A stretch of 49,436 nt of DNA. Source: an uncultured archaeon. Lineage in GTDB: Archaea; Aenigmatarchaeota; Aenigmatarchaeia; PWEA01; JAGHBM01. The position numbers and the translations under genes were made by a program. Shown in pieces: positions 1 through 49,436 of this stretch (positions are counted from its first letter, which is position 1; each line of letters starts with the position of its first letter). The stretch covers positions 14,749 to 64,184 of the forward strand of contig CAZXFI010000005.1 in the NCBI GenBank assembly GCA_964640225.1, given 5' to 3'. Under the pieces are notes generated by a model. That model searched no databases and was not told the DNA's origin. It saw only the letters and a program-made list of their open reading frames with translations.

Positions 1-271
1 CTCCCTGTATCATGAATCCCTCTATTACCCTGTGGAAAGTCAGGCCGTTGTAAAAACCGCTTTTGGTAAGATTTATGAAGTTCTGCGAGGTCAGGGGAGC
101 CTTTTCCATTTCAAGCTGGAACTTCATGGTCCCCATGGTTGTCTCCATGGTAACTATTCCCTTCAAGTCATCACCCGCGTAAGAGCCTGCCCAGATAATC
201 ATTCCCAGGGCCACCACCAGAACGGCTATAACTGCCACAGCCGCCCTGGCCTCCAGGCTCTTTATTTTCAA
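1..271 (-). CDS. Cyclophilin-type peptidyl-prolyl cis-trans isomerase with N-terminal membrane anchor (3' truncated by window edge)
   Basis: Manual translation (not in ORF track): [26 protein letters not shown]...[52 protein letters not shown]; [16 protein letters not shown] is the cyclophilin signature; TTG start with GAGGTG RBS. Confidence 0.92.
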
Positions 272-281
272 AACTTACACC

Positions 282-860
282 TCAGTAATCCTCGCACCGG
301 AGCTCAAAATAGCTCTTCGGGTGGCTGCATGACGGGCAGGCCTCAGGAGGCTCCTCGCCCTCGTGCACGTAGCCGCACTTCCTGCAAACCCAGTATTTCT
401 TTTCGCTTTTTTTGAAAAAACCGGACTGCACTTCCTTGAGCAATTTTGTGTAACGCTCTTCATGGTGTTTTTCGGCCGCGGCTATGGCCCTCAGCCTTTT
501 TGCTATGTCCGGAAAGCCCTCCTTCTCCGCGATTTCGGCGAATTCCGGGTACATTTCCGCGTTCTCGTAGTGCTCCCCCGCTATGGCGGCCTTCAGGTTG
601 TCTGCCGTGGAACCCAGCGTAGTGGGCGCCTCGGCCTCAACCTTTACAGGATCCTGTTCCACGCCGCTTTTTTTCTTGAGCTCGTTTATCAGGCGGAAAA
701 GCCACTTTGCGTGCTCCCTCTCGTTATCTGCGGTAAGAAGAAAAATCTCCGCAATCTGCTCAAAGCCCTCCTTCTGCGCCGCTTTCGCGTAAAAAGTGTA
801 GCGGTTTCGGGCCTGGCTCTCGCCTATGAAGGCCTTTGCCAGGTTTTTTATTGTCTCCAT
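282..860 (-). CDS. rbr: Rubrerythrin
   Basis: [12 protein letters not shown], ExxH motifs (EREH, EKHH), C-terminal rubredoxin CRKCGY...CPSC. Confidence 0.96.
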
Positions 861-918
861 TTTTTCACCTCATGGTTTTGTTGTGAAAAAATATGAAACT
901 TAAATTTCATAAATTCAA

Positions 919-1200
919 TCACCCCGTCAGCTCCTCAACTTCTTTCTTTCCTTCTTCCATCTCCTCTACCTGTTCCCTGTCGGCTCCCAGAAGAAGCGTC
1001 TGGAACTCCCCCACGTGCTCTTTCTCTTCCTTGGCCACGTCCAGAAGAACCTTTTTTATTTTCTCGTCCTGGGCAAGGGCGGCCATCTGCTCGTAAAGGT
1101 TTATGGCATCGTACTCGGCTATTATACCGGCCCTGAGAATTTCCTTGTCTATGTCCTCTTTATTCGCCTTCCCAATATCTATCGGAATTTTTGACAGCAA
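919..1200 (-). CDS. Short ferritin-like (rubrerythrin/Flp family) di-iron protein
   Basis: AEYDAINLYEQ...VAKEEKEHVGEF half-ferritin motif; TTG start chosen from GGGGTG RBS. Confidence 0.85.
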   Translation of the reverse strand: MLSKIPIDIGKANKEDIDKEILRAGIIAEYDAINLYEQMAALAQDEKIKKVLLDVAKEEKEHVGEFQTLLLGADREQVEEMEEGKKEVEELTG

Positions 1201-1271
1201 AACAACACCCCCTTTGTAACCAATTATTCGCAAAGCTCCCTTATATAATTATGCAGCCCCAATACCCGGTT

Positions 1272-1532
1272 TCATTTCCTGAACCGGAAAATTCTTTTTG
1301 TCATCGCGCAAAGCCATTTGCAGTGCAGGACCAGGTGGAGAAGTATGAGTAATCCCAGAAAAATTCCTGCCCAGTCGTGTACCTGGCTCAAAAAGCCTGG
1401 ACGCAGGCCGAGATAACTGATTCCGAGAGAAGGAAGCAATCTCGGGAATTTAAGAAGACCTGTTGTGAAAACTACCAGAAAGGACAAAACCATGGCTGAG
1501 TCAATAACGTAGTTAATCGCGCTTCTGTTCAT
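1272..1532 (-). CDS. DUF4405-like small membrane protein (His-containing, cytochrome b-like)
   Basis: Two TM helices, VHDWAG...LHLVLH.KW pattern. Confidence 0.75.
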   Translation of the reverse strand: MNRSAINYVIDSAMVLSFLVVFTTGLLKFPRLLPSLGISYLGLRPGFLSQVHDWAGIFLGLLILLHLVLHCKWLCAMTKRIFRFRK

Positions 1533-1543
1533 CCTTTACCATC

Positions 1544-1978
1544 CTACTTGGGGGCAAATTCCGTAATCCTTTCCACGATTATCTTTTTCTGCTTATCGTC
1601 AAGCTCCGCGTCCAGCTTCGGGTAGACTTCCCTGTCTTCAAAATCCTTGTGCTTCATGATTACGGAGCAAAGCTCCCCTGCCTTGTCCGAAATGTCCGCA
1701 TCCTTTCCCCCGGCCAGATCCTTTTGCATCTCATTCAGCAGCTCCACTATGTTGTCATGCTCCCTTTTCAGCTCCGGCACGGCCTCGTAGTCCTTGCTGT
1801 CTTCGGGCCTGGCAAAGGTAAAGATTGCCCTCTCCTCTATGAACATGTGCTTCTCCAGTTCCCACCTCAGGATGTCAAAATTTTTTCTTTCCTCCCCGGT
1901 GCCTATGCTCTCCCTGAACAGGGAAAGAAGCTTTTCAATCCTGCAGTGGTCCCTTGACATGAAATCCGCTAATTCCAA
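1544..1978 (-). CDS. Hemerythrin HHE cation-binding domain protein
   Basis: DH..I, HMFIEE..IF, EHD, HKDFED..VYP motifs. Confidence 0.88.
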   Translation of the reverse strand: MELADFMSRDHCRIEKLLSLFRESIGTGEERKNFDILRWELEKHMFIEERAIFTFARPEDSKDYEAVPELKREHDNIVELLNEMQKDLAGGKDADISDKAGELCSVIMKHKDFEDREVYPKLDAELDDKQKKIIVERITEFAPK

Positions 1979-2006
1979 AAAAAACACCTCCCTAATATTA
2001 TTCTTT

Positions 2007-2582
2007 TTATAAATTGTTTTCCCACACTCTCCTTACCAGCTCCTCCGCGGTGATTTTCTTTTCAAAAAGGAGCTTTATGTTTTCCCGGGATATCTCCTTT
2101 TTTATTCTTTCCTTCCGGGAGAGAGAGCGTATGTAGTTTTTTATCTGCTCCTTTAGCCTGCCCCTGAGCTCAGGCCTTTCAAGAAATTTCTCGGAAAACC
2201 TTTTTACAAAAGCCTCGTTCATCCTTATAAGGACGTTTACAGCCTTTTCCTTCTGCCCCTCCTCCGGAAGCTTCATCGCGACGCTGACTATGTTCCGCAA
2301 ATTTTCCGGATTCCTGATGCCCCTCTCTACGAGGCTTTCCGCGCTTGAGGCTTCAACGGAAACTTTCCCGGATATGTTGAGGGCGCTCCTGTAGAATTCC
2401 TGCTTTTCTTCAGGGGTGGACAGGCTCTCCAGGCCCCTGTCCGTGTAAACGGATACGATGGTTTTGTTCTCTTCCGCGGCGGCCTTGGAAAAGGAGCAGG
2501 GGCAGGCCGCCCGGGCCAGCGGTATCGTAGTCAGGACTAACAAAAACACTATGATTCCGATTTTCTTGATTTCAAAGCTCAT
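2007..2582 (-). CDS. Hypothetical secreted/membrane-anchored protein
   Basis: Signal peptide, CPC motif, helical charged body; overlaps the upstream gene. Confidence 0.65.
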   Translation of the reverse strand: MSFEIKKIGIIVFLLVLTTIPLARAACPCSFSKAAAEENKTIVSVYTDRGLESLSTPEEKQEFYRSALNISGKVSVEASSAESLVERGIRNPENLRNIVSVAMKLPEEGQKEKAVNVLIRMNEAFVKRFSEKFLERPELRGRLKEQIKNYIRSLSRKERIKKEISRENIKLLFEKKITAEELVRRVWENNL

Positions 2583-3423
2583 TGAACCACTCCGTAAATC
2601 TTACATAATGGCTGGCGGAGGTCCTGTCCACCTCTACTATGTTCTTCCTTTCCAGGTTTTTTAAGGACACCGCAAGGCTGGATTTTGCAATGTCCAGCTT
2701 TCTTTCCATAAGGCTTCTTCTCATCTCCCCGCCGCTTTCCATCAGGGTCTTCACTATTTTCGCCTCGTTCGGGGAAAGCGTCCTTACTATGCTCTGCCTC
2801 TTGTCCAGCTTCAATGTTTTCCTTTTCCTTGACCTGTAAAGCATAAACCCTGCTGCCGCCAGAACCAGCACGGGAACCGCGAAAACGAATATTTCCGGGC
2901 TGTTTTTCTCGCGGGAGGTATCGGGCAGCGTGTCTGTGTCCTTGTCAAAATAGTACCAGACCCCTATTTTTCCCGGGCTACCTTTCCAGTGAAGCTGCAG
3001 TATTTCCCCTGATTCTATAACCGGGTTGGGCTCCATGCGCACAAGGTTCGTGTCCTCGGGCATGGCAACGGTTACGTCAAGGTCTTGGAAGTCGGGAAGG
3101 GGCATTTCAAAATGCCAAGTGTCACCCGCCTTGCCTGTCAGGGCGGATGTCGCGTAGAGTATGTAGGCGCTCCCGGTCTCGCCTATTGAAACCTCAATGC
3201 TGTCGTTTTCCATCAGGTAAAGCGCCCCGTCCGCGTTTATTTCTTCCACATCTTCCTGAATGGGAATGTCTATCAGGCCGCTTCCCTCAATGCTTACTGC
3301 AACAAGGGAGTTGCCGTTGTCTTCTATTATCACCATATAATCCACGCTCTGTATGTCGGCCCTAACCGCGGGCGCCAAGAGCATTATGATTATGAAAAGG
3401 AGGGGCATCTTCAGAATTTTCAT
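2572..3423 (-). CDS. Membrane-anchored winged-helix transcriptional regulator (COG2512-like)
   Basis: Signal peptide, extracellular beta domain, TM helix, C-terminal LSPNEAKIV...IAKSSLAVSLKNLERKNIVEV wHTH. Confidence 0.8.
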   Translation of the reverse strand: MKILKMPLLFIIIMLLAPAVRADIQSVDYMVIIEDNGNSLVAVSIEGSGLIDIPIQEDVEEINADGALYLMENDSIEVSIGETGSAYILYATSALTGKAGDTWHFEMPLPDFQDLDVTVAMPEDTNLVRMEPNPVIESGEILQLHWKGSPGKIGVWYYFDKDTDTLPDTSREKNSPEIFVFAVPVLVLAAAGFMLYRSRKRKTLKLDKRQSIVRTLSPNEAKIVKTLMESGGEMRRSLMERKLDIAKSSLAVSLKNLERKNIVEVDRTSASHYVRFTEWFNEL

Positions 3424-3488
3424 AAAATAAAGATGCCCTTCCTGGTTTAAATGGTTATCCCCGCCGCCGGGGCAGGGATAAGTTCATT

Positions 3489-4031
3489 TCAGGCAACCGC
3501 GTCTATGGAAACTGCTTCCACAGCAACGGGAGCAACTGCCCTGGCCAGCGGCCTGTGCACGGGGTACGGCTGGGGGAAGACTACGTATCTTCCGAAAGCC
3601 CTTTCCTCGCCGAACATGTTCTCGGCTTTCCAGAAACCTCTCCTGTACTTTCCCACGAAGAACTCGTCCCCGTAGAAACCGGCAAAGGTTCCTCCCTGGT
3701 ATATTCCCCAGGACTCACGGCCCTGGTTGTCCTCTCCGACAAAGTACCCGTTCCCCAGGCGGCCCCACATCACGTGCTCCCCTTCATGGGTCCACAAAAG
3801 GAACCTTCTCGTTCTTCCCGTGACAGAGGCGGCCGCGCCTTCGTCTCCGGATTCTTCCACCAGCTTCAGCGCCTCCTGGTACGTTGCAGGCACCATTTCC
3901 ATGGCTTTTTCTTCCAGCGCCTCCTTTTCCGTGCTATAGTCTGCAAGGTCTGCTGATGCGCTGACCGTTGCTATTCCGCTTCCCAGTATCAGCACCGCCA
4001 TCAGTGCCGCCGGGATTACATGCTTGTTCAT
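3489..4031 (-). CDS. Hypothetical secreted protein (Gly/aromatic-rich beta domain)
   Basis: Signal peptide, GGAGGTG RBS, repeated G-x-F/Y/W strands. Confidence 0.7.
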   Translation of the reverse strand: MNKHVIPAALMAVLILGSGIATVSASADLADYSTEKEALEEKAMEMVPATYQEALKLVEESGDEGAAASVTGRTRRFLLWTHEGEHVMWGRLGNGYFVGEDNQGRESWGIYQGGTFAGFYGDEFFVGKYRRGFWKAENMFGEERAFGRYVVFPQPYPVHRPLARAVAPVAVEAVSIDAVA

Positions 4032-4184
4032 TTTTTCAACACCTCCAAATGTTTTTTGTGTTTAATCCCAGCACATGAACGGCATATAAAACCTGCACTG
4101 AACAGCGGTGAACAAGGGCGAACACAAAGGCAAAAAAACCTGTAATTTGCGCCCTGAAAAGTCGGCAAACCCCAAATTCTTTTC

Positions 4185-4952
4185 TTAACCGAATATTTCC
4201 CTTCTTTTCAGCACGGCCACGGCGCATATAAAAAACCCAAAAACCAGCATGCTCAAAAGAACATGGGTTTCTGTTTCTCCGGTGATTTCTTCAGGTTCGG
4301 GGAATTTCCCCAAACCTTCCTTTTTTTCTTCCGTTTCCCTGACCGACGTGGTGCTCTCTGCCGTGGAGAAGGAACTGCCTGTTTTGTTGTCCTGTTCCGT
4401 TGTTGTGGTGCTAACGGTGGTAGTTGGCGGGGTGCCCCCGGAGCTTCCGCCGCCCGAAACCGTGGTGGTGGTCGTGGATGTAGTGGCCACGTCACCCGAC
4501 TGGAATACCTCAAAGTTTTCCTCGCTCCATTCGCTGTTGTTGAATGATATGAATCCTGAAATGTTGGCCGTGCCGTCCGCTACATGAGTGCCGCTTCTGT
4601 TAACCGTGTAATTTGTGCCGCCGGGGAATCCAGATATGTCAAACCGCACGTTCCCCGAATCAGCGGTTGCGTTGAACTCAAGCACCTTTTCTCCGTCCCC
4701 CGCGCCCGTTGCGTTCCCGTTTATGTAAATCAGGGTTATGTTCACGGAATTTGCGGAGGTGACGCAAAACCCCGTGCTGTTGAAAATTATGTAAGAAGAG
4801 TCTATGGTTATGTTTTCAAAATCCATGGTATGGTTTGCCATGTAGATTTGGTTCCCAACATGAAACTCTATTTCGGGGGAAACGGTCACTCCCAGAGCGG
4901 CTGTAGAAAGAGCTATCAAAAGGAACGGAAGAAAAAATACATTGTTTTTCAT
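4185..4952 (-). CDS. Cell-surface glycoprotein with Thr-rich linker and C-terminal TM anchor
   Basis: Signal peptide MKNNVFF..., many N-x-S/T sequons, TTTT linker, TM followed by KRR. Confidence 0.75.
   Translation of the reverse strand: MKNNVFFLPFLLIALSTAALGVTVSPEIEFHVGNQIYMANHTMDFENITIDSSYIIFNSTGFCVTSANSVNITLIYINGNATGAGDGEKVLEFNATADSGNVRFDISGFPGGTNYTVNRSGTHVADGTANISGFISFNNSEWSEENFEVFQSGDVATTSTTTTTVSGGGSSGGTPPTTTVSTTTTEQDNKTGSSFSTAESTTSVRETEEKKEGLGKFPEPEEITGETETHVLLSMLVFGFFICAVAVLKRREIFG
4402..4444. repeat. 43-bp dispersed repeat, copy 1 (reverse complement identical to 43884..43926)
   Basis: GCTCCGGGGGCACCCCGCCAACTACCACCGTTAGCACCACAAC on the coding strand of both genes. Confidence 0.9.
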
Positions 4953-4969
4953 GGTTTTCCCCAAAGGAT

Positions 4970-6133
4970 TCAGTGCAGGGCAGCCCACCCGGTTCCGTTG
5001 TAGTAGTAAAGCCTGTGGTCGGTTGAATTGGCAAAAAGCATGCCTTCCTCGGGACTGGCGGGCGCGGAGCTGGCCGGCTTCAGATGAAGCACGTCGTCAA
5101 GGTAAAAAACATCGTAGCCGTAAAAATCCCTGAAGTAGGACGGGTGAGAGCTGTTGTCCGTTACCGTGGCTGAAATCGTGTTTGACGCCGAGCAGCCATA
5201 AAACCGGTGATAACCTGTATTTCCGCTTTTAATCAGGACATCCCTGTCGTTGCCTTCAAACCTTGTGCCGAAAAACTTGTGCAGGCTGCAGCTTCTGCCG
5301 TCATCGGTTTCCATGACTATTCCGGTCCCGTTGTCGTGCCCCTCCACGTCAACGCCGTAAACGGAGTTCGTGTCCGAGTCGTAAAACCTTATTCCCATGG
5401 GATAGTCGCCCGCAAGGTTCCTGCCGTTTGACACCATGCCGCTCAGAAAGGAATTGGCGTTGGAATTGTACCCGAAGTTCACGCCGATTGTGCATCTCCT
5501 TACCATCACGTTGTCCAAGACGTTGTAGTAGGACCCGATTCCGTTCGCGGTTATGTTTATTCCCACCGAGGGGGGAGATTCCGCGAAAAAATCGTCCACC
5601 ATGACATCCTCTATCTTGCAGTACTGGCAGTTCTCCATCAGAATGCCGCCGGAGGAGTTTACAGAGTCCGCGCCGTCTATCACAAGGTTCCTGATTGAGG
5701 TGCCCATGGAAACGTCCGAGTCCGTTCCTATTTTTACCGCATAATCGTTGAAGCCGCCGGGCACGTACTTGTTTATCTTTATCTCCGTGACCTCGTTTGT
5801 CGTGGGCACTGCAGTCACGCCCCAGCCCTGGCCCTCTATGGTCACGGAAAGGTTTCCTGTTTCAATTGACTCGTTTATGAGAAAGGAACCGGCAGGCAGC
5901 CACACGTGCCCCCCGTTGGTTTCGTTCAGGTCGTCTATAGCAAGCTGGATGTTATCCCCCGAGGCTTCCCAGTACCTGCCCCTGCTGTTGGTTATGAAAG
6001 TGGAGGCGGTGTCCTGCGTGTCCGATATGGTCCGGGTAAGAGACCAGGCAACGGGAACGGTTACAAGAATGAACAATAAGGCCGCCAGAAAGGCCTTGAC
6101 TTCTCTCCCCAAAATTTTATTCGTTAGGCACAC
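4970..6133 (-). CDS. Secreted right-handed beta-helix (pectin lyase-like) protein
   Basis: IQLAIDDL...GGHVWLPAGSF cap motif, IRNLVIDG coils, C-terminal PASPEEGMLFANSTDHRLYYYNGTGW motif. Confidence 0.8.
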   Translation of the reverse strand: MCLTNKILGREVKAFLAALLFILVTVPVAWSLTRTISDTQDTASTFITNSRGRYWEASGDNIQLAIDDLNETNGGHVWLPAGSFLINESIETGNLSVTIEGQGWGVTAVPTTNEVTEIKINKYVPGGFNDYAVKIGTDSDVSMGTSIRNLVIDGADSVNSSGGILMENCQYCKIEDVMVDDFFAESPPSVGINITANGIGSYYNVLDNVMVRRCTIGVNFGYNSNANSFLSGMVSNGRNLAGDYPMGIRFYDSDTNSVYGVDVEGHDNGTGIVMETDDGRSCSLHKFFGTRFEGNDRDVLIKSGNTGYHRFYGCSASNTISATVTDNSSHPSYFRDFYGYDVFYLDDVLHLKPASSAPASPEEGMLFANSTDHRLYYYNGTGWAALH

Positions 6134-6154
6134 CCCGTTAAGCAGTCTGAAAAT

Positions 6155-6361
6155 TCAAACCCCCAGGTCTTTGTTTATTCTTTCCCTTGCAAGATAGCGG
6201 CCCAGGTTGGAAATTTCGTATTCCGGGAGTTCCCGGCCCGAATTATATTTTTCTATAAGCTCTTTTTTTGTTTCCAGGTAGTTCAAGCCCTGGCCTATTG
6301 CATACGCCGACAAAAGCGCCGGCACCAGAATTTCCGGGCCCACTGTTACCGCTTCAATCAT
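6155..6361 (-). CDS. Small hypothetical membrane protein
   Basis: 68-aa ORF filling the intergenic gap, N-terminal hydrophobic segment. Confidence 0.5.
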   Translation of the reverse strand: MIEAVTVGPEILVPALLSAYAIGQGLNYLETKKELIEKYNSGRELPEYEISNLGRYLARERINKDLGV

Positions 6362-6383
6362 AATACCAGATAGAATTCAATAC

Positions 6384-7877
6384 TTAAAAACCTGACAGCA
6401 GCAAAAATACCGGCAAAAGCGTGAAGAGATACAACAGAAAAACAGGCCTCTCGTCATAATTCTTCCTGTTCACCAGCCAGAACTGCGCCAGGCTCAGACC
6501 CAGGAAAAGCAGAACCACGAAAAAGTTTCCCGTAATTAAAATCACGGAAAGGTAGGCCGCCACGAAAAAAAATCCCGTCAGCAGCTTGGCTTTTTCCAGC
6601 CCCAGGACCACGGGCAGGGTTTTTATCCCTGCCCTTTTGTCTCCCCTGTAGTCCTTTATGTCTATGAAATTGGTCGCGGCCGTGAAAGCTGTCAGGATTA
6701 TCAGCGCTATGACAGGGGGGAAACTCCCCGGGGAGCCTCCCGCAAAAACGAATCCCAGAATCACCAGAACAAGGGAGTTAAGGGATATGAAAATTTTTGA
6801 AAAAAAAGTCACCCTTTTCAATCTCAGGGGCGGCATGGAGTAAAGGAAATAGTTGCCTGTGAAAAGGACTATGAAAAACAGGGTTTGTGGTCCGGAAAAA
6901 CCCGCAAATACCAGAGCAAGCACCAGGAAAGCCCAGCCTAACCTTAAGTAATGCCTGTCTTTTATGGTTTTTTTTACGTGAGGCCTCCCCCTGTTGGACA
7001 CCATGTCTATCTCGTGGTCGGCGATATTGTTCGTGACCACAGAGAAAAGCAAGGCAAAGGCTATGCTGACTGGTATGAAAAACAAATGGAAAACGTTTTC
7101 CGCCGTGACCGCGAGCCCAGGGCCGAGAGCGATGCCCAGGAAAAACATAATCTCGTAATGCGCTATCCTGAGCAGCCTTGAATCCCTGAGTAGCTCCCTG
7201 AAGTATTCCCTGTTCGCAAGGTAAAAAAGGATTGTGACCAAAAAAAATGAAGTGACCAGGAAAAAATCGGCCATTAGCAGGTCTGAGGGCACGTAAGCCA
7301 GGCCTAAAAGCTCCAGAAGCCCCCTGACGAAAAAGGGAGAAATTCCGTAAAGGAATATAGCCGCGTAAACAAGCACAGCGGAAAAAAGGCTCTTGAGGGG
7401 CCTGGACATCTTAATCCAGAAATAAAAGAAACTCATTACCAGCACCAGGGCAATCTCTATCCTCATTCCCGGCGTGGCGCCCATGCCCTGGAAGTCCCCG
7501 AAGAACGTGAAGAACCTTAGAAGAAGGTTTTCATGTACCCCCGGAAGAAGGTAGGAAATCTGGTAGCCCGAGCCCCTGCTTATCAGCAGGTCAAGAACCG
7601 GGGCAAGGCTTGTTATGAAAAACGCGGGAAGCACCACCCTGGCCGTCTTTTTCACGCTTTCTCTCGTGACCAGGTGAAAAAGCAAAATCAGGCCCAGGGC
7701 CAGGGCCACGTATGAAAGATAATAGTGGACAAGCCTGGGAGCGAGAAACTCGGCCCGGGTTGAGAACATCTCCAGGAAGTTTCTCAGCGTGACCGCAAAG
7801 AAGAAAGCAAGCACGGAATAGAGGAACGGGGCGCCGGAATTTTCAAGAGATTCCACCGCCCGCTTAAGTACTTTCAT
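6384..7877 (-). CDS. UbiA-family prenyltransferase with N-terminal multi-TM extension
   Basis: NNIADHEID..SNRGRP, YSMPPLRLK, DIKDYRGDKRAGIKTLPV motifs. Confidence 0.88.
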   Translation of the reverse strand: MKVLKRAVESLENSGAPFLYSVLAFFFAVTLRNFLEMFSTRAEFLAPRLVHYYLSYVALALGLILLFHLVTRESVKKTARVVLPAFFITSLAPVLDLLISRGSGYQISYLLPGVHENLLLRFFTFFGDFQGMGATPGMRIEIALVLVMSFFYFWIKMSRPLKSLFSAVLVYAAIFLYGISPFFVRGLLELLGLAYVPSDLLMADFFLVTSFFLVTILFYLANREYFRELLRDSRLLRIAHYEIMFFLGIALGPGLAVTAENVFHLFFIPVSIAFALLFSVVTNNIADHEIDMVSNRGRPHVKKTIKDRHYLRLGWAFLVLALVFAGFSGPQTLFFIVLFTGNYFLYSMPPLRLKRVTFFSKIFISLNSLVLVILGFVFAGGSPGSFPPVIALIILTAFTAATNFIDIKDYRGDKRAGIKTLPVVLGLEKAKLLTGFFFVAAYLSVILITGNFFVVLLFLGLSLAQFWLVNRKNYDERPVFLLYLFTLLPVFLLLSGF

Positions 7878-7921
7878 GATAAATATTTAGCCGGTGAAAA
7901 TAAAAATCAATTGGTGCTTTA

Positions 7922-8602
7922 GTGAAAACAGGCGTACTTTTCTCGGGAGGCAAGGATTCCTGCCTTGCAATACAGAAGGCCATGGAAAAGGAGGAGGTTG
8001 TGTGCCTCATCACGGTAGTCTCAGAGAATCCCGAGAGCTACATGTTCCATACCCCGAACATAGGGCTCACCGCGCTTCAGGCCGAGGCGGCGGGGCTGCC
8101 CCTTTTGTCCATAGTAACCCCGGGAGAGAAGGAAAGGGAGCTGGAGGAGCTGGAAAGGGTTTTGAAAAAGGCCAAGGAACTCTTCGGGATAGATGGGGCA
8201 GTCACCGGGGCGATAGCCTCAAGCTACCAGAAAGAAAGGATAGAAAACATCTGCAGCAAGCTCGGAATTGAAAGCATTAATCCTCTCTGGGGCGTGAACC
8301 AGACAGAGGTTCTCCGGGAGATTGTTGAAAGCGGCTTTGACGTGATGATAACCGGTGTTTTTGCCGAGCCCCTCGGAAGGGAGTGGCTGGGAAGGATAAT
8401 AGACATGGAAACCATCAGGGAACTGGAGGAGCTTTGGGAGAAACACGGGATAAACCCCTCCGGCGAGGGCGGGGAAATAGAAACCACGGTGCTGGACGCG
8501 CCTTTCTTTAAAAAAAAGGTTGAAATAAAAGAGACTTCTTTGCACTTCTCAAATTATTCAGGAATTTTAAATATAGAAAAGGCTGTTCTGAAAGAAAAAT
8601 AA
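7922..8602 (+). CDS. dph6: Diphthine--ammonia ligase (PP-loop ATPase)
   Basis: LFSGGKDS, SYMFH, GAIASSYQK.RIE, PLW, GEGGEIET. Confidence 0.9.
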   Translation: MKTGVLFSGGKDSCLAIQKAMEKEEVVCLITVVSENPESYMFHTPNIGLTALQAEAAGLPLLSIVTPGEKERELEELERVLKKAKELFGIDGAVTGAIASSYQKERIENICSKLGIESINPLWGVNQTEVLREIVESGFDVMITGVFAEPLGREWLGRIIDMETIRELEELWEKHGINPSGEGGEIETTVLDAPFFKKKVEIKETSLHFSNYSGILNIEKAVLKEK

Positions 8603-8608
8603 AATCAA

Positions 8609-9154
8609 TCAGAATTCGCAGAAAACGGCCGCCGCAACCACTGTGGTCCACAGGCCGTCCTTGTTTCCCTGCGCGGTCTGGGTAACGTTCGTGGCCCTGA
8701 CGAACCTTCCGCTCATTTTGTACTCCTGCTTCCTCTCGTTCCACGCCATGTCAGGGTCAAACTCCAGCCCCAGGGTTGTCGCAAGCATGGTAGCAGCCAG
8801 GTCCTCCGCGTAATCACCCGCCTTCTGGGCCGTCTCCCCGAAGCTGTGGTGCTCCGAGAGGTAGCCGTAGGAATCGTTTTCCTTGGGAACTGCCAGGCCA
8901 ATTGAGGCCGCTATGAGCCTGTTCGGCTCGTTGGTGGAATTCCTGGCCATCACAGAAAAGGTTATCTGGCCCGGCTTGAGCAGCTGCAGCCCCCTTTCCC
9001 TGGGAACAATGCTGCATTTCGGCGGGAATATGCTGGACACGCAAACTATGTTGCACTTCTCTATTCCGGCGTTCCTCAGGGCGAGCTCAAAGGACTGAAG
9101 GTAGTCCTTGTGCACCCCGACTCCCTTAGTCAGAAACATTTTTTTCGGAACCAT
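8609..9154 (-). CDS. pdaD: Pyruvoyl-dependent arginine decarboxylase
   Basis: [23 protein letters not shown] (Ser-Ser self-cleavage site), [18 protein letters not shown]. Confidence 0.95.
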
Positions 9155-9189
9155 TTTTCTTTTTTATGGGGAAATGCTTATAAAGTTTT

Positions 9190-9894
9190 CTATCCCAGAA
9201 CCAGATTTCTCTGTTTTTTGTCCAGCTTCTCCGAGGCGTACCTGAGAACAAGGCGCGAAGTTTTGCCCTTCCACCTAAGAAGGAACTCAGTCACTTCATT
9301 TGGCCAGGACTTTGACGCCTCCTTCAGGAGCCATCCCACGCCCTTCCTAACCATGTCATCCCTGTCCTCCATGAGCTTGTCCGCTGTCCTGAATATGTCC
9401 TTCCTGAACTCCCCCCTTCTTCCGGCTATCACCAGGGAGACTGCGCTGCTCCTCCTGACCCACCTGTTCGGGGAGTAAGTCATTGCGTACAATTCCTCCA
9501 GCAGTTTCGGATCCTTTTTCACGCACTCGTAAATGTGGTGGCTTGAAAGCTCGTCGCAGTGAGCCCAGTTTCCTATGTATTTTTCAAGCCATTCCCTGAA
9601 AACGAAAAAGGTTTTCCTGCCGAACTGGCCTTTGAATTTGCCCAGGAGCTCAAAGCCTACCACTCCCTCCTCAAAGTACCCGGTTTTTAGCAGGCGCCCC
9701 GCCATGTTGAGCGTTTTCTTCATGTCCAGCTCTTCATTGTGCTTCTTGAATATGTCGCGGGCCACCTTCCTTGCATCGTAAAGTCTTACCCCGCGGGTCT
9801 TTACGGACTCCCTGAAGTACCTTTTCTCCTGCTCGGCACGCTCGGGGTTTGCGTGCCTTTTTAACTCTTCTCTTATGCCTGAAAAAATGCTCAT
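9190..9894 (-). CDS. DNA alkylation repair protein (AlkD-like HEAT-repeat)
   Basis: IGNWAHCD, SPNRWVRRSS, DDMVRKGVGWLLKE, LRYASEK. Confidence 0.9.
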   Translation of the reverse strand: MSIFSGIREELKRHANPERAEQEKRYFRESVKTRGVRLYDARKVARDIFKKHNEELDMKKTLNMAGRLLKTGYFEEGVVGFELLGKFKGQFGRKTFFVFREWLEKYIGNWAHCDELSSHHIYECVKKDPKLLEELYAMTYSPNRWVRRSSAVSLVIAGRRGEFRKDIFRTADKLMEDRDDMVRKGVGWLLKEASKSWPNEVTEFLLRWKGKTSRLVLRYASEKLDKKQRNLVLG

Positions 9895-10697
9895 CCGTAA
9901 GCCTCCCTCAACACAAGCTTTCCCTCCCCGTCCCTCAGGTAAAGCGTGTCCCCGTCGTTGTTCCAGACTGCCGGGCAGGAGCCTCCCTTGTCCCAGAAAA
10001 TCTCGCAGGAATTATCTTTTCCGGAGCCAGAAAAAAGCGTGACGGATTTTTTCGTCTTTAGCACAAAATCATGGAATGTGTAAACTGATGTTCCCGCGTC
10101 CTTGACAGACCACCCCGTAATCTCGCAGTCAAAGTGGCAGGTGTTGCTGAAAGCAACCCACTCCCCGTTAGGGTTGATGCAGTCGTTTCCCTCCGCGTCC
10201 CAGTTGAACCGGTCCACACGGATGCACTCGGAACACCTGTCCTCCGAGACCAGGGACCACACGCCTTTCCTGGTGCTTCTTGCCGCGCTTTCCGCATCCC
10301 TGAAAAGCCTTTCGTGCCTGTTGTTCGGCTGAAGCACGTAAACGGTGGCGTAGCCTTCCTCTATCATAAGCAGGTTCACCATCTCGTCACCGATATAGAC
10401 ATATCTAAGCAGGCGCCCGTACTTGTCCGTCCCCTCTTTATCCTTTTCCATTGAAACTTCCTTGTTTAGTACGAGCCTTTCCATTTTCTTCCTTGCTTCA
10501 TCATAATAGGATTCCCCTTTCTCCGGAGCGTTTATGCCCGTGAGCCTTACCTTTTCCGAGGTGTTCAGCTCCAGTGTGTCCCCGTCTATCACCCTTTCCA
10601 CGAAGCCAATTTCCCTTTCTTCCAGGCTTGCGAAATACAGGGCAGAGAAAAAAACAAGCCCCACGGCCAGAACCAGAAGAAAAATCACTGATTTCAT
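9891..10697 (-). CDS. Membrane-anchored thermonuclease (SNase) fused to a lamin-tail domain
   Basis: VIDGDT, VRLTGINAPE, DKYGRLLRYVY; C-terminal EWV..N...ITGWSVKD...VWNNDGDTLYLRD. Confidence 0.92.
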   Translation of the reverse strand: MKSVIFLLVLAVGLVFFSALYFASLEEREIGFVERVIDGDTLELNTSEKVRLTGINAPEKGESYYDEARKKMERLVLNKEVSMEKDKEGTDKYGRLLRYVYIGDEMVNLLMIEEGYATVYVLQPNNRHERLFRDAESAARSTRKGVWSLVSEDRCSECIRVDRFNWDAEGNDCINPNGEWVAFSNTCHFDCEITGWSVKDAGTSVYTFHDFVLKTKKSVTLFSGSGKDNSCEIFWDKGGSCPAVWNNDGDTLYLRDGEGKLVLREAYG

Positions 10698-11554
10698 GCT
10701 ATCATCAAAACCCTTACCAAATCTATGAGGGCCAGGGGGGTCGCGGCGAGCCAGAAAAACTTGAGCCCCTGGTCAACTGTCATCCTTGCAAAGAGAACCC
10801 TCACAAAGGTTAGCAGGAAAACCACGGAGAAGCACTTGAGAAGGAAAATCCAGAAAGTCCCCGCCCCGAGGAAGAGAACGGTTACCAGAGAGGAGAGCGC
10901 AAAAAGCTTGAACGCGTAGGCCAGCTCAAACATTCCCAGCCTGTAGCCGGAAAGCTCCGTGAAAACCCCCGCCACCAGCTCCTGTTCCGCGTGGGGTATG
11001 TGAAACGGCGGCAGCTCAAGCTCTCCCTGCACCGCCACCAGGAATGCGAGGAATGCGAGAGGGTAGTAAACGAAAAGGCCCGGTGTTATCTCCAGGCTCC
11101 CCAAGGCCGGCACGAGTATGGCCACTATGAACGGTAGCTCAAAACCGAAAGCCTGGACCAGCTCCCTGCCACCCCCCAGACCGCCGTAGGGATTTCCCGA
11201 GGCGAACCCTGCCACGATATAGCCCGCCACGCCCATCAGGAAAAGGTAAATCACGTATATTATGGAGCCGGAAAAGCCGAAACTGAAGAAACCGCTGACA
11301 GGGACAATCAGAATTATTGAGATGTATGCGGCCAGGGAGATTATGGGCCCCCAGAGGATGTAGGGGCTCTCCCTTCTTGACTTGATTCTCTCCTTTGAGA
11401 AAAGCTTTGCCACGTCAAGAAAGGGCTGCCACACCGGAGGGCCTATCCTTTGCTGAAACCTTGCCGCGGTTTTCCTCATGAAACCCATGAAAAGCAGGCC
11501 GAAAAATCCCGCGAACAAGACTTTTGACGCTAAAAGCGTTATCTCAATCAGCAT
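10694..11554 (-). CDS. mbhM: Membrane-bound hydrogenase subunit M (NuoH/complex I subunit 1 family)
   Basis: RKTAARFQQRIGPPVWQPFLDVAKL, PFHIPHAEQELVAG. Confidence 0.92.
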   Translation of the reverse strand: MLIEITLLASKVLFAGFFGLLFMGFMRKTAARFQQRIGPPVWQPFLDVAKLFSKERIKSRRESPYILWGPIISLAAYISIILIVPVSGFFSFGFSGSIIYVIYLFLMGVAGYIVAGFASGNPYGGLGGGRELVQAFGFELPFIVAILVPALGSLEITPGLFVYYPLAFLAFLVAVQGELELPPFHIPHAEQELVAGVFTELSGYRLGMFELAYAFKLFALSSLVTVLFLGAGTFWIFLLKCFSVVFLLTFVRVLFARMTVDQGLKFFWLAATPLALIDLVRVLMIA

Positions 11555-12695
11555 TTCTAAGCTCCTCCCCTGTGACGATTTTGCTTTTTCCGGTGTCCAA
11601 GTCCAGAAGCGTCATCCTGTCGGTGCAGGACATACACGGGTCTATTGACATGATTGCTATGGGCACGTCAGCCAGCCTTAGCCCCTTAAGCAGGGTAGGC
11701 AGGGCGTTTAGGGTGGCGTAAGTCGGGGTTCTTATCTTGACCCTGTCCGGAGACTGCCTTCCCCTGGAAGTCCTTATGTAGTAAGCAAGCTCCCCCCTCG
11801 GCGCCTCAACCCGGCTGAAAATCTCCGCTTTGGGTATTTTGGCGAAGCTCACCGGAATTTTTGTCCTGCCCTTCGGTATCTTTTCAATCAGCTGGTCCAG
11901 AATTTTAAGGCTTTCCTCAATCTCGCGGAGCCTCATGTTTATCCTAGTGAGGATGTCCCCGGAGTTTCCCGTAATGGTTCTGAATTTAACGTCCCCGTAG
12001 GCGAAAAAGGGGTCGTCCTTTCTTATGTCCATGGGAATCCCCGAAGCCCTGGCGTTGGGCCCGACCACTCCCAGCTCCACCGCGTCCCCGTGGGAAAGCT
12101 TTCCCCTTCCTCTGGTTCTCTTGACTATGGACTTCTCCCCGTTGAAGTACTTCAGGTTCTGCCTTGTTTTTTTTCCCAGGAAGTCCAGCTTCTCCCTCAT
12201 GCCTCCTCCGAACTTAAAATCTCTTCTTACCCCGCCGAAGCTGTTTATCACGTAGTGAATACGGTTGCCTGTTATATCCTCCAGCATCTCCAGACATCTT
12301 TCCCTTTCCCTGAACATCAGATGGAAAAGCGTGTCATAACCCATCTCATAGGCGCACATGGCGGCGTAGAGGTAATGGGAGTGGATACGCGAGAGCTCAA
12401 AGACTATGGTCCTTATATACTGGGCCCTTTCCGGCACCTCCGTGCCCATTATTTTTTCCATCCCGTTGACGAAGCACGAGCTGTGCGAGTGCCCGCAGAG
12501 GCCGCACACGCGCTCCGCGAGGTAAATGTCCTTCAGAAAGTCGCGGGACTCAAATCCCTTCTCAATGCCCCTGTGGTTGTAGCCGAGGAACAAGTCCACG
12601 CCCCTAACCGTTTCACCCTCCAGCTTTATGGTGAAGTGCACCGGCTCAGGCAATGCAGGGTGCTGCGGGCCGAATGGTATTTTCATTTCTTTCAT
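11544..12695 (-). CDS. mbhL: Group 4 [NiFe]-hydrogenase large catalytic subunit
   Basis: GPQHP, ERVCGLC (L1) and DPCMSCTDR (L2) with all four Ni-ligating Cys, and a cleavable C-terminal extension. Confidence 0.95.
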   Translation of the reverse strand: MKEMKIPFGPQHPALPEPVHFTIKLEGETVRGVDLFLGYNHRGIEKGFESRDFLKDIYLAERVCGLCGHSHSSCFVNGMEKIMGTEVPERAQYIRTIVFELSRIHSHYLYAAMCAYEMGYDTLFHLMFRERERCLEMLEDITGNRIHYVINSFGGVRRDFKFGGGMREKLDFLGKKTRQNLKYFNGEKSIVKRTRGRGKLSHGDAVELGVVGPNARASGIPMDIRKDDPFFAYGDVKFRTITGNSGDILTRINMRLREIEESLKILDQLIEKIPKGRTKIPVSFAKIPKAEIFSRVEAPRGELAYYIRTSRGRQSPDRVKIRTPTYATLNALPTLLKGLRLADVPIAIMSIDPCMSCTDRMTLLDLDTGKSKIVTGEELRNAD

Positions 12696-12699
12696 TTTA

Positions 12700-13110
12700 T
12701 CACTTCTTCCTCAGCGGATGGTCTATATCCTCCGGCAGGAACAATTTCTTGAGGTTTGGGTGGCCTTTTACTTGAAGCCCGAGCATTTCGGCCAGTTCCC
12801 TTTCAAACAGGTTGGCCGATTTGAAGACAGGGGTTGTTGAAGGCACGGCGTTTGACTTCTTTGAGACATCTGTCTTAACGCTAAGCACACCGTGGCCCAG
12901 CTCCAGATGGTAGATAACCTCTATAACCTTTCCGGTGTCGTTGCCCGTCACGGAAATGACCCTCTTTATACCGTAGTCGTGCCTCAGCCTCTCGCACACC
13001 TTGAGCAAATCCTTCCTGGGCACGCTCATCCAAATCCTTTCCTTATCTTTTCTGTAAACCTTTCCCAGCTTCTTCAAGTCTTTCATTGTTTTTTCACCCT
13101 TTTTTGTCAC
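12700..13110 (-). CDS. mbhK: Membrane-bound hydrogenase subunit K (NuoC family)
   Basis: SVTGND, ANLFERELAEMLGL...GHPN...HPLRK. Confidence 0.92.
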   Translation of the reverse strand: MTKKGEKTMKDLKKLGKVYRKDKERIWMSVPRKDLLKVCERLRHDYGIKRVISVTGNDTGKVIEVIYHLELGHGVLSVKTDVSKKSNAVPSTTPVFKSANLFERELAEMLGLQVKGHPNLKKLFLPEDIDHPLRKK

Positions 13111-13522
13111 CCAGAATTTTCACCGCCTTGAGCAGGCCGTCTATTATTGACTCAGGCCTCGGCGGGCAGCCCGCCACCCAGACGTCCACGGGAATTACCT
13201 TTTCCAGGGGGCCATCCAGCCCGTAGTTCCCCCTGAAGACGCCCAGGCCCGTGGCGCACGCGCCCACTGCCACCACAACCTTGGGGTTTGGCATCTGGTC
13301 GTATATCCTCTTCAGCCGCGGGGCCACTTTCCTGTTTACCAGGCCGTCCACCAAGAGAATGTCAGCGTGCCTCGGGGAGCCCCGGAACTGGGCTCCGAAC
13401 CTCTCCACGTCAAACCTGGGAGTCAGAGAGGCCAACTCCTCAATCGTGCAGCCGTTGCACCCCGAACACGAAAAGTGCAGTATCCAGGGACTTTTCTTCC
13501 TTGAATAGTTTTTCAGGCCCAT
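13094..13522 (-). CDS. mbhJ: Hydrogenase small Fe-S subunit (NuoB family)
   Basis: SGCNGCTIE, SPRHADILLV, AVGACA, VAGCPPRPE. Confidence 0.95.
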   Translation of the reverse strand: MGLKNYSRKKSPWILHFSCSGCNGCTIEELASLTPRFDVERFGAQFRGSPRHADILLVDGLVNRKVAPRLKRIYDQMPNPKVVVAVGACATGLGVFRGNYGLDGPLEKVIPVDVWVAGCPPRPESIIDGLLKAVKILGDKKG

Positions 13523-13734
13523 AAAACCACAAACATTACCATGACGAATACGGTTCCAAGAAGCAGCCAGTAAAGGTACTGGCTCACGTCCCCGGAGTGG
13601 GCTTCTCTGAGCTTCCTGATTCCCAGGAATTTCAGGACCGTGTCAAAAAAGTAATCCGGGCTTGCAACGTATTCCTTCTCGTATTCCTCCCCGCAGAGGT
13701 ACATTTCCGTTTCCCTGTCCTTTTTTTTCTTCAT
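13513..13734 (-). CDS. mbhI: MbhI-like subunit (short)
   Basis: YLCGEE motif, amphipathic helix, HSGDVSQYLYW then TM; position before mbhJ. Confidence 0.7.
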   Translation of the reverse strand: MKKKKDRETEMYLCGEEYEKEYVASPDYFFDTVLKFLGIRKLREAHSGDVSQYLYWLLLGTVFVMVMFVVLWA

Positions 13735-13740
13735 AAAAAA

Positions 13741-14118
13741 TCACTTGTTGTGCACCAGGATTCCCCCGGCAAAATAATTATGGTTCTTATCCACTTCTAA
13801 ATTATATGTTTCCGCTTTATCATATATTTTCCTTACGCTCTCCACATGACCCGGGAAGAGCATGTCACCCTCCTTTAGGAAACGAGCCCGCTTCCATTCC
13901 CCTCCCGAGTAAACGGGGTGGCTCGGGGTGACGCGCAGGGCGTTGTTTATTAAAATAAAGTAGGGGCTATCCCGCGAATGCCTGAAGGTCCTGGTCACTC
14001 TGGCCGGCTCGTACCTTCCCTCTTCCGGGTTGTAAGAAAGAACCAGCTCGCCTGGCTCCACGTCCTCTATATTTTTGAATCCATCGGCCATTGCTATCTT
14101 CGTGCCGGCAGGGAAGCA
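13741..14118 (-). other. Mini Hint/BIL domain (125 aa, no homing endonuclease)
   Basis: Block A CFPAGT, block B TPSHP, block F YNLEV, block G VHN followed by a single Lys and stop. Confidence 0.9.
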
Positions 14119-15654
14119 GGCGAACTCCTCAACTCTCAGTTCAAACTCCCCGTCCAGGTCCATTGAAAATTCCAGTTTTCCTCCGGAGGCGTATATCGTG
14201 TTCAAGTAGTTTCCGTTGTAGTATATGTCATAATCGGACTCGTAAAGCCCGGACAGGTTGTAGTACGCTGTGGTGCTGGAGGCTGTATCGTTCCACTGCA
14301 CCAGGCCCTGAGTCCATGAGGTAAGCTCCCTGGTCAGGGTCAGCGTGTCGCTCACCGAAGTGTTGAGCCATATTCCCCCGCTGGTTTCATTGTTGTAGTT
14401 GAACCAAGTGGAAGTGTCGGAAAGGTATATCTCCCTGGGCTCGGTGAAATTGGTGTTCCTGAAAGAGTTCGTGGCTCCTATATCCCCGTTGGTGTAATAC
14501 TCCAAAGAACTGCTTGCCACGGAGCCCCCGATGAATTTTGTGCCAGTGATTGGTCCGCTGGATCCGTAAAAATACACCGCGCGGTTGTTGGCCGTGATAA
14601 CGTTGTCGTAAAAGCTGTTGTTGGCCGTGTTGGCCGCCATGTAAACCGCCCTGCTTGAGTCCGCATTGAAATTGTTTTCCGAAAACACGTTGTGGTCCGA
14701 TAATGGATTCAGATTCACGGTGTACATGTCCGAAGTGGCGTTGTTCTGCTCCACGATGTTGTAATCGCTTGAGGCAAGATGTATCGCATAGCCCGTGACG
14801 CTGCCCAGAATGTTTATGTTGTTGTTGTAAAGGGTGTTCCTGAAGGAGGAAGATATGGCAATGCCGTAGGCGTAGTCCGAGGTCAAAGTGTTGCCGCTCA
14901 CGTTGTTGTAAGAGCTTGAGGAGAGCCTGATGCCGTAGTTGTAATCGCTCACCGTGTTGTTTTCTATGGTTCCGTTGTCCGCGCCGCTGCAGTAAATCCC
15001 GTAATTGCTTCCCGCGCCCCCGTTCATGTCAACCACGCAGTTCTTCACGGTGACGTTGTCAAAACCCGTGTTGTTTATCCCGTAGGAGCCTGTGCTCTGC
15101 AAGTAATGGCCCCGGCAGTCCAGCGTGACGTCGGACGAGTTTATGTAGAGTATTGTGCCGGAGCAGCCGGTTATGTTTTCCGTCAGGGTCGTGTCCTCGT
15201 TCACATAGTCACCGCAGGAGAACGTAAACGCAGTGGTCGTGGTGTAGCCTGTTTCATATTCGTCGTAAACGTGCGGACAGCTTGTGACAACCCTAACCCT
15301 GGTTATAAGCCCTTCCGGTGTTTCAGATGACAACGTGACCTTGGAGCCCACCCCGACCGAGCCCGGCGTGGCATCGTAGGAGTAGGAGCCGCTCCCGTTG
15401 TAAACGACTATCTTCAGGCCTGAAAGGTCGGTATAACCCAGGTTTTCCACGGTCACCTTGAGGTTCCCGTTCGTTTCAACGCCGTCTATGTGTATCACCC
15501 CGGTCCCGCATTCCACCGCGGTCTCACCGCTCTCCTCCACTCCGGCCCTGCTTTTTTTGGTAAGCTCCACGGCAAACATGTTCGTAAGGGCCGCGGCCAT
15601 TATTACGAAGGCTATCATTATTATTGCAGCCACCAGCACAGATATTCCTTTCAT
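13741..15654 (-). CDS. Pilin/archaellin-like N-terminus + NosD/CASH beta-helix + C-terminal Hint (BIL/intein-like) domain
   Basis: Class III signal MKG|ISVLVAAIIMIAF; GI.L.SS..N.I..N repeats; A|CFPAGTKI.MADG...VTPSHP...YNLEV..NHNYFAGGILVHNK-stop. Confidence 0.88.
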   Translation of the reverse strand: MKGISVLVAAIIMIAFVIMAAALTNMFAVELTKKSRAGVEESGETAVECGTGVIHIDGVETNGNLKVTVENLGYTDLSGLKIVVYNGSGSYSYDATPGSVGVGSKVTLSSETPEGLITRVRVVTSCPHVYDEYETGYTTTTAFTFSCGDYVNEDTTLTENITGCSGTILYINSSDVTLDCRGHYLQSTGSYGINNTGFDNVTVKNCVVDMNGGAGSNYGIYCSGADNGTIENNTVSDYNYGIRLSSSSYNNVSGNTLTSDYAYGIAISSSFRNTLYNNNINILGSVTGYAIHLASSDYNIVEQNNATSDMYTVNLNPLSDHNVFSENNFNADSSRAVYMAANTANNSFYDNVITANNRAVYFYGSSGPITGTKFIGGSVASSSLEYYTNGDIGATNSFRNTNFTEPREIYLSDTSTWFNYNNETSGGIWLNTSVSDTLTLTRELTSWTQGLVQWNDTASSTTAYYNLSGLYESDYDIYYNGNYLNTIYASGGKLEFSMDLDGEFELRVEEFACFPAGTKIAMADGFKNIEDVEPGELVLSYNPEEGRYEPARVTRTFRHSRDSPYFILINNALRVTPSHPVYSGGEWKRARFLKEGDMLFPGHVESVRKIYDKAETYNLEVDKNHNYFAGGILVHNK

Positions 15655-15655
15655 T

Positions 15656-17071
15656 TCAGCACCCGAAAACCGAACAGTAATAGCCCGCGCTTCCCAGGAG
15701 AGATTCCGCTACGGGCTGGAGCGTCCGGATTACGACCCAGGGGAGCAGGCCCATGATTACGCAGAAGGCGGTAAGCACCAGAATCGGCACCAGGAAGTTC
15801 ATGTCCTCCTTTATTTTTTTCTCCGACCCGGAAAAAAGCTTTCCGAAAGCCTTCAGGTAGTAGGCCAGCGTCACGACTGACACGAGTATCGCCACAAGTG
15901 TGGGGAGAACTAAACCCGCCTGGAAGCCGGCCTCGTATATAAGCAGCTTGCTTGCAAAGCCGTTCAGGGGAGGTATCCCGGCTATCCCCAGGGAAGCCGT
16001 GAGAAAGCAGGCGCCTGTCACGGGCATGTTGACAGGCTTTATGCCACCGCACCTTGATATCACCGAGCCCAAAATAAGGAAAAGAACCATCTTGAGCAGG
16101 GCGTTGTTTATCAAATGGAAAAGCCCCCCGGTGAAGCCCGGGAAGCCAAGGCCGAAAGCGAAAAGTACGTATCCCATCTGCGAGACCGAGGAGTAGGCCA
16201 GCATTCTTCTCAGGTCCTCCTGGGACAGCGCCATGAAGGCCCCCACTACCATGGAGAGCAGGCCGAGAACCAAGAGGAGCTGGTTGACTCCCATTAAACC
16301 GAAAAGGAAAAGCATCCTTACCAGGACGTAAACTCCGGTGAGCGTGGAGACGGAAACAATCATGGCGGCAACCGGCAGGGGGGCTCCTTCCGTGACGTCT
16401 GGTTTCCAGAAATGAAAAGGAACGGAGCCTACCTTTACCAGGTAGCTCGTGAGTATGAGGCCCAGGGGTATCATGGATTCCCTGAAAGGCGTTTTCATCA
16501 CAAGGTCTGCCATGTTAAGGGTTCCTGTCATACCGTAAAGAAGCGCTATCCCCAGGAGCAGAATTAAGCCGGCGAAGGTTCCCACAAGCACGTACTTTAT
16601 TCCCGCCTCCACGCCCTTTCCGTCCCTATGGAAAACGCTCAGGGCGTAGGATGCTATCATCATCAGCTCCGTGAACACGAAAAGGTTAAAAAGGTCCCCT
16701 GTAATGAGAATGCCTGTCATGCCCACCGTGAACAGAAGAAACAGTGAATAAAACTCCGACCTCCTTTCGGTAACAAACTTCTCTACCAGCAGGCTGATTA
16801 TGAGGCTCAGGCCCGAAACAATCACCAGAAGCGCTATGGAAAGGGAATCCACGGAAAGTGTTATCCCAAAGGGAGGGGGCCACCCGTTCATGTTGTAGGT
16901 GATTGTCTCCCCGGAAAGAACCGTGGGCATAAGGGAAATCCAGAAGAAAAACGAGAACAGAAGCGCGGTCGTGACCAGGACTCTCCTGAACAGCTTTAGC
17001 TTTATCCCTATGAAGGGCGTCAGGAACCCTGCCACAAGAAGCACTGCAACCGGTATGTATATCGGCGTCAT
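15656..17071 (-). CDS. mbhH: Proton-conducting antiporter-like subunit (MrpD/NuoN family)
   Basis: TGDLFNLFVFTELM, KVGSVPFHFWKPD, RMLAYSSVSQMGY, GIPPLNGFASK. Confidence 0.93.
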   Translation of the reverse strand: MTPIYIPVAVLLVAGFLTPFIGIKLKLFRRVLVTTALLFSFFFWISLMPTVLSGETITYNMNGWPPPFGITLSVDSLSIALLVIVSGLSLIISLLVEKFVTERRSEFYSLFLLFTVGMTGILITGDLFNLFVFTELMMIASYALSVFHRDGKGVEAGIKYVLVGTFAGLILLLGIALLYGMTGTLNMADLVMKTPFRESMIPLGLILTSYLVKVGSVPFHFWKPDVTEGAPLPVAAMIVSVSTLTGVYVLVRMLFLFGLMGVNQLLLVLGLLSMVVGAFMALSQEDLRRMLAYSSVSQMGYVLFAFGLGFPGFTGGLFHLINNALLKMVLFLILGSVISRCGGIKPVNMPVTGACFLTASLGIAGIPPLNGFASKLLIYEAGFQAGLVLPTLVAILVSVVTLAYYLKAFGKLFSGSEKKIKEDMNFLVPILVLTAFCVIMGLLPWVVIRTLQPVAESLLGSAGYYCSVFGC

Positions 17072-17415
17072 CCAAACAGCTCCCTCATTTTTTTCGTGTC
17101 AAGCGTTTTTTTCTTCTCGTAAAGCAGGATTGCCATGGAGAGGGCAAGTGCCGTTACCGAGAGGTCTATGACTATTGATGTAAGGACCAGGGCCTGGGGC
17201 AGGGGGTCCACGGAGTATTGGGAAAAGGTTAGCAGGTTTTCCGGTGTTATTATGGGGTTTATGCCTCCTTCCCTGTAGCCGCTGGTTATAAGCACGAGAT
17301 TCACTCCCATTGTGATTATACCCATTCCCATTATCTTCTTTATCAGGTTCCTTTTCAGAACCAGGCAGTAGATCCCTATGAGCACGAAGACCGTTCCGAA
17401 CACGTATTCAATCAT
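17068..17415 (-). CDS. mbhG: MrpC/MnhC-like subunit
   Basis: NLIKKIMG, VDPLPQALVLTSIVI. Confidence 0.93.
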   Translation of the reverse strand: MIEYVFGTVFVLIGIYCLVLKRNLIKKIMGMGIITMGVNLVLITSGYREGGINPIITPENLLTFSQYSVDPLPQALVLTSIVIDLSVTALALSMAILLYEKKKTLDTKKMRELFG

Positions 17416-17422
17416 TTTTCTC

Positions 17423-17821
17423 TCACTCCTCTTTCACCATTGAGTAGAATATTATAAGGAAGGATGTCATCACCATCGTCCCGGCTGTTATGTTCAGCAG
17501 CATTATCTCTCCCCCGCTCCACAGGTTGAAAAGTGACTCGGTTGTGAAAAGCAAGTCCCTCAGGAACAGTTCAAAAACCACCAGAAAAGCGAGTATTATG
17601 CCGGCCGCGGCTTCCAGGCGGTGGGAGGTCTCCTTTTTTATTATGTGCTCCGCTTTCTGGAGGCCGAAAACAACGCAAACGAGTACCACGGCGGAGGCAA
17701 GCAGAACGCCTCCCTGGAAGCCTCCCCCCGGCGTCAGGTGACCGTGCGTTATTACATACATGCTGTAAAGCAGCAAAAACGGGAGAAGCACCCTTGAAAC
17801 TGTCTCCTTTATTACGGTCAT
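17423..17821 (-). CDS. mbhF: MrpB/MnhB-like subunit
   Basis: HGHLTPGGGFQGG; start reassigned to MTVIKET. Confidence 0.92.
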   Translation of the reverse strand: MTVIKETVSRVLLPFLLLYSMYVITHGHLTPGGGFQGGVLLASAVVLVCVVFGLQKAEHIIKKETSHRLEAAAGIILAFLVVFELFLRDLLFTTESLFNLWSGGEIMLLNITAGTMVMTSFLIIFYSMVKEE

Positions 17822-17826
17822 AATTA

Positions 17827-18132
17827 TCACTTTGAAACCTGAAATATTTTCGGCATCTTTTTCCTCCTGATTATTTTTCTGTACTTCCTGAAAATCGCGT
17901 ATATGCCCATGGTGGCCGTGAAAAGTATTATCTCCTCCCCCAGGGTATCGTAAGCCCTGTAATCCCACATTATGGTTGACACCACGTTCGGAGCTTCCGC
18001 ATCCGTCAGCGCGTTTTCTATATGGTAGTTTGAAATCTTCCTGTCAAAGTCCGCAAAACCCGGGGCAAAAAGCACGGAAAGCGTTAGCACGGCAAGGAGG
18101 GTGAGCGCTATAAGAAACAGGGGCCTGTTCAT
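17827..18132 (-). CDS. mbhE: MbhE-like subunit (MrpA C-terminal/MrpB N-terminal part)
   Basis: PNVVSTIMWDYRAYDTLGE. Confidence 0.9.
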   Translation of the reverse strand: MNRPLFLIALTLLAVLTLSVLFAPGFADFDRKISNYHIENALTDAEAPNVVSTIMWDYRAYDTLGEEIILFTATMGIYAIFRKYRKIIRRKKMPKIFQVSK

Positions 18133-18362
18133 TCCTCAAACCTCCCTGTTTTTTCTATTGTTATGACAAAGATAACCGTCACCATTATAACCCCCACCGC
18201 CGCCTGGGCTATCGCTATGTCCGGGGCTCTCAGAAGAAGGAATATTGAGGTGAGGCAGAAGCCGGCCCCGGCCATGAAAACAACCGCCCTGAGCAGGTCC
18301 TTCTCCCTTATGACCAGCAGGAAAAGCGCGGTCATGAGCACGAGCAGGACAAAGCCAATCAT
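18129..18362 (-). CDS. mbhD: MbhD (DUF4040) subunit
   Basis: DLLRAV...LRAPDIAIAQAAVG. Confidence 0.9.
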   Translation of the reverse strand: MIGFVLLVLMTALFLLVIREKDLLRAVVFMAGAGFCLTSIFLLLRAPDIAIAQAAVGVIMVTVIFVITIEKTGRFEE

Positions 18363-18658
18363 TTTTTTTTCGCCTCCTTCTTTTCAAGTTTCACCCCGTT
18401 CCTGTAAGCTGCGTTTGCTATCGCATGGGAAGCCGTGGGCGACGTGAGAGACAGGAGAAGCATCAGGAGCAGGTATTTCATGGAAAGCACTGAGTAGAAG
18501 TTTTTGATGAAAAGCATGAAAAGCAGCAGGCAGGTGCAGCCCACCGCGCACATGGTGGAGGCAAAAATCCTGGTGTAAACGCTTTTCATTCTCAAAAGCC
18601 CCACAGCTCCTACAAGCCCCGAAATCACGGGAATCCATAGAAGGATTTCTAGGACCAA
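18359..18658 (-). CDS. mbhC: MrpG/MnhG-like subunit
   Basis: GAVGLLRM..VYTRI, LTSPTASHAIANAAY. Confidence 0.9.
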   Translation of the reverse strand: MVLEILLWIPVISGLVGAVGLLRMKSVYTRIFASTMCAVGCTCLLLFMLFIKNFYSVLSMKYLLLMLLLSLTSPTASHAIANAAYRNGVKLEKKEAKKK

Positions 18659-26883: not shown

Positions 26884-27051
26884 TTACCTTCTGGCTTCCT
26901 TGCTCTTGGGCCTGAGAGCGTGCGAGCCGCATTTCCTGCACTTTATTTTCCCGGCCCTGACCTTGAACCCGTCGGCCCTCATGGTGGCCTTGCAGTTGCC
27001 GCACACGAAAACGCGGTCAAACAGCCTCTTCCTGGCTTCTTCTTTTATCAT
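26884..27051 (-). CDS. rpl40e: 50S ribosomal protein L40e
   Basis: Manual translation MIKEEARKRLFDRVFVCGNCKATMRADGFKVRAGKIKCRKCGSHALRPKSKEARR; GGTGA RBS. Confidence 0.93.
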   Translation of the reverse strand: MIKEEARKRLFDRVFVCGNCKATMRADGFKVRAGKIKCRKCGSHALRPKSKEARR

Positions 27052-27208
27052 ACACATCACCGAAAAGAAGTTTGGGAACTTGTTCCCATTTCTTCTTTTA
27101 TCATTTTTATCACGATTATTGTTAGCTTTCGCATGGCAAGTTTAAATAATTTTCTGTCAGCCTATTTGTAATTTATATAAAGAGCTTTTCACTAATTTAG
27201 TTGATTTC

Positions 27209-27880
27209 ATGACCAAGATAAAGGATTTGCACAAGTCTGACAGGCCCAGGGAAAGGCTGATGAAGATGGGCTCCGGAGCCCTGAAAAACAGGGACCTGCT
27301 TGCAATAATGCTCGGCTCCGGCTACGAGGGGAAAAACGCAATCTCGGTTGCCGGGAACCTCTTGAAAAGACATTCCCTGGAAAAGGTAGCGGAGATGCCC
27401 TTTGAAAAGCTGAAAAAGCTCAAGGGCATCGGGGACGCAAAGGCCTGCAAGCTGATGGCCGCGTTTGAGCTGAGCAGACGGGCCTTTTCCGTCAAGCCGG
27501 GCTCCCTGCCCGCAATCCAGGCTCCGGAAGACGTGCTGGCCATCGTTTCCGATATACGTAAAAACAGGAAAGAGCACCTTGTCGCGCTCTACCTTAACGC
27601 CAGGAACCAGCTCTTGCACAGGGAAACCATATCCGTGGGCAGCCTGAACGCGAACAAGGTCCATCCGAGGGAGGTTTTTTCTCCCGCCCTGGAGCACCTG
27701 GCCGCTTCCGTGATTCTGGCGCACAACCACCCCAGCGGGGACGCCGAACCCAGTGAGGAGGATGTCAAGGTGACGAAAAACCTGGCCAAGGCTGGCAGGA
27801 TAATGGGTATTGAGGTTCTGGACCACGTGGTCTTGGGCAAGGATTCTCTTGTTAGCATGAAAGAGAATAACCTGTTCTAG
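27209..27880 (+). CDS. radC: RadC-like JAB/MPN domain protein
   Basis: DRPRERL, HhH KGIGDAKA, VHPREVF, AHNHPSG...PS.ED, LDHVV. Confidence 0.95.
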   Translation: MTKIKDLHKSDRPRERLMKMGSGALKNRDLLAIMLGSGYEGKNAISVAGNLLKRHSLEKVAEMPFEKLKKLKGIGDAKACKLMAAFELSRRAFSVKPGSLPAIQAPEDVLAIVSDIRKNRKEHLVALYLNARNQLLHRETISVGSLNANKVHPREVFSPALEHLAASVILAHNHPSGDAEPSEEDVKVTKNLAKAGRIMGIEVLDHVVLGKDSLVSMKENNLF

Positions 27881-28218
27881 TCTGTCAGGTGCTTGCCCAT
27901 AATTTGCCTGGCTTCGTCCGTAAGCGTGTAGACTGCGTAAGGCCTGCCGTTCTTGTTGAGTTTTGCCGTTTTCTTCACGTATTTCTTTCCCTGAAGCTCG
28001 GCGGTAGCCCTGCTTATGCTTTCCCTTGAAATGGCCTTGTAGGGCTTTCCCCTATCCCTGAGCGTGCCTCCCTGGCTTCTCGGGCCTGACTTGTACCTGC
28101 TGCAAAACTCATAGATTTGGTCAAAGGAGAGCTCCTTTTCAGAATAAAGGAGAAACAAAATCGGTATGCTGTATTTCTTGTCCAGGTCAAAAATAAGTTT
28201 TTTCCATTTGCTCTCCAT
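27877..28218 (-). CDS. Winged-helix DNA-binding protein (HxlR-like)
   Basis: KYSIPIL..L, ISRESISRATAELQ...V, YTLTDEA. Confidence 0.7.
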   Translation of the reverse strand: MESKWKKLIFDLDKKYSIPILFLLYSEKELSFDQIYEFCSRYKSGPRSQGGTLRDRGKPYKAISRESISRATAELQGKKYVKKTAKLNKNGRPYAVYTLTDEARQIMGKHLTD

Positions 28219-28314
28219 AATTTTAAGTTAATTTAGTGAGTTTATAGGCATTTCGTACTTTTTAAGTATTTGAGTACCGAAAAGTATTTATTTTCCCTCT
28301 GCAAATCATGAATA

Positions 28315-28494
28315 ATGAAATACGTTCCCCCGACAACAAAAAACGTGGTTGCCGCGCTGGACAGCATACTTAAAAAAGAGTGTGACAGCAAGACCAGGGC
28401 AAAGGTGTTCCTGGCCCTTGTGAAGGTCATGGAAGAGGATTCCTGCGGCTTCAAGCTGGCCGTTATCAGGCACATTGACGAGCTGCTCTCCTAA
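28315..28494 (+). CDS. Small hypothetical protein (59 aa)
   Basis: Manual translation MKYVPPTTKNVVAALDSILKKECDSKTRAKVFLALVKVMEEDSCGFKLAVIRHIDELLS; divergent from the wHTH gene. Confidence 0.6.
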   Translation: MKYVPPTTKNVVAALDSILKKECDSKTRAKVFLALVKVMEEDSCGFKLAVIRHIDELLS

Positions 28495-29306
28495 AGCTTC
28501 ATGCTCCTCAGCCTTTTCACCCTCTCCTCAACGGAGGGGTGTGTGGAGAACAAGCGGGCCACCCCCCTCGCGCTCAGTGGATTCACTATGAACAGGTGCG
28601 AGGTGGAGGGATTTATTTTAAGCGGGTTTTTTCTGGAAATATTGCTTATCTTTTCCAGAGCCGAGGCCAGGCCTAGCGGGTCCTTAGCGAAGCGTGCCCC
28701 GGATTCGTCCGCCAGGTATTCCCTGTTTCTGCTTATCGCCATCCTTACCATTCCCGCGGCAAGAGGAGCGAAAATTACCATCAGCAGGCCCAGGGCGTTC
28801 CTGTCCCTGTCAAAAAGAAATGCGTACGAAAGCCAGGTTATGGCCCCTCCTATCGTTGCGGCCATTGTCTGTATAAGCGTGTCCCTGTTCTTTATATGAG
28901 AAATCTCGTGAGCCAGAACCCCCTTTATCTCTTTCTGCTCCAGGTTTTTTAGCAGCCCGAAGGTCACGGCCACCGCGGAGTGCTCCGGGTTCCTGCCCGT
29001 TGCAAAAGCATTGGGAACGTTTGTCCTTACCATGTAAATATTGGGCCTGGGTATCCCGGCCTCCTCGGAAAGCTCGCTCACAACCTGATGGAGCATGGAG
29101 TTGTCAGCGGCGGTTATCTCCTTTGCTCCGTACATTCTCAAGACGATTTTGTCTGAGAACCAGTAGGAAAGAAAGTTAATGAAAAAGGCCATTATCAGGG
29201 CTATCAGTGCGCCTCCCATGCCCCCCAGAAGGTATCCTATTCCCAGGAACAGACCTGTGAGAACTGCAAGAAGGCCGAATGTCTTGAAAAGATTTAGCAC
29301 GCCCAC
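28491..29306 (-). CDS. htpX: Zinc metalloprotease HtpX (M48)
   Basis: PNAFATGRNP, AHEISH, SRNREYLAD, FSTHPS. Confidence 0.96.
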   Translation of the reverse strand: MGVLNLFKTFGLLAVLTGLFLGIGYLLGGMGGALIALIMAFFINFLSYWFSDKIVLRMYGAKEITAADNSMLHQVVSELSEEAGIPRPNIYMVRTNVPNAFATGRNPEHSAVAVTFGLLKNLEQKEIKGVLAHEISHIKNRDTLIQTMAATIGGAITWLSYAFLFDRDRNALGLLMVIFAPLAAGMVRMAISRNREYLADESGARFAKDPLGLASALEKISNISRKNPLKINPSTSHLFIVNPLSARGVARLFSTHPSVEERVKRLRSMKL

Positions 29307-29310
29307 ATAA

Positions 29311-29826
29311 TCACCTTACCAGCATGTATTCATATTCTTCCAGCCAGTCTATCTCCCCGGTGTTATTATTATTGTCAATAAGGGCTTTTATACTTTTTGC
29401 AACCTCTTCCGGCTTCTTTCCCGTGGTGTCCAGCTCCATAACCTTTTCACCGCTTTCGCAAGATTCGGAAGAACAAACACCCAGGATTTCCGCCTCCACG
29501 TTCTCCATGACTTTTTCCTCCGGCCAGCCCCTTTTCTCCAGCCTTTTCTTGAGCACGTCGGGCCTGGTCCTCAGCACCAGAATCAGGTCGGCCGTTATCA
29601 GGTGGGAAAGGTGCCCGTCCACCACGGAATTGTCCGGGACGAATATCTCCCCGAACCTGTCCGTATCCAGGATTTTGGAATGCCTTTCCGGGTCCATGCC
29701 TATCACAAGGCCCTGCTCTTCCGCCACCCTGTTCAGGTCCACGTAATTGTAGGAAAGCAGGGGAGCCAGCTCTCTGGCCACTTCGGTCTTGCCTGTTCCG
29801 GGAGTTCCTGTCACGGATATAATCAT
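29311..29826 (-). CDS. Archaeal adenylate kinase (AK6/Fap7 family)
   Basis: TGTPGTGKT, VVDGHLSH, KVMENVEAE. Confidence 0.92.
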   Translation of the reverse strand: MIISVTGTPGTGKTEVARELAPLLSYNYVDLNRVAEEQGLVIGMDPERHSKILDTDRFGEIFVPDNSVVDGHLSHLITADLILVLRTRPDVLKKRLEKRGWPEEKVMENVEAEILGVCSSESCESGEKVMELDTTGKKPEEVAKSIKALIDNNNNTGEIDWLEEYEYMLVR

Positions 29827-29900
29827 GATTAGAAATTGGCGGGAGAGGTTTATATATTACGGAGTGTTAAAATATTGTAACTTGTTTTTGTGGGGATAGA

Positions 29901-30854
29901 ATGACTTTGGAAGTATGGACAGAGAAATACAGGCCCAGGAAACTGAAGGACGTGGTGAACCAGGAGGAAATAATTGAAAGGCTTCAGGCCTTTGTCAAGA
30001 ACAAAAACATACCCAACATGCTCTTTGCAGGCCCTGCAGGAGTGGGCAAGACCACCTGCGCCCTTGCCATAGCCCATGAAATTTACGGCGAGGGTTGGAA
30101 GCAGAACTACCTTGAAACCAACGCCTCGGACGAAAGGGGCATAGACACGATAAGGCACAAGATAAAGGACTTCGCAAGGACCAGGCCCATAGGTAACGTT
30201 CCCTTTAAGATGGCTGTCCTGGACGAGGCGGACGCCCTTACCCCGGAGGCCCAGCAGGCCCTGAGAAGGACCATGGAGAATTATACGAAAACGTGCCGCT
30301 TCATCCTTATAGCCAACTACAGCTCCAGGATAATAGACCCGATACAGTCAAGGTGCGCTGTGTTCAGATTTTCCGGTATAGAGACGGAAAAGAGCATGAA
30401 GCACCTGAAGGAAATTTCAAAGAAGGAAAAGCTTGACTCGGATGACAAGGCCTTTGACGCCATATTGCATATAACCGAGGGCGACATGAGGCGCTCCATA
30501 AACCTTCTTCAATCCTGCGCCGCGCTGGGAAAAAAGATAACCGAAAAGACGGTCTACGATGTGGCCGCGCAGGCAAAGCCCAAGGACATAAGGGAGATGC
30601 TTGAGGAGTCCCTCAAGGGCAAGTTCATGGATGCAAGAAAGAGGCTTTACGACGTGCTCATAAACCAGGGAATTTCCGGGGAGGACGTGATAAAGGAGAT
30701 GCACAGGCAGGTCTACGACCTTGACACCACGGAGGAAAGCAAAATCAATATAATAAAGAACCTCGGGGAATACGAGTTCAGGCTGGATTCCGGGGGAAAC
30801 CCCATGATACAGCTGGAGTCGTTCCTGGCCCAGGTAGCGGCCATGGGAAAGTAA
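29901..30854 (+). CDS. rfcS: Replication factor C small subunit (no intein)
   Basis: WTEKYRP, GPAGVGKT, NASDERG, DEAD, SRC. Confidence 0.97.
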   Translation: MTLEVWTEKYRPRKLKDVVNQEEIIERLQAFVKNKNIPNMLFAGPAGVGKTTCALAIAHEIYGEGWKQNYLETNASDERGIDTIRHKIKDFARTRPIGNVPFKMAVLDEADALTPEAQQALRRTMENYTKTCRFILIANYSSRIIDPIQSRCAVFRFSGIETEKSMKHLKEISKKEKLDSDDKAFDAILHITEGDMRRSINLLQSCAALGKKITEKTVYDVAAQAKPKDIREMLEESLKGKFMDARKRLYDVLINQGISGEDVIKEMHRQVYDLDTTEESKINIIKNLGEYEFRLDSGGNPMIQLESFLAQVAAMGK

Positions 30855-30919
30855 TTTAAACCTTTTTCTCCAACCGGCTTTAAATAATTGAGAAAACAAC
30901 TGCTTTTACGGGGGTTGGA

Positions 30920-31057
30920 ATGAGAGAAAACGTGAGCTACATGGTCTGTAATCCGGGGGGAGATTTCAGGAAACACGGTATATTTACTCCGCACACGGAA
31001 ATCCTTATAGAGGAGAGCGTGAAGAGCTACAATTTTCTGAAGGGAGCTAAATACTAA
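30920..31057 (+). CDS. Possible small hypothetical protein (45 aa)
   Basis: MRENVSYMVCNPGGDFRKHGIFTPHTEILIEESVKSYNFLKGAKY; GGGGGT RBS-like and TTTAAATA box upstream. Confidence 0.4.
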   Translation: MRENVSYMVCNPGGDFRKHGIFTPHTEILIEESVKSYNFLKGAKY

Positions 31058-31059
31058 TT

Positions 31060-31647
31060 TCAGTCCTGCTCGGTGAAATCTTCTAGGTTTGCCTTAAAAT
31101 CCTCGTTCTTTTTTATATCCTTCCTCGCCTTCAGGATTTCCCTTGCCAGAAGGTAGTACACAAGTCCCAAAGACTTCTTTCCCTTGTTGTTGGCCGGTAT
31201 TATCAAATCCACGTATTCAAGGTCGTTGTAAGTGTCGCACACGGCCACGATGGGTATCCTTTTTTCAGTGGCCTCCTTTATGGCCTGCTTGTCAGCTATG
31301 GGGTCCGTGACCAGAAGCACGTCCGGCTCCATATAGTCCTTGAAATTCGGGTTGCTTAGCGTTCCGGGAAGGAACCTGCCTGTCACGGCCTTCGCTACCA
31401 GCACGTCCGCGAACTTGTTTACGGACTTCATGCCGTTGGTCTTCCTGCAGACAACCATTATGTTCGTGTAGTCCTTGAGGAAGCCTGCGGCCACCTTTAT
31501 TCTTTCGTCCGTTTTCTCTATGTCCAAAACTGACAAGCCGTCGGGCCTGGTCTTGAATATGAAAGGGGCCATCCCCTTGGTCTTCATTCTCATGCCTATA
31601 TGCACGCCCGCCGATAGGTAGTCGTTCCTGTCTGCCAGTTCCGTCAT
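31060..31647 (-). CDS. rps2: 30S ribosomal protein S2
   Basis: YLSAGVHIG, GRFLPGTL.NP, PANNKG. Confidence 0.97.
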   Translation of the reverse strand: MTELADRNDYLSAGVHIGMRMKTKGMAPFIFKTRPDGLSVLDIEKTDERIKVAAGFLKDYTNIMVVCRKTNGMKSVNKFADVLVAKAVTGRFLPGTLSNPNFKDYMEPDVLLVTDPIADKQAIKEATEKRIPIVAVCDTYNDLEYVDLIIPANNKGKKSLGLVYYLLAREILKARKDIKKNEDFKANLEDFTEQD

Positions 31648-31847
31648 TTAATCACCTTTATGATTGAATATAAAACCTTGATTTCAGTGTTTTAATCACT
31701 ATTCTTTGTTTTATGGTAAACATATTTAAATAGGTTATCCGGTTTCCTGATATAAAGCCTGGAAAGAAAGGATTATTATGGCAAGGAACTACAAAAACAA
31801 AAGGGGCCTTATGGGAATCTACAGAGCCAAAAAGAGCCGCAAAAAAA

Positions 31848-33014
31848 CTAAATCCTGACCATTTTGGGATGCTCAACGGTTTCCCACAGTTCAAGGAGAC
31901 GGTTCATCTTGGCCAGGCGCTCCCCTCCCCACACGCCCGTCTTCAGGAAGTGCCCTATTCCCAGGGCCAGGTCGGCTATGACCGGGTCGTTGGTTTCCCC
32001 GCTCCTGTGCGACACCACAATCTTGTAGTCCCTGCGTGCGGCATGCTGGGCCACTTTCATCGCAAGGCCCAGGGTTCCGGCCTGGTTGGGCTTGATTATT
32101 ATGGAGTTGCAGGAGTCGTATCTCAGCCCTCTTTTCAGCCTTTCAAGGTTGGTGGAGAACAAATCGTCGCCGCAGACCAGTATTTCGCTTTTCCACTTGA
32201 GAAGTTCCGCAAAACCCCGAAAATCATCCTCGTGGAACGGGTCTTCCACGTAATAAACGTTCCATGTGTCAACAAGCTCCTTGACGGCCTCCATCTGCTG
32301 CTCCGGGATGACCTCCTTCCCCAGTTTTTCGTAAACGTACCTGTTCTTTGCCTTGTGGTAAAGGGAGGAAGCGGCCATGTCCACCCCTATTCTTGCATCC
32401 AGGTCCCTGGCTATCTCCGTTATTATATCAAGGGTTTTTTCCTCTCCCAGGCCCGATATTAGCGCGTTCTCGTCATTCTTTCCCGCCAGCTCCTTCTTTG
32501 AGATAAGTATGGTTTTTATTCTTTTCATTCCCTCCTCGCACAGCTCTATTGCCTCGGGAAAGGTCTCGGCCTTCAAAGGTATCAGGTGGAACTCCTGTAT
32601 GTCCGTTCCCCCGCCGTGCTTTCCTCCGCCTACGACGTTGACTATGGGATAGGGAAACCTCGCCTCGTCAAAATACCTGTAGGGGTCTCCCAGAGTGGAG
32701 GCCTTGAAAAGCGCGGAGGTTAGGGCCACTCCAAGATGGGCCCCGATTTTCTGGAAGTTCTTTCCGGCCATCTCCGTCAGCATCTCGTCCATAACGTCGT
32801 AATCCTCCTCGGTAAGGCCTATGAGATTATGCTTCAGCTTTTCCAGAATCTTCAGGGATCTTCCGGTGTTTAGCGTGAAGGCCTCGTAGTTGCTCCTGCT
32901 CTTGCCCGAAGGGGCCGAGCCTTCAAAAACGCCAGAATCAGTGAAAACCTTGACAAGAATCGTGGGCTCCCCCCTGCTGTTGTAAATCCTGAAGCCCCTA
33001 ATGTCGCGAATCAT
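31848..33014 (-). CDS. eno: Enolase (divergent)
   Basis: NSRGEPT, GGKH..DIQEF, DMAAS, EDPF, GDDL, IKPNQ, SHRSGET, KTG. Confidence 0.93.
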   Translation of the reverse strand: MIRDIRGFRIYNSRGEPTILVKVFTDSGVFEGSAPSGKSRSNYEAFTLNTGRSLKILEKLKHNLIGLTEEDYDVMDEMLTEMAGKNFQKIGAHLGVALTSALFKASTLGDPYRYFDEARFPYPIVNVVGGGKHGGGTDIQEFHLIPLKAETFPEAIELCEEGMKRIKTILISKKELAGKNDENALISGLGEEKTLDIITEIARDLDARIGVDMAASSLYHKAKNRYVYEKLGKEVIPEQQMEAVKELVDTWNVYYVEDPFHEDDFRGFAELLKWKSEILVCGDDLFSTNLERLKRGLRYDSCNSIIIKPNQAGTLGLAMKVAQHAARRDYKIVVSHRSGETNDPVIADLALGIGHFLKTGVWGGERLAKMNRLLELWETVEHPKMVRI

Positions 33015-33053
33015 GATTAATATTCGGCAGGATTATATAAAATGTTAATTGGA

Positions 33054-33308
33054 TTATCTTTTTACTTTCTGTTTCAGCGCGTATAATTTTATACCCAGCT
33101 TCCCTCTGTATATCTTTCCGTTCTGGTCTTCAAGGGCGACCTTGTGGCCCCCTATCCTTTCGTCATAAGACCCGTCAACATTGCTCTGGACACAGAGCTT
33201 AACCCCGCACTCGTCTCTAAGGTAATCCTCCACCTCGTCCGCAAAAACCGTGTTGCGGTAAAAAATAACGGGATTCAGCAAATCCTTTGAAACAGCATAT
33301 CCGCCCAT
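33054..33308 (-). CDS. Hypothetical protein
   Basis: 84-aa ORF with GAGGTG RBS. Confidence 0.6.
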   Translation of the reverse strand: MGGYAVSKDLLNPVIFYRNTVFADEVEDYLRDECGVKLCVQSNVDGSYDERIGGHKVALEDQNGKIYRGKLGIKLYALKQKVKR

Positions 33309-33400
33309 TTCTCACACCTCTTATTTTAACTACTTTATAGTAACTATTGTAATAACTACCATATAAAGCTATCGTTGCGCCTGAAATGCGGAGAAATCGC

Positions 33401-33610
33401 TTATTCCAGCTTTTCGGGAAGCTTTTTCTTTATTGTTATCGGAATTAAATCCTTTTCAAATTCCTGCTTTGCAAGGTATATGGGGTCAAGCTCGTTCGCC
33501 TTGGCAGGAACCAGCAGAGGAGCCCCCATGGCTATCTGCAGGGCCCTCGCCGAAATAATCCTTGTCTTCTCAAATCTTGAATACCCGTTTGCCTCTTCCA
33601 TCAATTTCAC
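33401..33610 (-). CDS. rpoK: RNA polymerase subunit K (Rpo6)
   Basis: YSRFEKTRIISARALQIAMGAP. Confidence 0.96.
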   Translation of the reverse strand: MKLMEEANGYSRFEKTRIISARALQIAMGAPLLVPAKANELDPIYLAKQEFEKDLIPITIKKKLPEKLE

Positions 33611-33611
33611 C

Positions 33612-34409
33612 TTATCCTATGTACCTGAGCTTGTCCTTGCCCTCCTCCTTGGGCATGAGCTTCTTCATAGCCTTCTCCTGTATTATCTCAAGCTTCTTGA
33701 GGAAGGTCTCCATTTCCTTGGACTTCTCATCCATCTTGCTCAGGTCTATGTCCAGGCCTAATATGTTGACTATTACTCTCAGAAGCTTCTCTGCGGACCT
33801 GGGATCGGTCAGAATCGGGAACCCGGTGGTTTCTCCCATCAGGCAGATTCCCTCCATATCCCTTTCCTTTCCCATTCCTATAAGCAGGCCGCTCGCCCCC
33901 ACTATGTACTGGATTCGGGAAGTGGATGACTTGAAGTCCACGCCGGCTTTCTCGTACTTCTTTATGAGCTTCTTGTCGCTTGCCGCGCCCAGGATTTCTA
34001 TGTTCTTTGTATCCTCTATCTCGCCGGTTCCGAAGCCTCCGAGGGTGAATAACTTCTTTACCCCCATTTTTTCACAGAAATCCAGGATTTTTCCCGATAT
34101 TTCATAGTGTCCCAGGGTGCCTGAATCCCCGCACTGGCAGTCTCCCACCAGTATTATGAGGTCTTCTCCTTTGGAATCGGGGTTTTTCCAGTAATAGAAC
34201 TCGTTCTTCAGCATCTCTATCTTGCTTTCATGGATGCTTGAGAAAGGAAGGAAATACGGAGAAATAAGCTCAGCGAACTTCTCCGCCTTCAGCTCGTCTA
34301 TGAGGTACTGGGCCGTTATCCTGCCCACGCCCCCTATGCCCGGAAGGCCCTCTATAAAAACGGGTTTCCTAGGCTTGATTTCCTTTATAATCTTGATAGT
34401 AGTTTCCAT
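33612..34409 (-). CDS. PAC2-family proteasome assembly chaperone (PbaA/B-like)
   Basis: EGLPGIGGVG, TLGGF, IVGASGLL, CLMGET, DPRSA. Confidence 0.92.
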   Translation of the reverse strand: METTIKIIKEIKPRKPVFIEGLPGIGGVGRITAQYLIDELKAEKFAELISPYFLPFSSIHESKIEMLKNEFYYWKNPDSKGEDLIILVGDCQCGDSGTLGHYEISGKILDFCEKMGVKKLFTLGGFGTGEIEDTKNIEILGAASDKKLIKKYEKAGVDFKSSTSRIQYIVGASGLLIGMGKERDMEGICLMGETTGFPILTDPRSAEKLLRVIVNILGLDIDLSKMDEKSKEMETFLKKLEIIQEKAMKKLMPKEEGKDKLRYIG

Positions 34410-34500
34410 AACAGCACCGATTACTTTATTTTAAAGTTTTTCTTTTATATACTTTATTGGTTCGGCTCTAAGCCAAATACTAAAAAATAAAAGAAAGGGG

Positions 34501-34698
34501 TTACTCCCCTAGGGAGTCCTCTATGTCTTCCACCGACATGTTTTCCACGGCCGCTTCCATTTCCTGCTCTATGAGGCCAGCTGCCTGGTCTTCCGTCATA
34601 ACCCCGGCTTCAGTGCCTGTGTCAGCCGCCTGCTCCACGCAGCCGCTTGCGACGAACACGGAGATTAACAGAAATAAAACCAGCAATTTTGCCAGCAT
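34501..34698 (-). CDS. Small acidic lipoprotein
   Basis: Lipobox ASGC; GGAGG RBS. Confidence 0.65.
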   Translation of the reverse strand: MLAKLLVLFLLISVFVASGCVEQAADTGTEAGVMTEDQAAGLIEQEMEAAVENMSVEDIEDSLGE

Positions 34699-34700
34699 TT

Positions 34701-35639
34701 CTAATCTCCTCCTGCCACGTCAGCGCTTGTTATTGCCTTGCCTTTCTGTACGGCTGCCTGCACGCTTGCGTTCACTGCCGCGGCGTTGACCTTCATGTTG
34801 GTGAACCTGTTCCTCAACGTCTGGGCGTTCCTGAGCATGTTGGAGCTGCCTGTCACAATCTGCTTTGCCACCGCGCAGCCCTCGTTGTCCGGATTGTCCT
34901 TGCAGCGGTTCGCTGCAGCTGTCGCGATTCTCTGGCATATCGTTGCGTCAGGGTTTTCCTCGCAATAGCTCTTCGCTCTCTGGAGCTCAAACGGCACGCA
35001 GTATTTGTTCGTGGGGTTTTTCTGGCACCATGTCCTGAAGGCATTCCTGCACCTGGTGTCGTCCATGTTGTCTCCCTTCAGGCAGTAGGCCCTGAAAAGC
35101 GCCTGGCACTTTGCGTTTCCCGGGTTGTTGCTGCAGAACTCGTGTATCCTTTCCTCGCAGTTCACGTCCTCGTTGTTCCTGCAGTAGTCCACCAGAACGG
35201 CCCTGAGTTCTCCGGCTTTTATCGGCCTCACGCCCTCTATGACGTAAAGGTTGTATTCGCTGCCGTCTATCTCCAGGGTGCCTGCCCAGACTTCCGTGTC
35301 TCCTTTCATTACGGAGGACACGTCAAATGAGCCCACAACCGTTTCTCCATCATACACGTTACCTGTTGCGTGGCCTGTCTCTATTTCCACGTCCCTCAGC
35401 CTGTACTTTTCCTCGTCCAGCTTCATGACTCCGACTGCTATGTCCTGCGCGGAAGTTATGACCCTTCCCAGGCCCACCTTGACTATCATGAAGTCCATGG
35501 GGTCGCTCGGGGAGGATGATATTCCCTTTCCAAGCACGGTGTATTTAGTTACCGTGGGCGCGGCATCTTCCGTGGTTTCGGCCAGCACGGGAACCGCCAG
35601 CACTGACAAAGCAAGAAATACGGCCAGTATTTTCTTCAT
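34701..35639 (-). CDS. Secreted protein with Cys-rich tandem repeats
   Basis: Signal peptide, beta domain, six C-x2-(N)P-x3/4-C type units; GGAGGT RBS. Confidence 0.75.
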   Translation of the reverse strand: MKKILAVFLALSVLAVPVLAETTEDAAPTVTKYTVLGKGISSSPSDPMDFMIVKVGLGRVITSAQDIAVGVMKLDEEKYRLRDVEIETGHATGNVYDGETVVGSFDVSSVMKGDTEVWAGTLEIDGSEYNLYVIEGVRPIKAGELRAVLVDYCRNNEDVNCEERIHEFCSNNPGNAKCQALFRAYCLKGDNMDDTRCRNAFRTWCQKNPTNKYCVPFELQRAKSYCEENPDATICQRIATAAANRCKDNPDNEGCAVAKQIVTGSSNMLRNAQTLRNRFTNMKVNAAAVNASVQAAVQKGKAITSADVAGGD

Positions 35640-35657
35640 GCTTTTTAACCTCCTTAA

Positions 35658-35840
35658 TTATATTTGGTCCTGGTTATTAAAGTTTTTTCTGGCCATTCTG
35701 CGGTAACGGCCATACCTGTCCTCGGGAGAAAATTTGGGGGGATGTGGATCCCTCGTTCTTCTACCGCACTTGGGGCAGGTCTCCTCAAAGGTGTAGGTTC
35801 CGCAGACAAAGCATTTTCTTATAATGGTGATTTGAATCAC
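35658..35840 (-). CDS. nop10: H/ACA RNP protein Nop10
   Basis: IRKC..CGTYT...CPKCG...HPPKFSPEDRYGRYR. Confidence 0.95.
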   Translation of the reverse strand: MIQITIIRKCFVCGTYTFEETCPKCGRRTRDPHPPKFSPEDRYGRYRRMARKNFNNQDQI

Positions 35841-36610
35841 CCTTTAGAAAGAATCTCGCCGCCTTCCTTCTCAATTTCCCGGCTTATTTCCTCTATTGAC
35901 TTCCTTAGGACTTTTTCCCCTTCTTTGGGGTCCTTGGTAATTATGGAAATGCTGTACTTGGGGGCCGATACGTACTTGACGGAAATGCCGCTTTTCCTGC
36001 TTACCTTTTGGAGTACGTTTTTTATTTTTTCCACCCCGTCGGGCTCCAGAGACCTTATTTCCAAGTCCTCGTCCATCTTGGTTTCCTTGATGGTTATTTT
36101 CTCCCTGGCAATTTCAAGTATTTCCCCTGCCCACTCACGGGGCACGCCCTTTTCCTCAACGTAGTCCGCACCCTTCCTGAGAGCAAGCTCAAAGACCTCC
36201 AGCATGTCCTTGAAATTTTCCTGTATGTCATATCCTATCTCCTCGTATGCCTTTTCAAGCTCAATTCCTTTTTTCTTGGCAATCGCCCTGAGGAGCTTCT
36301 CCCCCTTCTCATCCCTTTTCCAGGTCTGAAGCCTTCTGTTCTTCTGGTTGTCGTCAACCCTCTTTAGGCTGAGGGACACGTGGCCCTTTTCCCTGTCAAC
36401 CCCCAGAACCAGGCACACGACCTTTTCTCCTATCTTCACCCAGTTCCTCACGTCCTTTATCCACTTCCTTGCTATTTCCGAAACATGAATCATCCCCACC
36501 TTCCCGGGATACTCGTCCAGGCTCACGAAAACAGAGTAGGGGTTTATGTTCTTGACTGTACCTATTATAATTTCCCTTTCCTGGGGATATTCATACTTTC
36601 TCCTTACCAT
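35837..36610 (-). CDS. eif2a: Translation initiation factor aIF-2 alpha
   Basis: S1 domain LDEYPGKVGMIHVSEI, GHVSLSLKRV, APKYSI. Confidence 0.96.
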   Translation of the reverse strand: MVRRKYEYPQEREIIIGTVKNINPYSVFVSLDEYPGKVGMIHVSEIARKWIKDVRNWVKIGEKVVCLVLGVDREKGHVSLSLKRVDDNQKNRRLQTWKRDEKGEKLLRAIAKKKGIELEKAYEEIGYDIQENFKDMLEVFELALRKGADYVEEKGVPREWAGEILEIAREKITIKETKMDEDLEIRSLEPDGVEKIKNVLQKVSRKSGISVKYVSAPKYSISIITKDPKEGEKVLRKSIEEISREIEKEGGEILSKG

Positions 36611-36650
36611 AAGTATCACTAATTCTTTGGTTGCCTAAGTTATAAAAGGG

Positions 36651-36836
36651 TTACTCCGCCTCTTTGAGCACTTTTGACTTCAGTTCGCCAAGGCCCCCGG
36701 TCGGCTCGCAGAGCGGTTCGCCGCATACAAGGCACTTGATTTCAGAAGAAGGCTTGTTGAAAATTATCTGCTCGTTCTTGCATTTGTTGCATTTCACAGT
36801 CAAAAACTTGCTTCTCGGCTCCAGTTTTCTTGCCAT
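36651..36836 (-). CDS. rps27e: 30S ribosomal protein S27e
   Basis: SKFLTVKC..C.NEQIIF...C..CG..L.EPTGG. Confidence 0.96.
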   Translation of the reverse strand: MARKLEPRSKFLTVKCNKCKNEQIIFNKPSSEIKCLVCGEPLCEPTGGLGELKSKVLKEAE

Positions 36837-36845
36837 ATTTACACC

Positions 36846-37136
36846 TTACGTCTTTTCTATTTCAAATTTCTTTACCCTGAATCCCTGGCCTATTATGTGC
36901 TCTTTCTTGCATTCCATGCACTGGTACCTGAGGTCCAGCTTCCGGGTCGGTTTTTCCCTTCCTTTGGGGTTGGGCCTGGGAAATCCTCCGTATCCAGCCT
37001 TCTTTCTCATAAATCTTCGCTGGTCAATTGCCAGAGTCCTTCTGCTTCTTGCCCCGACCTTCTCGCGCCTGACCTTGTGCTCCGTGTGCTTCCTGCAGAA
37101 CGGGCAGTATTTTTTCACTTTCTGGGGCATGCGCAC
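36846..37136 (-). CDS. rpl44e: 50S ribosomal protein L44e
   Basis: [32 protein letters not shown]. Confidence 0.96.
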
Positions 37137-37191
37137 ATAAATCACCAATTTATTTTACTTAAAGTGTTATGAGAAGCAAGTATTTAAATAT

Positions 37192-38070
37192 TTAAATATT
37201 GGCAAACTCCGCCTTGCCCTTGCCAACCAGAAGCTCCGTTATCTTGGTTTCAAGAGTCACCATGTCGTCCGGCTTGAAGGGGCCGTACGATTTGCCGTCC
37301 GTGCCCATGAACTTGGGTATGTCGTCCACGATTCTCACAAGCCTCCGGCCTTCCGGTTCAACTATTTTGGACTTTCCTTCAGGGGGGTCCTGAACAGAAA
37401 TTTCCTGCCTTGTCTTCGGCAGGCTTTTCTCTTCCGGCTCCTCTTCGGCCTGCTCTTTTTTCTCGCTTGTTTCACTCGCGGGCTCCGGTTTCTGGTCGGT
37501 TTCGGGCTTCGGTTTGGATTCTTCCTTCGGTTCTGTTTTTTCTTCTTTTTGGGGTTCCGGCTCCTCTTCGGCCTGCTCTTTTTTCTCGCTTGTTTCACTC
37601 GCGGGCTCCGGTTTCTGGTCGGACTCTGCCGGATTTTCTTTAACAGGCTCCGGCTCTTCTTCCTTAGCGACCTCCCTGGACGCGGAAGCGGGTTTTTCCC
37701 CGACGCCCTTTATGACATCAAGCATTCCCGCCCTCATCCCCTTGAGGTTTTCCACGACTCTGTCAAAATATTCCTCTTCCGCGGGGTGAAGGTTCTGAGG
37801 CACCGCGTTGCTCCTTACCACGTGCATTGTCATCAGAAGAATTTTTCTCTCCCTCCTGTCAAGTATGTCCTTTATAACGGACATTACGTTCTCTATTTCC
37901 TTTATGACCATGGAGTCCTTGGTCTCCTGGTAGGCCTGGTCCTTCCTTCTTATCCATTCGGAGCAGGACTGAAAAAAGTCATCGGGCAGCTTCTGCAGGT
38001 TCTCGTTGTCCCTTTCCTGCCTCTGGAACTTCCTGAAGGTCTCATAAGTTATCACGTTTTCATCAGCCAT
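37192..38070 (-). CDS. GINS subunit (Gins15/51-type) with long acidic low-complexity linker
   Basis: ER...LQKLP.DF A-domain, RERKI, C-terminal B-domain VRI..DIPKFMG.DGK.YGPF..DDMVTL; conserved position upstream of rpl44e. Confidence 0.85.
   Translation of the reverse strand: MADENVITYETFRKFQRQERDNENLQKLPDDFFQSCSEWIRRKDQAYQETKDSMVIKEIENVMSVIKDILDRRERKILLMTMHVVRSNAVPQNLHPAEEEYFDRVVENLKGMRAGMLDVIKGVGEKPASASREVAKEEEPEPVKENPAESDQKPEPASETSEKKEQAEEEPEPQKEEKTEPKEESKPKPETDQKPEPASETSEKKEQAEEEPEEKSLPKTRQEISVQDPPEGKSKIVEPEGRRLVRIVDDIPKFMGTDGKSYGPFKPDDMVTLETKITELLVGKGKAEFANI
37432..37622. repeat. 68-bp exact direct repeat (37432..37499 and 37555..37622) inside the GINS linker
   Basis: Both copies encode DQKPEPASETSEKKEQAEEEPE; offset 123 bp, in frame. 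Confidence 0.92.
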
Positions 38071-38157
38071 GCTTCTAATTTGAGCCCCGGAGAATAAAAA
38101 GCTTAACTGCGGAGCAGCTATTTATCATTTTTCCCCCAAATAAAATAAAGTGGTTCA

Positions 38158-39225
38158 ATGAGCGACCATGTAAGGGCTGATGAGGTGGCCATAATAAACG
38201 AGAACCCTATGGATTCCTGCAGCGGGGCCTTTGTCATAGCCAGGTCTCGCGGTGCAAACTGCGCCCCGAAAAAATACCTTTATTCCAGGGTAAGCCCGTT
38301 CTACAAGGACAAGTTCTCAAACCTTATAAGAGGTATTCCGGACACCTTCCTGCTGTCGCAGCAGATAGGGAAGCTGAGCGGGGATTGGCCGGAGTACGCT
38401 GTCATAGACAGGATAGACCATGTAAGAGACGATGACTCAAGGTTTTACAGCTCGGTTCTGGAGACATCGGACAGGACTTACGAGGGCGTGCCCGAACACC
38501 TGAGCGTGAGCGAGGGAATGGTCTCGGAAAGCGCCTTTGGGCTGGAGGCCAACAGGGATTTTCTTACGGACACCAGAGGCCTTAAAAACAGCCTGCTGAA
38601 GATAAGCCCTGAAAACAGGAAATACGCTCAAATGGTTATGAGCCAAATCAAATTTTACCCGTTTGAAGATTTCAAGTACAGGCCCCTCGGGGTAAAAATA
38701 GGCAAGAATTACAAAAAATTCCAGTATAAGTCGTCCAGCAACATTTACAATAACGAGATACTTGAAGACGGCACGATTGTTTTCTACGTGAGCAGCTACA
38801 GGGTATTGTCGGACGGAAAGAATGAGATACTCTTTCCTCTTGAGGACGAGAGCGTTTTTGAACCTGGGGAGGGATTCAACATAGGAGAAAAAATGCACAA
38901 CCACGAGTCCCTATGCTACCAGAGAATGAAAGACAACGGGCTGGAAGTATCGGAAATATGCTACAAATGCGCCCTGGTAACGGAGGACCCCAAAAAAGCG
39001 ACCATGCCTTATGACCTGAGAGAGGGCTTCATAAAGCTCGCGAACAGGGACGGGGTTGAGTCCGATTACATACCAATAGGGGACGGCCAGAACATAATAG
39101 ACTTCGGGGCTCTGACAAACAACCACAGAGTCAGGGCAGTTGTATACAAGGTAGAAGAAAAAACAGGTGGAGAAAACAAACAGGCCGAATTGAAAAACAA
39201 ATTCGTGGACCCCGCCGTGTACTGA
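38158..39225 (+). CDS. Hypothetical protein
   Basis: 355-aa ORF with no recognised motif. Confidence 0.75.
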   Translation: MSDHVRADEVAIINENPMDSCSGAFVIARSRGANCAPKKYLYSRVSPFYKDKFSNLIRGIPDTFLLSQQIGKLSGDWPEYAVIDRIDHVRDDDSRFYSSVLETSDRTYEGVPEHLSVSEGMVSESAFGLEANRDFLTDTRGLKNSLLKISPENRKYAQMVMSQIKFYPFEDFKYRPLGVKIGKNYKKFQYKSSSNIYNNEILEDGTIVFYVSSYRVLSDGKNEILFPLEDESVFEPGEGFNIGEKMHNHESLCYQRMKDNGLEVSEICYKCALVTEDPKKATMPYDLREGFIKLANRDGVESDYIPIGDGQNIIDFGALTNNHRVRAVVYKVEEKTGGENKQAELKNKFVDPAVY

Positions 39226-39263
39226 AGCCAATATTTAAAAATGTGTGCCATCTTTTTATTCTT

Positions 39264-40295
39264 ATGTCAAAGGTCTGGTTTTCCCCGTCCATTTCAAAGA
39301 AAAACATTGCTGGAAGCCTGAAGCATCTCTACGACAGCGTGCCTGGTTTTGATATGAAAGGCAGGAAAGTCGCGGTGAAGACGCACTTCGGGGAAAAGGG
39401 CAACAAGACCCGCCTTGACCCGGAATTCGTGAAAAAGGTATGCGACATAATCAGTCAGAGGGGAGGCGAGCCGGAGCTTGTGGAATGCAACACGCTTTAT
39501 AGGGGACAGAGAACCAACACCGCGGACCACCTCAGGCTGGCAAGGGAGCACGGATTTGATTTTGCCCCTGTTGTGATATGCGATTCTGCAGGGGACTGGG
39601 TTATCCCGGTAAACGGCACTCATTTCAAGGAGATAAAGGCGGGGAAGCTTCTCAAAAATTATGGGATAATTGTGAACCTGAGCCACTGCAAGGCCCACAT
39701 AGCCGCCGGGTTCGGAGGGGCCCTGAAGAACATCGGGATGGGTCTCGGGAGCAGGGCGGGCAAGCTGGAGATGCACGCCAAGGTAAAGCCCGTTTTTAAC
39801 CCCCTTAAATGCAGGGCCTGCGGCCTGTGCGTGGAGCGCTGCCCCGCGGATGCCATAGAAATAAGGGGCCTGAAAAAACATGCGGTAATGGATGAGGAAA
39901 AATGCATAGGATGCGCCACGTGCATAGCGGTCTGCCCCTACAAGGCCGTGAGGATTCCCTGGGCCAGCACCACCGCGGAAGAACTGCAGGAAAGGATGGT
40001 TGAGTACGCCGCGGGGATATCGGGCAGAATTAAAATATTGAACATCAACTTCCTCCTGAACATAACCCCGCTGTGCGACTGCGTGGCGGATTCCGGGAAG
40101 CCCATGGTAGAGGACATAGGAGTCATGTCATCCGGAGACATGGTCTCAATAGACCAGGCCTCAATTGACATGATAAACGCGAAGGCCGGGAGGGACGTGT
40201 TCATGGAAAAACACGGCATAGACGCCGGCGTGCAGACAAAATACGCGGAAAAAATGAGAATCGGGGAGACCGGCTACGAGCTGGTAAGGATTTAG
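39264..40295 (+). CDS. DUF362 Fe-S protein with 2x[4Fe-4S] ferredoxin insert
   Basis: KTHFGEKGN, NTLYRGQR, HCKAH..AGFGGALKN.GMG, CxxCxxCxxxCP twice, PLCDC. Confidence 0.92.
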   Translation: MSKVWFSPSISKKNIAGSLKHLYDSVPGFDMKGRKVAVKTHFGEKGNKTRLDPEFVKKVCDIISQRGGEPELVECNTLYRGQRTNTADHLRLAREHGFDFAPVVICDSAGDWVIPVNGTHFKEIKAGKLLKNYGIIVNLSHCKAHIAAGFGGALKNIGMGLGSRAGKLEMHAKVKPVFNPLKCRACGLCVERCPADAIEIRGLKKHAVMDEEKCIGCATCIAVCPYKAVRIPWASTTAEELQERMVEYAAGISGRIKILNINFLLNITPLCDCVADSGKPMVEDIGVMSSGDMVSIDQASIDMINAKAGRDVFMEKHGIDAGVQTKYAEKMRIGETGYELVRI

Positions 40296-40336
40296 CCTAT
40301 TTTTCCGTTTTTATTTGTTTTTTCCCAACATTTGCT

Positions 40337-40609
40337 ATGCGCAAAAAACCCGACGGTGTTCTTTCAGCCGGGGAAATTTACGCAAAGTATAAGGACAAGG
40401 AGAACGGGCTTGAACAGCTTTCCGAGAGCTACCATAACATAGTCAGGGACTACATGAAACGCCGTGAAGATTTTCATAAAATTATTACTGAATTCCATCA
40501 AGAACTTATAGAAAATAAGGATGAAATAGAGGAAAATGGAAAGAAAATCAAAACCCTTGAGAAAGAGCTTGAAGAGCTGAAAAAAGAGCTCAATTCTTAC
40601 AGTGAGTAA
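40337..40609 (+). CDS. Small coiled-coil hypothetical protein
   Basis: E/K-rich heptads; more AT-rich than neighbours. Confidence 0.6.
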   Translation: MRKKPDGVLSAGEIYAKYKDKENGLEQLSESYHNIVRDYMKRREDFHKIITEFHQELIENKDEIEENGKKIKTLEKELEELKKELNSYSE

Positions 40610-41262
40610 AGCTGGTAAATCCAGCGGCAGTACTCGCATTCTTCCGAGGGCCCGGGCATTTCGCCTTCCAGTACCTCTATGGCCTTCCTGAAAATTCTCT
40701 CCGCGTTTTCCGCGGAAACAGGAAGCTTCACCAGTCTCGTGTCAAAGACCACGTCCCCTTTCCCGTCCACGCTTCTCGGGTAGTAGAAAAGCAGATAGGC
40801 GTAGTCCTCTGTCTCGTATCCGTTCTTTCTCAGCAGAAAGCTGTATATGTCCACCTGGTCCCTGTAGTAGTCTGCGGTGTTGTCCTTTAGAGGGTAACCC
40901 CTTGTCTTGTAGTCCAGCACGATTAGTCGCCCGTCCTTCTCAAGCAGGTTGTCCACGGCTCCCATGAGCACGTTGCCCCCGGAGTCGCTCCACCTTATTC
41001 CCTTCCTGTTGTTCCTCCACACGTCCAGAAGCTCCGCGTCCCGGAAAAGCCTTGCGTCAATCCCCTCCTGAACAAGCTCCGGGGGAAGCTCCCCCCTGTC
41101 CCTGTAGGAGTCAAAGTGCCTCTTAAGAATGCCGTCCATCCCGGAAGGCAGGGAGGGAAATATCCCGCAGGGCCTTTTTATCCCCTTCCTGAAGTGAAGC
41201 CAGAAGCATCTGGGGCACTCCTTCAGGAGGTTCAGCTTTGAGTAGGACAAAAAGTAGGCCAT
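40597..41262 (-). CDS. PD-(D/E)XK nuclease (RecB/Cas4-like, stand-alone)
   Basis: LSYS..CPRCF, GAVD, LDYKT, Y..Q...Y, C-terminal CEYC. Confidence 0.88.
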   Translation of the reverse strand: MAYFLSYSKLNLLKECPRCFWLHFRKGIKRPCGIFPSLPSGMDGILKRHFDSYRDRGELPPELVQEGIDARLFRDAELLDVWRNNRKGIRWSDSGGNVLMGAVDNLLEKDGRLIVLDYKTRGYPLKDNTADYYRDQVDIYSFLLRKNGYETEDYAYLLFYYPRSVDGKGDVVFDTRLVKLPVSAENAERIFRKAIEVLEGEMPGPSEECEYCRWIYQLYSL

Positions 41263-41335
41263 AATATTTTACTCTCTTCATCGGATTTAAATATATCCCG
41301 GTAAAAAATTAATTTAATAGCCTGTTATAATATTT

Positions 41336-44300
41336 ATGATGCCCCGTATTTTCCTCTTGTTCCTGGTTATACTGCTTATCCCGGCCACGGCCTACGCCCT
41401 GCCCAATCCCGCCGCGGTCTACTGCAGGGAGCTGGGTTACGGGCACGTTATAGAAAGAACGGAAAACGGGGAGCGGGGGCTGTGCCTGCTCCCTTCAGGT
41501 GAGTGCGAGGAGTGGAAATTCCTCAGGGGGGAGTGCGGCAGGGAGTATTCCTACTGCTCAAGGAACGGCTACGGAACCAGGTCCGGGGACAACGAGGCCT
41601 TTTGCCTCCTTCCGGTATCCTCCCTCAAGGGTCAGGCCGAGGAGGTCCCGGTGAGCAGGCTGGTCAATCTTGAAGGAGAGTGTGACTCCAAGACAAGGCA
41701 GGGGGCGCCGGGCGGCCCCGGGGAAAGGCCTCCGCTCGGTCTGGGTGAGCACAACGCATCGGATTTTGATTGCTGGGACTGGAGAGACCCGCCCAACTCC
41801 ACTGTATACGGTAGCGGAAACTACACCTACTTTGACTGGACACATGGATGGGCCACTCCCGTGAGAAACCAGGTGAGCTGCGGCTCCTGCTGGGCCTTCT
41901 CTTCCGTGGGAGCCGTGGAGGCCAGGTACGAACTGAACGAGAACGAGTCCCGCCTCAATCCAGACCTTTCGGAGGAGTATCTGGTTTCGGACTGCCACCC
42001 CATTGACCCCTACTGGGGGCAGTACCAGGACTGCTGCGGGGGGTACATGGAGGTTGCCCTGAACTTCACCAAGTACGAGGGCATAAGCGACGAGGGCTGC
42101 TTTCCCTACGTGGACAGCGGATGCAGCTGCAGTTCGGGCCACAGCTGCAGCGCCAGCTGCACATACAGGAACTCCACCGTGTGCAGCGATGCCACGTGCT
42201 CGGACAGGTGTTCCGATTACTCTAACAGGCTGTGGACGCTCGGGGGAGCCGACTATTCAGTCTGGTGGGAAAACTTCACCAGCGACGAGCTGAAGCAGTG
42301 GCTTCTGGACAGGGGACCCCTCTCCGTTGGATTGTACATGGTGAACAACCCCGACGGGCAGGGCTTCATAAACTGCGGTGCGGGAGGCAGCATGAACCAC
42401 GGCGTTGTTCTGGTCGGATACAATGACACCGGTAACGACACCACAAGCTACTGGATCCTCAAGAACAGCTGGGGAAGCTCGTGGGCCCAGAACGGGTACT
42501 TCAAGGTAAGGTTTGACGACAACTGCCACGTGGGGGACGAGGTGCACTACATTAACGAGACTCACCCGCCGGAATACAAGCCCTTCGTGCAGGTGAACAG
42601 CCCGGGAGACGGCAATACCACTGATTCATTCAAAACCCAGTTCAACTTCACCGTTCACAGCCGGAATTCCTCCACGGCAACCTGTGACCTGGTGATAGAG
42701 GGAAACAGGACCAACACCACCTCCGTTAGCAACGGCACTCCGTCCGTGATGAGCTATGCGCTGGACGAGGGAAGCTATTCTTGGGAAATAATGTGCTGGG
42801 AAAGCGGCATTGGCATAACAAATACTTCCGGTTCCCGAACCCTTTCCGTTTCACTTCCTCCTTCTGTGAATGTGGCAAGCCCCTCCGTAGCCAATTACAC
42901 TGGCTTTCCCATAGACCTTAACGTGACCACAGACCAGGAAGCCGGCTGGTGCGGCTGGAACCTTAACGGCACGGGCTCCAATACAACAATGACCAACTCC
43001 TCGCTCACGGAATGGCACGGCTCCATAACCAATGCCACGAAAGGAGTCAACCAATTATACGTTTACTGCAACGACACGAACGGAAGCACGGGCTCCAATT
43101 CCTCAATCTGGTTCGTTTACGACACGCCGCCTTCCGTGTCCGGCATGTCCCTGGTTCCCACCAAGGCCATGAACAATTCCAACGTCACGGTGACAGGCAT
43201 AATAACAGACGAGAACCATGTGGATTACGCCCTCCTGACCGGCTACAACTCCACATGGGGCCAGGCCTACGGGCCCGCCAACATGACCCGCTCGGGAGAC
43301 ATCTGGTCCCTCACCTTCAACTCAAGCAACAAGACCGCGGGCCTTTACTATTTCAACATAACAGCATTCGATGACAACGGGAACAACGTTACCGAGTGGG
43401 CCGCCAACCTGACGATAAACAGCACGGGCTCAAACCAGACCTACTCCAACACCTCCGTATCCACCTTATCCAACCAGACTTTCCTCAACACCACACTCAA
43501 CACCACGCTCCAGATAAAAACCCTGGAGGAGATTACCAACGCCACGCTGGGCATGGCCCTTTACTCCCAAAACCCTGCCGGGGAAAGCAACCTGGCCGCC
43601 CTGGGCAGGTACCTGGAAATAGCAAGCGCGGGTATAACCGGCATGGACTGGGCTGTTATAAGAATTTACTATGCAGAGAACGAGGTAAACCAGTCAGGGG
43701 CAAACGAGAGCTCGCTGCGCCTTTACTATTACAACGAGAGCTCCGGAAACTGGACCCGGAAGGAAGGGGGCGCAAACGGCTCGGAGAATTACGTGTGGGG
43801 CAACACGTCCCATTTCAGCATTTACGGAGTTTTTGAATCCACCAGCAGCACAACCACAACGACGACGACCACGAGCGGAGGGGGCTCCGGGGGCACCCCG
43901 CCAACTACCACCGTTAGCACCACAACCACTTCCTCTACGACTACCACAAAGAGAGAGGCCCCTGTCACCGGAGCCGTGATTGAAAACACGACCACCACTA
44001 CCGCCCTCTACGAGCAGACGGAGGAAAGCAGCGACTCAACAATTCTGATTCTGGTGCCTATCCTGGCGGCATTGATTGGCGGCTCCTTTATTTTTCTCAA
44101 GAAAACAAAGAAAAAAATCCCAGTGCCTCCTAAACCCACGCTTACAATAAAGAAGGTACTTTCCGGGGCGGGAAAATACGAGGGAAAGAAAGTTCTTGTG
44201 GAAGCGAACGTTTTCTACGTGAGGAAGATGAAGGACAGCTTCCTTTATTCCCTTAAAGACAAGACCGGAGAAATTCACGGGATAAGCGACCAACCCGGTT

Positions 44301-44368
44301 ACGAGGGCCGGGGGCTGGTTGAAGGAATCGTCGTGAAGCACGGAAAAAGAACCTACATAGTTTTCTGA
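41336..44368 (+). CDS. Cell-surface C1 (papain-family) cysteine peptidase: DUF333-like, C1A, Ig-like stalk, Thr linker, TM, OB-like tail
   Basis: PNPAAVYC; NQVSCGSCWAF, NHGVVLVGY, KNSWG catalytic motifs; many N-glycosylation sequons; TSHFSIY; TM then LKDKTGEI. Confidence 0.9.
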   Translation: MMPRIFLLFLVILLIPATAYALPNPAAVYCRELGYGHVIERTENGERGLCLLPSGECEEWKFLRGECGREYSYCSRNGYGTRSGDNEAFCLLPVSSLKGQAEEVPVSRLVNLEGECDSKTRQGAPGGPGERPPLGLGEHNASDFDCWDWRDPPNSTVYGSGNYTYFDWTHGWATPVRNQVSCGSCWAFSSVGAVEARYELNENESRLNPDLSEEYLVSDCHPIDPYWGQYQDCCGGYMEVALNFTKYEGISDEGCFPYVDSGCSCSSGHSCSASCTYRNSTVCSDATCSDRCSDYSNRLWTLGGADYSVWWENFTSDELKQWLLDRGPLSVGLYMVNNPDGQGFINCGAGGSMNHGVVLVGYNDTGNDTTSYWILKNSWGSSWAQNGYFKVRFDDNCHVGDEVHYINETHPPEYKPFVQVNSPGDGNTTDSFKTQFNFTVHSRNSSTATCDLVIEGNRTNTTSVSNGTPSVMSYALDEGSYSWEIMCWESGIGITNTSGSRTLSVSLPPSVNVASPSVANYTGFPIDLNVTTDQEAGWCGWNLNGTGSNTTMTNSSLTEWHGSITNATKGVNQLYVYCNDTNGSTGSNSSIWFVYDTPPSVSGMSLVPTKAMNNSNVTVTGIITDENHVDYALLTGYNSTWGQAYGPANMTRSGDIWSLTFNSSNKTAGLYYFNITAFDDNGNNVTEWAANLTINSTGSNQTYSNTSVSTLSNQTFLNTTLNTTLQIKTLEEITNATLGMALYSQNPAGESNLAALGRYLEIASAGITGMDWAVIRIYYAENEVNQSGANESSLRLYYYNESSGNWTRKEGGANGSENYVWGNTSHFSIYGVFESTSSTTTTTTTTSGGGSGGTPPTTTVSTTTTSSTTTTKREAPVTGAVIENTTTTTALYEQTEESSDSTILILVPILAALIGGSFIFLKKTKKKIPVPPKPTLTIKKVLSGAGKYEGKKVLVEANVFYVRKMKDSFLYSLKDKTGEIHGISDQPGYEGRGLVEGIVVKHGKRTYIVF
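43884..43926. repeat. 43-bp dispersed repeat, copy 2 (see 4402..4444)
   Basis: Encodes SGGTPPTTTVSTT in both proteins. Confidence 0.9.
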
Positions 44369-44370
44369 GT

Positions 44371-45354
44371 TCAGAACCATTTTTTCCTTTTGAAATAAAA
44401 CAGCATCATTCCGGCTATGGAAATCATCACGCCCCAGACCAGCGGGTAGCCCATCCTCCATTCAAGCTCGGGCATATACCTGAAGTTCATCCCGTACACC
44501 CCCGCCACGAAGGTCAGGGGTATGAATATTGTTGCGAATATCGTGAGAACCTTCATCACCTCGTTCATCCTGTTGCTTATGCTTGACAAGTACGTATCAT
44601 GCATCCCGGACAGCATGTCCCTGTAGGTCTCGGTGGTGTCTATTATCTGTATGGTGTGGTCGTAGAGGTCACGGAGGTATACCTTGGTTGACTTCTTTAT
44701 CCTGGAGGACTCAAGTCTCTGGAGGCCGTTTATCATCTCCCTGAGGGGCCACACGGATTTCCTCAGGTTTATCATCTCGCTCTTAAGGTCGTGGATAAGC
44801 TGCAGGTTCTCCGGAGTCGGTTCGCCTATCAGCGTCTCCTCTATGTCCTCTATCTTTTCCCCTATTTTTTCCAGTATAGTGAAGTAATTGTCAACTATGG
44901 AGTCTATGAGAGAGTATGCGAGGTAGTCGGACCCCATTTTCCTTACCCTGCCCTTGTCTTTCCTTATCCTTTCCCTAAGGGAATCAAAAACATCCCCCTC
45001 CTTTTTCTGGAAGGATAAGACAAAGGTCTTCCCCAGGACTATGTTTATCTGCTCGGACTTTATCTCCCTCTCCTTCTCGCAGTAGTAAAGCATGTTCAGG
45101 ACTGTGAAAATATAGTCCTCAAAATCCTCCATCTTGGGCCTCTGGTCCGTGAGTATGTCCTCAAGAACAAGGGGGTGCAGGTCAAAGCACTCGCCGATTT
45201 TCTCCAGCTCCTTCATGTCGTGCACGCCGTCCACTTTTATCCACGTCACCGTGGACTTTTTCCTGAACGTTGCGCACTCTTTCACGTCCTTGACTTCCTT
45301 CTCTGAAAAATGGTCCTTGCCGTAATCCATCAGGGTAATCTTGAACCTGGTCAT
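44371..45354 (-). CDS. corA: Magnesium/cobalt transporter CorA
   Basis: LHPLVLEDI, QRPK, MNEVMKVLT, YGMNF..MPEL. Confidence 0.96.
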   Translation of the reverse strand: MTRFKITLMDYGKDHFSEKEVKDVKECATFRKKSTVTWIKVDGVHDMKELEKIGECFDLHPLVLEDILTDQRPKMEDFEDYIFTVLNMLYYCEKEREIKSEQINIVLGKTFVLSFQKKEGDVFDSLRERIRKDKGRVRKMGSDYLAYSLIDSIVDNYFTILEKIGEKIEDIEETLIGEPTPENLQLIHDLKSEMINLRKSVWPLREMINGLQRLESSRIKKSTKVYLRDLYDHTIQIIDTTETYRDMLSGMHDTYLSSISNRMNEVMKVLTIFATIFIPLTFVAGVYGMNFRYMPELEWRMGYPLVWGVMISIAGMMLFYFKRKKWF

Positions 45355-45586
45355 TTTACCACAAGAAATTATGGAGAAACACATTTAAAAAAACAAAAAA
45401 CAACAGGAAGCCGAATTAATTGTACGGTTTCCTTGAAAACCTTGCCAGCCTTTCCCCGAAATTATCCACCTCGCAGTAGGGCGGGACAAGCATGTGAGTT
45501 TTATAATAGCCGGTCGTTGCAATCACCTTTGTTACTATTGCACAGTAATTTATTTAAACTCATGCTTAGAAAAAGGTTCTCCGGGC

Positions 45587-46381
45587 TTATCTGCCCTTCT
45601 TCCTGAGCTGGAGGTAGAAATGGGTCTGGGCGTTTACTGAAAACGCCACGGCTATGCCCATTCCAGCGACCATGAATATCAGCGCCGGGACGAGCGAGCA
45701 GGCGTTTGAAATCAGGACCCCAAGTATTTCCGAGCCCCCTGCGGCCGAGGACATGCCTTCCAGCGCGGGCACCACGCTTACGAAGAAGACAAACAGAAGG
45801 GGGAGGACGAATATGAAAACAATCAGCAAGGAGAGCAAGGATATTATTAACCACGCCAGGAAAACATCCACCGGGGCTTTCCTGAATATCTTGTAGGACT
45901 TGGATAGCGCCTTGTCAAACGCCATCTTGCCAGCAACAACCGCCGGCATGGCGAAGAAGAACACCAAACCCACAATTATGGAAAAAACCCAGCCCACGTA
46001 GGGCACGATTCCCACGAAGAAGGATGCCAGGCCCGCAATCACGCCCACTCCCAGAAGGGAGAAGTATCTTTTCCTTGAAACCGCCCAGCTTTTTGCGAAG
46101 TCCTTTGGCTTCACGGACTGGTGTATGAGCGCGCCCATTATGTAAATCCTCAAGAGAATCCACACTATGTAAGTGCAGAAAAGCACCGCAACCATCCCAA
46201 TTATGGGGGACAGGGCGGCGTAGCCCGAGGCGGAAGAAACCGCGCTCAGGGCGAGCACGTTTGACATCAGGTAAGCCAGAACTGATATGAGCACAACAGA
46301 ATCCAGTGCGAACAGCGGAACCCATCTCTTCGGGTCCACCGAAAATCTCAACGCCCTGCCTACGGTCTTGCCGTAATCCAT
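45587..46381 (-). CDS. Multi-pass membrane protein (GDPD-membrane/DUF7847-like)
   Basis: About 6 TM helices, ALSKSYKI and FYLQL motifs; start MDYGKT. Confidence 0.7.
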   Translation of the reverse strand: MDYGKTVGRALRFSVDPKRWVPLFALDSVVLISVLAYLMSNVLALSAVSSASGYAALSPIIGMVAVLFCTYIVWILLRIYIMGALIHQSVKPKDFAKSWAVSRKRYFSLLGVGVIAGLASFFVGIVPYVGWVFSIIVGLVFFFAMPAVVAGKMAFDKALSKSYKIFRKAPVDVFLAWLIISLLSLLIVFIFVLPLLFVFFVSVVPALEGMSSAAGGSEILGVLISNACSLVPALIFMVAGMGIAVAFSVNAQTHFYLQLRKKGR

Positions 46382-46424
46382 GACATTATTTTGTGCCGCT
46401 TGCTTAAAAAAGTTTTCCTGGCCC

Positions 46425-47495
46425 CTAGAGAAACTCCAGCAGGTCCGCCTTCTTTTGCGCAAGCTCCTCGCTGAAAATTGAGTAGCCCAGCCACTCCCCC
46501 GAGTCAAACGAGAAAAGGAACAAATCCGTGTCCGTTATTATCTCGTAGATGTAAGAGGAAGGCAAGTTTTTGTAATTCTTCCCGTTGACCAGGGATATTC
46601 CGGACGAGCCGTGAAGAAGCCCCAGGTACTCACCTGTCTGCGGCTCTATGACCGGGGATTTCTCCAGCTCCTCTATCTCCTCCTTTTCCACAATCTTTTC
46701 TTTTGTAAACGCTATAACGCAGTGGCCCGCTACCCTGCCCTGGTTCGGGTCGTAAACCCTGCCGCAAACCACGCTGGGATAAATGCAACCCGGCTTCAGC
46801 TCAACCGCCTCGGCCCCCTCAAAGTACCAGCTTTTCCCGTAGTTCAGCCAGTACCCATCCAACGGGTTATCCGTTTCCACCCATCCCTCCAAAACCGCCG
46901 AATCCCCGCACTCCTCAAGCACGGAGTTGAACTCGGCCTTGTAGAAAAGCGAGTAGTCCTCGCAGTCGCCCCCTTTGTTTTCTATGAAGTCCTCCAGGCT
47001 CTGCAGCTTGTCCGTTTGGCCGCTGGTTTCCGTGTCCTGCTTGTACTCATAACCCAGGTATTCGGAGTTTACCAGGTAGAAGCACCCTGTTTTTATAACG
47101 CAGGACTCCACGCACTCGTTCTCCAGCCTTCTTTTTATTCTGGAGTGCTCCTCGCCCAGGACGGAGTTCTGGCTGAACCATTCCATCGAGTCCTCTAGGT
47201 CGCTCTCGTACTGTTCTATCTTGCCTATAGTCTCCTCTACCTCTCCTTCCAGCACCTCGTAGGATTCCCTGAGCTCGGAGTTCTCCTGCTCCAGGTTCTC
47301 CACCTCGCTCTCCAGGTCAGAAACGTTCTGCTCCAGCTTTCCTATCCTGGCCCCGGCCTGCTCCCTGTACGAGCCGTATTCCAGATTGAGCATCTCGTAG
47401 TCCTCCTGGAGGGAAAAGAACATGTAGTAAAGCGATATCGCAAGAAAAACCAGTATCGTTATGACGGCCCAGTCCGTTCTCCTGTCCATGAACAT
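46425..47495 (-). CDS. Membrane-anchored coiled-coil protein with transglutaminase-like/papain-fold domain
   Basis: TM, coiled coil, GGDCEDYS, GHCV, IEPQ putative Cys-His-acid triad. Confidence 0.75.
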   Translation of the reverse strand: MFMDRRTDWAVITILVFLAISLYYMFFSLQEDYEMLNLEYGSYREQAGARIGKLEQNVSDLESEVENLEQENSELRESYEVLEGEVEETIGKIEQYESDLEDSMEWFSQNSVLGEEHSRIKRRLENECVESCVIKTGCFYLVNSEYLGYEYKQDTETSGQTDKLQSLEDFIENKGGDCEDYSLFYKAEFNSVLEECGDSAVLEGWVETDNPLDGYWLNYGKSWYFEGAEAVELKPGCIYPSVVCGRVYDPNQGRVAGHCVIAFTKEKIVEKEEIEELEKSPVIEPQTGEYLGLLHGSSGISLVNGKNYKNLPSSYIYEIITDTDLFLFSFDSGEWLGYSIFSEELAQKKADLLEFL

Positions 47496-47741
47496 TTCTT
47501 GGTTGCCGTGGTTTTTAAAAGCCGGTTATTTTCTTAAAATATTTGACCTGGAAAGACGTTTTACAATAGTAAAATAAAAAACAGAACTGGGTACAATAGT
47601 CTAAAATTTCTAACTTATTTAAACTTCAATTGGTAGCGGGTTTTTATAATTTTTTAATTTTATTTTTGTAGGGCACAAGATGACACGAACCGGAAACCGG
47701 ATTATTTCTTGGAACTTCCCTTAAAAGAGAGGTGATTTTTA

Positions 47742-47873
47742 ATGCCGAGAGATGGGGATACAATAAACACTTACTGCCCTAAGTGCGATGCGACCACGGA
47801 GCATGTCTACCATTCCGGGGTTTTCCTTCCCGGGAAATGGCACTGCCTGGGGCATGAGTGCTGCCGAAAATAA
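47742..47873 (+). CDS. Cys/His-rich zinc-finger microprotein (43 aa)
   Basis: Manual translation MPRDGDTINTYCPKCDATTEHVYHSGVFLPGKWHCLGHECCRK; GAGGTGA RBS. Confidence 0.65.
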   Translation: MPRDGDTINTYCPKCDATTEHVYHSGVFLPGKWHCLGHECCRK

Positions 47874-47893
47874 TTCGCTTTTGAGGTGAAAAA

Positions 47894-48103
47894 ATGGGTA
47901 GCGAAGAGTACAGGGAATGGAGAAGTAGCATACGGCCGGATGAAATTACAGAAAGCAGCAAGGTTGCGGGCAGCTATAAAGTCTGGTGCAACTTGAGGCA
48001 GTGCACCTGCAAGTTTATTCCGACCAATGTGAACAACGTTTCAAGCCACGAATACGTCGGGCTGGGCTGCAGCAGCTCCTGCAGAAAAACAACCAGGAGA
48101 TAA
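47894..48103 (+). CDS. Small Cys-rich protein (69 aa)
   Basis: GAGGTGA RBS; WCNLRQCTC...GC...C. Confidence 0.6.
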   Translation: MGSEEYREWRSSIRPDEITESSKVAGSYKVWCNLRQCTCKFIPTNVNNVSSHEYVGLGCSSSCRKTTRR

Positions 48104-48211
48104 GTACTGAGCCTGGTTGGAGCTTGAAAAAAGAATTTAAGGGCTTGGCATAGCTATATCTCCATGCCTGGCCACAGAGTTACTCCAAAAAAGAACTTAA
48201 AAAACGTGAGA

Positions 48212-48687
48212 CTAGACAAAAACCGCACCTATTCAGTCCCCGGCATAATGCGTTGCCGCTATGACTATCAGGGTAATAGCCAGGTGCTCCGCAACAACTT
48301 TCAACGATCCTGTCTTTTCCATCCTTGCAACGTAAAAATTCAGCGCCGTCAGGATGATCAGACTCCAGACTATGCTCGCGATTATTGCGGTTTGAAGCTC
48401 CAGAAGCATCACGGGTATCACAAAAGTGAGCGCAAAAACAAACTTGGCGATGAAAGTGCAGGCGGTTGACTCCCACACCTCCCTGTGCGTGTGCTTGTTT
48501 TCCGACTCCTCCGAGACGTGTATCCCAGGGCATCGGAGAATGCGTCTGCTATCGCTATGGTCAGTATACCCCCTATGATGACAGGCGGCGAGTGGGTCCC
48601 GGCATGCAGGCCCACGATAAGGCCCAGGGTGGTGATTATCCCCGAAGTCGTGCCGAAGCACAGCCCTGTCCTCAGCGATTCCCTCAT
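48212..48687 (-). pseudogene. VIT1/CCC1-family transporter pseudogene (frameshift + nonsense)
   Basis: MRESLRTGLCFGTTSGIITTLG...ADAFSDALG continues as IHVSEESE...THYAGD only after a frame change near 48523; in-frame TGA at 48233 where Trp is expected, then IGAVFV-stop. Confidence 0.8.
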
Positions 48688-48851
48688 AAGATTAGTTGCG
48701 GTTTGGTATTTAAAAATCTGTCCGGGTTATCGTTAATTAGCATCCGTAATCTTGGGTCCAATCTTCATCAGAGAATTCACTTTCATCGCAAAATCTGGTG
48801 TCTATATATCCTAGCCCGTTATACAAAAGTTCAGCATTAAGATTTTTTCCT

Positions 48852-49436
48852 TTAAGAATACTTCCTTTTGAGATGTTTTATAACTGGACTTAACATTTTC
48901 CTTGTAAATCTTTTTAATGAATTTTTATTTTCAATAACCCTTGCTATATATGGACTAATTGAATAATAAATTTCAATAAAAATGTTTCCTAAAAAAGAAT
49001 TTTTTAAAGAGGCGTCTCTCCAATTTTTAAGTACTTTGATTTCATCAGAAAATGGTGTACCATAAGCAGCAGTCGCAATAAAACATCCTTTAGAAGATTT
49101 ATCAACAAGTGAATAATCATATAATTTTTCTCCTTCTTCAAAACCATAATATTCATCTAATATCCTGAACACTTTTTCACTGGTTTTATTTATAGACCTA
49201 CAAATCCATGTATTTACTTCAAAAGAAACTCCTTGGTCTGTAGTTTTTTCAGTTAAAAATGACTCAGAAGTTGTAATCCAATTAATAATTTCGATTTGTT
49301 TATCGTCTAAATCCTCGACTTTTATAAAGAAATTACCTTCTTCCAGAGGGACAATTTCAACAGTTTGTTTTTCATTAAAACCAAATAAACAAATAGGATA
49401 ATTTTTAGATTTTAGAGAATTATATATTCTGCCTTG
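48852..49436 (-). CDS. CFI-box-CTERM domain protein (5' truncated by window edge), AT-rich
   Basis: Frame open from the window end (QGRIYNSLKSKNYPICLFG...); C-terminal SSKGCFIATAAYG...LKNWRD...G..FIEIYY.ISP. Confidence 0.85.
   Translation of the reverse strand, partial: QGRIYNSLKSKNYPICLFGFNEKQTVEIVPLEEGNFFIKVEDLDDKQIEIINWITTSESFLTEKTTDQGVSFEVNTWICRSINKTSEKVFRILDEYYGFEEGEKLYDYSLVDKSSKGCFIATAAYGTPFSDEIKVLKNWRDASLKNSFLGNIFIEIYYSISPYIARVIENKNSLKRFTRKMLSPVIKHLKRKYS

Follow-up and report, generated by a model that had tools for sequence, protein, structure and literature searches.

A pilin-like beta-helix protein of a DPANN archaeon ends in a Hint domain that probably cuts itself off

Introduction

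Hint domains are known from inteins, from Hedgehog processing domains, from BILs and from pre-toxin peptidases. In the stretch of archaeal DNA analysed here (49,436 nucleotides, called the window below), a Hint domain closes a pilin-like surface protein, with a single residue and the stop codon behind it. This raises several questions: what is the use of a Hint domain where there is nothing left to splice? Does it remove itself, does it join the protein that precedes it to another molecule, or is it a leftover of something else? The placement of the organism among the DPANN archaea, proposed in an initial annotation made from the letters alone, agrees with a genome of 1.17 Mb and with the NCBI label of an orthologue (Candidatus Aenigmarchaeota). 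A tRNA scan of the window found none.

Domain architecture

The gene is a single open reading frame (P0001), which encodes, in this order, a pilin-like head, a right-handed beta-helix, a beta-sandwich, a terminal Hint domain and Lys637, followed by the stop:

13741 to 15654, minus strand: whole open reading frame, 637 aa (ORF list, translation, Pfam and NCBIfam matches)
15646 to 15654, minus strand: predicted class III (prepilin-type) leader MKG, expected cut G3/I4 (sequence)
15238 to 15654, minus strand: archaeal type IV pilin/archaellin-like module, residues 1-139 (profile of 8 sequences)
14455 to 15222, minus strand: right-handed parallel beta-helix of the NosD/CASH type, residues ~145-400 (Pfam, model)
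14119 to 14454, minus strand: beta-sandwich, residues ~401-512, ending ...VEEFA (strands at 407-510, pLDDT ~65-85)
13747 to 14118, minus strand: Hint domain C513-N636, 124 aa, PT-HINT/type-A BIL-like (Pfam, NCBIfam, alignments, AF2)
13744 to 13746, minus strand: Lys637, the +1 position and sole residue past His-Asn (sequence)
13741 to 13743, minus strand: TGA stop (the DNA reads CAC AAC AAG TGA)

The architecture first described for this protein (a class III leader, a pilin-like head, a beta-helix and a terminal Hint domain with a non-nucleophilic +1 residue and no C-extein) is therefore the one found, except that the "Thr linker" which formed part of that description amounts to only four Thr. 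The beta-helix matches Pfam Beta_helix with an E-value of 2.1e-22 (79.9 bits, cut-off 25.9) and NosD with 5.1e-12, has a pLDDT mostly of 85-97 in the full-length AF2 model and, when that model is compared with other structures, resembles in its fold phage tailspikes and depolymerases as well as AlgG. Modules of this type occur repeated in giant ORFs of the same genome, where the beta-sandwich accompanies them. The full-length model was built from four sequences and its Hint part is poor (pLDDT 25-65), for which reason nothing is inferred from it about the packing of the Hint domain against the cargo.

The pilin-like head

The N-terminus reads MKG followed by ISVLVAAIIMIAFVIMAAAL, which qualifies as a class III signal peptide, and both the sequence and the AF2 model place a hydrophobic helix at residues 4-25, with the leader expected to be cut between G3 and I4. 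N-termini of this kind (KGIS(P) plus a hydrophobic stretch) were found by pattern search in 15 ORFs of the genome. Taken alone, the head stays under the Pfam cut-offs (Pilin_N, 12.4 bits vs 25.2; Arch_flagellin, 17.3 vs 29.5). A profile made of the head and seven stand-alone homologues matches solved subunits of archaeal filaments, namely 8fk7_A (E 2.3e-8, positions 1-127 of 148), 8rey_M (2.5e-5) and a Natrinema pilin (1.6e-3), and Pilin_N and Arch_flagellin each match five of the eight profile members at E<=1.

The protein shares with archaeal type IV pilins and archaellins the KG/IS-type class III leader, the hydrophobic N-terminal helix and a beta-sandwich. Unlike them, it bears some 500 aa of cargo plus the Hint domain, and it is encoded within an Mrp/Mbh-type operon and not in a pilus locus. 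Pilins with a large C-terminal cargo are familiar from bacteria, as minor pilins of the pilus tip. Class III leaders are also found on surface proteins that do not form pili, such as the sugar-binding proteins of Sulfolobus, and because of this, and of the scores under the Pfam cut-offs, the location of the protein in a filament is not certain.

As regards the machinery that such a protein would need, the genome has six matches to T2SSE-type ATPases, six T2SSF-type platform proteins above the cut-off and a clear A24 peptidase, which lies on contig C10 (45.3 bits, cut-off 26.5). Another A24 peptidase had been proposed within the window, at the following ORF:

20656 to 21165, plus strand: polytopic membrane protein, 169 aa, the A24 candidate (PF01478 sub-threshold)

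This identification is not supported: PF01478 gives it 11.5 bits (E 0.42) and 15.6 bits against a cut-off of 26.5. It is also unrelated (BLASTP E 14) to the membrane protein encoded beside the Hint-only gene of genome G002, whose own A24-like identity is unsupported, with zero Pfam matches at E<=10.

An operon slot of variable content

The genes around P0001 belong to an Mrp/Mbh-type operon:

15656 to 17071, minus strand: upstream neighbour, MnhD/NuoN-type antiporter-like subunit (Proton_antipo_M, 3.5e-57)
13513 to 13734, minus strand: downstream ORF of 73 aa with a single TM (Mrp/Mbh-type operon)
13094 to 13522, minus strand: downstream NuoB-type subunit (Oxidored_q6, 2.1e-30)

The antiporter-like gene adjoins the start of P0001, with a gap of 1 nt, and the gene order around the slot is repeated in genomes G004, G002, G001 and G003. 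In G002, the same slot holds a stand-alone pilin-like orthologue of 136 aa that is 59% identical to the head. The gene occupies a slot of the operon whose content varies within the genus. Fusions of a pilin to a cargo exist as well with no Hint domain (with a beta-helix in G007, with DUF2341 and Laminin_G_3 in G001), and consequently the Hint domain is not required for such proteins in general; the G007 protein aligns with P0001 only over residues 2-236, short of the predicted cut site.

The Hint domain and its relatives

The Hint domain starts at its nucleophile, C513, with A512 at position -1, and its catalytic set comprises C513, T576 and H579 (the TxxH motif), H635 and N636; the 125 aa originally counted are correct, from C513 to K637. 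The profile search proposed at the outset gives a Pfam PT-HINT match with an E-value of 2.8e-12 (47.5 bits vs a cut-off of 27.7), which spans residues 520-636 and model positions 2-136 of 137, and the protein also matches Pfam Intein_splicing (4.5e-10, 40 bits, cut-off 35.8) and NCBIfam intein_Cterm (5.4e-7, 29.6 bits, cut-off 15.6). C513, T576, H579, H635, N636 and K637 are invariant in four proteins of the same architecture (mean identity 53%); in a set of 28 class-level Hint domains, T576 and H579 reach a conservation of at least 90%, and H635 and N636 do not vary. Folded alone, from 28 sequences, the domain reaches a pLDDT of 93.6 in AF2 and has no endonuclease insert. Its closest folds are BIL2 (6y75/6tmm, TM 0.84-0.87, identity 26-27%) and 2lwy (TM 0.85, identity 27%), with mini-inteins and the Hedgehog domain 1at0 (TM 0.79, 17% identity) ranking behind the BIL domains, and the nearest solved entries by sequence are 8w20_A (6.3e-10) and 2lwy_A (7.5e-8, phmmer). 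It is, in sum, a complete Hint domain of the PT-HINT/type-A BIL group.

Type-A BILs, in the account of PMC4031507 (which summarises Amitai 2003, Dassa 2004 and Aranko 2013), retain the His-Asn but have no nucleophile at +1; the thioester is made at their N-terminus, and most of what they yield is cleavage products. One example is the BIL of Clostridium thermocellum (2LWY). The domain studied here has the same mini-Hint fold, Cys1, TxxH and His-Asn, a +1 residue other than Cys, Ser or Thr and no endonuclease insert, and its carrier is likewise a variable secreted or surface protein and not a conserved site of an essential one. Unlike the type-A BILs, it is found in a DPANN archaeon, on a type IV pilin-like protein and at the extreme C-terminus, where a single Lys makes up the whole "C-extein", so that splicing could append one residue at most.

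The PT-HINT of polymorphic toxins (PF07591) has in common with this domain an extracellular carrier of the repeat or stalk type, in addition to the match over nearly the whole model; according to Zhang et al. 2012 (PMC3482391), this peptidase directly precedes a toxin domain that it is thought to free. Here, by contrast, neither a following toxin domain nor a linked immunity gene is present, and toxin release has no target. The Hedgehog domains, with which the initial annotation had paired the BILs, are a more distant comparison than BIL or PT-HINT (PF01079, 16.6 bits vs 29.7): like this one, the Hedgehog/Hog domain sits C-terminally on a secreted protein, and it frees an N-terminal domain by chemistry based on an N-terminal thioester, as is expected here too, whereas P0001 keeps the His-Asn and has no sterol- or adduct-recognition region past the Hint domain.

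Among named relatives, a region-restricted word search that scored 158 candidates returned bacterial "polymorphic toxin-type HINT domain-containing proteins", in a sample that missed the three known orthologues and is not a census. In the wider Hint family, position 1 is Cys in 328 of 332 domain starts. Considering the closest 150 representatives, Lys as a rule occupies the +1 position (180 of the 253 complete Hint ends, against 17 with Ser, Thr or Cys); the last complete Hint domain lies within 12 aa of the protein end in 27 (22 by a stricter count based on the HN), and eight finish exactly in HNK; sequence continues past the last Hint in 105; and a prepilin-like N-terminus is present in only six. 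A further protein, P0098, joins an archaellin/pilin-like head to DUF285 repeats and a terminal Hint domain. Within the genome of P0001, a search for the same Hint family gave one match, P0001 itself. In a tblastn search of that genome (E<=10), only a weak intein-like block on contig C3 appeared (E 0.15).

The C-terminal end

That the protein really stops after HNK, as had been read, is supported by the G004 orthologue (730 aa) and by the proteins P0045 and P0047, all ending in LVHNK like P0001 at about 45% overall identity, and by contigs of four runs that are identical over positions 13500-14400. All four runs belong to a single study. Two of them may be the source sample, and the stop is spanned by two short contigs from the other two. 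Past the TGA, the DNA reads TTT TTT ATG, and the next ORF begins 6 nt on in the same frame, a coincidence in view of the G004 locus, whose next ORF sits in another frame. Read-through of the TGA was considered and rejected on this ground and because the downstream gene is separate in G001, G002 and G003.

With Lys and a stop at the place where Cys, Ser or Thr would be needed, canonical splicing is not expected, as anticipated in the initial annotation; nor does the carrier behave as that of a canonical intein, since its Hint-less relatives have other C-terminal parts. Before the junction, the four orthologues share no conserved residues other than a small one at -1 (A or G). The rates of change are informative about the domain itself: when the G000 and G004 orthologues are compared, the Hint domain and the pilin head both have a dN of 0.27, the sandwich one of 0.36 and the beta-helix one of 0.62. 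The Hint domain thus changes as slowly as the head, which indicates that purifying selection acts on it and that it is no remnant in decay.

Self-removal and its alternatives

The most likely function of the Hint domain, judging from its conserved residues and its relatives, would be self-cleavage between A512 and C513, by which it would be shed. Self-processing is naturally to be expected from a domain whose catalytic residues are all conserved and whose nearest solved relatives are BIL domains. As a whole, we give a probability of about 0.6 to the reading that P0001 is a pilin-anchored beta-helix adhesin whose Hint domain removes itself mainly via thioester hydrolysis. In this reading, the architecture, the conserved catalytic residues, the fold and the purifying selection are shown, and the cleavage and the pilus location are inferred. 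The recurrence of a terminal Hint domain among the closest representatives and in P0098 speaks for it. The protein would be exported and would lose its MKG to the A24 prepilin peptidase of the genome, after which the head would anchor it, either to the membrane or within a filament like a type IV pilus. The exposed beta-helix, probably binding or processing carbohydrates, may then serve as an adhesin whose targets are glycans, whether on a host or in the matrix of the mat. The Hint domain would carry out an N-S acyl shift at the junction of A512 and C513, with the resulting thioester mainly hydrolysed, so that the piece shed would be the 125-aa Hint domain plus Lys and the mature adhesin would end in ...EEFA. 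Cyclisation of N636 would free Lys637 alone, or would let Lys637 join A512, as proposed for type-A BILs. What speaks against this reading is that Lys is so strongly conserved at +1 (180 of 253 ends), which simple hydrolysis does not explain. The pilin-cargo fusions that have no Hint domain also count against it, as does the small number of prepilin-like N-termini (six) among the closest 150 representatives. Moreover, a domain that merely removes itself brings no obvious benefit, which leaves room for a function in transfer.

In such a transfer, the thioester at A512 would be attacked by an external nucleophile (a lysine or another amine, a thiol or a hydroxyl), and the C-terminus of the adhesin would become covalently attached to it, the conceivable acceptors being a molecule of the host surface, a lipid, the envelope of the archaeon or another pilin. 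We regard this as rather unlikely. Hedgehog Hint domains do transfer to cholesterol, and the Hint domain is under purifying selection in spite of the absent C-extein, a self-removing tail being a weak reason for such conservation; besides, the terminal Hint arrangement recurs with different adhesin cargoes. Transfer is possible because the nearest solved fold, BIL2 of the Tetrahymena thermophila BUBL1 (6Y75/6TMM), conjugates its N-extein to the epsilon-amines of lysines in several substrates, and does so without ATP, according to section 2.4 of PMC8616854. The likeness has limits: BIL2 is flanked by ubiquitin-like domains, and its acceptor lysine belongs either to the C-terminal of these domains or to a substrate, whereas P0001 has an adhesin of beta-sandwich and beta-helix as its N-extein and no C-terminal domain. 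The protein ends one residue past the Asn and hence has no acceptor-recognition region, its neighbours are Mrp/Mbh subunits with no candidate acceptor or accessory gene among them, and the residues before the junction vary in the orthologues save for the small one at -1, to which it must be added that type-A BILs, as summarised in PMC4031507, yield mostly cleavage products. A more specific form of the idea, in which the terminal Hint domain would be a single-use ligase that attaches an ultra-small episymbiont independently of ATP, with the conserved +1 Lys taking part, appears to us just as doubtful; the thioester that this ligase forms after export would be captured by an amine or a hydroxyl, which could belong to the surface of the host cell, to a further subunit of the pilus or to the envelope of the archaeon itself.

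Lower still is the probability that the Hint domain is at present functionless, as the remnant of a polymorphic toxin or an acceptor of cassettes from which a toxin module has been lost or into which one is swapped by recombination. The PT-HINT match above its cut-off, the names of the bacterial relatives and the 105 of 150 closest proteins that continue past their last Hint would fit this, as would the position of the HINT peptidase just ahead of the toxin domain in polymorphic toxins, as described in PMC3482391. A remnant would hardly show, however, the LVHNK end shared by four proteins at about 45% identity with intact catalytic residues, nor a dN as low as in the pilin head and below half the value of the beta-helix. 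Downstream there is no orphan toxin- or immunity-like gene, the next genes being conserved members of the operon, and the whole genome has one Hint of the family. Equally improbable is that the domain stays attached and has only a structural or binding role without catalysis, for instance in docking or adhesion. Hint-fold domains inactive in processing do exist, and no other part of the cargo is as well conserved as the Hint domain. In the orthologues, however, every residue that the N-S acyl shift and the cyclisation of Asn require is invariant, and the near-universal Cys at position 1 is the pattern expected of catalysis and not of binding alone. Finally, a stop due to a sequencing or assembly error, or one read through into the in-frame ORF 6 nt on, can be practically dismissed in spite of the TTT TTT ATG that follows it in frame, given the same end in G004, P0045 and P0047, the agreement of the contigs and the conserved, separate downstream gene in G001, G002 and G003.

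Conclusions

Hint chemistry is put to a distinct use where, as here, a Hint domain closes a pilin-borne adhesin, lacks a C-extein and evolves under purifying selection. No description of the arrangement of pilin, adhesin and terminal Hint was found in the literature searched, although Additional File 1 of PMC3482391 may list HINT domains in terminal position or in archaea. If the Hint domain only cuts itself off, as we favour, this would be a maturation step for the surface adhesins of DPANN archaea. If transfer proved true instead, it would be a new mechanism for the covalent attachment of a symbiont to its host, together with a naturally minimal, C-extein-free module for protein ligation, and a ligase of this kind would be an archaeal counterpart of the BUBL-type BIL conjugation or of the pili built by sortases.

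Domain architecture and class of the terminal Hint

The protein considered here (P0001) is read from the following feature:

13741..15654, minus strand, 637-aa ORF

Its architecture as described by the initial annotation (a pilin-like head, a beta-helix and a Hint domain at the very end) is borne out by Pfam and NCBIfam matches, by the alignment and by the C-terminal codons, although the residue numbering was one off and the proposed “Thr linker” comprises just four residues. In Pfam, P0001 matches Beta_helix (E 2.1e-22; 79.9 bits versus a cut-off of 25.9), NosD (5.1e-12) and Intein_splicing (4.5e-10), and the suggested search with Hint family models gave PT-HINT at E 2.8e-12 (47.5 bits versus a cut-off of 27.7; residues 520-636 aligned to positions 2-136 of 137 of the model), with Hint_2 (16.1 versus 28.4 bits), the Hedgehog-type Hint (16.6 versus 29.7) and Vint (24.7 versus 27) under their cut-offs. 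NCBIfam adds parallel beta-helix repeats and an intein C-terminal splicing region (5.4e-7; 29.6 bits versus 15.6). In alignment numbering, the Hint nucleophile is C513, preceded by A512, block B is T576-P-S-H579 and the terminus is H635-N636-K637; the protein ends ...ILVHNK (codons CAC AAC AAG TGA).

The Hint part was poorly modelled by AF2 in the full-length protein with 4 sequences (pLDDT 25-65), but refolding it with a class-scan alignment (27 of 29 tblastn hits from 25 loci, aligned with the query, the partial L044 hit being omitted) raised the mean pLDDT to 93.6, with a pTM of 0.87. The Foldseek ranking of this model against the PDB is headed by BIL2 of the Tetrahymena BUBL1 locus (6y75/6tmm, TM 0.84-0.87, 26-27% identity) and the Clostridium thermocellum BIL 2lwy (TM 0.85), followed by mini-inteins (1mi8, 0.84) and, lower down and thus farther from it than the BILs, Hedgehog HhC (1at0, 0.79, 17% identity). 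By sequence, the best solved match is 8w20_A (6.3e-10), a 1368-aa “Intein C-terminal splicing domain-containing protein”, and further ones are 2lwy_A (7.5e-8) and 6y75/6tmm (2.6-2.8e-7). Named relatives in the large protein collection are bacterial “polymorphic toxin-type HINT domain-containing” proteins; P0001 fits the PT-HINT model but lacks the toxin domain behind the Hint that forms that family's context in the sections of PMC3482391 describing it. According to the corresponding sections of PMC4031507, type-A BILs keep the C-terminal His-Asn without a +1 nucleophile, form an N-terminal thioester, undergo C-terminal cleavage via Asn cyclisation and can join their flanks by means of the amino group thus released, with cleavage products predominating. 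The Hint of P0001, which likewise has the His-Asn end and no +1 nucleophile, carries every sequence feature of that class.

Pilin-like head, cargo and genomic setting

The N-terminus of P0001, MKG|ISVLVAAIIMIAFVIMAAAL, conforms to the archaeal class III leader, a sequence pattern found in 15 ORFs of the source genome (G000), mostly of 126-255 aa, four of them, P0001 included, reaching 500-891 aa. Related genomes encode many stand-alone ORFs, 140-190 aa long, with homology to residues 2-135. Pilin_N in P0001 alone stays under the Pfam cut-off (12.4 versus 25.2 bits); in an alignment of the head with 7 homologues that stand alone and are full-length in the fetched loci (omitting the L014 fusion, L016 for its masked letters, and L051 and L054 as partial hits), 5 of the 8 sequences match Pilin_N at E<=1 (best 7.2e-5) and 5 match Arch_flagellin (best 2.4e-4), and the profile matched archaeal filament subunits of known structure, namely 8fk7_A (2.3e-8, positions 1-127/148), 8rey_M (2.5e-5), 9myg_A (1.4e-3) and the Natrinema pilin 8gi2_A (1.6e-3). 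The ORF at 20656 that had been put forward as an A24 peptidase scores just 11.5-15.6 bits, the cut-off being 26.5; G000 does have such a peptidase on contig C10 (45.3 bits), together with 6 T2SSE ATPase and 7 T2SSF platform matches (6 above cut-off), the pilus genes being spread over at least three loci. A 1254-aa beta-helix open frame adjoins a type IV pilus-like locus (G000:C1:132642-137317; T2SSF at 134014-135169, ATPase at 136580-137317), and there are hints of a link between beta-helix proteins and pilus machinery in this genome.

As for the cargo, the beta-helix is modelled with a pLDDT of ~85-97 and the following sandwich with ~65-85. With phage tailspikes/depolymerases and the alginate epimerase AlgG as its closest folds, the beta-helix is predicted to be of a carbohydrate-binding or carbohydrate-active type. 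The helix-sandwich module recurs (52 matches, 44-64% identical to the P0001 cargo) in giant G000 open frames of 4210, 3765, 2957, 2537 and 2122 aa (contigs C18, C7, C21, C22 and C16; loci L002-L010), which make up a large share of this 1.17-Mb genome.

The Hint gene starts 1 nt after a MnhD-type gene and ends 6 nt before a 73-aa membrane ORF, itself followed by a NuoB-type gene (present in 11 of 41 related genomes), within an Mrp/Mbh-type operon that also codes for MnhE and NuoK-like, NuoD/NiFe-like and NuoH-like subunits. A pilin-like gene is nested here in an antiporter-like plus NiFe-hydrogenase-like operon of a DPANN-size genome (9891-19352, minus strand; compared with loci L012, L050 and L051). 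The content of the slot between the MnhD-like and small membrane-protein genes varies within the genus, and a 516-aa pilin-beta-helix protein without Hint is likewise found elsewhere (G007).

Content of the slot in the source genome (G000), in its genus (G001-G004) and at order level (G017, G019)
G000, G004: pilin, beta-helix and Hint
G002: plain 136-aa pilin, 59% identical to the P0001 head
G001: pilin with internal DUF2341 and Laminin_G_3 insert
G003: no gene
G017, G019: no gene

Proposed role of the Hint and alternatives

P0001 would be exported and lose its MKG leader, its head would anchor it in the membrane or in a filament, and its beta-helix would be displayed as a glycan adhesin; an N-S acyl shift at A512|C513 and hydrolysis of the resulting thioester would then remove the Hint, and cyclisation of Asn636 would release just Lys637 or let it join A512. 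To this whole sequence of events, from export and anchoring to glycan display and Hint self-removal, we assign a probability of about 0.6; the architecture, the intact and constrained catalytic residues, the BIL-like fold and the presence of pilus machinery in the genome are firm. All parts are of known kinds, and their combination (archaeal pilin head, adhesin cargo and a conserved, constrained PT-HINT/BIL domain as the protein's very end) was not found described in the literature searched, queries on PT-HINT in DPANN, DPANN intein-like domains and C-terminal Hint domains with archaeal pilins returning nothing relevant, as judged partly by title or abstract.

The covalent “grappling hook” of the initial annotation, in which the activated C-terminus is passed on to another molecule, has a genuine precedent in BIL2 (in the part of PMC8616854 dealing with it) and would account for the retention of a cargo-less Hint, but with no acceptor, recognition region or accessory gene in evidence at P0001 it seems unlikely. 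That the Hint is a toxin-less remnant is more doubtful still, given its conservation: between the G000 and G004 orthologues, whose dS is saturated, dN (Nei-Gojobori) is 0.27 in the Hint, as in the head, versus 0.36 in the sandwich and 0.62 in the beta-helix. Constraint on the Hint therefore equals that on the head and far exceeds that on the cargo, which speaks against a decaying remnant. A purely structural Hint is comparably improbable in view of its invariant catalytic set. The genome scan of G000 found no second Hint of this family, P0001 being its one match, and tblastn at E<=10 adds just a weak intein-like block (C3:1643-1744, E 0.15; ...HNF...CHN, block F/G), which could be an ordinary intein at another site of the genome.

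Within the limits of the data, an artefactual stop, with homologues running past His-Asn, is excluded. When about 5.8 billion protein clusters were searched and 8000 candidates of 350-1115 aa scored, 16 proteins came up at E<=1e-5, of which four, query counted, combine the beta-helix and PT-HINT families (P0001, P0151, P0045 and P0047; mean column identity 54%), all starting with MKG(I/A)S, followed by a hydrophobic helix, and ending in LVHNK. P0151, the 730-aa G004 orthologue (a Candidatus Aenigmarchaeota MAG in NCBI, annotated as a beta-helix repeat protein and nothing more), ends ...GVLVHNK-stop and precedes the same downstream genes. Positions 13500-14400 are identical in Logan contigs of four runs, all from one microbial-mat study, and short contigs span the stop in the two runs other than those that may be the source sample. 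The TGA is followed by TTT TTT and the in-frame ATG of the next ORF (13735-13743; 6 nt gap). Read-through was rejected, since that ORF lies in another frame in G004, which makes the shared frame coincidental, and stands as a conserved gene of its own in G001, G002 and G003.

The wider Hint subfamily

A phmmer search of 1.84 billion representatives with the 132-aa Hint part matched 16,260 proteins at E<=1e-3; of these, 2,925 reach E<=1e-10 and 92 reach E<=1e-30. In the best 150, 328 of 332 domain starts have Cys at position 1, and the 253 complete His-Asn ends (15 more, in which no HN could be recognised, were not counted) have Lys at +1 in 180 cases and Ser, Thr or Cys in just 17; another Hint follows within 15 aa in 115, other sequence in 116 and at most 12 residues in 22. 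By a slightly looser criterion, the last complete Hint lies within 12 aa of the protein end in 27 of the 150, and eight end exactly in HNK (P0001, P0045, P0047, P0051, P0099, P0104, P0144 and P0146). The class-level scan gave Hint matches at E<=1e-3, true inteins among them, in 82 of 301 genomes; the 28 complete hits read have Lys (12), Ser (2, which look like ordinary inteins) or another non-nucleophile (14) at +1, and the protein ends within 9 residues in 7. HNK is therefore how Hints of this subfamily normally end; a protein that itself ends there is a recurrent but minority arrangement. Tandem arrays with K-GG or K-GGGGG linkers are common (among proteins P0002-P0150 and in locus L035 on G127:C2, with four Hints in a row), P0007 having up to 12 matched stretches.

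Of the 150 closest representatives, 6 start with a prepilin-like N-terminus (4 archaeal-type, 2 bacterial-type). P0098 joins an archaellin-like head (25.1 bits) and DUF285 repeats to a terminal Hint ending HNVK, and in P0051 DUF285 repeats are combined with a terminal Hint 60% identical to that of P0001, a second architecture of the same logic. Three terminal-Hint proteins (P0084, P0099 and P0146) have a common N-terminus, MKGTLFSADF...LLE(L/V)NTDT, with no obvious signal peptide, so that Hint-terminated proteins may not all be extracellular. In G002, a 228-aa protein (L025:1219-1905) has a His-rich N-terminal part of ~95-105 aa, common to P0041 and P0086, directly followed by a Hint ending HNK-stop; its gene, whose neighbours on either side code for a polytopic membrane protein of 346 aa that has no Pfam match and for a radical SAM protein, could encode a self-releasing small protein or peptide precursor. 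Simple cleavage does not account for the conserved Lys at +1, non-nucleophilic by intein standards, which may be the mark of an amine-based reaction in this subfamily.
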